NCBI GenBank assembly: GCA_000708835.1
Contig: DF237031.1
Coordinates: forward strand, 162,423-226,422
Reading direction: 5' to 3'
Length of the DNA stretch: 64,000 nt
From: Klebsormidium nitens
Lineage: Eukaryota; Plantae; Klebsormidiophyceae
The notes under the pieces were generated by a model that had not been told where the DNA came from, made no database searches, and saw nothing but the letters and a program-made list of their open reading frames with translations. Made by a program: the position numbers and the translations under genes. Shown one piece after another: positions 1-64,000 of this stretch (the first letter of the stretch is position 1; every line of letters starts with the position of its first letter).

Positions 1-2699
1 AAAGGCTGAATCAAAGCCCAGACGCTAGCAATCGAGTTGACAACGACTAAGAGTATGCAAATACAGGAATTGCAGAGGCACCGTGCAATCAAGCAGCCTG
101 CCACCTCGAAACGTGGGTTGGTCTATCAACGGTCTAGCCTTTTTTATATATATATACTTCTTTAAAAAAAAAGGCCGCAGCGGTGAAGCCATGGACGCGG
201 CTCTTCAACATGGGTGTGCGTTACAGGTAGAACTAAAAGCGCGGTATCCTGGGCGACTCGCTTCCCAACAACCTGATAACCTCAGGTGAACGAACGCCGG
301 AGCTTCAAACAGAAACTCCGAATTCAATGTACATACTGCCTGGGGGACAACGGGACAGGGGCGGAATGCACGGCGGAAGAGTTGCGAGAGTTTACCCGCA
401 TTTGGAAGCTTCTCGAAGTAGTGTTCTTCTCGAAGTTTTTCTCCGTTGAAGAACTGATCAGCTCGATTCTCGGCGCCGAAGTTTGATTTAAGGGAAATCA
501 AGGGCCCGGTTCGGTGTCAGACAACGACTCCCTTGAATCAAAGAGCCAGCGTTGGGCTTGTCATCTTGGTCACTGCTCACGTAAGTTGGCTTCATCTTTG
601 AGTCAATCAAGAGCTCGTAGAATGTAAAGCGCTCCGAATCGTCCTCATTCTGTCACTTTCTGAAAGGCGTCGAGAGATTCAAAAAGATCCAGTATGAATC
701 AGGATCCTTGTCCTTGCTTCGTGAAGCGCAGATTGGGTCAAAAGTTTGTTTGTCCTGAGTAACTCTCCAGCCGTCATCGGCGGCTTTCGTGGTCCACAAG
801 CGCACCGCCAGGGAGGCTGACATCGAAACTTCGCCGACGCAAGAGAAGCAGAAACAGTGTCCTTTAAAAGTGAGTGCTCAGCGGTTTGATTGTCAATCTT
901 GTCAATGTATTAATGCCTGTTAGGTCCTCGGTTGCCTCAAACACGGTTAAAGCTTCAGCGGAGTTGCTTGAACACCGAAAGGAGGAAACCACAGTTAATC
1001 AAGCCTCGTTATAGTGGTTTAGTGGCCCTTCCATCAGATGGGACTGGTTGCGTGCTGTTCAGCACCCGTTAGCCAGGTCCGGTAATAGGGGGGAAACCAA
1101 AGTTGACCTGGGGAGGAAGAAAGAAGAGAGCACCTCAGACTCTTTCCCGGGTGAGCAGATCACATTGCCTCGCTCTTATCCACAGATTAAACGACTTTTG
1201 CATTGCTTGAAAGAAAAGAAGGCAAACTTTCTGAGAACGACCGAATGTTAGCAAAGATAGGAAATCCGAGGCTTCTAAGGAAGGTCCCTCACGTTGAGTA
1301 ACAAAATCTCGGGCCGGCAGTCTGTTGCTTGAACAAACGACACGCAAACAAATAATGGAAAAAAAAGAAGGTGGCACCAGGTTCAACAACAGGCTTCGAC
1401 TTGATCAAAAGTTCTTTGATCAAAAACTAATTCAAACTTTCATCCACAAAAGCGAGGAACACAGCTCTGAGAGTGATTCTTTGAACAAAACTGTCATTGA
1501 ATATCTGGCAAGGAAAGATTAAGAGAGTACCAGATGCGTCTTTCTGCCTGCAGCCATGGCGTCTAAAGAAAGGCTGCCAGAAGAAAACGTCAAACAAGCC
1601 ACTGGAACTAAGCACGAGGAGAGAAAGCTCAGGAGCAGGCCGAAACTCAGGGGTCTGAAAACTTTGACGTCATCATATGCCATAGATTGTCAATTGTGAC
1701 GCAACCCAACACCAAACTACGTCCCTAAAGCCAAAGTACAAGCAGAAACCCGTTTCTAAGTGACTTCAAGCTGGCTTTCTGCTAGCGAACCCGCCTTCGC
1801 TCAAAGGGATATGACTAGTCAATATCAGACCAACACTAAATTAACATTAAGGGCTACAGCTAACCCTGGGTAGAAGCTAGGGACTCACGCCTTCCTCACA
1901 AGCGCGGAACGCATGCTCCAACTGCCAGCGACTAGGCCATTAGGAAAGCTGTTTCCCCGACCAAAGCGAAGGATAGAGGCAAGTTGTGGGACTGACATTC
2001 ACTTGCCAGAGTCTGAGGTGCTCACCTAGCCTTTGATCAGATGCAACGTCTTTGACCAGGAACCGCCATATGCAAAGGCACCATATTTATGAAGCGCCCT
2101 GGTTGTTGAGGTTTGGCTCCTCAGCGATATCGTGCGCTGGCTGTAGAAAGTGCCACTAAAGAGCAGGATAAAGAAACACACGAGCGCAGTATAGCAAAGC
2201 TCACGGGTCAAAATGGTGAGAGGTTTGCGCTGTTGTTCCTTAAGTTAGCAGCCAAGTAGTGCTGCATTCTGCTGCGCTCTTTTGCTGAGCTAGCTTCTGA
2301 GCGGGCGCGCGATTTGCGTTGAAAAGCGCCGGTGGCGGCCCCCGCGGCCGCCCCGAGCCAGGGGAGGGGTTCGCGAGAGGTTTAAGAGAAAAAAAAGATG
2401 TGTGAATATTCCGGGTGGAGCTTGCATGGACGGTCGGAATCTTTCCTTGTGAGTCTGCAAGCTACATCGACGGCTAAAATAGGTTTGACACCCAGTAGAA
2501 ACTAGGTGTGGGAAACTTGTTGCCCCTGAATCAGGGGGGTTCCCGGTTCAATTGAAGGTTCTTCACTCACTGAGTCACTGAAATTTCCTTCAGAAATTTT
2601 CCTATGCCAAATGGCTTATGGCCGTCTTCAGGCATCCAACACATTGCATTGTATGTAGCTCAGATAGCTGTGAAAGTTTAGCCAGAAAGAAGAGCCACC

Positions 2700-4300
2700 A
2701 AGGATCTAGGACGAAAGAACAGCTGGGGACGGGGCAAAAAGAAGAAGAAAGAAGTAGAAGCAGGATGATACAACAGAGTTCTCTTGACTAAGCTTCGGAG
2801 AAAGCCTGGGGTTATTGAGTTGGTCTGAAATCTCCAGTTGAAGGTGAGATGCTCATTAGCAATATTCTGTTCCCGGGTTGAGGCTGTCCTGTTGTCGCCC
2901 ATTTTCGTCATTGTTTCAAGCACACACGGAGGGTAAGCTTTTTGCAGGCAAAAGTGCGATACTGCAATGGGGGTCTGGGGGGTGCGCTTTAAGCTTGTAG
3001 GCATTCAAACACCAATCTATAGCGCCAGACGAGGGACAAAGATCCCGCCAACAAGGACGGACACTTGAAGTTAGAAGTTAGAGAGATTCCAAGTATCAAA
3101 AAGGCAAAAGGGACAGCCCGCACCTCTCCCTTCGATAAAGCCTTCAAGCATCTTGAGCATGTTGATCCGAAAATTTAGGGTATCCGCATTTTTCTTGCAA
3201 AGTTCACGTTATTCTCTGAGTTTGAGTGCGACATAGTGGTCAACTGATCTGCCAGGGTGCGCCCCAGTTTCACTTTCTAGTATACTTCTCCTTCCCATAG
3301 CGTTGCTCTTGGCTGAAGAAAAAAGTTTTTTTTTCTTCACTACTTGGGCGACCGCCCACGGCTTTGCTCTACGAATCGTGACAAGTCAGGAATAACACCG
3401 CTAGAATGTCTCAACTCGTTTGCACAAAGCAATTGCTCAAGCCAGGGCACTATCTGAAATTTACCCTGCCTTCTTAGCTAGAATTGTTGTTGTGAAGCTT
3501 CAGCTTTTCAAAGCTTCCATTGACTCATGAAAGCGTTCTCTGGTCCTGTCATTGAAGTCTCCTGTGTTTTTATGCTTTCAATGCCAGGGGGCAAAGATGT
3601 ACGTCCCTACTCACGCCGCGAAGCGCTGTCACATCAAAAGGCCATTTTGTCAAAAGCTTTACGTCTTCACACGTTGCTTTCTCATTTCCAGCCACCACCA
3701 GTGTTCGTTCAGCAATGTTTCTTCAGCTGCTAGGTATGAGAAGCGCCGACCTGTTGGGCTAAAGAAAAATGTTGATGCACGGCAACTTATGCAATGTCTT
3801 CTCGCAAGTAACTTACAAACAACACCTTCGGTTCCTATTCCTTGGCTATATGCACGCACAGTTACTACGCAGCCGAATAGCCCGCATGATGGCTGAAACA
3901 CTTTTGGTTTAGCACCTTATGAGCTTTCATTTTCTCATTGGGAGGTTTTTTCTATCACTTTCGAAAAGGCGCCTTAAGTGGGGCCTGTATTCTATTACCT
4001 CCAAAATAGGCTACGGCAATCTCGCTTCCCATTACTTTCCTAGGCACTTTGACTGGTCTGGCAATCGGCGATTTGCCGTTCTTATGTTGAAAGAGACCCA
4101 CAACATCTCCCCACTATCTCTCTACATATCTCGTTAGCCTCCCCTTCTGCGTGTGAAGCCCTTTGACTCCTTCTACCCAATGGTGATATTCTAATATCCA
4201 TATGCCACATTTTCCCCATCTGGGCAGCTTGCAGACGTTCCCTGGTCCACATATTGGTTGATCACGAAAGCCACAGAGTGTTGTAATCTGTCAAAAGAAC
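2700..4300 (-). pseudogene. Highly decayed coding relic (old transposon or pseudogene), unidentified
   Basis: The minus strand gives protein-like fragments broken by many stops and frameshifts (e.g. PILEVIEYRPHLRRLFESD, ERTLVVAGNEKATCEDVKLLTKWPFDVTALRG, NADTLNFRINMLKMLEGFIEG). No diagnostic motif was recognised. Confidence 0.25.
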
Positions 4301-4781
4301 ACCATTCCAGGCAGCCTTTCTGGATTTATTTAGAAGCATGTAGACTGTCGGGCAAAGCTGATGCTGTCTACTCCTCTTTATGTCTTCCTCCTTCTACGGC
4401 AACGGTCCATACTCTGAACTTGCGCTGCCACTGATTCATGTAAGTACCTTCTTTGAAAGCTTACCGAACTTCCGTGTCTGCAGGTTCGCTGTAGACGCGC
4501 CTCTGAATAAGGGTAGAGCGTATTTTAACCTTCCCAAGAGAGCACTTGACGTTCCTCCCTCAAGAACGCCTAAGCGGCAGATTGCCGACCATTCAAGCCT
4601 TTGGCAGAAGCCCCTCTTCTAGGTCGAGTTTGCCTCCTTTAGGTCGATTTCGTCGAGGTCTCTTGGAGAATCTTTATAGGCTTCGTGTCGAGTCGGATCG
4701 AATCCTTGGAGTCAGACGAACTTCGTTGGAAAAATTTGGGTAGAGCGCACGGGCGTCTCATGGATGTTGCCTGGGGGGGGC

Positions 4782-7700
4782 ATGGCTAAGGGCCTCCGCG
4801 AGTTACTGATGGAGCCGCCAGTTGTAAACGGACCCCCTGCCTGGACGCTGCAAGAGGAGCTTCTGCTGGCGCACGCTGTCATGCGCTATGGCACCGACGA
4901 CTGGAAGTTGGTTGCGCAGACGCTGGAGGGGAGGGCGCCGCTGCACGGGTTTGGAGGCCGGTTCTCCCCTGAGGTGAGGCTAATTCTGAAACATTTTCTG
5001 GGCTTGGGGTTTTCTCACGAACCGCGCGTTTTTCTTGAGACTAGTGGCGGAGATGCTGGAGAAGAGGGTGCTGCCAGGGAACGTCGGGGGCCGCTTTTTT
5101 CCGGAGGTGAGCCGGCATGACGGAAGCAAGGTACTAAGAAACCGTGCGGGTTTAAAGCCTACCAGTAATTGATTCCTTTGCGGTGGGTGTGGACAAACAA
5201 GATTTCAAAGTGACGGGGTCTGAAGCCTCAAACTCTATTCTTCAGCTATGCGAATCCCAGTTTGGGTTGCTGACTTTTTGTTCGGTACTGTTGCGGACGG
5301 ACAGGGAGATATAGCGGGGACTTTCTTTTTTCTCCTCGCGACAACCTCTTCGTTGACCCCGTTCTCCGAAGGCTAGTTGTTGACAGAACGTAGCCCAAAA
5401 AGTATTCAAGTGCTCACAACCGGAGCGCGTTCTTTTCACAGCTTTGCGAAGCCCAGTTCGGGATGCTTCACGCTCGACGCGGGGCTCTAGCGGTGGGGCC
5501 CGATGGCACAGCGGGCATCTCCCCATCCTCTGATGCACTATCATTCACATATTTGCGGTCTAAGATTAGTAAAGTCCGCAGTTCAATCGATAACTAGACT
5601 GCGATTTTCTTACAGCTTTGCGAAGCCCACTTCGGGCTGCTCCACGCTCGGTGCGGCGCTCTCGCGGCAGGGCCCGACGGCATAGCGGGGAGCATCTCGT
5701 CATATCTGAGGGCGCAGCGGTTGGCTGAGTTGCGAAATGGGCTGGCCGTGAGAGAAGACTCCATCAGGTGAGGGGCTCTGAGTTCTAACACATTGAGTGC
5801 TAAATCAGCGGGACGGATCCAAACCTTGCTTTTTGGGTTGGCAGTGTTCTGAAGAGATATTTTGTTGGGCTGGGAGCCTTTTGGCTTTGACTATTTTGGA
5901 AGTCTGAAAGACAGGTTGAGGACTTCTTGAAATTAAGACACTCGAACGAACGTGCTTTCAAGCTGCGTGCCTTCTGGACATTCAGTTTCTAAGTTTCTGA
6001 TGTTGCCCGACCCAGAGTTCTTGAAACATCACCAGTCTTGTCTGCGGACACCTGTCCAGAATCTGTAGCTCTCGATTATCGAGCAAGAAAACAAACGCAG
6101 AGAGTTCTGTCGAAGAGGGACACAAGCATATTGTGACGATCTGACGCCCTCCTTTTTGTGCAGCTTGCTCAAGGTCAAGATCCAGTCCCTCGAGAGCGCG
6201 CGCCTGACCCTCCGGTCCCAGCGACCCAAAGCTGACGTCATCCCCCATCACTTTTCTGCAAACTCGCTACCCCCGCAGCAGCCACTTCCGGAGGCAACAG
6301 CCCAAAGCCTTCCATTACACACAGACGGCAACGCTTCCGAGGGGGCGGCAACGGTTTGTCCCGCAGCCGAGGCGAACGGTTTCGAAACTGACACCTCTAG
6401 TTGGGGGGTAACGAGGCCGCCCCTTCCGAGTACCCCCCAAAACGGAAGCGACCAGTCCGCGCAATGGGGCGCGGGGATCCCTCTGGCTGGGCGACTTTTA
6501 GCGCCAACGCTGAGTCAGGAGATGGCCAGCTGGCTAGCGAGCGGCGCCGCCCCTCTGTTTGCGGACGACGGGACTGTAACGGCAACGTCCGAACACAGCA
6601 GAGAAGGGTCCGAAGCGTCCGATAACGTTCCGGGGGGGAGATCGCCGCCGGGCTTGAACCTCGACGTCGAGGAGCATTCCACAGCCGAAGCGGGCGCCGC
6701 TGACGTCATCGATGACGTGGCGGTGACGGCGGTGCGAGGAGTGGGGGCGGGAGAGAAGGGCGGCGTTGCTGCTGTCGTCAGCCCGACGGTCACGCCGACG
6801 TCGCTGCTCGAGGCGCACGCGGTGGAGGCTTTGCGGGAAGAAGGACAAGGGGAAAAGGGGACTGGCGATGAAGCTGTGCGGGTTGAGAACGAGAGGGGGA
6901 ACAAATTGGACGTGGAGAAAGTGGGCGAGAACGAGGGCGGGGAGGAAACAGGCAAAGCTGGGAACGAGGGTGGGGAGGAAAAGGACGTGTTGGCGACTGA
7001 GGAAGGCGAAAGGGTTGGGAAGGTAGAGAACGAGGAGGGGGAGCCGGGAGTGGCTTTGGGTGTTGAAGGTGGAAAAAACGACGGTGCGGTGTCTGGGGTT
7101 CCGGAGAAAGCAGAGAAAGAGGGGGAGGTTCCCGTTGCGAACTTCGAAGATTCGCGGGGGCAAGAGCCGGACGCTTTTGCAGTCCGATCGGAAGAGCACG
7201 GAACGGAAGGACGCACCGAAGAAGTCAAGGGAGGGGAGAGCGATTCGAAGCCCGAGAAAGCCGAGACGGAGGAGTTGGGAGAGAAGCCGGACGAACTTTC
7301 CGTCGAGAGGAGGAGAGACGGCGTGTTGGAAGGGTTAGTTGAGAAGCCGTCTTCTGTCAATGAAGAAGCACAACCGCGGCAAGGGCCGCGCTCTCCGTTG
7401 GAACGAGCGGAGCTTCCGGCGGAACAAACTGACGGTACAGCGGAGGTCTCGAAAGTAGCTGTAGAGGGGGCTGAACGGACGGGTGAAATAGCACGAGTGA
7501 CCGAAGAAACGGCAAAAGAGGCGCCGGAAGTGGCAGGCAATCCTTCGGTTACGGAAAAAGGACGAGAAGCAGGGGGGAGCGCTGTTGAGGACGGAAATGA
7601 AAACGGTAACGGACCGGGGGGCAAACCGGTGGCAGCCGCGCATGAACAGCCCCCTGCAGAAGCGTTTGACTTGGAACTGGAACTAGAACGAGAGGATTCG

Positions 7701-10700
7701 GAGGGCGCAGAAGGAACGTGGGAGGCCGCAGAGGAGCCGGCGCGGGCCGAGTCCCCTGACATCGAAGCGCGTTTGGAGCAGTGGCTCCGGTCAAAAATGG
7801 AGGAACGGGAACCGGAACCGGAACCGAAAGCGGAACCAGAACCGGAAGCGGAATCGGAACTCGACGTGCTGTTGGGAGACAAGTCCGCTAGTCAATCAAA
7901 CACAGAAGAGGGCGTGCAAGAGCGGCAAAAGGCCGGAGGGTCCGACATCAGGGACGCGGGAAAGGGGGAAACGGACCGGGGAAGAGCAGAGGGGTCTGAA
8001 AACGTCGATATTCCAATGTCGGCTTCGATTCTTGAGGAACTTAAAGCAGACACGCATGATGCGGATGCAATAAGAGAAGGGGCGGAAGGGGCCGGTCAAG
8101 TCGCTGAGCCGGCTGCTGAGTCTTTGGACGAAGAGCGCCCGACGACGTCCGGTGCTCGGGAGGAGCGTCCGAGAGCGTCCGACGAGCGGCCGATAGTGAA
8201 CAACGTGGCAGTGCCTGAGGAGCCACTCGCTGGGCTGGAAGATCGTCCGGGTGCTTCCGAGGAGCGTCCGAATGCTTTTAAAGAGCGTCCGGTCACTTCT
8301 GAGGAGCGTCCGGTTGTGGCCGAAGAATTTCCAGTGGCGTCTGAAGAGCGCCCGGTGTTGTCCGAAGAAGCACGTCCAGCGGCGTTCGAAGAGCGTCCGG
8401 TTGCGTTCGAAGGAGAACGTCCAACGGAGTCTGAAGAGCGCCCGTTGTTGTCCGGAGGAGAACGGCCAGCGGCATCTGCAGAGCGTCCGGTTGTGTCCAA
8501 AAGAGGATTCGTAGCGGCGTCCGAAGAGCGTCCGGTGTTGTCCGAAGCTGTTGAGGAAAAGGAGCTAACTCCAGTTGAGCATAAAGTCGAGACGGGTACT
8601 GTGCAACTGGAAGGCAGGGAGGGACTTGGGTTGGAGGAAAGGGATGCCAACTCTGGGGGGGGAGGATTAGGGGACGATACCGAGTTGGTTCAAGAAGAAG
8701 CTCGGGAGACGGGAGACGGAGAAGTTGTGGCAAGACCGGCGGAAGACTCCGCACAAGACACGGCTGATTTGTTGTTTGATGCGATTGGCGAAGAAGGGGC
8801 GGAGGCTACGAAGTCGGAGATCGGCGGTACTATCAAGCAGGTTGGGGGAACAGAGGGGGGCCGAGAAGCTGGAGGCTTGGTTGCCGGGCCGGAAGGAAGC
8901 AGTGCGTCGCTCGAAGATGCTGACGTCAGAGATGGAAATGATGCGGGTTTGTCTGCTGACGTGGCGGAAGACAGAGGCGGTTTGAGTGGGGACGATTTTG
9001 AAGATCCGTCCGAGGCGGTACGACGGGATACTGGGCAGGAACAGGTTCCGGAAAAGGGGGGGTTCCAGAAGAATGTTGACGAAGGCCTTAGTACCGGTGT
9101 TGAGGTTTCGGGAGGGCTGAGTGGGTTAGAGCTGCCAACGCAAGAGGAAAACCCGCCTTCGGAGTTGGTTTCTGAGACGAGATTACCAGAGCAGAGTACA
9201 ACTGGAATGACGGAGTTGGAAGCGGAGGGGTTGGAAACGAAGCGGAGAGATTCTAGCGCAGGCCCCGCAAGCGCCTCTCAAGAAGTTGAGCTGGGCCAAA
9301 TTAGGGGGCCGCAGGAGGTGGGGAAAATTGTAACGGCAGAGGCCCCGCCTCAGCCTTCTGGGGGGGTAGATCAAGGGGCACCGGCGACCCCCACGCTGCG
9401 ACTGGTGATGGAAGAAAGCCCGGGGAATGTGGGCAGCCATGACGCGGGTGCGTCTTTGGAAACCCAGAAACCAGACGCTCTTTCGGAGTTGGAGTTGAAC
9501 TCGGGAGCCGCCTTTCCCAAGCGGCTGTTCGACGCTCCGCCGCTTCCGCGGCGGGGGCTCGACCTGAACGCCGACGCCGTGGATGATGTCACAGGGCCGT
9601 TCGATGACGTCACGGGTGACGTCATGGGGTTGGGGAAGCCAGTGCTCGATCTGAACCAGGAACCGCAGGAGGCGGCGCTGCTGAAAGAGGGGGGCGCGCT
9701 TGGTGGGGAATTGCGTACTGGGGGGGAAGTTGCGGCTGCGAGCGAAGGGGGGGGAGATGGGGGTGCGGAGTCGGAACGGGGGGTGATGTACAGTGCGGAA
9801 AGCGCCCCCTCTGCTGTGGTTGATCAGTCGGTGGTACAGAGAGTGGTGGCTGACGGGTTTGTCACGGGGGGAGACGGAGAGGGAGAGGGGACGAGTCCGG
9901 TTGTAGGGTTGCGAGAATCGGAGGAGATAGCCGAAGAAGAAATGGGAAGAGGTAGAGCGGAAGTGGAAGGGGTAGAAGATGCGCAAAGAAGAGGAACTTC
10001 TGAGGCAAATGCAGTCGGAAAATCGGAGGAGAGGGCAGGAGTTCCAGAGGATAGTGCTGGGCAGAGTAGGGCGCGGGGGACGAGAGTTGGGGAGAAAGCG
10101 ACGGGGGTTCTGGAAGGCGCTCTTGATGTGAGCGCTTTAGTGGGGACGCCGAAGGAAGACGACATTGTAGGGGAGGACGAAGTAAAAAGGGAGGGGGCTT
10201 TGACGACGGCGGAAAGCTCGGGAAGCAAACGGAAGTTAGTGGGGGAAGCGGAGGTTGAGAATGCCAAGAGGGTGAGAACAGAAATTGCGGAGCCGGGGGT
10301 TGGGGTTGGGAGGAAGGAAGCGACGGCGCCGTTCGATCTGAACGCGCCCGTCGCTGACGTCAGCATTGACGCAGGGGATGAGGGGATCGCTTCCGTTGCT
10401 GACGTCAGCCTCGAGCCAGGGGGTGAGGAGACGGTCGGCGGAGGGGCGCCAGAAGGGGGTCTGGAAATGGGGGGGGTGATTGATATTCGGTCGACCTCCG
10501 AAGGGCCTACCGAGAGCGAATCGAAGGCGATAGCTGGAGCGAAGGGAAAGGTTTTGAAGGGGACGGCGCTCGCGCGAGCGGTGAAAGCGCAAAGGGCGGC
10601 GGAACGGAAAGCGGCTTTGGAGGCGGAACGGCAAGGTGGCGGGGAGGAAAACGAGGACGGGGAGAAAGTAGAGGAGGTTTCTGAATCGGGGGGCAAAAGC

Positions 10701-13700
10701 GCCAGCAAAAAGAAGGGAGGGGCGAGCAACACGGGGCCCGCGAGGGCGGCCCTGGCGGCGAAACTGCTGAGCAAAGCGCAGCGCCGGGCGGCGATAAACG
10801 AAAGGGGGGGGACGCCAGATAGCACCGCGGGGACCCCCTCGCCGCGGGATGCTGACGTCAGCACACCCCTGGGAAGCGAAGCGGCCGACGCTGTCGACTC
10901 GGACGACCCCCCCTCGCCGCCGGTAGAGTACGATTCCCCTGACGACGAGGGCGATGTCGTTTTCGAGGGGGTGTCCAATCAGGGGCCAATGCAGCCCCCT
11001 GAACCGGGGGCAGCGCTGAAGGGGGCTCCAGAGCAGGGGGCTACGCCCCCCCTGGAGAAGGGTTGGGAGAAGAAGCTGAAGATTGAAACGGGAGAAGGGG
11101 AGGGGAGCAGAGAAGTGTCGCCGGCAGGGGGGGGGAGCGCAAAGTCGGCACGAAAGGGGGGGTCTCGGACGCAGCCCGGGGGGGTGATGGCGCTGTGCAA
11201 GGAGGTCGTGCTGAGTCTATCGGCGCACCGGGCGGGGCACCTCTTCAGAGACATTGATTACGAGGTAAGGCTTGAATATGAATGGGTCGTGACTGTAAGA
11301 ATGTATCTCCCAAATTACAGATTCGTTTGTTGTGGCTCTACTGGAACAATTACAATCTCTCGAGAAAGAATCTCTCCACTGCATGATTGAGCGAAATTCT
11401 CCATAACCTGTTGACGATGACGGTGGCGACGGCGCCTGTGGCTGGTGGCCTCTTGATTTACAGCAATTTGTGTCAGCGTCTGTTGGCTACATGCTCCCCG
11501 TCAGCCAGATCGAAGATGATGTTGTTATCCGCATAATCCAGCATGCCGAGCCGACGTAAAGCCCTTCTTTGAAGAAAAACGCGTGTTTTCCGCATGTTGC
11601 TTAACCCAGCTCTTCTACTCCCTTGGAGCTGCCCAGGCCGCGACCCACATCGGTGGACTATGAATTCAGCACAATTCCTCACAGTGTGCACAAGACGCAC
11701 AGCGCTCCCTCGACAGTTCTCAGGCCGTCTGCATCATTTCCTTCAAAAGTTGCAAAGTTCCTGTCAAATCGTGCTTGAATCACTTCAAGAAAATGGCTGA
11801 AAGCTAGCTCGTTGTCGCCCTCAAGAGCTTCTCAGGCGGCGACCACATCGAGCAGAGACTTGGTTGCAACATGATCCAGCAGAACCAGTAAACATCCGTG
11901 TATTCCAATCGTGATTCGAATCGAGCCAAGAGACATGGCGCTCGCTGGCAGACATTTCTTTCCAAAGTGTCAAATACTGCTTCGAAACGGCTGAACCCCA
12001 GCTCTTTTGTCCCCTTCAGAGCTTCCCAGGCGGCGACCAGATCGAGCGGAAACTCGACCTCAACACGATCCGGCACAACGTGGACGACGGCGTTTACGAC
12101 GCGGAGGGAAGCGCCGCCTTCTACACAGACGTGCAGGCCATGTGTGACAACGTGACCGCCGCTTTTCCGCCGGATTCCGGCGAGCACGTGGCCGCGACCG
12201 CGCTGCGCGCCTTTGCCCATGGCGAGATGGGCCTGGTGAGACGGCTTGCGGAGTACTTCGCGTTTGTGCGTCGTTTCAAGTTGCTGGAACGTTGATCGTC
12301 TTTCGCTCAGCTGAGATAAGTGTTGCGCGACTTTGCGCATGGCAAGCTGGGCGTGGTGTGAAGGCTTGCGGACGTTTTTGCTTCGCTGACCCGCTTGGAG
12401 ATACATGAGTAGCTGTCTTCAGAAGAAGAGAGTGGCTGCAAGTTTGGAAGACGTGTTGTGGTCGCACAACTGGTGAGAATGAGTCCTTGCTTATCCGATG
12501 CAATGCTGAAGTATGAAAGTGAGAAGCAATTGCCACATGCGTGAGTTCGCAAGTGACTGATTCAAGCCGTTGTCTGCTCTCTCTGCAATGAAGTTCCGAA
12601 GAAGTGGTTGAAGCTGGCTCTTTGCAACTTTCTAGGTCTCGTATGGCTTTGTACGTGATAAACGCATCAAAGTAACGCCAGAATTTGAGTGGTGCAGCGG
12701 ATTGAATACAGTTGAAGGCAGAAAGATAAAAGGAGAGAGGAGGCCAAAGAAAAGACCGAAAAGGGAACAAGCATTGAAAAGCAGTGTTCTGCTAAATTTC
12801 CTCTTGCACGCTGTGCGCATACGGGACTACACTCTATGTAGAGCATGTGCTTTCTGGTGGATGCTCGAGCTTCTGTGGGCTCTTCTGCGCTGATTATTAG
12901 AAACTGCCCTAAAGACTTTCGAGGAGCTTGCCAACAAGTTCGTCGATTCGACGAGCCGAACGTTAAGAGCAGGGGGACTCTACATCTGACAGCACAGCTG
13001 GCACAGTTTTTGGCGTTTGACAGCTGTAAGCATTTCCGCTGCAGGTATGGAAGACGGAGGAGATGATCCGCGACGGCGCGCGCAGCTCCCGGCGGCCGCC
13101 GCCCAAGTTCGAGCCTTTCCAGGCAACCCCTCGGAGAAGTCCACTGGGGAAGAGCGAGGCTGCCAATGCGCTGGGGGGGGGAACCGGGCAGGCTTCCCGG
13201 CCACAGTCCAAGGGTAGGTCTAGGCTGGGGACTCCGACTGGACCCCCCCCTGAAGAGGGAAAGGAGGAGGGAGACGATGAAGAGGAGGTAGAGGAAATAG
13301 GAGAAGGGGGAGAGGTGGAGGCGGAATCGAAGAGTAGCAAAGGGAAGAGAAAGGGGGGGGTAAAGGGTGGGTCGGATGCAGCGACGCCAAAAGGTGGAGC
13401 GGGGGGTAAAGGGAAAAGTGCGCCAAAAGGAGAGGAGACTGCGTTTGCGGAAGAGAAGGGGAGCACGCCGAAAGGGGACGGGAAGGCGGGGGGCAGGCAG
13501 AAAGCGAAACCAAAAGCTTCGCCAAAGACCGAACCGAAGCCTCCCTCCAAGTCGCATAAGAAACAACAGCCTGCTCCAAAGTCAGAGCCGGCGAAGAAGA
13601 CGGGTGGGGGAGTAAAGGTTTCGCAAGCGGCGAAAGCAAGTCCTGTGGGCGAGATTTCAGAAATAGAGGAACCCAAGAAGGGCAAGGGAGTCAAACGAGC

Positions 13701-13758
13701 GCTTGAGAGCATTGCTGAGCCGGAAAAGAAAAAGTCGCACAAGAAAGCGCGTAGGTAG
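4782..13758 (+). CDS. BRD8: BRD8-like SANT/Myb + bromodomain chromatin protein (~2124 aa)
   Basis: Exons 4782-4973, 5616-5767, 6164-11264, 12020-12235, 13045-13758; all introns GT-AG with consistent phases (6375 nt). The N-terminus WTLQEELLLAHAVMRYGTDDWKLVAQTL...FSPELCEAHF...LRAQRLAELR matches the BRD8-type SANT + coiled coil. The bromodomain (HLFRDIDYE|SFPGGDQIERKLDLNTIRHNVDDGVY...MCDNVTAAFPPDS) is split by intron 3, and the C-terminus is Lys-rich. An in-frame upstream ATG at 4764 is an alternative start. Confidence 0.88.
5431..5512 (+). repeat. Degenerate intronic copy of the acceptor and 5' part of BRD8-like exon 2
   Basis: tcttttcacAG|ctttgcgaagcccagttcgggatgcttcacgctcgacgcggggctctagcggtggggcccgatggc versus the real ttttcttacAG|ctttgcgaagcccacttcgggctgctccacgctcggtgcggcgctctcgcggcagggcccgacggc (exon starts 5616). 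Confidence 0.85.
8130..8545 (+). repeat. Coding minisatellite, ~21-nt unit encoding E-E-R-P-x-x-S/F
   Basis: Repeated GA(A/G)GAGCG(T/C)CCG cores give EERPTTS, EERPRAS, EERPNAF, EERPVVA, EERPVLS, EERPVAF, EERPLLS and similar units within BRD8-like exon 3. Confidence 0.85.
11824..11891 (+). repeat. Degenerate intronic copy of the 5' end of BRD8-like exon 4
   Basis: AG|agcttctcaggcggcgaccacatcgagcagagacttggttgcaacatgatccagcagaac versus AG|agcttcccaggcggcgaccagatcgagcggaaactcgacctcaacacgatccggcacaac (12018 onward). A fainter third copy lies at ~11625-11659. Confidence 0.8.
12322..12385 (+). repeat. Degenerate intronic copy of the 3' end and donor of BRD8-like exon 4 (period 120 nt)
   Basis: gttgcgcgactttgcgcatggcaagctgggcgtggtgtgaaggcttgcgga versus gctgcgcgcctttgcccatggcgagatgggcctggtgagacggcttgcgga (12202 onward). 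Confidence 0.8.
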
Positions 13759-15864
13759 GGCGTGACCAGGTCAGGTCAAATGTCACTTGTGTACTGTTAT
13801 GAAAGTTACGACTTGATTGCGGACACAGCAGTCGTAGAATATTGATCTTGGTCGATCTGGTTCGTCAGCCAACAGGCGGCGGCCGGCGGCGAGAACTCGA
13901 TCAAGTGTGGAATGCTGGCCGCCTAATCGCGGAAGCTCTGGCCAGACGGGGTAATGATGATCGGCCCTTCGCTATCATAATTGATATTCGGTGACTGAGC
14001 GATCAATTTGATTGGAATCCCGGCAGCGAAAGCCCGGCCTTGTTCATTTCAAATGGCTGCTGAGTCGGACTGAATGATTGTTTTCATCCAGTACGTGACG
14101 GCCCGCTGCGCGGACCCCATAAGAATACTGTCGCATGAAAGATCAACATGGCGTGCTGTCATTGCATAAGAAACACATGTACGTCCTGCCATCATGCATG
14201 GCATGACTCTCGACTCAAATCAATCGCGCATGCATATGCGTTTCAAGTAATGATATTGCACGCATGCCGCGCAATCATTAACTTACCAATCCGATCCGGC
14301 CGTTTGGAGTCACGCGGTGACAAGCGAGACCGTCCGACCATTTATGGCCGCGCCGCGTTCATGCACTACTAATTTATATACGTGCATGTACGTACATGTT
14401 GACTAGGCTCAATGACTCGTGCATATGCGGCCGGGCATATATATGATGTTCTGTTTTCAAACGCCCGGCGTATCCACATGGGCCATAGACTTCCATGGCA
14501 TACACGGGAATAAATGTTCTGAGTTCTGAACGCCTACTAAAACTACCCTCCCAAATCTTGGTTTGCTACATTAGTACATATAGCTAGTTTGTCAACGTCT
14601 CCTAATGGCTTAGGTAGCCTATCCACTGTCGTGATGCTACATGTCGTGTCAGTAACGTCTCGGGTCCTATGACCATGCGCAATCTAATGTGCTCGAAATG
14701 AAAAACTACCGCGGCTAATCCGCGCAATCAATCCGGACATGCTTGTGTAGTCGTAGTCATGCAGAAAACGTAGTAATCCATGGTACCCAAGGTTGGAACT
14801 CACGACAAGGCTGTGCTGAGAAGACACAAGAAGAGAGGCAATGCTAAGTAGACTAAGGGATGCTAACGTGGTAGGCCACCATGTAAGGGTGCGCCTTGAA
14901 AGCTCCTCCAAGCGAGTCTACTCGCGAAAAGAATGGTCTCCTAGCGAGGTGTCTCTGCCTAATGTATGGCGTGGTCTGAGGCTAACCGTAAGACTAGCCT
15001 ATCGAATCGAATACAAGCAGACTGAGCTGTGGCTCAAGTCCTAACGACTGCAAACGTGAACTAGAGTCTGCGATAACCTGCTAAGGTAACCGCGTCTCTG
15101 CAATCTAGCTCGTAAGCTATGCAACGTCTCATAAGCTATGCGATAACAAGCAAATCATGCAATACGCTATGCAACCGATGCTCTGCTATGCCGATGTCAT
15201 ACAGCGTGACACCACTACAATTCGGCCACTCAATGACGTCGGAATACGCACTGACATACTGATCGAAGCCTGAAGACGGTCCTTAATTAATTGGTCACTC
15301 GGCCTCATGCAGTGGGCGGGAGGGTGTAATAGTTCAATATTGAACATCGCTTACAAGCCTGTTGGATGATTTTTGGAGGATTGCGCATGCTAGACCGTAC
15401 GTTCGATCAATGCCAGCCATTACGGTTATATTGGTTGGGCCGTATTTCATAACATCATAGATAATCTGCGGGCCAACACCGTCACTACACATTGAATAGT
15501 TCACTTGCATGTCTGTCTGTTTCGATTACGTTCATAAAAGGTACATTTCCGTACAGTACGCTCAACGTACCTTCAGCCTGTAAATCTCATGCTTGGATAA
15601 GCCTGCTCTTCGCCATGTACGTATGCAAGTGACCGGAACATGACCTTAGCTCAATCGTGGATCTATAGAACCGTGACTTGTTCTGATCCAACGTCAAACT
15701 CTAGATATTTGCGTGCTTGAAAGCTCAGAAGAAAAAAGCCGTCGATTTAGCCAATCCGATCAGCATGATGGTATCTTTCCCACTCATTCTGATGAACGCC
15801 CTGATTCACGCTCGAGCCAGAGCAAATTGGTCGACGTTCTTCACCAAACGGCTTATGGGCACAC

Positions 15865-18800
15865 TCAAGAGGCATGCATCCGAGCCGTGGGAACGTCTTT
15901 CCCGGTTGCTTGTTTTGTCCGCTTCCATACTATTACTACCCCGTCGCAGTCGCACGAAGCTAGAAAGTTTTCGCCGTGGTTCCACGAGACGTCCGTGACG
16001 GGAGCGGTATGACCCTGCAAGACAACATAAACTTGGTTTCCGCACGAAGAAAGACGAATGGAAGAAGGGCAGCACCGAAGAAAATGCAAGTGCAGTTTGC
16101 CATTCAAAAAGCCTGCAAACGCTGGCATCCACGCAGCGAAGAGCTAGTACCAGCGGCCAAAACGGAGTCGTGAAATGTCAACCACCTTCGAGCTTGAAAG
16201 CCATAAGGATCAACATCGAAGCGAGCAAATGCACTCACCATTAGTTTATTAACGCAGGCCCGGCCTGGCCTGATGAAGTCGTAGAAGTATACGGTGGTGT
16301 CCTCATTCCCGGTAACTGCATAAAACACATTTTTGGAAGTGAGCGGCGCCTGAAGAGGACGAACCAATTTTCTACGATCGGCAGTCAGATGGAAAGGTGC
16401 GCCTCCTTCCTCTCTCCAAATAATCTCCCTTTTCGAAACAAAGCTCGTCAATTGCTCCTACAGTGGTCCACACGAGCGACTCGACCTTCTTCAAGCTCGT
16501 AGGCGGTCAATCAGAACCCGCTGTAATGTAACGTCCCGCTTCCAACACATCCGTAAAGAGCATTCTCATGGGTCCACTACAGCAGCGGGCTTCGTTGCTC
16601 CATCCCTACTTGCTTCTTTCTTCTCACAATCCCGCTTCACTTCCTTTCCAACTCAACCCTATCCAAGGCCTTCCCCTGTCGCGACTTCCCAAAAATGCAT
16701 GGCAAAGAAAGTGTCGGGCCCGTTTGCGATACAAGCAATGGTAATGTCGAGGTTGCCGCAACTCAGACTACGGGGCAGCCTCAACTAATTGACCACAAAA
16801 GAATTTTATTCTGTTTGCAGATCGCCGGTGGCTCCGCCCCCGAAGGATCTCTTTCGCTGCATACTTTCTGTGTAAAGATTTCCTCCTTCTCCTAGCACAC
16901 AGTTGCTGCAGGTACGGTCAACCTGCACACCTGACCCAACCTCGCCGAGTGCGCAAAACTTGGGCCATTCAATCGGTGGCTTCCAGTTCACAAAGGGTCC
17001 TGGTTGTGCACATTGCGAGTAGAGTTTGGAAATCGGCTCAAATCGGACTTGCGGTCAGGCCGTACCCGCAGTAACCCTGATGTTTGAGGCCCATTGGAGA
17101 AAACAATTTCCTCTCCTCACCGATGAACTCCCCTTTTTCCAGGCTGAGCAGCGGGCAGAAGGACGCCCGGATGTTTCGCGCGCGGGGCTGCAGCTGCAGC
17201 GTCACCTTGGGCGTTAAGTACCCGTCCACCTCCGCAGCCACGCTGCAAGCAAGAAGAGGCGCCCGGTTAATTGACACACATAGCATGTTCAAAGTAACAT
17301 CGATGTCTGGTTGCAAAAAGGGAGTATTGGAACGGATCCTTGAGTGTCAAGCACGCGTCCACCTCTGCATTGAATTACAAGCAGGGGGAGGCGCCCTGTT
17401 AATCAAAGGCAACACAACACTGTTGAAATACCATTGGAGAAGCTCATCTGTGTTGGTTGTGGACGCTTGCAAGCGGCTATTGATTTGACGGGCGCAGCCA
17501 CCGATTTCCAGTGCTTGCCAGAAATATTGCCGTCTGTTCGCAAGAAAGTTCACTTTCCCAATCCAAAGCCACCGAAGAAGAACAGACACTGGAAACAACT
17601 CGACAATCTAACCATTTTGAAGAAGACTCGGCGATGCTTGCGGACATTAAGTACCGGAAAAGCGAAGCGTTCCGGGTCTGGGGCTCGCAAGCAATACTGG
17701 CGCGTTTGTGCCCCTGTCAATGACTTTGTCAAGCGAAATACGCATCGAAAAGCATTGTGAAGCTTGCTGCAGCAGTGACACTTCACCCGGAAAACGGCAA
17801 CGCCCTATCCGTCGTGCTTGCGAGCAGCACCGACCCATGCGCGCCACAGGATGCACGTGTAAGACTCCGTTTGGCACATCGCACAATAAAAGCGTCGAGA
17901 AGCTTGATACGGTCAACACCTAGGGGTCAGGCATCATTCCTCACCTGAAGAAGCGCAACGTTCCGTCCCTGATACTCGCGAGTAGCACTGGCCCGTTCGC
18001 GAGCAGGGAAAAGCTGCGGAAGACGATTGCGGAACACGGGGACCATTTGCCGCCCGGAAGCACGTTACGGTGCGCGTGCCGTAACGCGCCTGTATGCGCG
18101 TCGACGGCAAAACTGTGAACGGTCCCGTGGTTGTCTCCAACGAAGAGGATCCGGCCGGTGTTATCGATGTCGATGGCGGTAGCGGGGCAGTCGATGCTGG
18201 CTTTGTGGTTGACGCGGCCCGTGCTGAAATTGATTATCTGGTTTGGAAACAGGTTTACACAGGGTTAGGATTAAGGATCGAGGAGGTTAAGAAGGTATGT
18301 CGGATACGCCCGATGTCATGGACGTCTATTGCGGTGGCTGGGCAGTCGATGGCTGTTTGTGGTTGACGCGGCCCGTGCTGAAATTGATAGTCTGTTTCGA
18401 AACGGAGTAGAGATGGTTAGGACACGAGGAAAAGAAACATTGATTGACTGGAAGGCTTTGCAGGCCACCGTGAAAGTTGGGTAAATTGTAGAAAACGCAC
18501 TCTGTCGGGGTCGACGCAAGCGGGAGAAAGGTGGCCTTAGAGGGTTACTGTAGTCAGCGAGGCTCTCAATGGTGGCTTTATCGTGGCTTGTAAGAGCCTC
18601 GATTCACTATTGTGATCTGCATGCAATCAACTCTGTGAGTGCGGTAAGTGCATCACCTGGATTTAGGACAAAACTAGGTGAGATTTGGTTGCCAACGTAA
18701 CGGGTAGTTGACTCGCAGAACGTACAGATGGACATTTTTTAAATGGGTTTTAAAAGACAGCTTCCCAACAATTCCGACTTGACAAAATGAGGGTGCGCAT

Positions 18801-21800
18801 AGGACATGCAACCCAAAACTGCACTGTGCACATGTTCTTTATGCTTGGTCGAAGAGTATAATTTTGAAGGATGCTGGCGCCATTACTCTTTCACGCGTTG
18901 AGTGTCAATGCCCACTTCGAAGGAGGTGCACTGCAAGGGGAAGCATTGCAACGAGAATCCCTTCTGCCTCCTTTGCTCTTGCACACCGAGCGTTATGCAA
19001 AACTGCCAGCTCGGGGTAATTCCAGAGGGAAGCTACGATGCCTAGCTCGGGTGTAAGAAGAACGAGGAGCGAGGGGACCACTTACCGACACTTCGCTGGA
19101 CGCATTCCCAACGAAGAGCAGGTTATTGTTTACCTGCAGAGAGAAACTTACAGGTGAGCACCGAGGACAGCTGCTACAAACAATCTCCGATTCGAGCTCA
19201 GATTACGAGGCGGAATGCAGAAGTTCTGATTTAAAGCTGACAAGACGTGACCGGAACCCAACTCATTTCTACGGGCTAACACCTCTCGAAATCCTTCCAT
19301 CTAAGAGAATGCCGCCGGAAAACCCCTCCATTTTTTGCCTGTTCGGCAGGCAGCCTGAGAGCGTTCGATCACTTCAAAACACCAAGGAGAACCTCAAATA
19401 TACAAAGGCCTGCTTTGACTTCAAACGAGCAGCCTTTCCCACCTGAAAGATTCGAGGCTGGCGCTGGGAAGAAGTGGAAGAAGAAAGTGGAAGAACTGAA
19501 TCTAAGTAACGGACGACTCTGAGAATGGAAAAGATGACACAATATAACGACCCAGGAACGGGCCAAAAACTGGACCGGTATACAAGGCCAGAGAACAATC
19601 GAGTCAGGAACAGAACGAGCACAGAAATTAAGGCGCGGGGGCTGGAAGGATCACAACGGTATAATTAGGAACCGAGCAAACCGCTATCAGGACGAGCCAG
19701 GCCATTATAGCCATCAAGAGGAATGGAGAGAGCCAGGAACGAAAAATTTCAATATCTCGGCGGCATTTGGCTTGCGGGCTCACAAAACTAAGCGGACTCC
19801 GACGCCGCCTTACACTATGCGAACACAAATGCGCCAGCAAGGAAACGGAACAAACCGAGGATTTGAGACTCACACCTCCAACGAAATGGCTCGCAAACAT
19901 ACTGAAACGAGGCACCAGGACAGCTGTGCGGAGTGCCATGATCAATGCATACACGAACGGAGAGCGGGATGAGGCCATGACGGAAACACTCGCAACGGAA
20001 CGAGGATAAATAAATGAAGCAGCACATCACGAAAAGCGCGCAGCGGCTCACGGGGTTGAAGCAGCAGCACAGTTGTGCGGAGCTGCCATAGACGATCCGG
20101 ATGCAGTCCCCTCTGGTGGCGTTCCAAACGCGGACCGTCTTGTCGAGCGAGCAAGAGAGGAGGTACTCGTTGTTGGAGGACCAATCAAAGTCTGCACATG
20201 AAGCAAATCGAAACATCATAAGCGACGTTTCTTTTCCCACAGCTTGATCTATCGAAACCAGGACAGAGTGGCCTTAAGACCCGTAAACAGTTGAAACAGA
20301 CGAAAGGCCGCAAGCTACTTGTAGCCCCAGAATGTTGACTGATAGCTCTGTTGTCGTGATCCGCAGATGATTCGTTGCTGCGCAAGACGCTCTTGGGCGG
20401 AGAGCAGAGCGGAGTAACCTATTCGAGAGGAACGACCCTAGCACGAAAGGAAAGACAAAAGGGCAGCTGCTTCATTCCATCCGGAGAAACGACCAGATGA
20501 CACCAAGGACCGAACGTTCAAGGGGCAACGGCGAACAACTCACCCGTGATCTCTTTGGTGTGTCCAACAAGCTTGAGAATCACCCTGGGGGGGTCCGCCA
20601 CAGAGCAAACCCGTAGCACGCCGTCCCCCCCGGCGTAAGCAAGCACATCGCTGCTTCGTCTCCCAAACTTGATTACATTCACTACGCAGCAAGAAAGACG
20701 ACAGCTTAAGGTTCAGAAGTCGGACGCGTCGAATGAATCTGTTATTTGGCATTGGCCGCTTCACAATCAAGTTCGACAACGAAGCAGGCACGCAAGGAGC
20801 TACTGCAAAGTCAATCCAGTACAGCTAGTCACCAAGAAGGGAAGGCGGACCAAAGGAGTGCAAACTGTGGTATGGATCTACATCTTTCCTGCCGCCTGAC
20901 AGTAGAGTGCCCTCTCGGACACTGCTGCGAACCCTCAGGAAAAGCGGACGTTCAATTTCGTCCTACATATAATTGCACGCGTCCATTCTCATGCAAGTAA
21001 ACGATAACTGCAAAACGTACCCGGCAGTTTGCTGTCGTCGAAGATGCATTGCATGCCCACGAAGGAGTAGGCCGGCTCGTCCTTAGTCGCAGAGAGAGAA
21101 CTAGTATGGGACGCTTCGCTCGTCGTGCTGCTCACGCTGTCCCGCCGGCTGATTGTACGGGACAGGCTAGAGAAGCTGCCTCCTCGATTCTGTTCGAACA
21201 AAACGAACAGTTCTCTGACACCTTCAAGGTTGTGGATCTTCTGGACAGATTTGCAGGTGCTTATATGTCCTCTTCCGAAACTTTCTCTAGAGAGTTCAAA
21301 GAGGGCAAAAAGTTCAGAGGGCAAAAAATTCAGAACGTGACGTCCGGTAATCTGTTTACCTGGTGCTGGACAGATGCAGGGGGAAAGCGCAAAGAGATGT
21401 GTATGGCGGACACGAAACGCTTGCCGCTCTGTACGAAGTACTTGCTCAAACTCTGTACGGAACGAAACGCACTTACTTTTCTCAAATCCTCTCCCGACGG
21501 CGACATCTGAGGCGGGCCAGGTGATGAAGGGGTAAGGCTGCAAAGTGGAAAGCAGAAAGTCACAAGCTGACTCTAAAGATTTCTCCTCAAGCCTGCCGCC
21601 AGCGACTGGCACACTGTACAGGATTTGCAGCGATTTCGGACAGATCTTTGCTTTGCTTACTTACTCAGCCCTGCATTTATGAGAGTACCTAATTGTACGC
21701 TAGAGAAATGGACGGACGGACAGAGTTTGGTAAGTGCCATCTGATTTCTTGATGCCCCGTTTTAAAAGTTCCGAGGCAGGTTACTTACTGTGAGTCAAGC

Positions 21801-22880
21801 TGCTCAGAGAAGGTTGCCTTGGAATACGTCTGCATGCCACTTTTTGATACAGAGGACTGATGTCGCTTCGCTATCATAGGTGTGAAGAGTTCAAAGTAGC
21901 TTTCAAGGCTATGAAAGCCCCGAATTGTCTAGTTCAAACTGTTGCGGAGATGGCTTAACCAGACAAGTCCAAGTAAGCATTCAATTCAAAGTAGGAGAAT
22001 AATAACACAAGCATGTAGTTTCCAAAAGGAATGTGCTGCAACAGAACGCGAATTTGCCTGTAGAATGAGACAGCAAGACCAGTCATTGCCGAGATCGTGA
22101 CTAGGTGAATAACGATACTAGAAACCCACCTTCCTTGTCGGGAGTGAGACCGTATGGGAATGTCGGACCACGCACTGGTGGTTGGCTGCCTTCCATATTT
22201 TTTGTAGCGCTGAAAGTCCCGGTACTGAACGTAGCTCACGCCATTGCACTTCCACATCTGCACGGGAGTCAGATTCCTTTACAGATTATCGCACGAGACC
22301 CAACTTAAGGGCAAGTGCAAGAACCGGCTTCGGTCAATTTCATCTGATGCAGTTTCCAAACAAGCATTGGTCTTGTAGTCGGTGATAAATCGGCATTGCA
22401 TCACAGTGGACTTTGACTACTTGCGAGCTAGATCTGGTAAGTCTCGTCGAAATTGATCAACGCCTGTGCACCGCTGGATAGTGACCCTTAAATGGTGTGT
22501 GACCGAACGACACAGCTCATGTCCCCCGCATTGTAGTGAAGGAAAGTACGTATCAAAGAACCACAGCTCCCATTCTGAAGCCAGGCTGGCAATTTCCTTA
22601 CTATGGACTCCTTCATAAAAAGGATACGATCTTCTCTCAGCAGTGCCTAGTGCCTTCATCACAAGAGACAGGATTTTGATAAAAAAGAACAATCAAAGAT
22701 CTCTCTTACCTGCCGCTTGAGCTTTGCATCAGCCGCTTTCCCAGCCAAGAGCAGCCGCCTGGTAGCGACATAGAATTCATCTTGCTCGCCCATCCCGTGT
22801 GCAGGTTCCAGTAGCACTGCGTAGTAGTCTGGGTCCTGGCCTTTGGGCGCCAGCCCAGAAGCAGAGATGTCGACCTCCAT
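15865..22880 (-). CDS. WDR13: WD repeat-containing protein 13-like (plant type, ~498 aa)
   Basis: Minus-strand exons 22880-22710, 22257-22130, 21537-21477, 21189-21021, 20681-20544, 20191-20052, 19133-19086, 18237-17945, 17242-17121, 16315-16239, 16014-15865; GT-AG, phases consistent (1497 nt). Family motifs: WKCNGVSYVQYR, EPAYSFVGMQCIFD, DFDWSSNNEYLLSCSLDKTVRVW, RASFCPLLSLEKGEFIVTGNED, GHTAPVTDVSWNHGENFLASCD. Confidence 0.92.
18302..18405 (-). repeat. Degenerate intronic copy of the acceptor and 5' part of WDR13 exon 8
   Basis: A 33-nt identical core tttgtggttgacgcggcccgtgctgaaattgat occurs at 18202-18234 (exon) and 18356-18388 (intron). The flanks are diverged and the copy is frameshifted. 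Confidence 0.9.
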
Positions 22881-25031
22881 GGTCTAGGCAGGTGAACAAA
22901 GATGTTGATAAGACAATATGTCACTCAAAGGCGTGCAACTGCAGTGAAGATTGCAGTAACATATCCACAGCAATGGTTGGCTTTGGGAATCAGGCAGGTG
23001 GACCGGGGGCAGATGTCAGACGGGGCCCAATGCAGAAGCTTTGCCGAGCAGATTGCCCCAGATTCTTTGATTGCCCCATGTTCAGCAATGAATACCGGTA
23101 TACGTTCCACAACGTGTAAAAAAGTACAGACGGTCTTTATAGACTGCGACGCAGGACAGCGCGATGAAGGCCTATTGAGGCCCTCGTTAACCGAATTTGC
23201 GGCTGCGCCAGCCGAGCGACCCTGCTTTTAACGAAAGTAGGGAGCACCTTGCAAATAACAGAACCTTTGGAATTAATGACAAGAAGGAAGTAGTCTGCAA
23301 ATAACGTCGGAGTTCCTCGTTGTTGTCATCAAGTGACAATTCTCGAAAGCCTTCAATGTCCTTTGACAACCATCCCAGTGAAGGCAAAAGTTGCAACAGC
23401 AATGTGCCTTACCAATTTAATGCCCGGGCCGTTTGTCCAGAACAACCTGCACAGGGGTGCTCGCCTCCGCTTTTGCCCACGCTTCTTGTTAACCAATCTG
23501 CAATTGCTTGTTTCCCATGAATTGGTCAGAACGTCAATAAGAGCATAAACCCTAGCCCACCCCAGTTCAAATGCACTCCTCAAATGGACTTCTCACCATC
23601 TCATGTGCTCTTTAACGTTTGTGTGTAACAATCTTGGCTACAGAGAGCTACTCTATTGCGGTACAGTGCTGTGAATCATATGGTCATGGCAGCCTTGACA
23701 TATTCAACTTTCCTCTCCAGCCAGGTGAGTGTAACAACTGATAGCAAACTTCCAAATGGCTTTCGACAGATGCCTTCGGAGCGCAGGATGATAAAGCAGT
23801 ATCCTTTCTCAAAGCACAGAAAAATCTCAACATATGTTCCTTCGTCAGGGCCTGACAATTGGCAAAGGGAAAAATGGGGCTGGATGGCGCTTTACAAAAG
23901 CACCTGCTCACAATTGCTCCTTGCTTGCAGCTGGCATGCTGTTAACTCTATGTTGCTCCCTTCACTGCTTCAAAGTTCAGGCTCTAGAGTCTAGCTGCAG
24001 CTTTTGTTTGATCAGTGGCAGTGCTCAGCAGATCTTTGCAGGCGGCATTCAGAGCTTAATATACGGTTAAATTAACTGAGAATGCTCCATGAACCCTAAA
24101 AGCCTACCCAAATATGGGGGATGACACACATTAGCATTACAGCACAAGAAGCAGTTTTCTCCCTTGGTCGCCTAGGAGGAGCAGCGTAACGCACACGTTG
24201 TTTCCGCCGAAGCTTTCGTCCTAGGCGCCTACGTATAATAGGTAACATTTGTTGCCATATAAGGGGGACAGACTTGAGTATCATGTAGCATTCTTGCATG
24301 GTAGGCAAGCAGAAGAATGCTGCATTGCTACCTGGATCTGCTTAGGGCAGGAAGATTGGGGTGTATCTGAAGTGTGGGGCAGGGTTGAAAGGTGTCCACA
24401 TTGCACCACCATCCAGCTAGCTTAAGGCCTTTCAAGTGCCCGGCCATTTATTCTTACCGACTAATTGTGGCGCGCTGTCGACCGTCCTCTGACCAGAAAG
24501 CAGACAGAGAGCTGGTGCACTTGTTGAGAAAACCATCTGGCTGCAGCTGACGTCAGTGGCTGTTCGATGCAAGCGCAGGGACCAGCAACAACTTTGCCCC
24601 AGGTAAGAAACGCATTGAAGCTGCACCTCTTCGGACAGCACTTATGTACGCTCTCTAGCTCTCCTTAGTCAGGACAAATGTTGGACGCTCTATCTGCTTC
24701 CATGTTTTAAAACACCACAGACGTTAAGACTCCAGCTCCAGCTGCAAGCTGATCTTGCGGCGCCGCCGTCTAGCCCTGCACCGTGGCAGACGTTCAATCC
24801 AAATATACGATTCTGTGCATCATGTAAACTAGATCATTGTGGAGCCGGTTGATTGGCACCCTTTGAAGCCAAACAACTAAAATAGGTCTGTTGAGAAGTG
24901 TTTCCTAGCCCCGCAATATGTTCATGTGAGAGGCTCAGACAGAACCTTTTGGCGCACAAACTTAGGAAGGCAAAGGGGATCCCTGTTCGTATAGCACTGG
25001 ATTGCCCCATCGTTGTCGGATTGCCCCACAG

Positions 25032-26258
25032 GTTTGAAGTTTGTTACAACAGCAGAGTTGAAGCGGGATCCTCAAGGAACCATGACCAACTTCGCCAATG
25101 TCCGTCTTGCAACCCACAGCATCGGCCCCCACTCTGGCGACACTGCAGCGATAATCCAAGCACTCCGCATCTTTCTGGAACTGCTCGCAGAACCCGGCTT
25201 CCTGAATGTTTGCCTGCTGTGCTTGTGCATTACTTCATGATGCAGCAGCTTGCGTGCAGACGAATGGGCGCGCTGAAGTCTGGAAGCCGAGGCGGACGAC
25301 TAAGTGTACGAAGACCACACAGAGGTGTGGCAGGCCGCCGACTTGCCGGCCTCAATCATGGACCTGGTGCAGTACAACGAGGAGATCCAGACTTTTCTGT
25401 GCACCAGGTCAAATTCAGGCCACTGAAGCTCAGCTCCAATATGGTGAGCGCGTTCAAATCCCGCTTGTTAACGTTAGGAGCGTGAAGGCATACGATGTTC
25501 AAAGTGAATGGACACTGTTCCATTTGGTTTGTCAAGAGAAGCTGTTGAGCATTTGCCTGAAGGAAGTATGAATGTTGTCTGGCGTCACTGAAGTTGCAAT
25601 GAGGTGTCAGCGATAAAAGCGTTTGAAAAGGGATGACATTGCTGACCACGGATGTTCAGCCTTTCTGGGGGAGTGCCGTGACTCGTGGCCCGCTGTGCTA
25701 GGTTCTTGGCATGCGCAGGCGTTTGTAGAAAGTCGGATGTCCTTCTCCTGTGAAAAAGCCAGAGCACTTAGTGTTCCAAAGAGTGTCTTCTACGGGTCAA
25801 CCACGACTTCCTGTTCAGAAGCTGATTCTTTCTAAGGTATTCCCTCCCCTTGCTGCTGTCGGGTTGGTTCCTCCGACTGCACCCAATGGCTTCTTTCTTC
25901 GCGTTCTCAGAGGGCAAGGTGAAGTCTTAAGCTTTTAGCTAGCCTTACTCAAAAAAACAAATATAGATTCTGGCGATTCTGATGGCTCTTTCTGATGCTG
26001 TCCTCTTCTGTCCTTATCTGCAGACGTACCACGTCCAACCAACTGGCATCCCAAGCGGTCTAAAATCAGAACATCATCGAAGATCGACATCCAGACGCGC
26101 AACACTTCTCCGCTATTCGACGGGTGCACCTCCGACCGACACAAGACCAAGTAGGAGGGCAAGCTCGTCGCCGCGCAGTCGGCTCAAGTACGCCGCGCTT
26201 GAAGCCACCCGCCCAATTGTGCTTCCCGGCGTGGTCACCATGACTTCGTGGCTGTTCG
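25032..26258 (+). pseudogene. Probable spliced pseudogene of an unidentified family (may extend to ~28958)
   Basis: Exon-like blocks lie at ~25032-25200, 25260-25407 and 26024-26258; the latter two are AG/GT-bounded and GC3-rich. Block 2 reads DEWAR*SLEAEADD*VYEDHTEVWQAADLPASIMDLVQYNEEIQTFLCTR (TGA 25274, TAA 25301). Block 3 has TAG at 26152 and a frameshift before LKYAALEATRPIVLPGVVTMTSWLF. The family is not recognised. Confidence 0.45.
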
Positions 26259-29200
26259 GTGAGTGCTTGCACTCGCTCTTTGAAAGAGTCAGCATTTTAA
26301 TGCCAGCCACATCGGAGCACTGGAACCCGCTAGTGTGCAGTATTTGGTTGATAAAAACATCCCCTCCTTAATTTCGGAGGTTTTCGCCTCGTGCAGCTCC
26401 GTGTCGCAGACCTTGTGCGAAGTGAGCCATAGTCTGCCAAAAGTGCCACATTCCCGCGGCCTGCAGGAAACACTCTTCCTGGTCTACGGTTTCCGCTCCT
26501 CGTTTCTATCTGAAAATGTCTGCACATTCCGTCCGCTGATTTTGCAACGAGTGCCTGCTGAGGCCAGAGGGCTCGGGAACTTTGGAATTGACCGGAAGTT
26601 CTTTGAAACGCCACGTTCCACTGCTCAATTTGAAAATGCTCTGCCTTCTATTAGTAACTGTTATTTTGCTGCTGTTGTACAACCTTCGGACCTATATGGC
26701 AGAGTAGTTCTTCGCTTGTGGTCTGTGATCCAACTGTGATGCCCCTTGGCTAAGGAGAAAGTGACGCCTGCCCAGTTGAGCTCGTTTTGGCAGACAGCTC
26801 CGCCCAAGCAACCCCGAAAGCCCCCCCACCTAGTTGCCATCATTGATCCCTGATTGCTGTCCGGCTCGAAATCTGTATATTTCCGCTCGATGTCTGGAAG
26901 TTTATTGCTCACCACGGGCAGCTTTGACGTCTGCCAAGTGGGGTATGACAATAATCTTTGAAGCTGCGATGCTCAGAAGCCTAGGAACCCCCAGCCGCTT
27001 CGGTTCTGCTTGCATTGCTCCGTTTCGCCTGTTTCTGTATGCTTAGTCATATGAGCCATCCAGATACTGATCTCAATGCTGACCACAACTGCGTCCTTCC
27101 CCAATGGGAACTTCGTTGAAGGCTCAGCTCTAATGTGTCTGGACTCACAGTTCGTTCCAGCGCCGTATCCTTATATGTAGAACCATTTCCCAGACGGAGT
27201 TGTCATACCTCATCAAACCCATCTGATTCCGATTGTTTTCTTTTGCAGCACCTGCCAGGAAGGATTTACGATAGCAGTGAGCATATGCACTGGAGCCGCA
27301 GTGACAGACTCGCAACCCAAGTGCAGGGGCAGGCGGCATCTAGGCGACTTGTGCTTTATGATCAAGGTAAGTTCGAAGGTGATCTCTGAAGCAGAGCAGC
27401 AACTCAGTTGAATCGACCAGGAAACGACTGCGATTGTGTATCTGTCTAAGATATAGGGCCTCTGCTAGTAGTCCAATTGCGAACCGGCTTAGAGTATTCA
27501 GCCGCGTCGTTATTGAAATTCAAACGAAAACGTCAAGGGAAAGCCAAATGCAGAATTTTAAACGGGTAAAGCGGCAGTAGGGCAAACACGTGAGTCAGCG
27601 CTTTGAGAGAAGGAGCTTTACATCAGGCGAAACTTGATTCAGACCCGTGTTGAATTTTTTTGGTTAGACAACAAGCGCAAAGCACGGCAAGGAAGGGAGC
27701 CTCGAAAGAGTTTAGTCATCAGCCATATGCTTGGCGCCAAATGCCCCGACACTTGCGATGCGACTACTTGAGAACCCATAAGATAAAGCGTAAATTCGTG
27801 CTCGCAGGTGGCCGTGCATTTGCATAAAGACATTTTCGAGCGCACTTCCAAGCAGGCAGTTCGCTAATGCGGCAAGACGTTGTCTGTAAGGGTTCACCGT
27901 CATGCGAACTCTATATTTGGTGTCATCATTCTTGTACATATCAGCTCGAGTCACCACGGGATTGATCTTCAACCTCACGTGCGATTCTTTCTTCCTTGCG
28001 ATGCAATGTGTTGCATTTCTCATCTTGCCAATCCGTTTGTGTTGCATCTTCATCTTTCCCAATCCGTTTGCTTCAGCTGGCCAGTGTTGTCGCCGAAGCT
28101 GCCCAGTGTCCTCACCGCAGAAGCTTTGAATATTCATGATTTATGTCAACACTCGACTCCAAAACTCTCAAAAACGCTGACAACAAGGATCCCTGGAAGG
28201 AACTCACTCGGCTCCAGCACTCTGATCCCCTTTATTTTGATCTCGGCAGTCCCTTTCACTGTTTCAGTCGCGGTCCGAATTACAATGAAAATACGGTCAT
28301 ACCGTACTCATACGGATTCCGACGTCATTCGCTGACCGGTCGCGATCAATGCGTCTCGGCCATACATACCGCAATCATAGGGTGTATGGAAATGATTATT
28401 GGCGAATGGTCGGGCAGAAGTTGAACTAGGTTTCAATCCGGCCAACGTTTGCGGCTTGATGGTGACATCATTTTACACATACCCGAGGGCTGACTCCTGA
28501 GGGCCGCCTGGCCCACTCAACTGGTATACGAGGATGATTGGTACCTAAATGGAGCTGAATGGGATGGGTAAGGTTAGTCTGGTGGGTTAGTGGGAAAAAG
28601 GATGCGTATAGCAGGAACTCAGGTGGGGTTAGAGCCTTTTATGTTAATCGGAGCTCATTACTGTTTTCTTGGCTGAGCATTGAGCATCATCATTCCCTTG
28701 CAATTCTCGATGTCGTACTTATGGTTGGTCCAAACCCAAATTTTCGGACGTACTTTCCGGGTGATCAATGCCGTGACCCGTCGGCTCTCAGTTGTCGGAC
28801 TCGGAGAGTGGCCGCGAATACCGGACGCCATCGTTTACCACAAACCCGGTTACAAGCGGCTAAATCCTCCCACTAAGTACGGTAAGTTCATCCCAGAATC
28901 AGTCCTGGCGTCCCAGCCAAAGCAAGAAGACGTGGCCACCGCTCAGGCTTCTGTCTGATTGAAATGCTGCATGACGTGATCATATCTGTTATAAACCGGT
29001 AGAAGCTACCAATCTGCAGCCGTCAAAATCGTTTGAAGGATGAGAAGGACCATGCAGAAGTTGAGGACCGTTCTACGGGTAAGGTACTAAGTTAGTCTTC
29101 AGAAGAGCGCCAGAGGGGCGCCGTAGGGGCGCATCGGCAGCGCCTCAAGAGATTTATAGGACACATTGTCGCAAGTACAACTGAGTATACAGAGTTATGC

Positions 29201-30266
29201 GACGTGTCAGGTTCCCACCTCGCTTCCACCATTGCGCCGCCGGCCGTGACAGCCTATTGACACTCCAGACTCTTGTGTTAAGTGTTCAGATCTTGAGTCA
29301 GTTTTATTCCCTAATGCCGTCCTTGTAAGACTTTCAGAAAAGTTTCCTTCCGCACAGTGACAAGTCTGGCTGACTTGGCTGGTGGCTGCCACTGAGTAGA
29401 TCTCACAAGAAAGTAGCTTCAAATTTTCGCTCTTAAGACTCCAAAGGGGTTCTGGTCTTCACCGCAGCACAAACAGGTTAGTAGCAAGCTGGCAATGCCC
29501 AAGCAATGTCCACCTGCTGATTGCCAACTGTAGTTTCGAAAGGGCTCACAAGGCCTGACTTAGAAAAGCTGATCTTCCAAGCAGTATTCTCGGATACTGA
29601 ATGTGAATTGTCTCTAAGTTTTTTTGAAGATTGTCCATTTTGCAGGTCCAGGTTCATGTTTTTGGAATGCTTCAACTCGAAAGTAGCACACAGGAGTGCA
29701 TTTTCATTGTCATCCTTTCAGATTCTGCCTGAGCAAGTGAACAAATTCTTATGTTGGGACTTTGTTCAAACTATATAGAGACTGGGCCGCGGTTTTTGGG
29801 TCAGTAGTAATGCTCTAAGCTCAAGCATGAGGAATGCACTAAGAAAGAGCCTTCAACTTGAGGAAGGACTCTTGGAGGGCTGTGTGCGTTGTACATAGAG
29901 CAGGGCTGTCTTGCATCATGTAGAGCATGTGACCACTGTTCGTAAGCGCTCTGCATCAAGCTAGTATGGGGCAGACGATCAACGTGCAAAGACAAGAAAG
30001 GTCTGGTTCATGTTCTTAGTTCAGCTTGCCACATTGACTCTCCATACCTTTTGAGGCTCATGCTGTTTTGCACCTACGAGTGCAGGGGTTAATCGCACGG
30101 ATCCTAAAGCATTGCCAAACTGCATTTCCTGACCCAGCACCTCATTCTGTGCAGTGTTCAAGGTTATTGGCCTTTCACCGCCCTCTTGATGCCAATCCTC
30201 TCCTTAGCGGTTCATTCAGCCCTCCTGTTCTCGCAGGTTTGACCTAGCCTTTTGACCAAGAGAGAC

Positions 30267-33200
30267 ATGGCTCCCTGCACTCTTTTTTCTGGCCCCACTT
30301 CAGCCAACGTGCCGATCATACATCCCAAACCAACGGATGTTGTCATCATTGGAGCGGGTCCTGGGGGGCTCCTCTTAGCGCTGTACTTGCTGGAGAAGGG
30401 GCAGGGAAGGTTCAAGGTGTCCATCCATGAAGCACGGGAGGATCCAAGGGAAACCTTGAAGCGGCCGCCTTCTCCACGAAGGTGATCTTCCTTGCTAGAC
30501 CACACTCCTCGTCACGCTTGAAAATGTTGATGTAGGTTTGCTGCTGTCTGATCATTGTGGGATTTGGCAGATTGTGGACAAGCCTGTGTCCTCCGTCGGT
30601 TTTCAAGAAAAGCCCGAATTGCACAACGTTGAAACCTGGTTCAATTTGTCAGCTGGTTGAATCCCAGGAGATCTCAGTTTCTGTGAAGGGTTGTTGGAGA
30701 ATAGGCCATGCAGATCCAAGTATCACTGGTCCACTTCAGACGTGTTGCTGATGAGAAACAGCTATGAGACAGACTTGTGGGAGCCAAAGTTTATTCAGAA
30801 TCTTGTCACAGAGATGCCGAAAGTGGACGTCACCTGTGAGTGCTTGGAGATATGTTGGAACGTGACACCTGTGGGGATTTCTTGATAAGGTCTCCCCTTT
30901 CCCGCTGGCAGGTCCCCTCTAGGTATTTGGCACCGGGGGCTGGCAGCACTTCAGAGGATAGAGGGCTTATGGCCACGGGTCAATGTAAGACGCTTCTTGC
31001 ACTTATAGCAAACTGCATCTTGTCTGGATAAGGTTTATAATATGCATGAGCAAGTTCGCAAGTGCCAGCTCTGGCCAACTTCGGGTTTTCAAATGCTTGA
31101 CACAAAGGAAAGACATTTGATGTGCATTAGTCACCTTTAGCTTTGACATTGAGCTTCCTTTGTATGGTCAAGACGTGGAGGATTGGTCCTTGGACTTTGA
31201 CCGTAAAAATATGAAGGGCTCTTCGAACCAGTGGTGATAAGAAGAAAGTTGTGCAAATATGAGTGGCTGCATCTCCATGCTTCAGGTGATCGAAGAGATT
31301 GTCGCCTGGTTGAATTGCCGCCGCCATGGCCTAGCACCGCTCTTCTTGAAATTAACACTTTGATTGCTTGGATGTGAAACAGAATCTAGTTCGAGCATGG
31401 CTTCTAAGTCCTTCTTCCTCTCCAGTAAGCTTTCGTAGCGTTCAATATGTGACGACTCGGAGTCAACACTCCAAGCGCTATGCTTGATATTATCAAGGCT
31501 AAGAGGAGGAACGCTAATGATTTTCACTACAGGTCTGAAACGTCATTTATTTCCATCTTCCGCAGGCTGTAGGGGCCCCGGCGTTTGTGTGCAAAGTGTG
31601 GGTTCTGGGAAGATTCTTGTCCGTTCCACATCGCGCAGAGGACAGCCCGAAGATCGTCACGGACCGTTGCGCCTTGTGTGCCGCAATGATGGACCTTCTC
31701 CTTGCAAGGTAAACCCCAGCGCGCTGCATTCACCGATTTCTCTTCAGTGATGAAAGAATAGATCGGGTCGGCCGGATTTGTACTCATTTGGGTGATTCTT
31801 TAGATAACGAGTCAGAGGAAAACCTTGCAAAAGCCCCAAGGAACTTCAAAAGAGTGTGCACTTAGAATAGCTTTGAACAAGACCGGGAAATCTGTTCTGA
31901 AAAGTCGAGGTCTGAACCAAGGGGAGACCGCTCCCTGCCTGAGAGGTGCTGCTGGTTTAGCGCTTCTTGGCTCCACTTTGTTCCAGTCACCCAAACTAAG
32001 CCTAAACAAAGTCGTTAACCAGCTTCTGAACTGCTCTGGCTGAAAAGTGTTCTTTGGTTTGACGAGGTAAGGGCTGGGTCAGCATATGCTCGTATCAGAG
32101 TCTTGCAAGATCAGACTGTCCACTGAAATGTCAGACATAAGCACAAGTGTCGACCATTCCGCTTTTCCTTCGGGCAGATCCGGCGCTTTGGACATCACAG
32201 TCAGCAATGAGCTGGAACATCACACGTCCACGCACCGAAAGAGTCCTGTAAGATCACGAAGCTTTGCTTGGATCAATCAGAGCCGTCGATTGCCAGAAAA
32301 CCCTGTCGACCGTTCCGTTTTCCGTTCAGGTACGGCGGATCTGGCCTCTTGGACATCACGTTCGACCAGCGGTGCACCTCGGTCGACCTCCGGACACGCT
32401 CCGTAACTTTTGCCGCTCCCGCTCCTTCCGCGGACCGAAACTCAGAAGGGCAGCCGGGACCGGATCAGGCCAGTGATGTCGGGGAGTGGAACCGTACGAA
32501 CGGAACCGGAATCACCAAGCGATATGATCTGATCGTGGGTGCTGACGGGGTGCACTCCGTGGTTCGACAGGGCATTGTGCAGTCGACGAGAAGGTAAGAG
32601 CGAGAGAACACATATGATTTCACGAAACGTGGTTACGACTCTCGCTTTGCATATGGACGCTTTGTAAGGGTGCTGTGTGGATTGGGAGACTAATGTGAGT
32701 TCGTCGGCTGAAAAATTCAGAAGGCAACGTTGCACATTCACAAGGGTCCCAGGATTTCTGGGGAGTTGCAGCACTCGGAACGGAGAATGCGTATGTGTGT
32801 TCTTCCGAAATTTCCATGGAAAGGAACTCCCCCCGAGCTTCCTAACATTTTGATAAGCATCTGAACAGCCCACAAGCTGAACCAGTTTAGATGCGGCCTG
32901 AAAAGTCTTGTTTTCTGTCCGCTTTGATTTGGATCTCTAGAAAAGTGGGACCTGTTTCCGGCCTTCTATCAAGTTAAATTAGCAGCTGGAGAAGAACTGG
33001 ACTGTTCATCAGCTGACTTGAATCCAGATTGCCAACCCTGGATGCTGGTTTCTGCTCCAGGAAACTGGCGGCAGTGTCACGATCAAAGAGCGATCCAAAA
33101 AAAACTGTAAGACCTGGTGCGGGCGACCTTAACGTCCGAACCGCTCGCTTTGCAGGTTCGACTTCGAGCAGCGAGACATTGGCTGGGAGTGGCTGGTAAC

Positions 33201-36200
33201 TCGAGTCCCGGTTCCACCACCCCCAGTGAAGGGCGACTGGGGCCTCATCGTTCTGGGGAAGCCGTTCGCCCTCCTTACGCCTGGGTGCCCCTCGTAAGTT
33301 TCCGCTGCGCCGACACACACAGCGCAAAAGAAATGGATATTACCGGGCGGCGATATTTTGGACGAGATCTGAAAGGCTTGCTGATACTTTTAGAAATATG
33401 TATCTTAGGCGGAGGGGAAACGCAATCTGTCAGACCCGAATGGTTTTGAAGCCCTGAAGCCGTTGGGCTTTTATCGGTTTCATACCAAGAGCCCAGAAAA
33501 GGGAACAACCTGATCTCGCTGAATTGCCGTCGAATTTGAAAAAGCTCAGCGTTAGCGTGAAGAAAGTTCCTGGTGCTTGGGCGCAGGCTGGAAGGGGACT
33601 CTCAGATGAACTTCGTAATCGGCTGGACATCGCACGAGAAGCCCCCCGAGTGGCACGCCTGCACCACTGCCGAAGACGCCAAAGCTTACCTGGACCGGGC
33701 CTACCCGTGGTTGAACATTCCGCTCAAGTCAGCGGAGGCGTTGCTGAAACAGAGGGTCAACACAAGCATGCAGGTAAGCGTGTTTTGGCTAGGTGGCTCG
33801 CAACTAGACGCGTTGTGCCATGAGACGGATTCAGTAAAGTTCAACCGGGATCGGCTCGTGCTCGGTTTCACAGAGTTGCGCCCGTTCCGTTTTGCAAGGT
33901 TCGGAAGAAACTGGAAGTTGTAGCCAGGAAATTCTGCAGAGCCGTTAGGATTGTCCGCCTCGAGCCTTGCCTTTGAGCGGATTCTCCGCTCTTTTTGCAG
34001 GACCAGAATTGAGCTTTAGCTTTCTTGAAACTGAGCCTTGAACCTTATTAGTACTGGTGCTGGTAAGATTCGATTTTTTGAATAGCAAGGCCAATGAATT
34101 GTGAGGTCAAGCCCGGGGGACGGGAGGGTCTGCCGGGTGGTTAGGGTGCGCTCGGTTGCGGAACGCGTAACTTTCTGAGTTGGTATTTTTGCTTTGTGTA
34201 AGCCCGGTCGTTTGACTTATCGTTTATTCAGGCAGCTTAGATCTCATAGAAGTCGAAACGCATCTCAAGTGTTGTTTTTACAGTCTGTACTTGCTTTTTG
34301 CAGCTCAAGTGCAGCGTGTACCATGATACGGAGGGCCGTGCGGTGCTCATTGGCGACGCAGCTCACGCCACCAGTCCGACACTCGGCCAGGGATGCAACA
34401 CGGCATTGGAAGACGCCGCCACATTGGCGAGCCTTCTTCTCGAGACGGTAAGAGCGGATTTTGAACTAGGCGCTTTAAGCCTGGAAAACTAGCAAGCTTT
34501 GCTTGAAACCTGCGCCACCGACTCGGCGCACATTTTCGATGCGACTCGGGCCTCCGCAGCAATCAGGCAAGAGCATACCAGGCCAGTAGCACCACATTCT
34601 CGGTCCTTCTCACCAGAAAGTCACAGTCGTGATCGGCACGACTTTCAATCTTTCCGGGACCCTCGAATCTGGGGCCTATCAATCGGTCCTTGTAGCTGCA
34701 CAGAATCTGGGGCTTCTTTTGATTGCAAGGTTTTTACGTTAACTTGATCAAAACGTCAGAACTTGGTGGCTTACTTGCTGAATGCACGGTGCGTTAAGCT
34801 ATAAACTGAACCAGCGCTTTGAAGTCGTGCTCAGCTCGACCACCTTATACCATGCTGTCTTTCCATTCGATCCGTTCTGAAAATGATGTTGCGCTGGCGT
34901 CTCCTAAGGTCACACTCTCGGCGACCCGATTCCCCTCTATCTCGCCCTCAACACGTGTCAAGCGGTGCAGAGTCGCGCTCGCATGTGCCGCTCCGGTCAG
35001 CGTGCAGCGTTCGTTGCATCCCCGCCCGTTCCGTTCCCATCCGTTGTTGTTGGCACAGGGTCCGGATCTCCGAAGACACGAGTAGCCATCAGTGCGCGCG
35101 CCCGCAATGACAGCTGTCACCGTAGAATCACGAACTAAAGGTAACTGTCTCTTCACAGGAGACTGTTTCGGAGCTGCCAGACGCTCTCGAGTCCTACTCG
35201 GGGCTGCGGGTGCCTGAAGGTCACGCGTTGGTGGACGTAGCAGAAAGCCAAGGGCCCATGGACCGGTGGGGGGTGATCAGGAACATTCTCAACATGGTCT
35301 GGCAGGTACGAAATAATGACAGCCCAACGGGCGGGTCCTCAGCTGGCGGGTCATCAAATAAATGATCAGTTGCGAGATTTGACGGTTCATTCGAACTACT
35401 GATTGTTTGAAGTGAACCACTGACTGTGGCACTATTTCTTGAGAGGATGTAAGTCGCTTCAAGGGCCAACTGATCGGAAGTCGTCGATGTGCCAATGGAG
35501 GTCCCGCTTTTAGAAGGAAAGTAAAATATTACGAAGTTACACCTCGTGCTCGCATGAAAAGCGTGGAATGACTCTCGCCGGGCAAGTGCGTAGCCTGCAA
35601 CATCGACGCAGATACAATATTACTAAGGCAGTCTCGCCTTGGGTCTGCTGAAAAGATTCGCGGGCCTCGCTCGTGTAGCATTGCACTTCGTTGGCTGGTC
35701 TTCTTTTCGGATGAAGAATTCAGAAAACAAATCGTTGATAGTCTTCGCAGATGAAAAAGTCAGAGAAAGTGCTTAAAAGACTTTACCTAAGCTTTCGTCG
35801 TCGCTTCAACGGCGCTGATGCTTAACGCTGAATCGTGCGCAGACTATGCTGAACCGCCTCTTTCCCAAGCTGTTTCCGCCGCACATTCTGATCTCCGTGA
35901 GCGCGGGAAAGCCTCTATCTGAGATCTACAAAGCGAATAAGGCAAGTCGCCCGGAAGCCAGCTTCTCTGGCCCGGCCGTTCACAAAGCGAGCGCACCTTT
36001 CTCAAATCTGTGTCTCGCTGACTACTTCATTTGCCCCTCATTCCGCTTTTGTTCATTTTTCTAATTTCGCCATCATTTAACGATTCCGTCTGGAGCTGCC
36101 GTTTCACGCGGGCTTGTAGAGTTGGCTGGCCAGAGTCACGAGCTAGTCTGTAGTACGTCACGTGCTCGACGTTCTTCCAGAGAGTCACGCGACAGACGTC

Positions 36201-36574
36201 AATATCATTTGGCGACGTCATCGACCTCTGTTTTGCTGCTGGTCCGAGTCGCCCCTTGCGTTGCGGAATCTATGCAAGTCCTGATTGTTACTGCAACAAC
36301 TTAGAATTGTATTTTGATCCGGTCTTGTCATTTGTCTCAGCAAGTCAGCTCGGGGTTTTGACATTCGGCTCAGTAACCAGCACACGAGGACTCTGGAAGT
36401 TCGTAGTTCTGAGATCCTGCCGCACAATTTTCTGAACTTGATTTGCAGGGCTTCGTTGACTCCGTGTTGGCCAGCAACCAGCGGGCCGTCCGGCGGCTCA
36501 CCGAGAAGCGCAATCAGGAAAGGACGGACGCCATGCTTGCCAAGAGGTTCAAAGCGGCTCCGGCTGGCTCCTAG
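30267..36574 (+). CDS. Class A FAD-dependent monooxygenase (kynurenine 3-monooxygenase-like, ~511 aa)
   Basis: Exons 30267-30481, 30912-30984, 31566-31708, 32330-32593, 33156-33293, 33587-33773, 34304-34447, 35159-35305, 35843-35941 (GC donor), 36449-36574; phases consistent (1536 nt). All three fingerprints are present: VVIIGAGPGGL, YDLIVGADGVHSVVR, LIGDAAHATSPTLGQGCNTALED. The substrate cannot be assigned. Confidence 0.88.
32148..32205 (+). repeat. Degenerate intronic copy of the acceptor region and start of monooxygenase exon 4
   Basis: tgtcgaccattccgcttttccttcgggcagatccggcgctttggacatcacag versus tgtcgaccgttccgttttccgttcAG|gtacggcggatctggcctcttggacatcacg (32304 onward). Confidence 0.7.
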
Positions 36575-38963
36575 CCTGGAAAGCAGCCTCTTTCTACCGC
36601 GCACGTAAAGCGTTACTGCTAGCTAGACTCGACAGATGGCCGTCATCTGATCTATACTAAAACTGTTCAAAATAGATATGCCGCCCGAGGCGGTGCCGAG
36701 GTACGTTGCAAATGGGGTGAGAGGTCGCCCCTCAATCGCTTCTTCTGGCACCTCCGCAGCGAAAGCAATGGCCCCACCAGGCTTGCCGGAAAGCTAGGTC
36801 AGTGTCCCGGCAGGCTGTTACGAAGTTAAGCTTGACCCAAATGTGAGGCGCCCCCAGACATTCGGCGCCACCCTATAAGGTCTGCAGGGGCCGGTTATGC
36901 TCAGTGAACTGCTAGGCTGCGCATTTTACTCGAATCGAGAAGCTAAGTGAAGTCAAACCTATACAAGAACTGAATCTCTGATCTACGTATTGTACTCAAA
37001 CCTATACAGAATCTGCCAGATTTCCAATTTCCATTCGTACCTTAGAGCTTTCCGACGTTCAATAAATAGTGGCCCTGTTCACCACTTGGGGGAAGCACGG
37101 TGACTCACCTTCTCCGCTTTGCCCCATGCATTCCTGCCTCCCCGCTTCCTGCATGCATCCTCTCGAGAGGACTCAATGATTCAATAACTCAATGACTCAA
37201 TGACTCAAGATCCTGAGTCATCGGAAGCAAGATTCCCTTAGGATTGCTTTCAGAGGTGTGGCAGGTGCGCGTCGAGCATTTACCATATGTGTGAAGCGAT
37301 CTGATATCTAGCTCCCCACCTGTCTAAGTGAGTACCTCGATCTGCGGAATCCGCCGATCGCTGTCAATATTGTGTGCTACTAACCCTTTTGAGATCTGAT
37401 TGCACTTTGTCCGATTCAGCATGGGACGGTAGCGCCTGGCTAGCGTGACTAAAATACAGCCGGTCTCATTCAGTTGGATAGGTTCTAAGGTGCTTGATGA
37501 ACACCGTTCAACATGCATGAGACAACTCTGCGATGCCATAGGCATGTCAGTCACAGTGATGAGTAATCTTTGTAAAACATAATGTTTAACTGTCATGGTT
37601 TCCTAATCAGTGCACTGGCGACTGCTATATGATCTGCGAACGGAAAGTATATTAGCTACATGTAGTGTGCGGACATCGTCCGTTGCACGTGCGCGCCGAC
37701 TTTTGCTCGGGGCCACACGAACCGCGATAATTGAGAGAGCACGAGATGTACCTACCCAGTTGAAGCTACTCGGTGCGCACTGCGCAGAACTTGGACACGG
37801 GAGGTCCGAGGAATTGTTCATCTTCGACTACACTACGGTACCTACCGTAGTACGCTGGCGACCCTGGTCGAGGTACGTGTACCGTGTAGTACGTACCTTC
37901 CGGACCCCGGTTGCGGTGCGAGGTGATTGATACTACCGTATCCCGAACCGTACATAGGTAAATCTATGTACGGTATTAGGAACACATGTGACATAAATGC
38001 AATGCGGGAACGCAATTTGCATCGGTGAGTCGGTGACGCCATGCTGTACGGTTCGGCGGATGAACGGTGGAAACAACACCCGCGGAATGGCTGTCATTGG
38101 TTACATTTGACGACATTCTATGAACCGTCGCATGCCAATCATGACCGTACGGACTCGCACTCCGGAGGATTGCCTCGGCCGCCGGTTTCGGTGGTCGCAG
38201 GACTCGAGAGTGGGAGTGGTGAACCGATAACGACTGTGATTCTAGGCCCACAGCGTTGACGACATGCAAGCGCGCGCTTGCAATCTGATGCACTGAATGC
38301 AAATCTTGCGGCGCGTAGCTAGCGTCACAGCTTTACTAAGTTACAGCTTTGTTGCGATGGTCACAAATTACCTAATTCACACTCCCTTCTATTTACGATT
38401 GTTTGCTCCGGGTAGTGATGCTGCTTGCGCGCTAAGGACGTTGATTGCATCGATCGCCATTGAAGGAACAAATCCTCAATTCAAACCGGTACAGGCCCGT
38501 ACAGGTACAAACTTCGTCACTTGCATATCGTCGACACCGTCATTCCCGGCTGATAGGCTGACGTTGGCAAGGCGGCAATTACCTAGCCTCTGGTTTCAAT
38601 CCTCATACGCGAAGGATTGAAACCGGATTGGATGCTGCTGGCCCGTATTCCCAACCGAAAATCGATCCGACAGCGACGTGCTGTGAAGTAGGCTTGGAGT
38701 TTGTAGGTACCGTAGCTAATACAGGAAGGCCCTGCACCTGTCTGGCATGCAGCTTTCAAGTCTGGTCCAACTTCTGCCTGGACCGCGCCAAGTTCAGGGT
38801 GTCAGCTGGCAGCGCCCAAACTTCCAGCGCTTCTAAAACCTGTCAAAGCTTTAAGGATTTCAAATCTCTGAGAGTCAAGGTCCTCCAGTCTTTAGGACTA
38901 GCTGAGACTCTTGGAGGCAGTGGTATCTGCAAGAAAGTAGTTGAGAATTGCAAACAGCAACTC

Positions 38964-39035
38964 TTGAGATATTCGCCTTTAGCTTATTTACCTCGCATGT
39001 TGAGATCTTTGTCTTTAGCTCATTCACCTCGCATG
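38964..39035. repeat. 36-bp tandem duplication (2 copies) upstream of the oxygenase-prenyltransferase gene
   Basis: ttgagatattcgcctttagcttatttacctcgcatg followed by ttgagatctttgtctttagctcattcacctcgcatg. Confidence 0.8.
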
Positions 39036-39175
39036 ACTTCCGAAACTTGGTTCGACCAGCAGTACGTTGGAAAGGCACACCCTCGACTGAAAACCGTGAA
39101 GAGCGATCTCAGGTGCAAGTGGTGCTGGATGCAATAAGCAGAAACAGCTACTTAAAATTGACAAGCTGAAGAGTA

Positions 39176-42100
39176 ATGTTACATCGTTTTGAAGCCCTTA
39201 GTCACGTCCCCTTCAACCGAGCTCCAATGATGCAGGCGCACGCGCTCTTGGCTGCGTCCGCGTGCGCTTTCGTAGCCACTCTGGCATTTCTTTACCCGTC
39301 CCTTTCCAAGATCTGTCTATGCATTGCCTGCGCAGCCTACGTCTTTGTCACAGTCTCTGCCCGTGTGCTAGCGCTATACCCACCAAAGTCTAGGGGCTAC
39401 ATCCGAGACTCTGCGCTGCTTGACAATGCAGAGTGCATGGCGGCAGTGGTAGTCTTAACTTTACAGATTATGCTGACGGACCCTGTTTTAAGGCAAGCTC
39501 TCCAGAAGCACAGCCGGTTTCAGAAACAGCCCCTCGTGCGGATTCTGAGGACCATGACCGCGTTTGAGCTGGTGGCGCGCGGGAGCGCTAAGGAGCGGCG
39601 GAAAGTCGCAGAGTGGATCAAACGGATACATGGCGGCATTGGAGGTAAAGTGGTGTGGGCGAGTCTGATTTTGCACTCTCAATGATGTAAGGAGTGGCAG
39701 CATTTTAGTAGCTACAGGCATGATGTGGGCTCTTGACTTTGCCCGTACTTGCACATGTTTTGAGTATTATCAAGCCGTCAGTTCGGTCTACAAGGGGCAG
39801 AGAGCGACAATCGGAAGTAAGAGGGGAAAGAGCTCTCGAAATGACATTTGAAAGATGCTCGTCAACATAGTAGTAGTTTCTCTGTGTTCCAACTTAAATT
39901 TCATTGATGCTGACATAAGTTCATTTGCTACTGGTCAGGCTTCTGGAGTACAAGGATCACAGCGGTAGCTAGATAGATCTGAATTCAGCATGTGGGAACC
40001 AGGTCAGCCTTACAGCCTTAGCTTGTAGGACAGGTTATGTTACGGGCTAGCTTGATTTAAGAACAGGCTCGTTGTTTTTCAATAGATCTGAGGGCGAGCT
40101 GGAGTTTGTGCCCGCCTGACACCGTTGAGTGGAATGTGAGACTGAACTTGGAGCTAGTCCCGTTAGTTTTTGTGGAGCTCATTCAGGAAGGCAGCCGAAT
40201 CTGCAACGAAACCTTGAGTGTCGCAATGGTTTTGGCTTCTTAAGTAATAATCAGTACAGGTCAATTGTCTTCCCCTTCCACATCTTACGGTCGCGGCAAC
40301 GACCTTTGTACTAGAAGATGAAATGCAAACATTGCGCTGCAAGCCAGAGAAAGCCAAAGCATTCTGTTTCCTTTCTTCATCATGGCCTTGAGACTTCTCC
40401 TGTGCAGTACTGCAGGTGTGCTATTGAGCACTACAGCCAACAAGTCAGCTCACTTTCCTCGCAGTCCTCGAAGCGGATGCAAATAGCTTCTTAATCTGTC
40501 TCTTCGAACATTTTTTGGAAACCCTCAGTATCTTCCTTCCACAGGTTCTGTTTCCGTAAACGGAAGCACTCAGCCCTACGGCTTTACCAAGGCCCTGCAG
40601 ACGTGGGTGTTGGCGTCCCTGGCGCAGGCAAACCTGTGCTTTCAAGAGGAGATGCTCGCGACACGGGGCCTCGGGAAAACGGCGGACGAGATCGTCGCTC
40701 GGACGATGCTCTTTCAGAGGAGGCTTGCGGACGTGGGCTTAGAAGAGCTGCCGCTCGACCGCGCGCAACTAGAAGCATACATGGAGGAGAGGAAGCGGGA
40801 CTTGGTACGGATTTTCCTAGGTGCTCGGGGTTTGATGTGCTGCGGTAACCTCGGTTTCAAAAGCCTCTTTTGCACGTTCGGAATCGCCCGATTGTCCATG
40901 TCAGATGACATCATTCCTTAAGCAGCGCTTGAAAAGTTCCAAAGCTGATTAACATTCTGCAAGTGACGTAGCGCGCTATTGTCTTATGACGAGGCGCGTC
41001 CAAAGGCTTCTTGGAAGGTTCTGGGCCGACATGAGCATGACAAAGATCTTCAGCTAAACGAGAGTTACGTGTTACCAGTGCTGTCAAAACGCTTGAGCAG
41101 GCGGGCCGCTCCTCCAATTGAGCCCCTGGTTAGAATGACGGTAAAAAGCGTTCCGATCTGATCTACTGCCTCACATAAATCCAAGGGCACGACTGACTTT
41201 TTCCAGAAGAGAAACCAAGAAGAAGTCCCTCGTCTCTCAACTAGTGCATAATCTCCAGATCGATGTGTACTTCGTAAGCCCACCGGGACCGGTCTCTCTT
41301 TTTGCAGGACTATTGTCGTGGGAAACAAGATATGGCAGCAGACGTCACGACAGCGAAGCGTCAAGGGGCCGAGTCTTTCGTTGGGTGGTGGCCCGGCCTC
41401 TCACTACATGTCTACATCCTTTTTACCAGTCTAAGCTATCGCCTGCTCTATGCGGCGCTCACGGGTCAAGCGAAAAGTATTCACAGGGCTGCACTGAAAT
41501 GTCTCAAGGTGAGAGCGTATCGCCCTCATTCCTCAGCTCGGATCCAGATTGAAAGGGTCGTCTGTCTCATGATGTGAGTCTAGGCGACCAGAAGGTCGAT
41601 TCTATTGACTGCAAAATCGCCAGGATCCTTGCGACCCGTGCTAACCTTAGAAAACCTCAGACAACGAGGTGCCGAAGTAGCGGGCTTGATCCGTTGGCCT
41701 CTCATCCGGAAGTTCAGCCGAAGGTGCCTCTGCTGAAGGCTGATATCGCGGCTTTTCAGCGGAAGCCGCCCTTAGGGTGATGCTCGATCGAGAAGCTCGA
41801 TCAAAATTACATGGATCAGAAGATTGAAGTTGTGTCCAATGGGAATCACAAGTCTTGAAACAGAAACGTTGTGAAAGCAGAAAGTTTAGCCCTTACTTCT
41901 GCTCAAATAAGTTCAGTCCCGGCATCTTTAATGTGAAGCCCACTGAACCCGCTTCTGCCCCCTCCAGGTGACGTATCACTTTTGGGCGGCCCTGACCCCC
42001 CCCCTCACGCCTCGAGGCCTCTTCGCTCTTAGCTGCACTGCGGTCCCCTCTCTATTCCCAGCCTTTGTTGAAGTTTACCAGGAGATCTTGGGCTGCTCCG

Positions 42101-44556
42101 AAGCCTCCGAAACGGATGCCAGAGAGTTTCTTTTTGGGGGGGTACACGACGCGAGCACTCTAGACCACCTGCTAGAGCCGTCTCTGACCCCCCTCGCGCG
42201 CTTGGCCCGGCTTCCCAAGATTTTCCTGGTGCACTTTTGGAAGAGTTGCGCGGCGGCCGTGGACCGGATCCGGCTCAGATTCCTGTGGGCGGAGCTCAAC
42301 GGAATGAAAGGCAGGGCGGATTCCAGTGTGCCGGTGCACTTGGGGGTTATCTCGGACGGAAACCGTCGGTTTGCGCGGAAGCTGGGAAAGGACCCCTTGT
42401 ATGGGCACACGAAAGGTGGTTCACTCAGAATGATTCCGCCCACTTCTACAAGAAACGTTCAAGGCTGCTTTCTTATCACTGGATTGCATGTTGTCTTGAA
42501 CGCGTTGATCGCTGCTTCGCCTTTTGACCGTGTGTCAAAAGTAACGTAACGGGTAACTGCGAACATTGCGTCTTTTATTTCTGTGTCCTCGATTCAATTG
42601 AGAGTCAAAGGGTTCGACTTGATCCGCTTCAAACGAATTCGGCAGATGCATCCGTTTATCGTATGTAAGGCAGCAAGTGACTCTCAAAGTTCATTCAGCA
42701 AGGCTCAGGACTGTTCTAGACTTGCCGGACAACCCGGCCTTAATGGACTACTTGCATTCCGATTCGCACCCTCCGAAAGACCTTTTCCAGAAGCCCCCAA
42801 ACTCGGATACTTACTATGGACGACTTTCAAAAACCAATTCCTCTACAAGCATTCAAAGTGCACTAATCTTCTTTGCCCCCAGGCTCCATGAAAAGCGCCA
42901 GCGTCTTTGAGTGGGCGTTTTTGGCGGGTATCGAGTACCTGACAATCTGGATCTTCTCCGATGACAACTTCAAGCGTTCCCGGGCGGAAGTCGACGGCCT
43001 GATGCGTATCTTTGAGGAGGAGTGCGAAGACAAATTGTACGACGGCGTTTTGTATACATATCATGTGAGTGGCTGGTTGTCGATAGTAAGTTTCCCGCTT
43101 GTAGGGCATCCGAACCCTTTAGCGCTAGAACATCTACAGCAGTGGCGTCATCAAAACCCCTGGATCCGCGGGTGATGATATACTCAGATACGTGGCGATG
43201 TTTTGAAGTAGATGTCGAGGTGTCCACGGGCTCCTTGAAGGCACAGCTTACCTGATGCTCGTTTCGACGACTTTCGTTCTTGAACTGAGGATCCGTTTGC
43301 ACCGAGACTCAGGAGCCTCCCGTTTGCTTTTCGCTCCTAGTCATGTTGGTTCCTAGCATAAATATCGGACAGCCCAACTCTGAATATCGACTTTCAGGAC
43401 AGGCGGTTGAAAGAAAAAGCATCAGGCAGGTAACAACAGCAAAGAATCTCCTTCTACAAACTCGCAGTATGTATGATTTATGTCTACTTGTTTCTGAATC
43501 TCGACCGGATCAGCGTGGATTAGAGGAATATCGGAGATTACTAGCAACGTTTTTACATGTACAGAACTTGTGTGATCCGTGCGCAGCAGGATATCTATCT
43601 CAGACCTGCGGTGTCATCGGCCGGTCTCAATGACCGGACCGAATGCAAAAAGCGGAATTCGCTCGTGTTTGCTTCAATTCCTAGGTCCGTGTACTGGTTA
43701 TCGGCGACCGTTCAAAGCTTCCGGAAAGCACACAGAAAGCCGTCGCCAGAATAGAAGCGGCGACAGCGCACAACCGGGGCAGGACGCTGGTGGTCGCCAT
43801 GGCGTATGGCGGCCGCGGCGAGATTGCGGCCGCGGTGCGAGTCTCGCTGCAAGGGCTCAAGGGAGCGGAGCTGGAAGAAAGGTGCGTGTCGCATACGTTT
43901 GTAGCCTTCACGGTTCTGCTTGCAAGTGAGAATACACTTGGGTGGCACAATATGGTCCGTGTGTGCTTTTCTCAGAAGTTAACATGAAGCTTGCCGCAGT
44001 CTTATAGTCCTCAAGAAGGAACTCGAGCGCAGATTCACTGGGCGCGTTTACAAAGGAAATCGTACCGCGCATCAGCATACTGTACTTGAAACCTCGCACT
44101 TACGCAAAATTCTCTACCGTTCTTGTTTCCTCAGAAGCGTTATTGTCATCGATGCCCTTTTTAAGGGCTCACCGGCGCAATCGATATCTCGGGAGAACTC
44201 TGCCATCCGGATATCTACGTGCAAATGGGCCTGTCAATCTAGCTGGTAGATTACTTCCTGAGTCATACCTTCATTCCCAAGACGGCATTCTCATTTTGCG
44301 GCGCTTCACTTCCAGAGTCGGCTTGTTCTCCGAGAAAGACATCGACGCCCACACGCACTGCGCGCGGTTGGGGCTCCCCCCGGTTGACGCCATCCTCCGC
44401 ACGAGCGGCGAGCGGCGGCTGAGCGGCTTCATGCTGTGGGACAGCGCGTACTGCGAGCTCGCATTCGTTCCGCGCTCCTGGCCGGAGCTCACCGAGTGCG
44501 ACTTCGTGCGCGCGCTCCTGGACCTGTCGAAGCGCGCGCGCAGAAAAGGGCAGTAA
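39176..44556 (+). CDS. Fusion protein: N-terminal hydrophobic segments + MpaB/rubber-oxygenase (DUF2236) domain + cis-prenyltransferase (UPPS family), ~650-665 aa
   Basis: Exons 39176 (or ATG 39227)-39644, 40545-40804, 41308-41508, 41968-42415, 42883-43064, 43685-43881, 44316-44556; GT-AG, phases consistent (1998 nt). DUF2236-like motifs: LQIMLTDPVLRQALQKHSRFQKQPLVRILRTM...IKRIHGG and ALQTWVLASL. CPT motifs: HLGVISDGNRRFA, GHTKG, WIFSDDNFKRS, AMAYGGRGEI, VDAILRTSGERRLSGFMLWDSAYCEL, and C-terminal RRKG. Confidence 0.85.
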
Positions 44557-44790
44557 GCGGGGGATCCCCCAGTCATGCCAGTGGGCGGAACTCTTGACAG
44601 CGACTCCGTGCGCGCTCTCCTGGACAAGTCGAGGCGCGCGCGCCGGAAAGGGCAGTGAGCGGGGGATCCCCCAGTCATGGGCGAAATTTCGGAACACCCT
44701 AGCAACGACTCCTTGCGCGCACTCCTGGACATGTTGAAGCGCGCGCGCAGAAAGAGGCAGTTTTAGAGCGAGGGATCTCTCAGACCTGGG
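44499..44790 (+). repeat. Three tandem copies of the last codons, stop and flank of the prenyltransferase gene
   Basis: Units start at 44499, 44601 and 44706 (periods 102 and 105 nt): DFVRALLDLSKRARRKGQ*, DSVRALLDKSRRARRKGQ*, DSLRALLDMLKRARRKRQF*. Confidence 0.9.
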
Positions 44791-46339
44791 CTGGAGCTCT
44801 CCAAGCTAGTGCAAATTCGTGGCGGCGCTCGGCTTGGACCTATATATCAAAGGGCGCGCGCAGATAGCGGCGCAGTGAGGCATAGATACAAGTACTGAGA
44901 AGATGCCCGCTTGTTGAAAAGCCCGTCAAACTGTTCTACATTTAGGTGCAACTTAGCTACTGTACATGATCTCCTGCTTGGGTAAATTTTTGGAACCGAT
45001 CGTAGTGCTTCCACTATGTAGAAGCTGGTGGTACTCAATAGTCAGAATATGCACCGCATAGAAGTCAATAGATGAACACGTACGATTTAGAAGCTGTGCG
45101 ACATAAAGATGCAATCGACATTGTTCTAAGCATGTATTACTGTACATAATCCTGGTGCATGAGCCCGGCTGTCACCAGATTGTTTGGCGCCAATAGAGGC
45201 CAAATGCGCCCCCTTGCGCCGCGCGGACTCCTTTGACTCTTATGGCAGAGTTGAAATGATCATCGCAGGGCCCCGTGCCACCGCCGTAGCGCGCGCGGCA
45301 CTCGGTCAACGGTCAACAACAATGACTCTGCAACAGGGTCACTAACTAGTACTAGAGGACGGTCCGATCACACAAGATGATCAACTTCTAGCCTAGCCTG
45401 CAAAATGAAGTTTTGCTAGGCATCGTATCAGTATATATATAGGCTCACTGATGCAATTAAAGCGGTCCAGCTCCGTCTAGCTATATATAAGCTGGCAGGG
45501 CGGCCACATGCGGGCTAGGCTCATGATTCTCAACGTGGCAAGAACACTATAACATCAGATTTCGTGACCGCCACAATGATCATGTCTTGTGGAACCGTAT
45601 ATGGAATACCGTCATGTAAGCCTGCAACTATAGGTGCACAACGTATACCGTTCGATCGATCTGTACACGACTGAGTGACTGCAGAGGACGGTGGCGCTCA
45701 GTGGCATGCATGCCGCGCAACAAGAAGTCCATGCCAGCCTTAATTAAAGCTTGATCGAGTCATGCTTGAAATCGAAATTTAGTATGTCTCAGAGTCCTGG
45801 CCGCGCTTGCATGCGACCGTCCGGACGGTTACTTGCGCGTCACAAGCTGAACTGTTTGGTTAGTATCCTAAAAGCCCAGGCGGCTAGCGCGCGGCCCATC
45901 CGACGCGAATCCGTAAAAGCTATGAATTCAAAAGCTAGTCCACTCTAAGCAATTATCAGATTCATGCAAATTATCAACGGTAAGTTTACTTGCTTAGACT
46001 TATTGTATATCTACTGAACCACGTTTTACTGACGGGACCTTATACGACTCTTCACTAATGTACGTGCTAAATCAGCTTTTGCTGATCGAAGTGTCCAACA
46101 AAAGATTGTAATCTGATTTATCAGGACGACTCTACAGACATTCTTGGGAACGCTTTGACGTAGATGATTGTATGTGTCTACCAGTTTGACGGAATCCAAA
46201 GGGGAGTAGCTCCTCCAGGTAATCTTCTCGCCCCCACTCCTCTTCTTCTGCGCTGCGGGTATACCTTGCCCACATCCGTACGACCCGCTGCTGACGTCAT
46301 CCTAATCTTATAAGTTAAGCCCCCAGGCCGCTGATCTTA

Positions 46340-49300
46340 CTACGTCGATTCAGGCGGCTTGTACTCGGAAAGGCCGTCCCTTACGTTTTGGAGGAAGCGG
46401 TCGGTCGAGAGGAGGCGAGTGAAAGTCTCGACGTATTGCGCGTTCTTTCGCCCGTCCACATCTTTGACCACCTGAGCAGACGAAACTTCGATAGTTATGC
46501 AACCATTGCAAAGGTTAGTCTGCCGCTCTGCGCACAGTCTCCGCTTTGTGCACTTTACAACGAGGCCGTGCTATTGGAATTGAACAATTGGGAGACCAAG
46601 TGTCGTTGGTCTGGGCAAAGAAGCTTTTACACCATAAAGAAGAACTTGCCGTCAGACTCCATTTTCCACCCTTTCTGGAGACGCTCGCACTGTTGTTCAA
46701 GTCTCAATTTCAGAACTTGAGCGAACCTTAATCTGACGAGATCATATCTAGCTCGTAAAAACAGACTCAAACGGGTAAAGTGCTCACAGCTGCGCCGGAA
46801 GGAGAACGGAGAACTTGAACTCAACGAGTGCTCAAGAATACTGAAGTGACGCCCGGTCGTTGCATGGCCAATAACTGGAGACTTCATTCCACAGACCCGT
46901 TGACACAGCTCGGAGGAGAGCTCTCCTCCTTTTCACGGTTGAGTCTCCCCACTTGAGAATAGTCTTCTCGGAGGCTTCATTACCTTGTCAAAGACTTTGA
47001 TGGCGTGGCTCCCAAACTGGCGGGCCAGCAGGTTGATGATCCAGGCCGGCACCATTGCCAGTTTCATATCCATGTCGAAGATCGTCCGAAAGTAGCATTT
47101 CGAGGGGGAGATTTGCTGGAAGATGTAGCCCCCCCGTACGTCCATTCTCGTCACGCCTTTCTCTACGGGGGGAATGGGAGGGCCCTCTCGCGAGAGGGGG
47201 GAGGGACCCGGCGGGGGCTGTAGTGAGAGCAAACGTGTGCCCTTTGGGTCCGTGAAAGATCGCTGGAATCGGAACGGACTCTTTAGTTGAGTTTACCTCT
47301 GTAAGCTGGTCGGAACAAGCACTCAAAACGACTATTGTGCCCAGAAGTCAGGAGACAAGGAGCTCGAAGGTTCCCGTGATTTTCTCCGCTGATCACGGTC
47401 TTGTACAAAACCACATGGCACAGCAGCGAGCATAGGGCAGTCCCGACATGAGCTGAGCAGTTGCGACTGATCTGGATGCATTGTGTGCTCCGGGCACCTT
47501 CTGTTGTGGCTGCGGAAGGCGCACAATTGGAGGGAAGGCATACAAGCACCAGCTCTCACGGTAATAACAACCTAGATTCATTGGACCCCCAGTCATATGA
47601 CTTTTGACGAACCCCGCCACAGCGCCAGGGCTGAGCACCTACATAAGACAACCTCTCTAGACGAGAAAGCAATCTAGCTCCCCGCTCGTGATCTCGCCAG
47701 ATCTGTCACAAAGAACGAGTAGCGACAAGAGAGCAATCTACTTCTCCCGCTTGTATTCTGCATTTGTACAGAGAGGGAGTATCTCACCGTTCTCAGCACT
47801 ACGATCACGAGGCCCTTCTCAAAGCACGGCACGGTGTACACCTCAAGAAGGGTCTCTCGGGGTTCAAAGGGCCACGGAGTTCTTAACCTGGACAAAGGGC
47901 AGGAATGAAAGATCAGCGGGAAGCAAATTACTTGGAAAAGGCCAAAAAAGGCATATCTTCTCATCGCTGAAACGACGCTTAGACTAGATTCCTCTTGCGC
48001 CGTCAGAAGCAGACATCAAAGAAGACTCGAAAAGATGATCAGACAGACCCCGGCAATTACTGAACGGGTAACTAGGATCTTTTCCATGTTACGAGCTGGT
48101 GGGCCCTTTAGATCTGATAAGAGCACTTGTGACCATTGATTCGACTAATAGTTCGTGAATGCATGCTGTTGTTGTGAACGCCAGCCAAAAGCGGCAACCT
48201 CATTCCGATGCACCTATGGTGCTCCAAAACCCGTTCTATTTCAGCCCATCAGATGTTGCTAGCTCGAATGTTTTCTGTTGACTTGAGCGCCTTATGCTCG
48301 GCTGGACTCAATTGAGCAGAACCGTCAAGTGGTGGGATCAACCAGAAGGCGTTCCTCCGACTGAACGCTAAGGACGGCAGTGACGCGGGTAGTCCGTCGA
48401 AAGAGGTACGCCGTTATTTGGAATAGAGTCCCTGATCGAATGTTTCTAAACGCTTGGACCACCGGCTTCGGTCATTCAAAGGCTCCGATATGGAGAGCGG
48501 ATGCTCGCGCATACCTGACGACCAGCACGCCTTGCCCCGGTGTTGGCTGCTCAAGCCACTTTGACTCCGTGTACTGGACGAAACAAAAGGTGGAGAGGGA
48601 GTCAGAAACCTTCCTGGTAATTGAGGGGTGAAGTATGCTGTCTTAGAGGAGCAACTAAGTATGAACGTTCTCGATTGGTGGCCTGGGTTGGGTGTGATTT
48701 TTTCATGGTGCAGACTTGTTGACTTTCCAACTGCTTGCTTATCAAAAGAAGACTCCAAGGCAAACGGACGCCGAAGGTTGTCGGCTTCGAATGGGCGCTG
48801 AAAAGCTTCTGGCGGGCCTTTGTGAGACGAACGAACGTCGGTGCTAAAGAATCTCAAAGGGTGCTGATTGTGTACAACATGAAGGATCCCTCCTTGAGAC
48901 GTTGTAAGTAGCTACCAACCGCTGAACTCGCAATTGGGCAGGAAAGACGTACCTGGGGATACAGGTCCTTTGCGCTGTTGACCTCCCACAAAACGCAGAG
49001 CGCTGCAAACAAGAATCCCTGACAATCGATCATGGGAACGCTGAGGGAACGATAACGTGAATTCAGCTGATTATCCTGACCGCGCCCCAATTTTGGAAAT
49101 GACCCAGATGAATAAGACCGTCTGAAATGAAACCCTCATCATTTTGGCATTGATCGATTGCAAGGACTGAAGCAGAAGTTCTCAATGGCTGGCCAATCCA
49201 GCAGAGGTGCGCACATCCGAATTTTAAGTTGGGATTCTCCGGCCAGGTTTTGAGCCGACTTTCAAAAAGTCGCCCGCAATTGAGGTTCTGATTTCACCTG

Positions 49301-50232
49301 TCGTCATAGGGCCATCAATGAGCCCTTCTAGACAAATGGTGTGAAAGGGTGTTCCCTCCGGCCCTCGTCGGTACAGCACCCGCATCTGGCCGTTGTCATG
49401 TTTCAGCTGGAAAGAAGTGCTGCTAGATTTAGATTGCATGCTCGCAAGTATTTGGTAATAAGAGGGTGGGCTTAGAGCAGGGTTCGAAGGCCCACACACA
49501 CAAGACAGAACTTGGAATCAAGGGACTAACATGCTTGTTTGTGTGAGATTTGTAACAATGCAGGAAAGGTCTTTAAGTTACAGAAAGACGGATATGGAAC
49601 CATGAACCTCTGGTTGTTACATCCTTCGGTGCTGTGGTAAAACCGTTTGAGCAAAGACAAGGCCCGAGTAGTGGTGTAATCGCAAAAGAAACTACACATG
49701 GAATTGCGATTATTTCTGAAAATTGTTGTCTCATTGTGTACGAGACGCCAGGGATTTTCACTAAAAGACACACATGTCCTTCTAAAAGAACTTCTTCAGT
49801 CCAAAAACGTTCGTTCAAATCCAGAGGATTATTGATGCATGCTTGACATCCTGAACGCTGGCGCATACCGTCAGTCTGACCAAATGTCTGTTCAGTCTGT
49901 CACAAAATCTCAAACCTCCATTCCGCATTGCTGCTCACTTTCCACTTTCTTGTCACAGATTTGCCGCCGTCATGGAGGCCATCGTGTGCCACAACGACCG
50001 TTTCCCCCGCACCCCTCAGCGTGTCCAAGAGACCCCAAACCTCTGCAGACCGGTTGTCGCAATCTGCAGAGTCTGCTAACATGTCCTGCTCAGACAGCGG
50101 ACCTCTGGCTGACACATCTACATCCGCTCGCTGAAAGGTGCGTTCAACAAGTCTGCGCACTGAGTCTTTGCTGCAGAGTTCAGGGGACTGCAGGTTTTCA
50201 TCCAGCAGGGCCCTTGCCGAGGCTCGGTCCAT
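46340..50232 (-). CDS. START/SRPBCC (polyketide cyclase/lipid transport superfamily) protein, plant type, ~325 aa
   Basis: Minus-strand exons 50232-49939, 49406-49298, 49002-48953, 48573-48515, 47887-47788, 47217-46984, 46471-46340; phases consistent (978 nt). Motifs: WKLKHDNGQMRVLYRRGPEGTPFHT, RLRTPWPFEPRE, RMDVRGGYIFQQISPSKCYFRTIFDMDMKLAMVPAWIINLLARQ. An acceptor just upstream of the ATG suggests a 5'-UTR intron, so the start and last exon are less certain. Confidence 0.82.
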
Positions 50233-51957
50233 TGCAGCGCCCTTTCCGTTTCTTTGAGACTTGCCCACACCTAGTTGGCAGCAAGTGGCAACAACCTAAG
50301 TCAAGAGCTAGGGGACCGCCACAGCTCCTTAGGGCTGTCACTATATACCTCTTCACAAGCAGCGGACTGTGGACGGCCCGAATAGCGCATCTGCCTGGGT
50401 TACCCTCAACTCTTGGGAGGGTCGTTTACGTAGAGTCAGGCTGAGGCCGGGGTGATGTGTCTGGATGATGGGCACTAGAAAGCGGGGGGTGGAGGTTTAT
50501 GGAGGTTCTTGCAGCCAAGCAGCTTGGATTCGCGCCACATTGCGGCCCCGAATTTGAGAGCTGTTGGGCAACTCCAAACTGCTATGGTTCACCTATTTAT
50601 ATCCCCCCTGATGTGGCTCCTTAGTGGCTATGCCCTTCTGGTTGTTGAACTTCGGTCAGCAAAAGCTACAGATAGTAGGTCTGCTAGCTTCAAAAGCATA
50701 GCCTGTACATCAGAGAAAATAGCTCTCACCGCTATTCCGCCGTAAGCTCTAGAGGTTCAGCACCATTGATACAGCCCCGGAGGAAGTTGAGGCTAGGATC
50801 ATGGGAACCTGTCACATTTGGTCCCTTGTGCGGATGAGCCCCACGTTCATGCCTGCACACCTCCTCAATGACGCGGGACCTGAAACAAGAACCTGTCTGT
50901 AAAAGCAAACTTGCCACGCCTTGCAGAGAAGGAGGAAGGAGAGAAGACTGGATCAAACTCTTAGTCTCTGAATCACTTTCTTCATGAGTCTCGCATCGGT
51001 GACTGGAAGGAAGAGTAAGTCAGCGCGGGTCTATGGCTTGACCCATCTATCTGCAGCATAATCTTGCGAGCTGTCACTATCTATTTCTTGCTCTGGGGTG
51101 TTGCACTGGAGTAACATAGGCAGCTAAAATAGGCACACGAAGTGTCCTTCTCTAAAGATCTCTGCGACTACGACACGAAAGGCATACTGCGCAGTGTGAC
51201 CCGTTGTCTGCATTGCGTTTTCATTGCAATGCTCTCATCTGACAATTCATGTGCTAACGAGCAGCCGCCCGCCAAATAGAGCTTCAATGGAGGATCGCCA
51301 AGCCGCCATTGGTTACAAGCGATGTGTTCAAGCGTGTCTTGACTCTCAGTAGACTTGCTCACAGGCCCAGACAGCTTTCTTCTCCAGAGTTCGAGCATGG
51401 AAGTGAGACTTCCATGCAAGGCACTCCCTCCAGATCTTGCTACCTTTCCAGAGCTGAGAATGAACACTTTCGAGACTCTGTGCAAACAGAGCGTAATACC
51501 TGGTTAGTAGGATTGCGTCAGAGATGACCCACCTATTGCCGTCGGTCTTAACCTGTCCACAAAGCGACCTTGAAGCATGTAAGACGGCATCCATGTCGCT
51601 GCCAACCTCATCCAGAACCGCCCGGTTTGCACCAAGTGCTTCGAAACCTTGCAAGTGCTTGCAACAAAGGGTTTCGTAGTTTGACCGTGGCCCTGGGTAC
51701 CGTACGTTGTGTTTTCAGGTGGCTGGCAGACACATTGTCATGACTTCAATTCTTGAAAAACTCTTTCCAGAAAAGTTGAAACAGATGAAGGAAATCTATG
51801 CTGATCCAACTTGCGAAGGAGGTTCTTGGATCTTGAGCTCGTCTGCTAGCATGAGCTGAATTGTCTCGTTTTGCACGTTGTCTGTCCAAAGAACAGCTCC
51901 GGCTTTGGCCAGCGTTGCGGTGTTGTAAAAGTCCAGGTAAAAAGGGGTGCACGCACA

Positions 51958-54900
51958 ATGGCGTGGGCGGGCTTCCCCAAAGTGAGCCTGGGCGACCTGG
52001 CGGGCGCTGTGAATAAGCTCCAGGAGAGTGTGAAGAGCATTGAGAAGAACTTTGACTCCGCACTAGGGTTGGATCAGCTGCAGAAGCCAGCACAGGGTGA
52101 GTGAAACTCTAGGGTTTTCAGGGGGAGTTTGATTTGTGAGATTTTCATCTTCACTGGTTCGAAGAGTGCATGTTCTTGATAGAGTAGCAGGTGATCTCCA
52201 AGATCTGCTGCAACCGAATGCATTATGGCTGTTCAATACATTCCAGGGAATCATCTCTGAGACCACAGCAAAGTTAACATGTTTTTGAAGCTTAAAACTA
52301 GCGTTTCTTCCGTCACATCTTGCCTTGCTGGATCAAATTCAGCAATGCAGCAAGCGTTGGCATGATTGAGAAGCAAACGCATGCATCAAAGTCCTCAGTG
52401 AAGCACCATACCAAGATTGTGGTGCTTTGAGGTTGATGAGTTGGGCAGGATTTAGTGAAAACAAAGACAACAGTCTGGCCCGCCAAGGTCACAAAAATCT
52501 CCGCCGCAACTTGCAAACTCAGTGCTTTAGCCCCTTGTTATAGCAACGAAGTTGCCGATCGCTGAACTAAAAGTGTTGCATATACATGTGTTTTGCAATT
52601 GGCACATGATCGTGTGTGCCGGATGCAACAAGTCTTTGGATCCTACGAGGGGATTGCCAAACAGTTTTGGGACCGTTTATCACCGTTTTTAAACGCCAAA
52701 AGTGGTTCAAGTCCAGAGCAAAATGGCTCTCCGCCACCAGTCCTCCTATTGCCCCATTGTTGCAGATTTGCCACTGCCAGAAAGATCTGGGATTGCACTT
52801 TACGCCAAGGCCACTGCATAAAAGCATCCGACCAGTTCAAAGTTCTCTGCAATTCTTTCATTCAGATGCCCAAGACGCGTCCACAACTGCTGCCCCTGCA
52901 GCAGATCCACCAGGCGCCAGTGCATTGGACGGTTGGGGTTGGGGCGTGAAAGCAGAAATTGCGAAAGCACAGAGTAGCGGGGCAGCCACCGCAACGCAAG
53001 CAACAGACACTCCTCAACAGGCAGAGCCAATGAAAGCAAGCGGTTCGAATGTTCCGAAACCTGCTCCCGTGCCCATCCAAAGTCTTCGGAAAGAGGCGCC
53101 GGCGAAAGGCCTTCCCCCGCTTAGTCCTCCAGGGACAGGCACTGCAAACAGTGTTGGCAATGAGGGGGCGGAGGCTGGTGAGGAACACAAGGCTGACGCG
53201 GGAGCTGAGACAAAGCCTTCGGTTGTCCCGCCATTGCAAGGAGCGAAAGGAGGGACCGATGTCGCCGCTCTGGCGAGATTTGAAGCGGCAGCCGAGCCTG
53301 TTGAGGTCCCTCCGACAGAAGAAACTTTGAAAACTGGCTTAGTTGTGGAAGCCAAGGAGAAGGGCACTAGTGCGGCAGTGCTGAGCTCAGCAACTGCAGG
53401 GAAAGAGCCTGGCCAGCAAGCAGGTGGAAAGAAGCCTGTAGAGGACCAGGTCTCCAGCGGGGGCCCGGAGACAGCTGTGAAGGAAGAAGCGGCCGCTGGG
53501 GCAAGTGCTAGTGTGAATGCGCCCATGGCCCAGGCCAAAGCTTCAGCAGCTGATGCGAGCGCGCCAGGAGCTGACGTCACCGAGCTCCAGGCGGGTGTAA
53601 GCGCAAGCGGGACAGACGGGGTTGAGACCACAGAAGACGAGGATGCGGGAGGTGTTGATACGGGCAATGCGGGGGTGCGCAGTATGAATGCGCCCCCGGA
53701 GCCGGTGACGCTGGCACGCATCGTTGGAGGGGTAGAGGCGTCACAACCGTTTGGACATGGGGAGGCGACATCTCAGGAAGAGAGCGTGGCTTCTCCGAAG
53801 ATCAATCTGGCAAGTGCTTTTCCGGCGGCAGCGGCCCCGCAATTCAAGCCACATGCGGAAGTTGATTCGGTGGTCGATCTGGTGTCCAGTGACGGGAGGG
53901 GGGATGTACGAACGTCGGGGCTGGGCCTTGTCTCAGAGGGAGAGAGCACTGATATGGAGACGGGGGGAAACGAAAGGGAGACTGTTCACTTGGAAGTAGG
54001 GGAAAGGGCGGAGGGAACAGAGGAAAAGCAGGTCGGGAAGAGCCAAGAGGGAAGCGCGGAAAACGCGTTGGTTGAGGAGTCTTCAGCAGTCTTCCCGGTT
54101 TCAAAAAATGCCGAGATGGAAGCGACCACTTCCTGTGAGAAACCAGAAATTCCCAAAGCCCCAGCTGTTGAAAAAGTTGCAGAAAGAGCGGATACATTGA
54201 AAGGAGGGGCAGATAAGGAGGATGACGGAAGAGGGGGCGTTGGAAAAGGGAGGGAGGTCAAGGTGGCCAGTGAGGGGGAGGCGGCAGAGCTGGCACGGCT
54301 GAGGGAGGAGCTCAAGGCGATGGAGGTCGCTCTGCAGCATGCGGCCAAGCAGGCACAGGTGAAGCAGGCCCCTCAGAGTCTCTTCTTGCATTGACAGCGT
54401 TGTTGGGCAGCCGAAGTTGTTGGGAGGGGCGGATACGCTGTCTTCTGCGAGGGGCCAGGGAAGAGGTGCTGTGAAGGGTTCTTTGAAGGGTCTGGAAAGA
54501 ACTTCAAAAGATAGAAGGAAGTCTTTGCGAAGCGTCTGGTCCCTGACGCAGAAAAGGCTGAGAACTGTTTGCGCCAGTGTGGCAGATTCGTTGTAGATTC
54601 ATTTGACAAGTTTTGGAGGTTTTGAAGTCTACTCGGTGCGCGCATGCTGATCCTGTTTAACCGCTCCCAAGCTGCTTCTGGCTGCGATTGTTGTTCTTCA
54701 CCTCCACTTCAAGAGCTTTGCAGAAGAGCGTTGCCCCCTGTTGGCCTCTTGCAAAGGTATGAGCCGGCGGCAATGCGGGGAGGAAGTCTGCACTCGGGTT
54801 CTGTTCTGCACATCACTCTCGCTTCAAAAGTTGGATGTAACAGCTTTCTGAAGATTATGCGTTACGACATTCTGATCGCTCACTATCTGCTCCTCAGACC

Positions 54901-57900
54901 CGGACCAACGAGCTAGCCGAGATGGGAACTGCGAATGACAACCTCAGGGCAGAGTTGGAGGATGTCAAAGTGAGAACCCCACCCGTCTCTTTGAAACCCA
55001 ACACGACGGGAATGCAATATTCAATTGTAGATTAAGCAGCTAACATCAGATTCCTCCTACCACAATGTTGAATGTAATCTGTTTGGTGTCATGTTCACAC
55101 CTCATTTCGGGATCCGAAGTTGTTGTTTTGCCCTCAAACTTAGCAGTATTGGTACTCCTTCATTCCGTTTTGGCAACTCCGCAGCCATTTCTTGAGCGCT
55201 GCTCCTTGCAGGAAAGCATAGTAAGCCAGGGTACAAAAGTGCGTTTTCTTGGCATCTGACCTGCTTAGGCCCGCAGTACTTCGATGATCTTCCATCAAAC
55301 ACAGGTGCAGCCGTTCGTTCCCCTTATCTTAATTCTCTAACGCATAACCTGACTCTTCCATTGTGTGTTACAGCGGAAGAAGACGGACGAGTCTGACCTG
55401 GAAGCGCTGCGGGCAGAGTACCAGCATCGACTGGGGACTGCAGAAAGGAAGGTACGGTCCATTGCCATGGAAGTGCTTGCCCTCTCTGGACTTAGCAGAT
55501 TCAATTGCGATGGAAAGTTGTTTACGAAGATCGACCTTATGAAGCTCGAAAGTACGTGGGAAGTAGCAGGTGAAGTCAATGACTCGGGGTCGGCTTTCAT
55601 CGTCCTGCAGACATAGTCCCTCTTCGTTATAAATACGGGAAAAACGGAACGTTCTGCAAGTCAGGCAATCGCTGCAGTTGATAGCTTTGCCAATGTAATC
55701 GGGATAAATTTTTAAGAACGTCAACACCTTGAAAATTCTCAATAGTCAGAAAGACACGGCCAGGTTCAGGACTTGTCATGATAGGGACTTCGCAACTTGT
55801 CATCATAAATCCTGACACGTGGCTATCCTTGGTGGGTGCCAGGTGTACGCTCTGACCAAGGAGCGGGACATGCTGCGGCGCGAGAGCAGCCGCAAGAGCG
55901 ACACGAGCACGCTGCTCAAGGAGAAGGACGAGATTATCAAGCAGGTCATGGCCGAAGGTCAGCGCAGACTCGGAAGTCTGTTCATGTTTGGGCCGTAGAT
56001 TGTGTAACCTGTGAACCTTCTGTAAACTTTCCAGTGCCCACTTTGGACTACAGCACGCACCTCCGGTTTTGGCTACCACAGATGCCTCCCTTGTTTCGAG
56101 AACGCTGTTCGTGTGGGCCAGCCTGAGGTTGGCCGTCAAGTATGCCACAAATGTCGACAGCATAGTGCAGTCGTTGTTGGATTTAAGACCCAAGCTTCTG
56201 TGGCGGAACTTCGTGACCGCTTAGCTATTCGCTCATTCAAGATTGCGAGAAGATGTCCAATCAAATGGACGCGAAAAAGGTGTCCTTTCAACGGATAGTA
56301 AAGAAGCTGGCTTCTTAAGGACGCAAATAGCACGTTCATTCCAAGCGCTCAAAGAAGAAGACACATGCAGGTGAGGAGCTGAGCAAGAAGCAGGCTGCAG
56401 TGGAGGGCCAGATGCGCAAGCTGCGGGGGACCATCCGCGAGCTCGAGGTGGAACGGGACCGCCTCGTGTCGCGGCTGCAGGCAAGCAGAACCATACCTTA
56501 TGTAGAGTCTGATCATACCCTATTGCTCAGTCTGGCTGGGTAAAGCTCGCGCAGTTTTTGCGATTCCCTGCAATCACAGATTTAGCCTGACTGGCCGGTT
56601 GAAGTGCATTCAAGGGCTAAAGTTCGTACTGTGAGGCGATCGTTGTGGTTTGGCTGGCACTCTTGGGTCTGCAAGTGGTCGAATAATCTGCCGCTATCAT
56701 CAGTCGGTTCATCCGTCTCTGGATACTAGTCTCCTTTACGCCTGTCTCTTCAGAATAAGTGGCCTGAAAGGCCCCAGACAGTGTCAGAAGCGGTGAAGAT
56801 ACCAACAAACTTAGAAGGAGCAAGGAGACTGAAGAATGACCGAGCAGCATTTCGATGCCCGTAGGCAATTGTTCCTTGCCTTTTGTCGATCTAGTCAGTA
56901 GCTTCGGCGTACCTGTGGGTCGCACTGTTACATCTCAGAGTCACATAGAGAAAGATCGTATTGAAGAGCAGAACAGGTATCCTAAGCATCCTGAGCCGAC
57001 GTGCCAGGAGGCAGGTGGGACCGGGGGAGAAGTGAGCCTGGAAAGCCATTAGAAGACCCGGCAAAGACGGTTCACCGCCTTTCTACGCCAGAACGCAACG
57101 GGAAAGCGAATCTTTTTTGCTGGAATTCGTGCAGGTGGAGGAAGCCAAGACGGAGAGCATCCAGAAGGACAAGGCCAAGACGGAGCGCCAGCTGGCGGAT
57201 GCGGTGGAGCGCGCACAGGCGGAGCTGACGGCGCAGAAGGAGAGCTACACCGCAGCGCTGCAGGAGACGAAAGAGGCCCTGGCGAGGGCGGAGGCGGCAG
57301 CGGACAGCAGCAAGAGGAGCGAGCTGGACAAGCAGGTATGGTCGCCACAGGGCGACTTGCGGCTGGGTTGCGCAGGGGGTCGCTCGTGCAAAAGCGCGTT
57401 TATCTGTAAAAGCCCCGAAGCTCGTCGAGTGGGCCTGTTTGAAACGTCCAGTCTTGCTGACGCTGCTCAAAATCTGTGGAGTATTGCTGTGGCGGAAGCG
57501 TCGCTTTGATTGTTGTCCTGATTTTTGAGCCTAAGCAGGGATCAAACAATAGCAAGCATTCGTGAGCTCGTCTTCATGAATCTTCAACCCTTGCGAAAAG
57601 TGTTGATGACCTCTAAAAGCGCTGGTGTGCCAACGGTTGCACCTCGCTTTCCTGTTTCGTTGTCAGTTGAGAGTGCTCTCTTGGTTGTTACCTTAAGTTG
57701 CAAGACGGATCGAAGTGCTGGGGCTTCTGTGCGCTTAGTCCCAGTCGGGCAGGCACTCGATTTGTGAACTCTCGGATTTCCGTGTGAACCCTACCAATCA
57801 AAACATTGATGGCAAAGGGTACCAAGTAAAGGGTCGTGATTAGAAAAGCTTTGGCCTGCTGTTAAGAATTGTGACATGGTGCTCGACTCTGTTTCACCAC

Positions 57901-60900
57901 TTCGAGGAACGGGTACGCTGATTTCAAAAGTAATGGAGACGCGTGGCCCGCTGCAGGTGAAGGAGGCTGCGGAGCGCGAGGCGGAGCTGGTGCGGCAGTT
58001 GGAGGAGGTGCGCGAGCAGATGGTGCGCGATGCGCAGTCGGCCGCGGCGCGCGAGGACAGGCTCAGGCGGGACGTGCGGGAACTGGAGGCACGCTGCCAG
58101 GTGGGGGCGCTTGGTTTCTTGCTTGACGGGCGCGCGCTTTATCTTGACATTCAACCTTAGGAGATCAGGTGGCTTTCAATCGCAAGTGTTCCTCATTCTA
58201 TTCTTGATCAGGGCAGCAAATCTTGGGGTTCCTGAGCAAAATACTGTGTTAGCCTTGAACTACCCCAACTGTCTGCAAAGGGAGGAACAAAACAAGTCGA
58301 CGGACCGAGGTCGCGCTGGCCTTTTTTCGTTTCCAACCTCACTGTCAGTGGTATTCTTGGAACGGGAGTATCTTCGGCTCCTGACCCCACTTTTCGCCCG
58401 CTCCCAGGACGCCGAAGCACGCCACTCGGAGCTGATTGCGCGCGTCCCCGACTCCACTCGCCCGCTGCTGCGCCAGATCGAGGCTCTGCAAGAGGCTGCC
58501 TCGTCGCGCGCTGAGTCGTGGGGGGCTGTGGAGCGTACGCTGAACGCGCGGGTGCAGGAAGCGGAGGTGGCGGCAGCGGGGGCGCAGGAGAGGGAACGAT
58601 CTGCAGCTGATCGGCTGACGCAGGCGGCGAGTAGGATGGCGGTCATGGAAGCGCAGGTGAGGAGGGGGAACGTGATTGTTTTCAAGGTTCACGGCGGATT
58701 CTTGGGTGCAGGGAGTGCAGAGACCAGCGTTGGCTTGCTGGCTTGGTACTCGCAAAGGAATTGATTGATGGGCGGACTGAGAATGAAGCTGAGGTTATCA
58801 AGAGAGCGAAAGTGTTTGACGTGTCAAAAGCAAGAAATCAGAATATTCAGAATCGCACCGATTTGCCAAAAAGCGGGTACACGGCATTTCTGCAAGTGAG
58901 GGCGATTTTGTAGGTTTGCTCAGACAGTGTTCTCTGTTTAAGAAGAGCACAAGGCACATATAAAGCCAGCCTTGAATCCTCAAGAGCTCGATTGTCGAGA
59001 GAGAATTCATGAAGTATGTTTCAACAGGTGTGCGAAACGATTGAACGATCGAGATAGGGAGAAGGCGCGATATGAAGCGTGAGGTCCGGTGCTTGCCAGG
59101 TGTCGATGCTGCGCGCAGAGCAGTCTGCGCTGCAGCGGTCGCTGGAGAAGGAGCGTGCGCGCGCGGGCGAGACGCGGCAGGAGCTGCTCGCGCTGAAAGA
59201 GGCGGCGGCCACGCACGAGGGCCGCGCATCGCAGCTGGAGGACGAAATGAAGGACCTGCGGACGGCGCACCGGAAGGAGGCCCAAGAGGCCGCCAGGAAG
59301 AGGGACGCACTAGAGCAGGTCAGGGTTTGAGGTTGAGGGTTCTGGGAGTTACGAATTGCAGGGGGCGGGGACCAATGCTTCTCGACTTTCTTACTTGCAC
59401 CGACATGTCAACTTTTCAGGTTTTTAAAGCTGTTTGAACCGCTGCTCTTGTCGTGCCTTCTTGACTCCGGTTCGTAGCGCATCGATTCTGCGGAATACGC
59501 CGCGGGTTCTCCGAATGGTCGCAACGGCTATTTCATAACCCGAGGCAGCCGAGAGAAGAACTTGCCGTATGGAAGCGACTGTAAACGTGTTTTTGCAAGG
59601 GTCCACGTTGGATACAATGCAAAGACGGTTGGTCAGCGAGGAAAGGACTCAATTCAGATCGAGGTTGTCAACTTTCGGATGGTGACTCAACTCTCCAAAC
59701 TGAGGGAGAAATGTCATTGGAATTTTCTGCTCGTCATATTTGTCAATTGATGAAGCGAGCCTGAAAATGTGTGCGCTGCAGTATTTGTGGATGCCAGAGG
59801 CCAAACTGCCGATGTCCCTTTTCACTCCAGCAACATACTGTGAGCAGACTTCAATTCGGATCGAGTCTCGGTGAGACAAATGCAGCACCTTTTCAGGCTC
59901 CCTCACATTGTTGCTGTCTCACGCAGGAGCTGGAAGCGCTGCGGGCGGAACGGGAGAAGCTGCGCGCGGGCCAGGCGCCGGCCGTGCACCGAGGAGCGCC
60001 GGAGCGGAACGGCGGAGGTGCGGGGGAGAGCGTGGCGGACGCGACGAGCGAGCGGCGGATGAGCCGACGGCCGTCCAACGCGAGCAGCGCGGGGAGCAGC
60101 ATGGAGGAGGGCTTCTTCCTGCAACACTCGCTGGTGAGTCAGGGCCTTGAGTGACCAATGACTACGTGAGTAACAAGCTCGCTCAATCCACTTCTGTTGA
60201 CACTTAGTCGCCCGGACTGAGAGGGAGGGGCTTACAGCCGATGGTAGTAGTAGCTGTCAACTTGTGACGTCGTCAAGCGGACCAAGTGAGTCGAAGTGGA
60301 GAAAAAATGGCGCACTTGTCCAAGAAGAATGTCGCAGCAAGCCTGCCAAGAGGCACGAGACGATGGATTGGCAAATCTGTGTGCCCGTTGTCATTGACTG
60401 GTCCCTCGTCGTCGCAAGAAGATTCGTCCAATTCCTTCCAAAATTGATTGCGTGAAGCTTATGGGTGCGCTTCTGGTCAGCCTCAAGAGACTCGGTGATA
60501 CCAGGGAATCAATGTTCGCAACTTTATCCGACACTTTTGTGAACATACCTACTGCCAGCTCATCTTTGACGGGAAACAGACGCCACTTTGCTCTCACGTC
60601 TCTGGTCGCCCTCAACATGACCGTGTCTTTTGTTGTCAAAAGCCTAGCAAACTAATTTGATTCGTTCTCCTTACAAAAAGACTGCTCTGACCGCATCTCC
60701 TACCAAAAGAGCTTTGACTGCGGTCGACACAGCGTCCCGCACGTTTATGTAGATTCTCCACTCTTCCTCTTCCATTCAGCTACTGTTTTCTGACCCGCCC
60801 TCTCTTTGCCGTCTCAGGGCGCGCCTTACCCCGGCAGTCACGAAGGCGGTCCGGCCTGGGGCAGCGGCCCGCGGGGCGGCGTGTCGGCCAGCGCCGTGGA

Positions 60901-63009
60901 GCAACTAGAGGCGCTGCTGCGACAACGGGAAGGGGAGCTCGCATCCTACTCCAGCCGGCTGGTGAGAACATGAGAATCAAGGGTTAGAGCCGAAGCATAT
61001 CTGGAGGAGTGAACGCTTATGACCCTCCAAGTTGCGGATCAAATCGCTCTGCTCGAGACGTTTCTGCCTGCAATCCAGTCGACTTCAGAATGCTAGAACG
61101 AGCCCTCAAGTGACCAGGTTGTCAGTGCGACCGTTTCTTAATATCAAGAAATGAGGTTTCTGTTGCAACAACCAGATGTGTAGTAGCTCTCCATTCAGGA
61201 GCGAGCGATGATCTCGGCACGGGTGCCGTTGCTGCAAAAAAAAAATGGACGAAACTCAGCAGTGAGTGATGTTCATAGCGTCTGTTGGAAAGACTTGCGC
61301 AGCAGAGGCGGTAGTGGTTCGAAAGCTATCACATGCATCGCTTCCGCATTTACACTGGTGGACAATCTCAGTAGTTCGACGTTCATTACGCCTTCGAAAG
61401 TTTCTGCCGTGACTGCTGGACATTTCGACCTTCGGTTTGTGATTCACATTGTGTCAGAATCTGCGATCCTAATTAACTCTGCCAGATTCACGCCTCTGGT
61501 CCGCTCTCTGCAGGCGTCGGTAGAGGGCACGCGCGACGCTCTTCGGCAGGGGCTGATGGAGATCGCCTTTGGACGGCTTCGCATCCGCGATTCCTTAACG
61601 ATACCATCCACCCGTTTGCTGGGCAACTCCTGACGGGACGGATTGTGTACATGTCTTTCTCAGGGCCGCTGACCCACCCCTGGTGGCGTTGTGGGCGGGC
61701 ACGCCCGAAGAAACAGCTGGGGTGCGCACAATACAGACCATCCATATGCCTCTGGAATCGTCTGGAGAACGGTTGGAAAGTCCGGCTTGAAACAAAAGTC
61801 GAAGTATTTTTTCTTCTAACGTGTCCACGCGTGTGCCCCGTCCTTTCCAGGCGTCGTTGGAGGGCACGCGCGACGCTCTCGCGGAGGAGCTGGTGCGCAC
61901 AACGCAGGCGACGGAGGAGCTGGGCCGGGAGGCCGCGCTGCTGCCCAGCCTGCGCGCCGAGCTGGAGGCGCTGCGCCGCCGCCACGCGTCCGCGCTGGAG
62001 CTCATGGGGGAGCGCGACGAGGAGGTGAGCGCACAAGAGGAAATCCAGGGTTCTAGGGTAACGTCCACTTCACATGCGTCCACCTAAGGCATTGGTATTT
62101 TGAAAGTCCGCCGAGGTTTGACAACGGGCGACTTCACCAGCGGGCAAACCGCCGAAAAGGCCCAGATTTTGCCGAACAGGCGATTCCTCTGACGCATGTG
62201 AAGAGGGCTTAACGAATCAGAAAAAAAGAGGGCTTGACGTTGGCAAAAGCCCTACATTCGAGCTTTCATCTTTCTCGTATCTGGAAAGCCGGATGTAGCG
62301 TTGCTTTCAGGTCCCCAAGTTTGAATTTGCTTTTGCATCGCCCATAGCTGTACAAAAGTTGTCGGAAGCTTGCGTTAGCTCATCCAATCGAGTCGAGGAT
62401 TTGCGGGTCTGGCTGCATGTGTGTGGACGAGAGGTATACGAAAGTCGCGGGGCCTCCTCTGCTTTGATGGTGGAACTTGCAGCGACTTGTGAGTATGCGA
62501 AAGCACTTCATCGAGGTTAGGTGCTCGTATCAGCTGCGAGTCAGCTCGCGATAGCGCACTCTTACGATTGTTTCAGCGTGGAGTAGTGAGGATAAGGGCC
62601 ACGTTGTGCCCGGGCCCCGGCGCTCGCTCCGTGTGACTGGTGTGCGGCGGACGTGCGGTGCAGGTGGAGGAGCTGCGCGCGGACCTGCAGGACCACAAGA
62701 GCATGTACCGCGAACAGATCGACATGCTCGTCAAGCAGGTGGGGGACGGCCCACGAGTACACTCGAGCGCGGCTTTCGGTAGAAACTTTTGATAGGGCTG
62801 TTTGCTGCTGCATGTCGTTGCAAAGCCCGTGTAAGGCAGTCTTGCACAGCTCTTGGCTTCGAGTGAGCTTGATGGAGGAATTATGCTGTTCCTGGCTTGT
62901 CTCACAGATACATCCGAATCCAGGTTGGCGTTGCTAGGTTGATACTGAGCTCTATGTGCCTTTTTCCGTCTTGCAGATTGAAAGGCAGAGCAAGTCCAAT
63001 CTCACCTAG
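51958..63009 (+). CDS. GC5: Golgin candidate 5 / TATA element modulatory factor (TMF) homologue, ~1150 aa
   Basis: Exons 51958-52096, 52866-54358, 54898-54969, 55374-55451, 55843-55957, 56371-56480 (GC donor), 57135-57335, 57957-58100, 58408-58656, 59100-59318, 59927-60133, 60818-60961, 61851-62024, 62664-62738, 62977-63009; phases consistent (3453 nt). N-terminus MAWAGFPKVSLGDLAGAVNKLQESVKSIEKNFDSALG; TMF motifs LLKEKDEIIKQVMAEGEELSKKQ, VPDSTRPLLRQIEALQ, ALELMGERDEEVEELRADLQDHKSMYREQID. Confidence 0.93.
52110..52117 (-). promoter_or_regulatory. Telo-box-like motif (AAACCCTA) at the start of GC5 intron 1
   Basis: TAGGGTTT lies 14 nt after the first donor. A second AAACCCTA is at 23547-23554 upstream of WDR13. 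This is a motif match only. Confidence 0.25.
61496..61633 (+). repeat. Degenerate intronic copy of the acceptor and start of GC5 exon 13, ending in an in-frame stop
   Basis: ctctctgcAG|gcgtcggtagagggcacgcgcgacgctcttcggcaggggctg versus cctttccAG|gcgtcgttggagggcacgcgcgacgctctcgcggaggagctg (61851 onward). The copy is open for 39 codons to TGA at 61631-61633. Confidence 0.85.
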
Positions 63010-64000
63010 ACCATTGCACTTGGTGTTGCATGGAGTTTATTCCTCAACAACAATGTATTGCTAACAATAGGAACTGAATTAGACAGGCGTTTTCTCACTG
63101 TAAACTCTTTTCAAAGTGACTGGCGTTTGTGGAAGCGGATTGGTGGACTCCAGCAATATCGCAGTCTCAGCTTGTGGCTAACCGTTTTTGAGCTTGTTTA
63201 GTTGCATGCTAGCCAAGTCACTGAATGAATCTCAGTCTCACTAGCGCACGGGCACGGCGGCAAGCCTCAGAAACCGTTTGGCACGTTGCAATCATGCGTT
63301 TCCAACTTGGCAAGCGAGTTGTCATGAAAATTATTATGCACTATTGGAAGCCGCGCACGGACGGTGGCTCTCTATGTACTGTTGATCGCATGGGCTTCAA
63401 GCTAGCTTGCGCGCGACACACCGCATTGCACCATATTGCAAGAAGGGGAAGTGACAGTCCAATGAGTCGGAAGATTCAGCCTGCTAGTCACCGGACTTAT
63501 GCATATAGGTAATTCATCATTTACTTAGTCGTGCCGGCGGGACAATTGATATTGAAGCATGGAGTGCCAGCATGCAGTGTGCATATACGATGCCAACCGC
63601 GATACTATAGTGCTGCCAAATTGGTAGCCGCGGCCGCGGCTCTGCATGAGCTAGGCACCTCGGCGGCCTGACGATACGATCGGATCCAACATGCATGCCA
63701 TGATGATCGATATATAAACCACATGCATGCCATGATGCGGCCGGCCGGCCACCCATGCAGGCCGGTCCTATATCCATATGGCCGGTCACGGCCGAGATAA
63801 AAGTTTCTATGTTTGACTCACCGGCTCAGTCCATCAATATTCACCATGATTTGCTGGCAATTAAGTATATCTTACTACCATCAGTCTGCCAACCGATCCA
63901 ACAATCCATGCGCACATTATTTTAGTAACGGAGCTATACCTTCGATCTGATATCAACTTACGGTTCGATCATCAATCATTGAATCGCGGTGTCATAAATA

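Follow-up and report, generated by a model that had tools for sequence, protein, structure and literature searches.

Within the 64-kb window (the whole stretch of DNA that we analysed), seven GT..AG exons at positions 39176–44556 of the plus strand encode a 665-aa open reading frame (ORF), the sole stop-free model to emerge from enumeration of GT/AG sites. Its junctions at 40804/41308 and 41508/41968 are the same as in a preliminary description of this DNA, which had read the locus as one gene for one polypeptide: a hydrophobic N terminus, an oxygenase domain of the Lcp/MpaB type and a cis-prenyltransferase (CPT) with its catalytic motifs. That reading holds, with exon 4 bridging the two domains.

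Exon 1: 39176–39644, plus strand; start, hydrophobic segment(s) and first oxygenase-domain helices; PF09995 profile positions 13–74
Exon 2: 40545–40804, plus strand; middle part of the oxygenase domain; PF09995 profile positions 89–156
Exon 3: 41308–41508, plus strand; aa 244–310, where the oxygenase half is least conserved
Exon 4: 41968–42415, plus strand; junction exon with the last oxygenase helices (aa ~311–352), linker helices and CPT start
Exon 5: 42883–43064, plus strand; CPT helix with S485-x-x-N488-x-x-R491; PF01255
Exon 6: 43685–43881, plus strand; CPT core (VIGDRS..., AMAYGGR); PF01255
Exon 7: 44316–44556, plus strand; CPT C terminus; PF01255; PDB alignments to UPPS-type enzymes
Tandem repeat: 44498–44761, plus strand; period 102, 2.5 copies

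Exon 4 is part of a continuous ORF (41968–42549) that spans the end of the oxygenase domain, the linker and the CPT motif DGNRR, and its CPT start reads HLGVISDGNRRFA; exon 7 ends with the stop codon TAA at 44554–44556. The gene model's only uncertainty is the start codon, which may lie at 39176 or at 39227, because relatives align with the window protein from about M18/M19 (39227). Hydropathy revealed a single long hydrophobic stretch, at aa 21–68. Through the tandem repeat, the end of the coding sequence and its stop codon recur in the 3′ flank, where copies 2 and 3 would end ...RALLDKSRRARRKGQ and ...RALLDMLKRARRKRQF, each followed by a stop; such a repeat of the gene's 3′ end is not obvious in the relative L001. 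Elsewhere in the window, ten large ORFs, including one of 1744 aa, had no Pfam match.

Evidence for a single fused gene

Spliced GT..AG joints with zero mismatches were present in contigs of public runs, at 40803/41307 (exons 2–3) in run X2 and at 41506/41966 (exons 3–4) in run X1, a second record of which spans 42060–42290, within exon 4. Both of the junctions for which the preliminary description had proposed an RNA check are therefore represented in spliced contigs, a support that amounts to two of the six junctions at a depth of 3–4, all of it from a single study, the runs of which carry their RNA label by a guess only. One contig sits within intron 4 (42597–42843), and one carries a piece of intron 3 in inverted orientation.

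Nucleotide similarity (blastn) to the relatives L001 and L002 is restricted to the seven exons, and that of exon 1 stops at 39646–39648. In L001 (~79% identity), all seven exons recur and encode an orthologous 649-aa ORF; exons 2–7 are equal in length in the two genes (exon 3 is 201 nt in both), and exon 6 is 88% identical. The oxygenase half, the linker and the CPT half are all under purifying selection, with dN/dS values between the window gene and L001 of 0.17, 0.19 and 0.07, respectively (0.34 for exon 3; 0.16 overall).

Because a single ORF in exon 4 runs through the domain junction, spliced contigs connect exons 2, 3 and 4, and a seven-exon relative exists with low dN/dS, positions 39176–44556 of the plus strand almost certainly hold a real, functional fused gene. 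Might two separate adjacent genes, or a decaying pseudogene, have been merged in error? Split annotations do occur elsewhere, in Ilyonectria and for one Marchantia paleacea copy, and exon 3 alone has no Pfam match. Both readings are contradicted by the exon 4 ORF that contains the domain junction, the splicing of exons 2–3–4, the single intronless ORFs of fungi and liverworts, the overall dN/dS and the lack of any stop in two lineages; we rejected them and regard an erroneous merger as extremely improbable.

The oxygenase domain

Exon 1 alone matched the Pfam profile PF09995 (MPAB_Lcp_cat; formerly DUF2236) with an E value of 1.4e-8 and 35.5 bits (cut-off 23), exon 2 alone with an E value of 0.015, and the colinear homologue P0012, the closest to the window protein at 33% identity, with 138 bits. 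The scan for DUF2236 and Prenyltransf that had been suggested earlier thus found both, PF09995 in exons 1–2 and PF01255 in exons 4–7. The oxygenase domain is a predicted haem domain of the Lcp/MpaB type. Its motif R122-I-L-R125-T126 is encoded at 39539–39553 and H152 at 39629–39631, and the codons first reported for R122 (39539), T126 (39551) and H152 (39629) are exact. The haem-site residues R122, T126 and H152 are invariant in the 33 fused homologues aligned.

An AF2 model of P0012 residues 1–339 (pLDDT 82.6) matched t-anethole oxygenase (8s1j, Z 15.8) and Lcp (5o1l, Z 14.1), with the next match at Z 5. On the strength of this model, the N-terminal domain of the family is predicted to fold like Lcp and t-anethole oxygenase, two haem enzymes that cleave C=C bonds. 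Fold comparison alone reached Lcp; searches of PDB at the sequence level, with exon 1 and with a 14-sequence profile of the N-terminal domain, gave no match to it. By structural-alignment offsets from the P0012 model, we infer that the R, R, T and H of the family correspond to Lcp R164, K167, T168 and H198. In Lcp, R164, T168 and H198 are crucial active-site residues, K167 is the distal haem ligand and E148 is the catalytic base (PMC5522427). The window protein has Arg125 at the position of Lys167, and no conserved Glu is evident in the aligned family block about 16 residues before R122, the position of E148; we therefore rejected the reading of the domain as a true Lcp-type rubber oxygenase. 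The preliminary description, which had seen no Glu at that position and had not predicted true rubber cleavage, is borne out on this point. At the position of P0012 H108, a His that is nearly invariant across the family, the window clade has Gln190.

The cis-prenyltransferase domain

Each of exons 5, 6 and 7 alone exceeded the PF01255 cut-off of 27 bits (E 6.7e-11 and 42.6 bits, E 2.2e-12 and 47.5 bits, and E 2.8e-19 and 70 bits, respectively), and exon 4 alone gave a weak match over the first 21 profile positions. The CPT is complete, as had been claimed: it retains DGNRR (42355–42369, exon 4), GH (aa 456–457), the S-x-x-N-x-x-R helix of exon 5, YGGR in exon 6 and, in exon 7, RTSGERRLS (44398–44424) and a C-terminal RxG, here R662-K-G664 (44542–44550). 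C-terminal RxG is a mark of homomeric CPT enzymes. The catalytic and substrate-binding motifs aligned to solved CPTs, exon 5 to DHDDS and tomato CPTs, and D440, H457, S485, N488, R491, R614, E618, R620, S622 and R662-x-G664 agree with the family consensus. The window clade has Ile483 where 33 of 33 other fusions, and also five solved CPTs whose alignments were compared, have Ala; a bulky residue at this position presumably limits chain length in Rv1086, which we take as a lead only.

Distribution and history of the fusion

The fusion is not unique to the window, being already listed in databases from liverworts and fungi. We found about 40 colinear fused proteins in liverworts and in ascomycete and basidiomycete fungi, with a Pfam content of PF09995 and PF01255, among them Marchantia polymorpha MpCPT6 (P0047), Riccia fluitans KAL2631233.1 (P0011), a Calypogeia protein and Orbilia oligospora TWF569_000732 (P0037); the ESM Atlas cluster of the MpaB–CPT fusion family has 65 members. 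The many liverwort copies overturn the earlier remark that this architecture was not known from land-plant CPTs. The preliminary description had also considered that the fusion might prove widespread and already characterised: it does recur in liverworts and fungi, but our literature searches found neither a publication describing or characterising an MpaB/PF09995–CPT fusion, MpCPT6 included, nor biochemical data for any family member. Marchantia has eight CPT genes, the functions of which, other than that of MpCPT5, are still open (bioRxiv 10.64898/2026.07.16.738752).

In BLASTP, about 35 fused proteins each aligned with the window model as one end-to-end HSP (best E 2.5e-93), single HSPs with about 28 family members spanned aa 80–664, and the window linker aligned with the linkers of liverwort and fungal fusions, with motifs in common. 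An alignment that included the window exon pieces as query retrieved no full-length protein from the lineage of the window itself. In a search whose pattern lay within the CPT half, no fused prokaryotic gene occurred among the 80 matches listed of at least 575, all 80 being prokaryotic CPTs aligned to query residues ~381–645. These alignments place the window gene in a small family of colinear fusions that is eukaryotic, with members from this algal lineage, liverworts and fungi.

In a tree with 16 prokaryotic CPTs, the CPT domains of all fusions grouped together as one clade (SH-aLRT 99), in which the window copy, with six introns and about 30% identity to other fusions, is a deep branch. Liverwort copies group with ascomycete copies, the genes of both are intronless, and a single streptophyte clade was rejected (AU test, p = 0.0013). 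On account of this grouping, the AU test and the lack of introns, the sequences provide good evidence for gene exchange between liverworts and ascomycetes.

Proposed mechanism and alternatives

Our best explanation is that a single expressed gene yields a membrane-anchored two-domain enzyme. Its homodimer-type CPT would join IPP to an allylic diphosphate, giving a Z-prenyl diphosphate whose chain would probably be short or medium in length; with O2, the haem domain at the N terminus would then cut a C=C bond of the chain, or of a compound bearing the transferred chain, and the product would be an isoprenoid ending in an aldehyde or ketone. Taken as a whole, from the expressed, membrane-anchored two-domain enzyme to cleavage of the CPT product or its derivative by the haem domain, we give this explanation an even chance of being right. 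A shared pathway in which both domains work on the same isoprenoid we rate slightly below even, and 'make and cleave' would be a plausible mechanism. More speculative is a self-contained two-step enzyme that would build a Z-prenyl chain, use O2 to cut one defined double bond in it and so release a specific oxo-isoprenoid that serves as an 'apo-polyprenoid' signal or in defence, its gene having moved among organisms of the soil surface, namely liverworts, fungi and a terrestrial alga of the streptophytes; we offer this version as possible but doubtful.

The fusion could also be real without its domains being consecutive catalysts, if the haem domain oxidises an unrelated substrate or, as a haem-based O2/redox sensor or a membrane anchor, controls the activity or location of the CPT. 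Lcp counts among the globins (PMC5522427), and globin-type haem domains could in principle be sensors; an equivalent of the Lcp catalytic base is not evident and Gln190 replaces the family His in the window clade. Moreover, linker residues 267–310 are of low confidence in the full-length AF2 model of P0012, so no fixed channel is predicted between the active sites. Yet Lcp and t-anethole oxygenase, the two proteins of this fold for which we found a known function, and MpaB all act by cleaving C=C bonds, which for two of the three lie in isoprenoid chains; the haem-site triad is invariant in about 35 fusions, and fusion or tight adjacency has been retained across three lineages. We consider such uncoupled roles somewhat unlikely. 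A three-step route is a further alternative, in which the Z-prenyl diphosphate made by the CPT is first passed to an acceptor by another enzyme, such as a UbiA-type transferase, and the MpaB-like domain shortens the chain after this attachment, as with MpaA and MpaB in mycophenolic acid synthesis. In Ilyonectria robusta, a PF09995 gene and a PF01255 gene are adjoined by a UbiA prenyltransferase gene, an arrangement that by analogy echoes MpaA/MpaB logic; a P450 and an FAD monooxygenase flank the Clonostachys copy, an FAD monooxygenase neighbour is common to the window copy and L001, and PgMpaB takes various O- and C-farnesylated substrates (PMC6900556). By contrast, we saw no UbiA gene in the vicinity of the window gene, at the Orbilia locus or at the liverwort loci, and neighbours vary between lineages, which leaves this route quite improbable.

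Both halves of the protein belong to well-understood families, of which one makes cis-isoprenoid chains and the other cleaves isoprenoid or alkene double bonds; to our knowledge, the Lcp/MpaB type is the only haem fold specialised in cutting such bonds. From the retention of the covalent fusion under selection in an alga, liverworts and two phyla of fungi, one would predict an as yet undescribed route by which cleaved isoprenoids arise; this prediction is testable in tractable systems (Marchantia MpCPT6, or expression in yeast or E. coli). The gene would represent a further clear case of fungus–liverwort gene exchange, and the eight CPT genes of Marchantia include at least one, MpCPT6, that is not a plain CPT.

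Comparison with known systems

The window protein shares with the liverwort and fungal fusions a hydrophobic N terminus, the oxygenase domain, a conserved linker and a CPT ending in RxG, in that order, as well as the invariant residues and a common CPT clade; it differs in its low identity, its introns, which the liverwort and ascomycete genes lack, and the substitutions Ile483 (for an invariant Ala) and Gln190. With LcpK30 (5o1l), a latex-clearing protein that acts as a rubber oxygenase, it has in common the Pfam family and the R...T...H haem-site residues, and the P0012 model predicts the same fold for that homologue (237 residues aligned). Lcp is a secreted bacterial enzyme without a fused CPT, and besides the Lys167 and Glu148 differences its R-to-H spacing is 34 residues, whereas H152 lies 30 residues after R122.

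Like the window protein, MpaB, an ER-bound enzyme of mycophenolic acid biosynthesis, is a eukaryotic membrane-anchored member of PF09995. PgMpaB cuts a C=C bond in a short prenyl chain, farnesyl, and its Arg and His residues are essential (PMC6900556). MpaB stands alone, however, and acts on a substrate made from FPP by a UbiA-type transferase, whereas the partner in the window is a covalently fused CPT. The t-anethole oxygenase of Stenotrophomonas maltophilia, the best structural match of the P0012 model (237 aligned residues at 11% sequence identity), is alkene-cleaving by name, but it is bacterial, stands alone and acts on an aryl-propenyl substrate. For the CPT half, the closest counterparts are homodimeric bacterial-type enzymes (UPPS 1jp3; Rv1086 2vfw): that of P0012 matched UPPS with E values of 1e-40 to 5e-41, DHDDS with about 7e-36 and plant plastid CPTs also more weakly than UPPS. 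The window protein has the same catalytic motifs, IPP-binding motifs and C-terminal RxG as these enzymes, to which it adds about 430 N-terminal residues.

One gene encodes both domains

The fusion is real: four independent lines of evidence assign its Lcp/MpaB-type oxygenase (PF09995, MPAB_Lcp_cat) and cis-prenyltransferase (CPT; PF01255, Prenyltransf) halves, at 39176–44556 (+), to one gene. We enumerated GT donors and AG acceptors at most 12 bases from the exon ends in the preliminary description, and chose the stop-free combination that keeps the CPT motifs and has its exon lengths matched by L001, a relative on a 188-kb contig from a JGI metagenome. The resulting model has seven exons and encodes 665 amino acids (aa), with a single long hydrophobic stretch at aa 21–68 (Kyte–Doolittle scan). 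The DNA has a GC content of about 0.51. Each exon was scanned separately against Pfam, as follows.

Exons of the fusion gene and their Pfam matches
39176–39644, +, exon 1: PF09995, E 1.4e-8, 35.5 bits (cut-off 23), profile positions 13–74
40545–40804, +, exon 2: PF09995, E 0.015, profile positions 89–156
41308–41508, +, exon 3: without a Pfam match
41968–42415, +, exon 4: weak match to PF01255, first 21 profile positions
42883–43064, +, exon 5: PF01255, E 6.7e-11
43685–43881, +, exon 6: PF01255, E 2.2e-12
44316–44556, +, exon 7: PF01255, E 2.8e-19

The anatomy of a fused gene read earlier from the sequence alone was right, and its codon positions were exact (R122, 39539; T126, 39551; H152, 39629).

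Exon 4 is a single open reading frame (ORF; 41968–42549). Its residues P321, L323–T324, G327, P337, E349–I350 and G352 match the conserved helices that close the oxygenase half in other fusions, and it also encodes the linker helices and the start of the CPT (HLGVISDGNRRFA). Because one ORF holds the oxygenase end, the linker and the CPT start, the domain junction is independent of any splice. The exon 2–3 and exon 3–4 joints, singled out in the preliminary description, were found in Logan contigs from two public runs with the same organism label, at 40803/41307 and 41506/41966, with GT..AG ends and zero mismatch to the window; these are two of the six junctions, at a depth of 3–4, and the status of the runs as RNA is a guess. 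One contig from the second run (X2) lies wholly within intron 4 (42597–42843), and one from the first (X1) opens with 58 bases of intron 3 in inverted orientation (41896–41953), linked to the beginning of exon 3. Such contigs could stem from unspliced RNA, from carried-over DNA, or from an artefact of assembly or reverse transcription.

Nucleotide similarity between the window and the contigs L001 and L002 (the latter from a Logan assembly) is confined to the seven exons (for example, 39359–39646, 40530–40795, 41977–42418 and 44326–44562). The orthologous ORF in L001 has seven exons, of which exons 2–7 are the same lengths as in the window, and encodes 649 aa that are 79% identical to the window protein. 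Between the two, dN/dS is 0.17 in the oxygenase domain, 0.19 in the linker and 0.07 in the CPT (Nei–Gojobori; dS about 1).

A tandem repeat of 36 bp in two copies (86% match; 38964–39035) lies about 140–210 bp upstream of the start codon. Another, of 102 bp in 2.5 copies (44498–44761), duplicates the end of the coding sequence, with its RxG tail and stop codon, into the 3′ flank; an equivalent is not obvious in L001.

A catalogued family in liverworts and fungi

With exon 1 as the query, 14 matches emerged from a full HMMER scan covering 1.84 billion representative proteins. Two were exon-1 fragments of close relatives (75% and 69% identity), and the five longer ones (502–685 aa) each carried PF09995 followed by PF01255. 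The liverworts Riccia fluitans, R. sorocarpa, Calypogeia fissa (at least nine paralogues), Marchantia paleacea and M. polymorpha ('MpCPT6') have the fusion, so the earlier view that the architecture was unfamiliar in land plants was mistaken. Among fungi it occurs in Orbilia, Arthrobotrys, Dactylellina, Clonostachys rosea, Fusarium equiseti, Bacidia, Mycena and an Auriculariales species, and the ESM Atlas holds one 65-member cluster of this architecture. The spliced window protein aligned to about 28 fusions as a single high-scoring segment pair over aa 80–664 (28–33% identity; best match P0012, a fused homologue 33% identical to the window protein, E 2.5e-93), so that colinearity and homology extend over the whole fusion, linker included. 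Among the best 80 matches from 185,579 prokaryotic species genomes, searched with a pattern in the CPT half, no fused gene was present and the matches were CPT-only (query residues about 381–645), a negative that is weak because of the position of the pattern and the restriction to those 80.

The fusion family is catalogued in sequence collections and uncharacterised; within it, the window copy forms a divergent branch that is rich in introns. MpCPT1–8 have been named, with MpCPT5 a neryl diphosphate synthase and the other functions remaining to be determined (bioRxiv 10.64898/2026.07.16.738752); the word 'oxygenase' is absent from that paper, and a literature search found no other naming MpCPT genes. 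No description of a PF09995–PF01255 fusion was found in the literature searched, which mostly excluded subscription journals.

At two loci the annotation gives each half a gene of its own, the two lying side by side on one strand with a gap of 105 bp in Ilyonectria robusta (L089, 6001–9461) and of 33 bp in M. paleacea (L090, 6001–7652); fission of the gene, a frameshift in the copy or a split in the annotation may account for this. Some Calypogeia fissa paralogues (P0027, P0030 and P0032) no longer have the second Arg that precedes the R-T pair, or else the conserved His-Ser (as in RHLVRT, RQLVRT, TQS and TDS), motif losses which suggest that function was relaxed or altered once the gene had multiplied.

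The oxygenase half retains haem-site residues

An AF2 model of P0012 residues 1–339, built on a family alignment of 41 rows, was all helical (mean pLDDT 82.6, pTM 0.75). Foldseek ranked Lcp K30 (5o1l), a latex-clearing protein, at the top (probability 1.00). In VIA-align the model matched t-anethole oxygenase (8s1j_B; Z 15.8, 237 residues aligned, model residues 1–266) and Lcp (5o1l_B; Z 14.1, 237 residues aligned, model 1–263 on chain 131–399), with the third-ranked match at Z 5.0. With model residue 1 set on Lcp residue 131, P0012 R34, R37 and T38 map to Lcp R164, K167 and T168, and H64 lies near H198 if a four-residue difference is allowed. The window equivalents, R122, R125, T126 and H152, are all invariant in 33 homologues.

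In Lcp, Arg164, Thr168 and His198 are crucial near the haem, Lys167 is the distal ligand and Glu148 the base (PMC5522427). By contrast, the distal Lys is replaced by Arg in the window protein, in which an equivalent of Glu148 is not evident. On these two counts the protein is not a strict rubber oxygenase, in agreement with the preliminary description, which did not predict true rubber cleavage.

The CPT half has complete catalytic motifs

P0012 residues 340–573 are closest to bacterial homodimeric UPPS-type enzymes (E 1e-40 to 5e-41, versus about 7e-36 for DHDDS). A full-length P0012 model (pLDDT 80.4, pTM 0.78) has a low-confidence linker (267–310) between two confident domains. The window CPT retains D440, H457, S485, N488, R491, R614, R620 and S622 and a terminal R-K-G. 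Unusually, Ile483 stands in place of an Ala that is invariant in the other 33 fusions and also occurs in the five solved CPTs compared; in Rv1086, bulk at this site shortens the product, which offers a lead rather than a result for the window CPT.

Trees and introns point to a liverwort–ascomycete transfer

In a quick full-length tree, liverworts group tightly with ascomycetes in a single clade; the window clade (the window protein and its close relatives) lies outside it on a long branch, with basidiomycetes and P0012 further out. When the tree was built from CPT domains, with 16 prokaryotic CPTs as the outgroup, every fused CPT domain fell in one clade (SH-aLRT 99), and the window clade was sister (94) to the ascomycete-plus-liverwort clade (itself 100). 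An AU test rejected a tree with the window clade and liverworts on one side and all named fungi on the other (log-likelihood difference 33.5, p = 0.0013), for a grouping chosen after the tree had been seen and with long branches present. The M. polymorpha, R. fluitans and C. fissa genes are intronless, since gene length equals 3 × (aa + 1), as are those of Orbilia and Clonostachys; the Mycena gene has introns, and the window gene has six. Read together, the trees, AU test and lineage intron content give good evidence for transfer of the fusion gene between liverworts and ascomycetes. The window lineage seems to have held the gene independently and for a long time, whether through transfer or through ancient descent with loss.

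Gene neighbours and a possible coupled function

Just upstream of the fusion in the window lies a monooxygenase gene.

31572–35953, +, multi-exon class A FAD-dependent monooxygenase gene: PF01494, E 6.3e-12 on 34301–34450, with a GDAAH motif there

A PF01494 gene also adjoins the fusion in L001, in opposite orientation between the two genomes, and may be a functional partner or a chance neighbour. The Clonostachys fusion is accompanied by a P450 and an FAD monooxygenase, and no telling neighbours were found at the Orbilia or liverwort fusion loci. Elsewhere in the window, an uninterrupted ORF of 1744 aa (6156–11390, +) is without a Pfam match and is overlapped by antisense ORFs of up to 455 aa.

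A single polypeptide carries a hydrophobic N terminus, an oxygenase-family domain with conserved haem-site residues and a CPT with complete catalytic motifs. A coupled make-and-cleave function is a reasonable hypothesis: the CPT would make a Z-prenyl diphosphate, and the haem domain would use O2 to cleave a double bond of the Z-prenyl chain, acting on it at once or only when it has been passed to an acceptor. PgMpaB, an oxygenase of mycophenolic acid synthesis, cleaves a farnesyl chain at its terminal olefin and requires Arg125, Arg152 and His157 (PMC6900556). Transfer before cleavage is suggested by the Ilyonectria robusta locus, where a UbiA prenyltransferase gene lies downstream of the neighbouring oxygenase and CPT genes, an arrangement that recalls the MpaA/MpaB pair.
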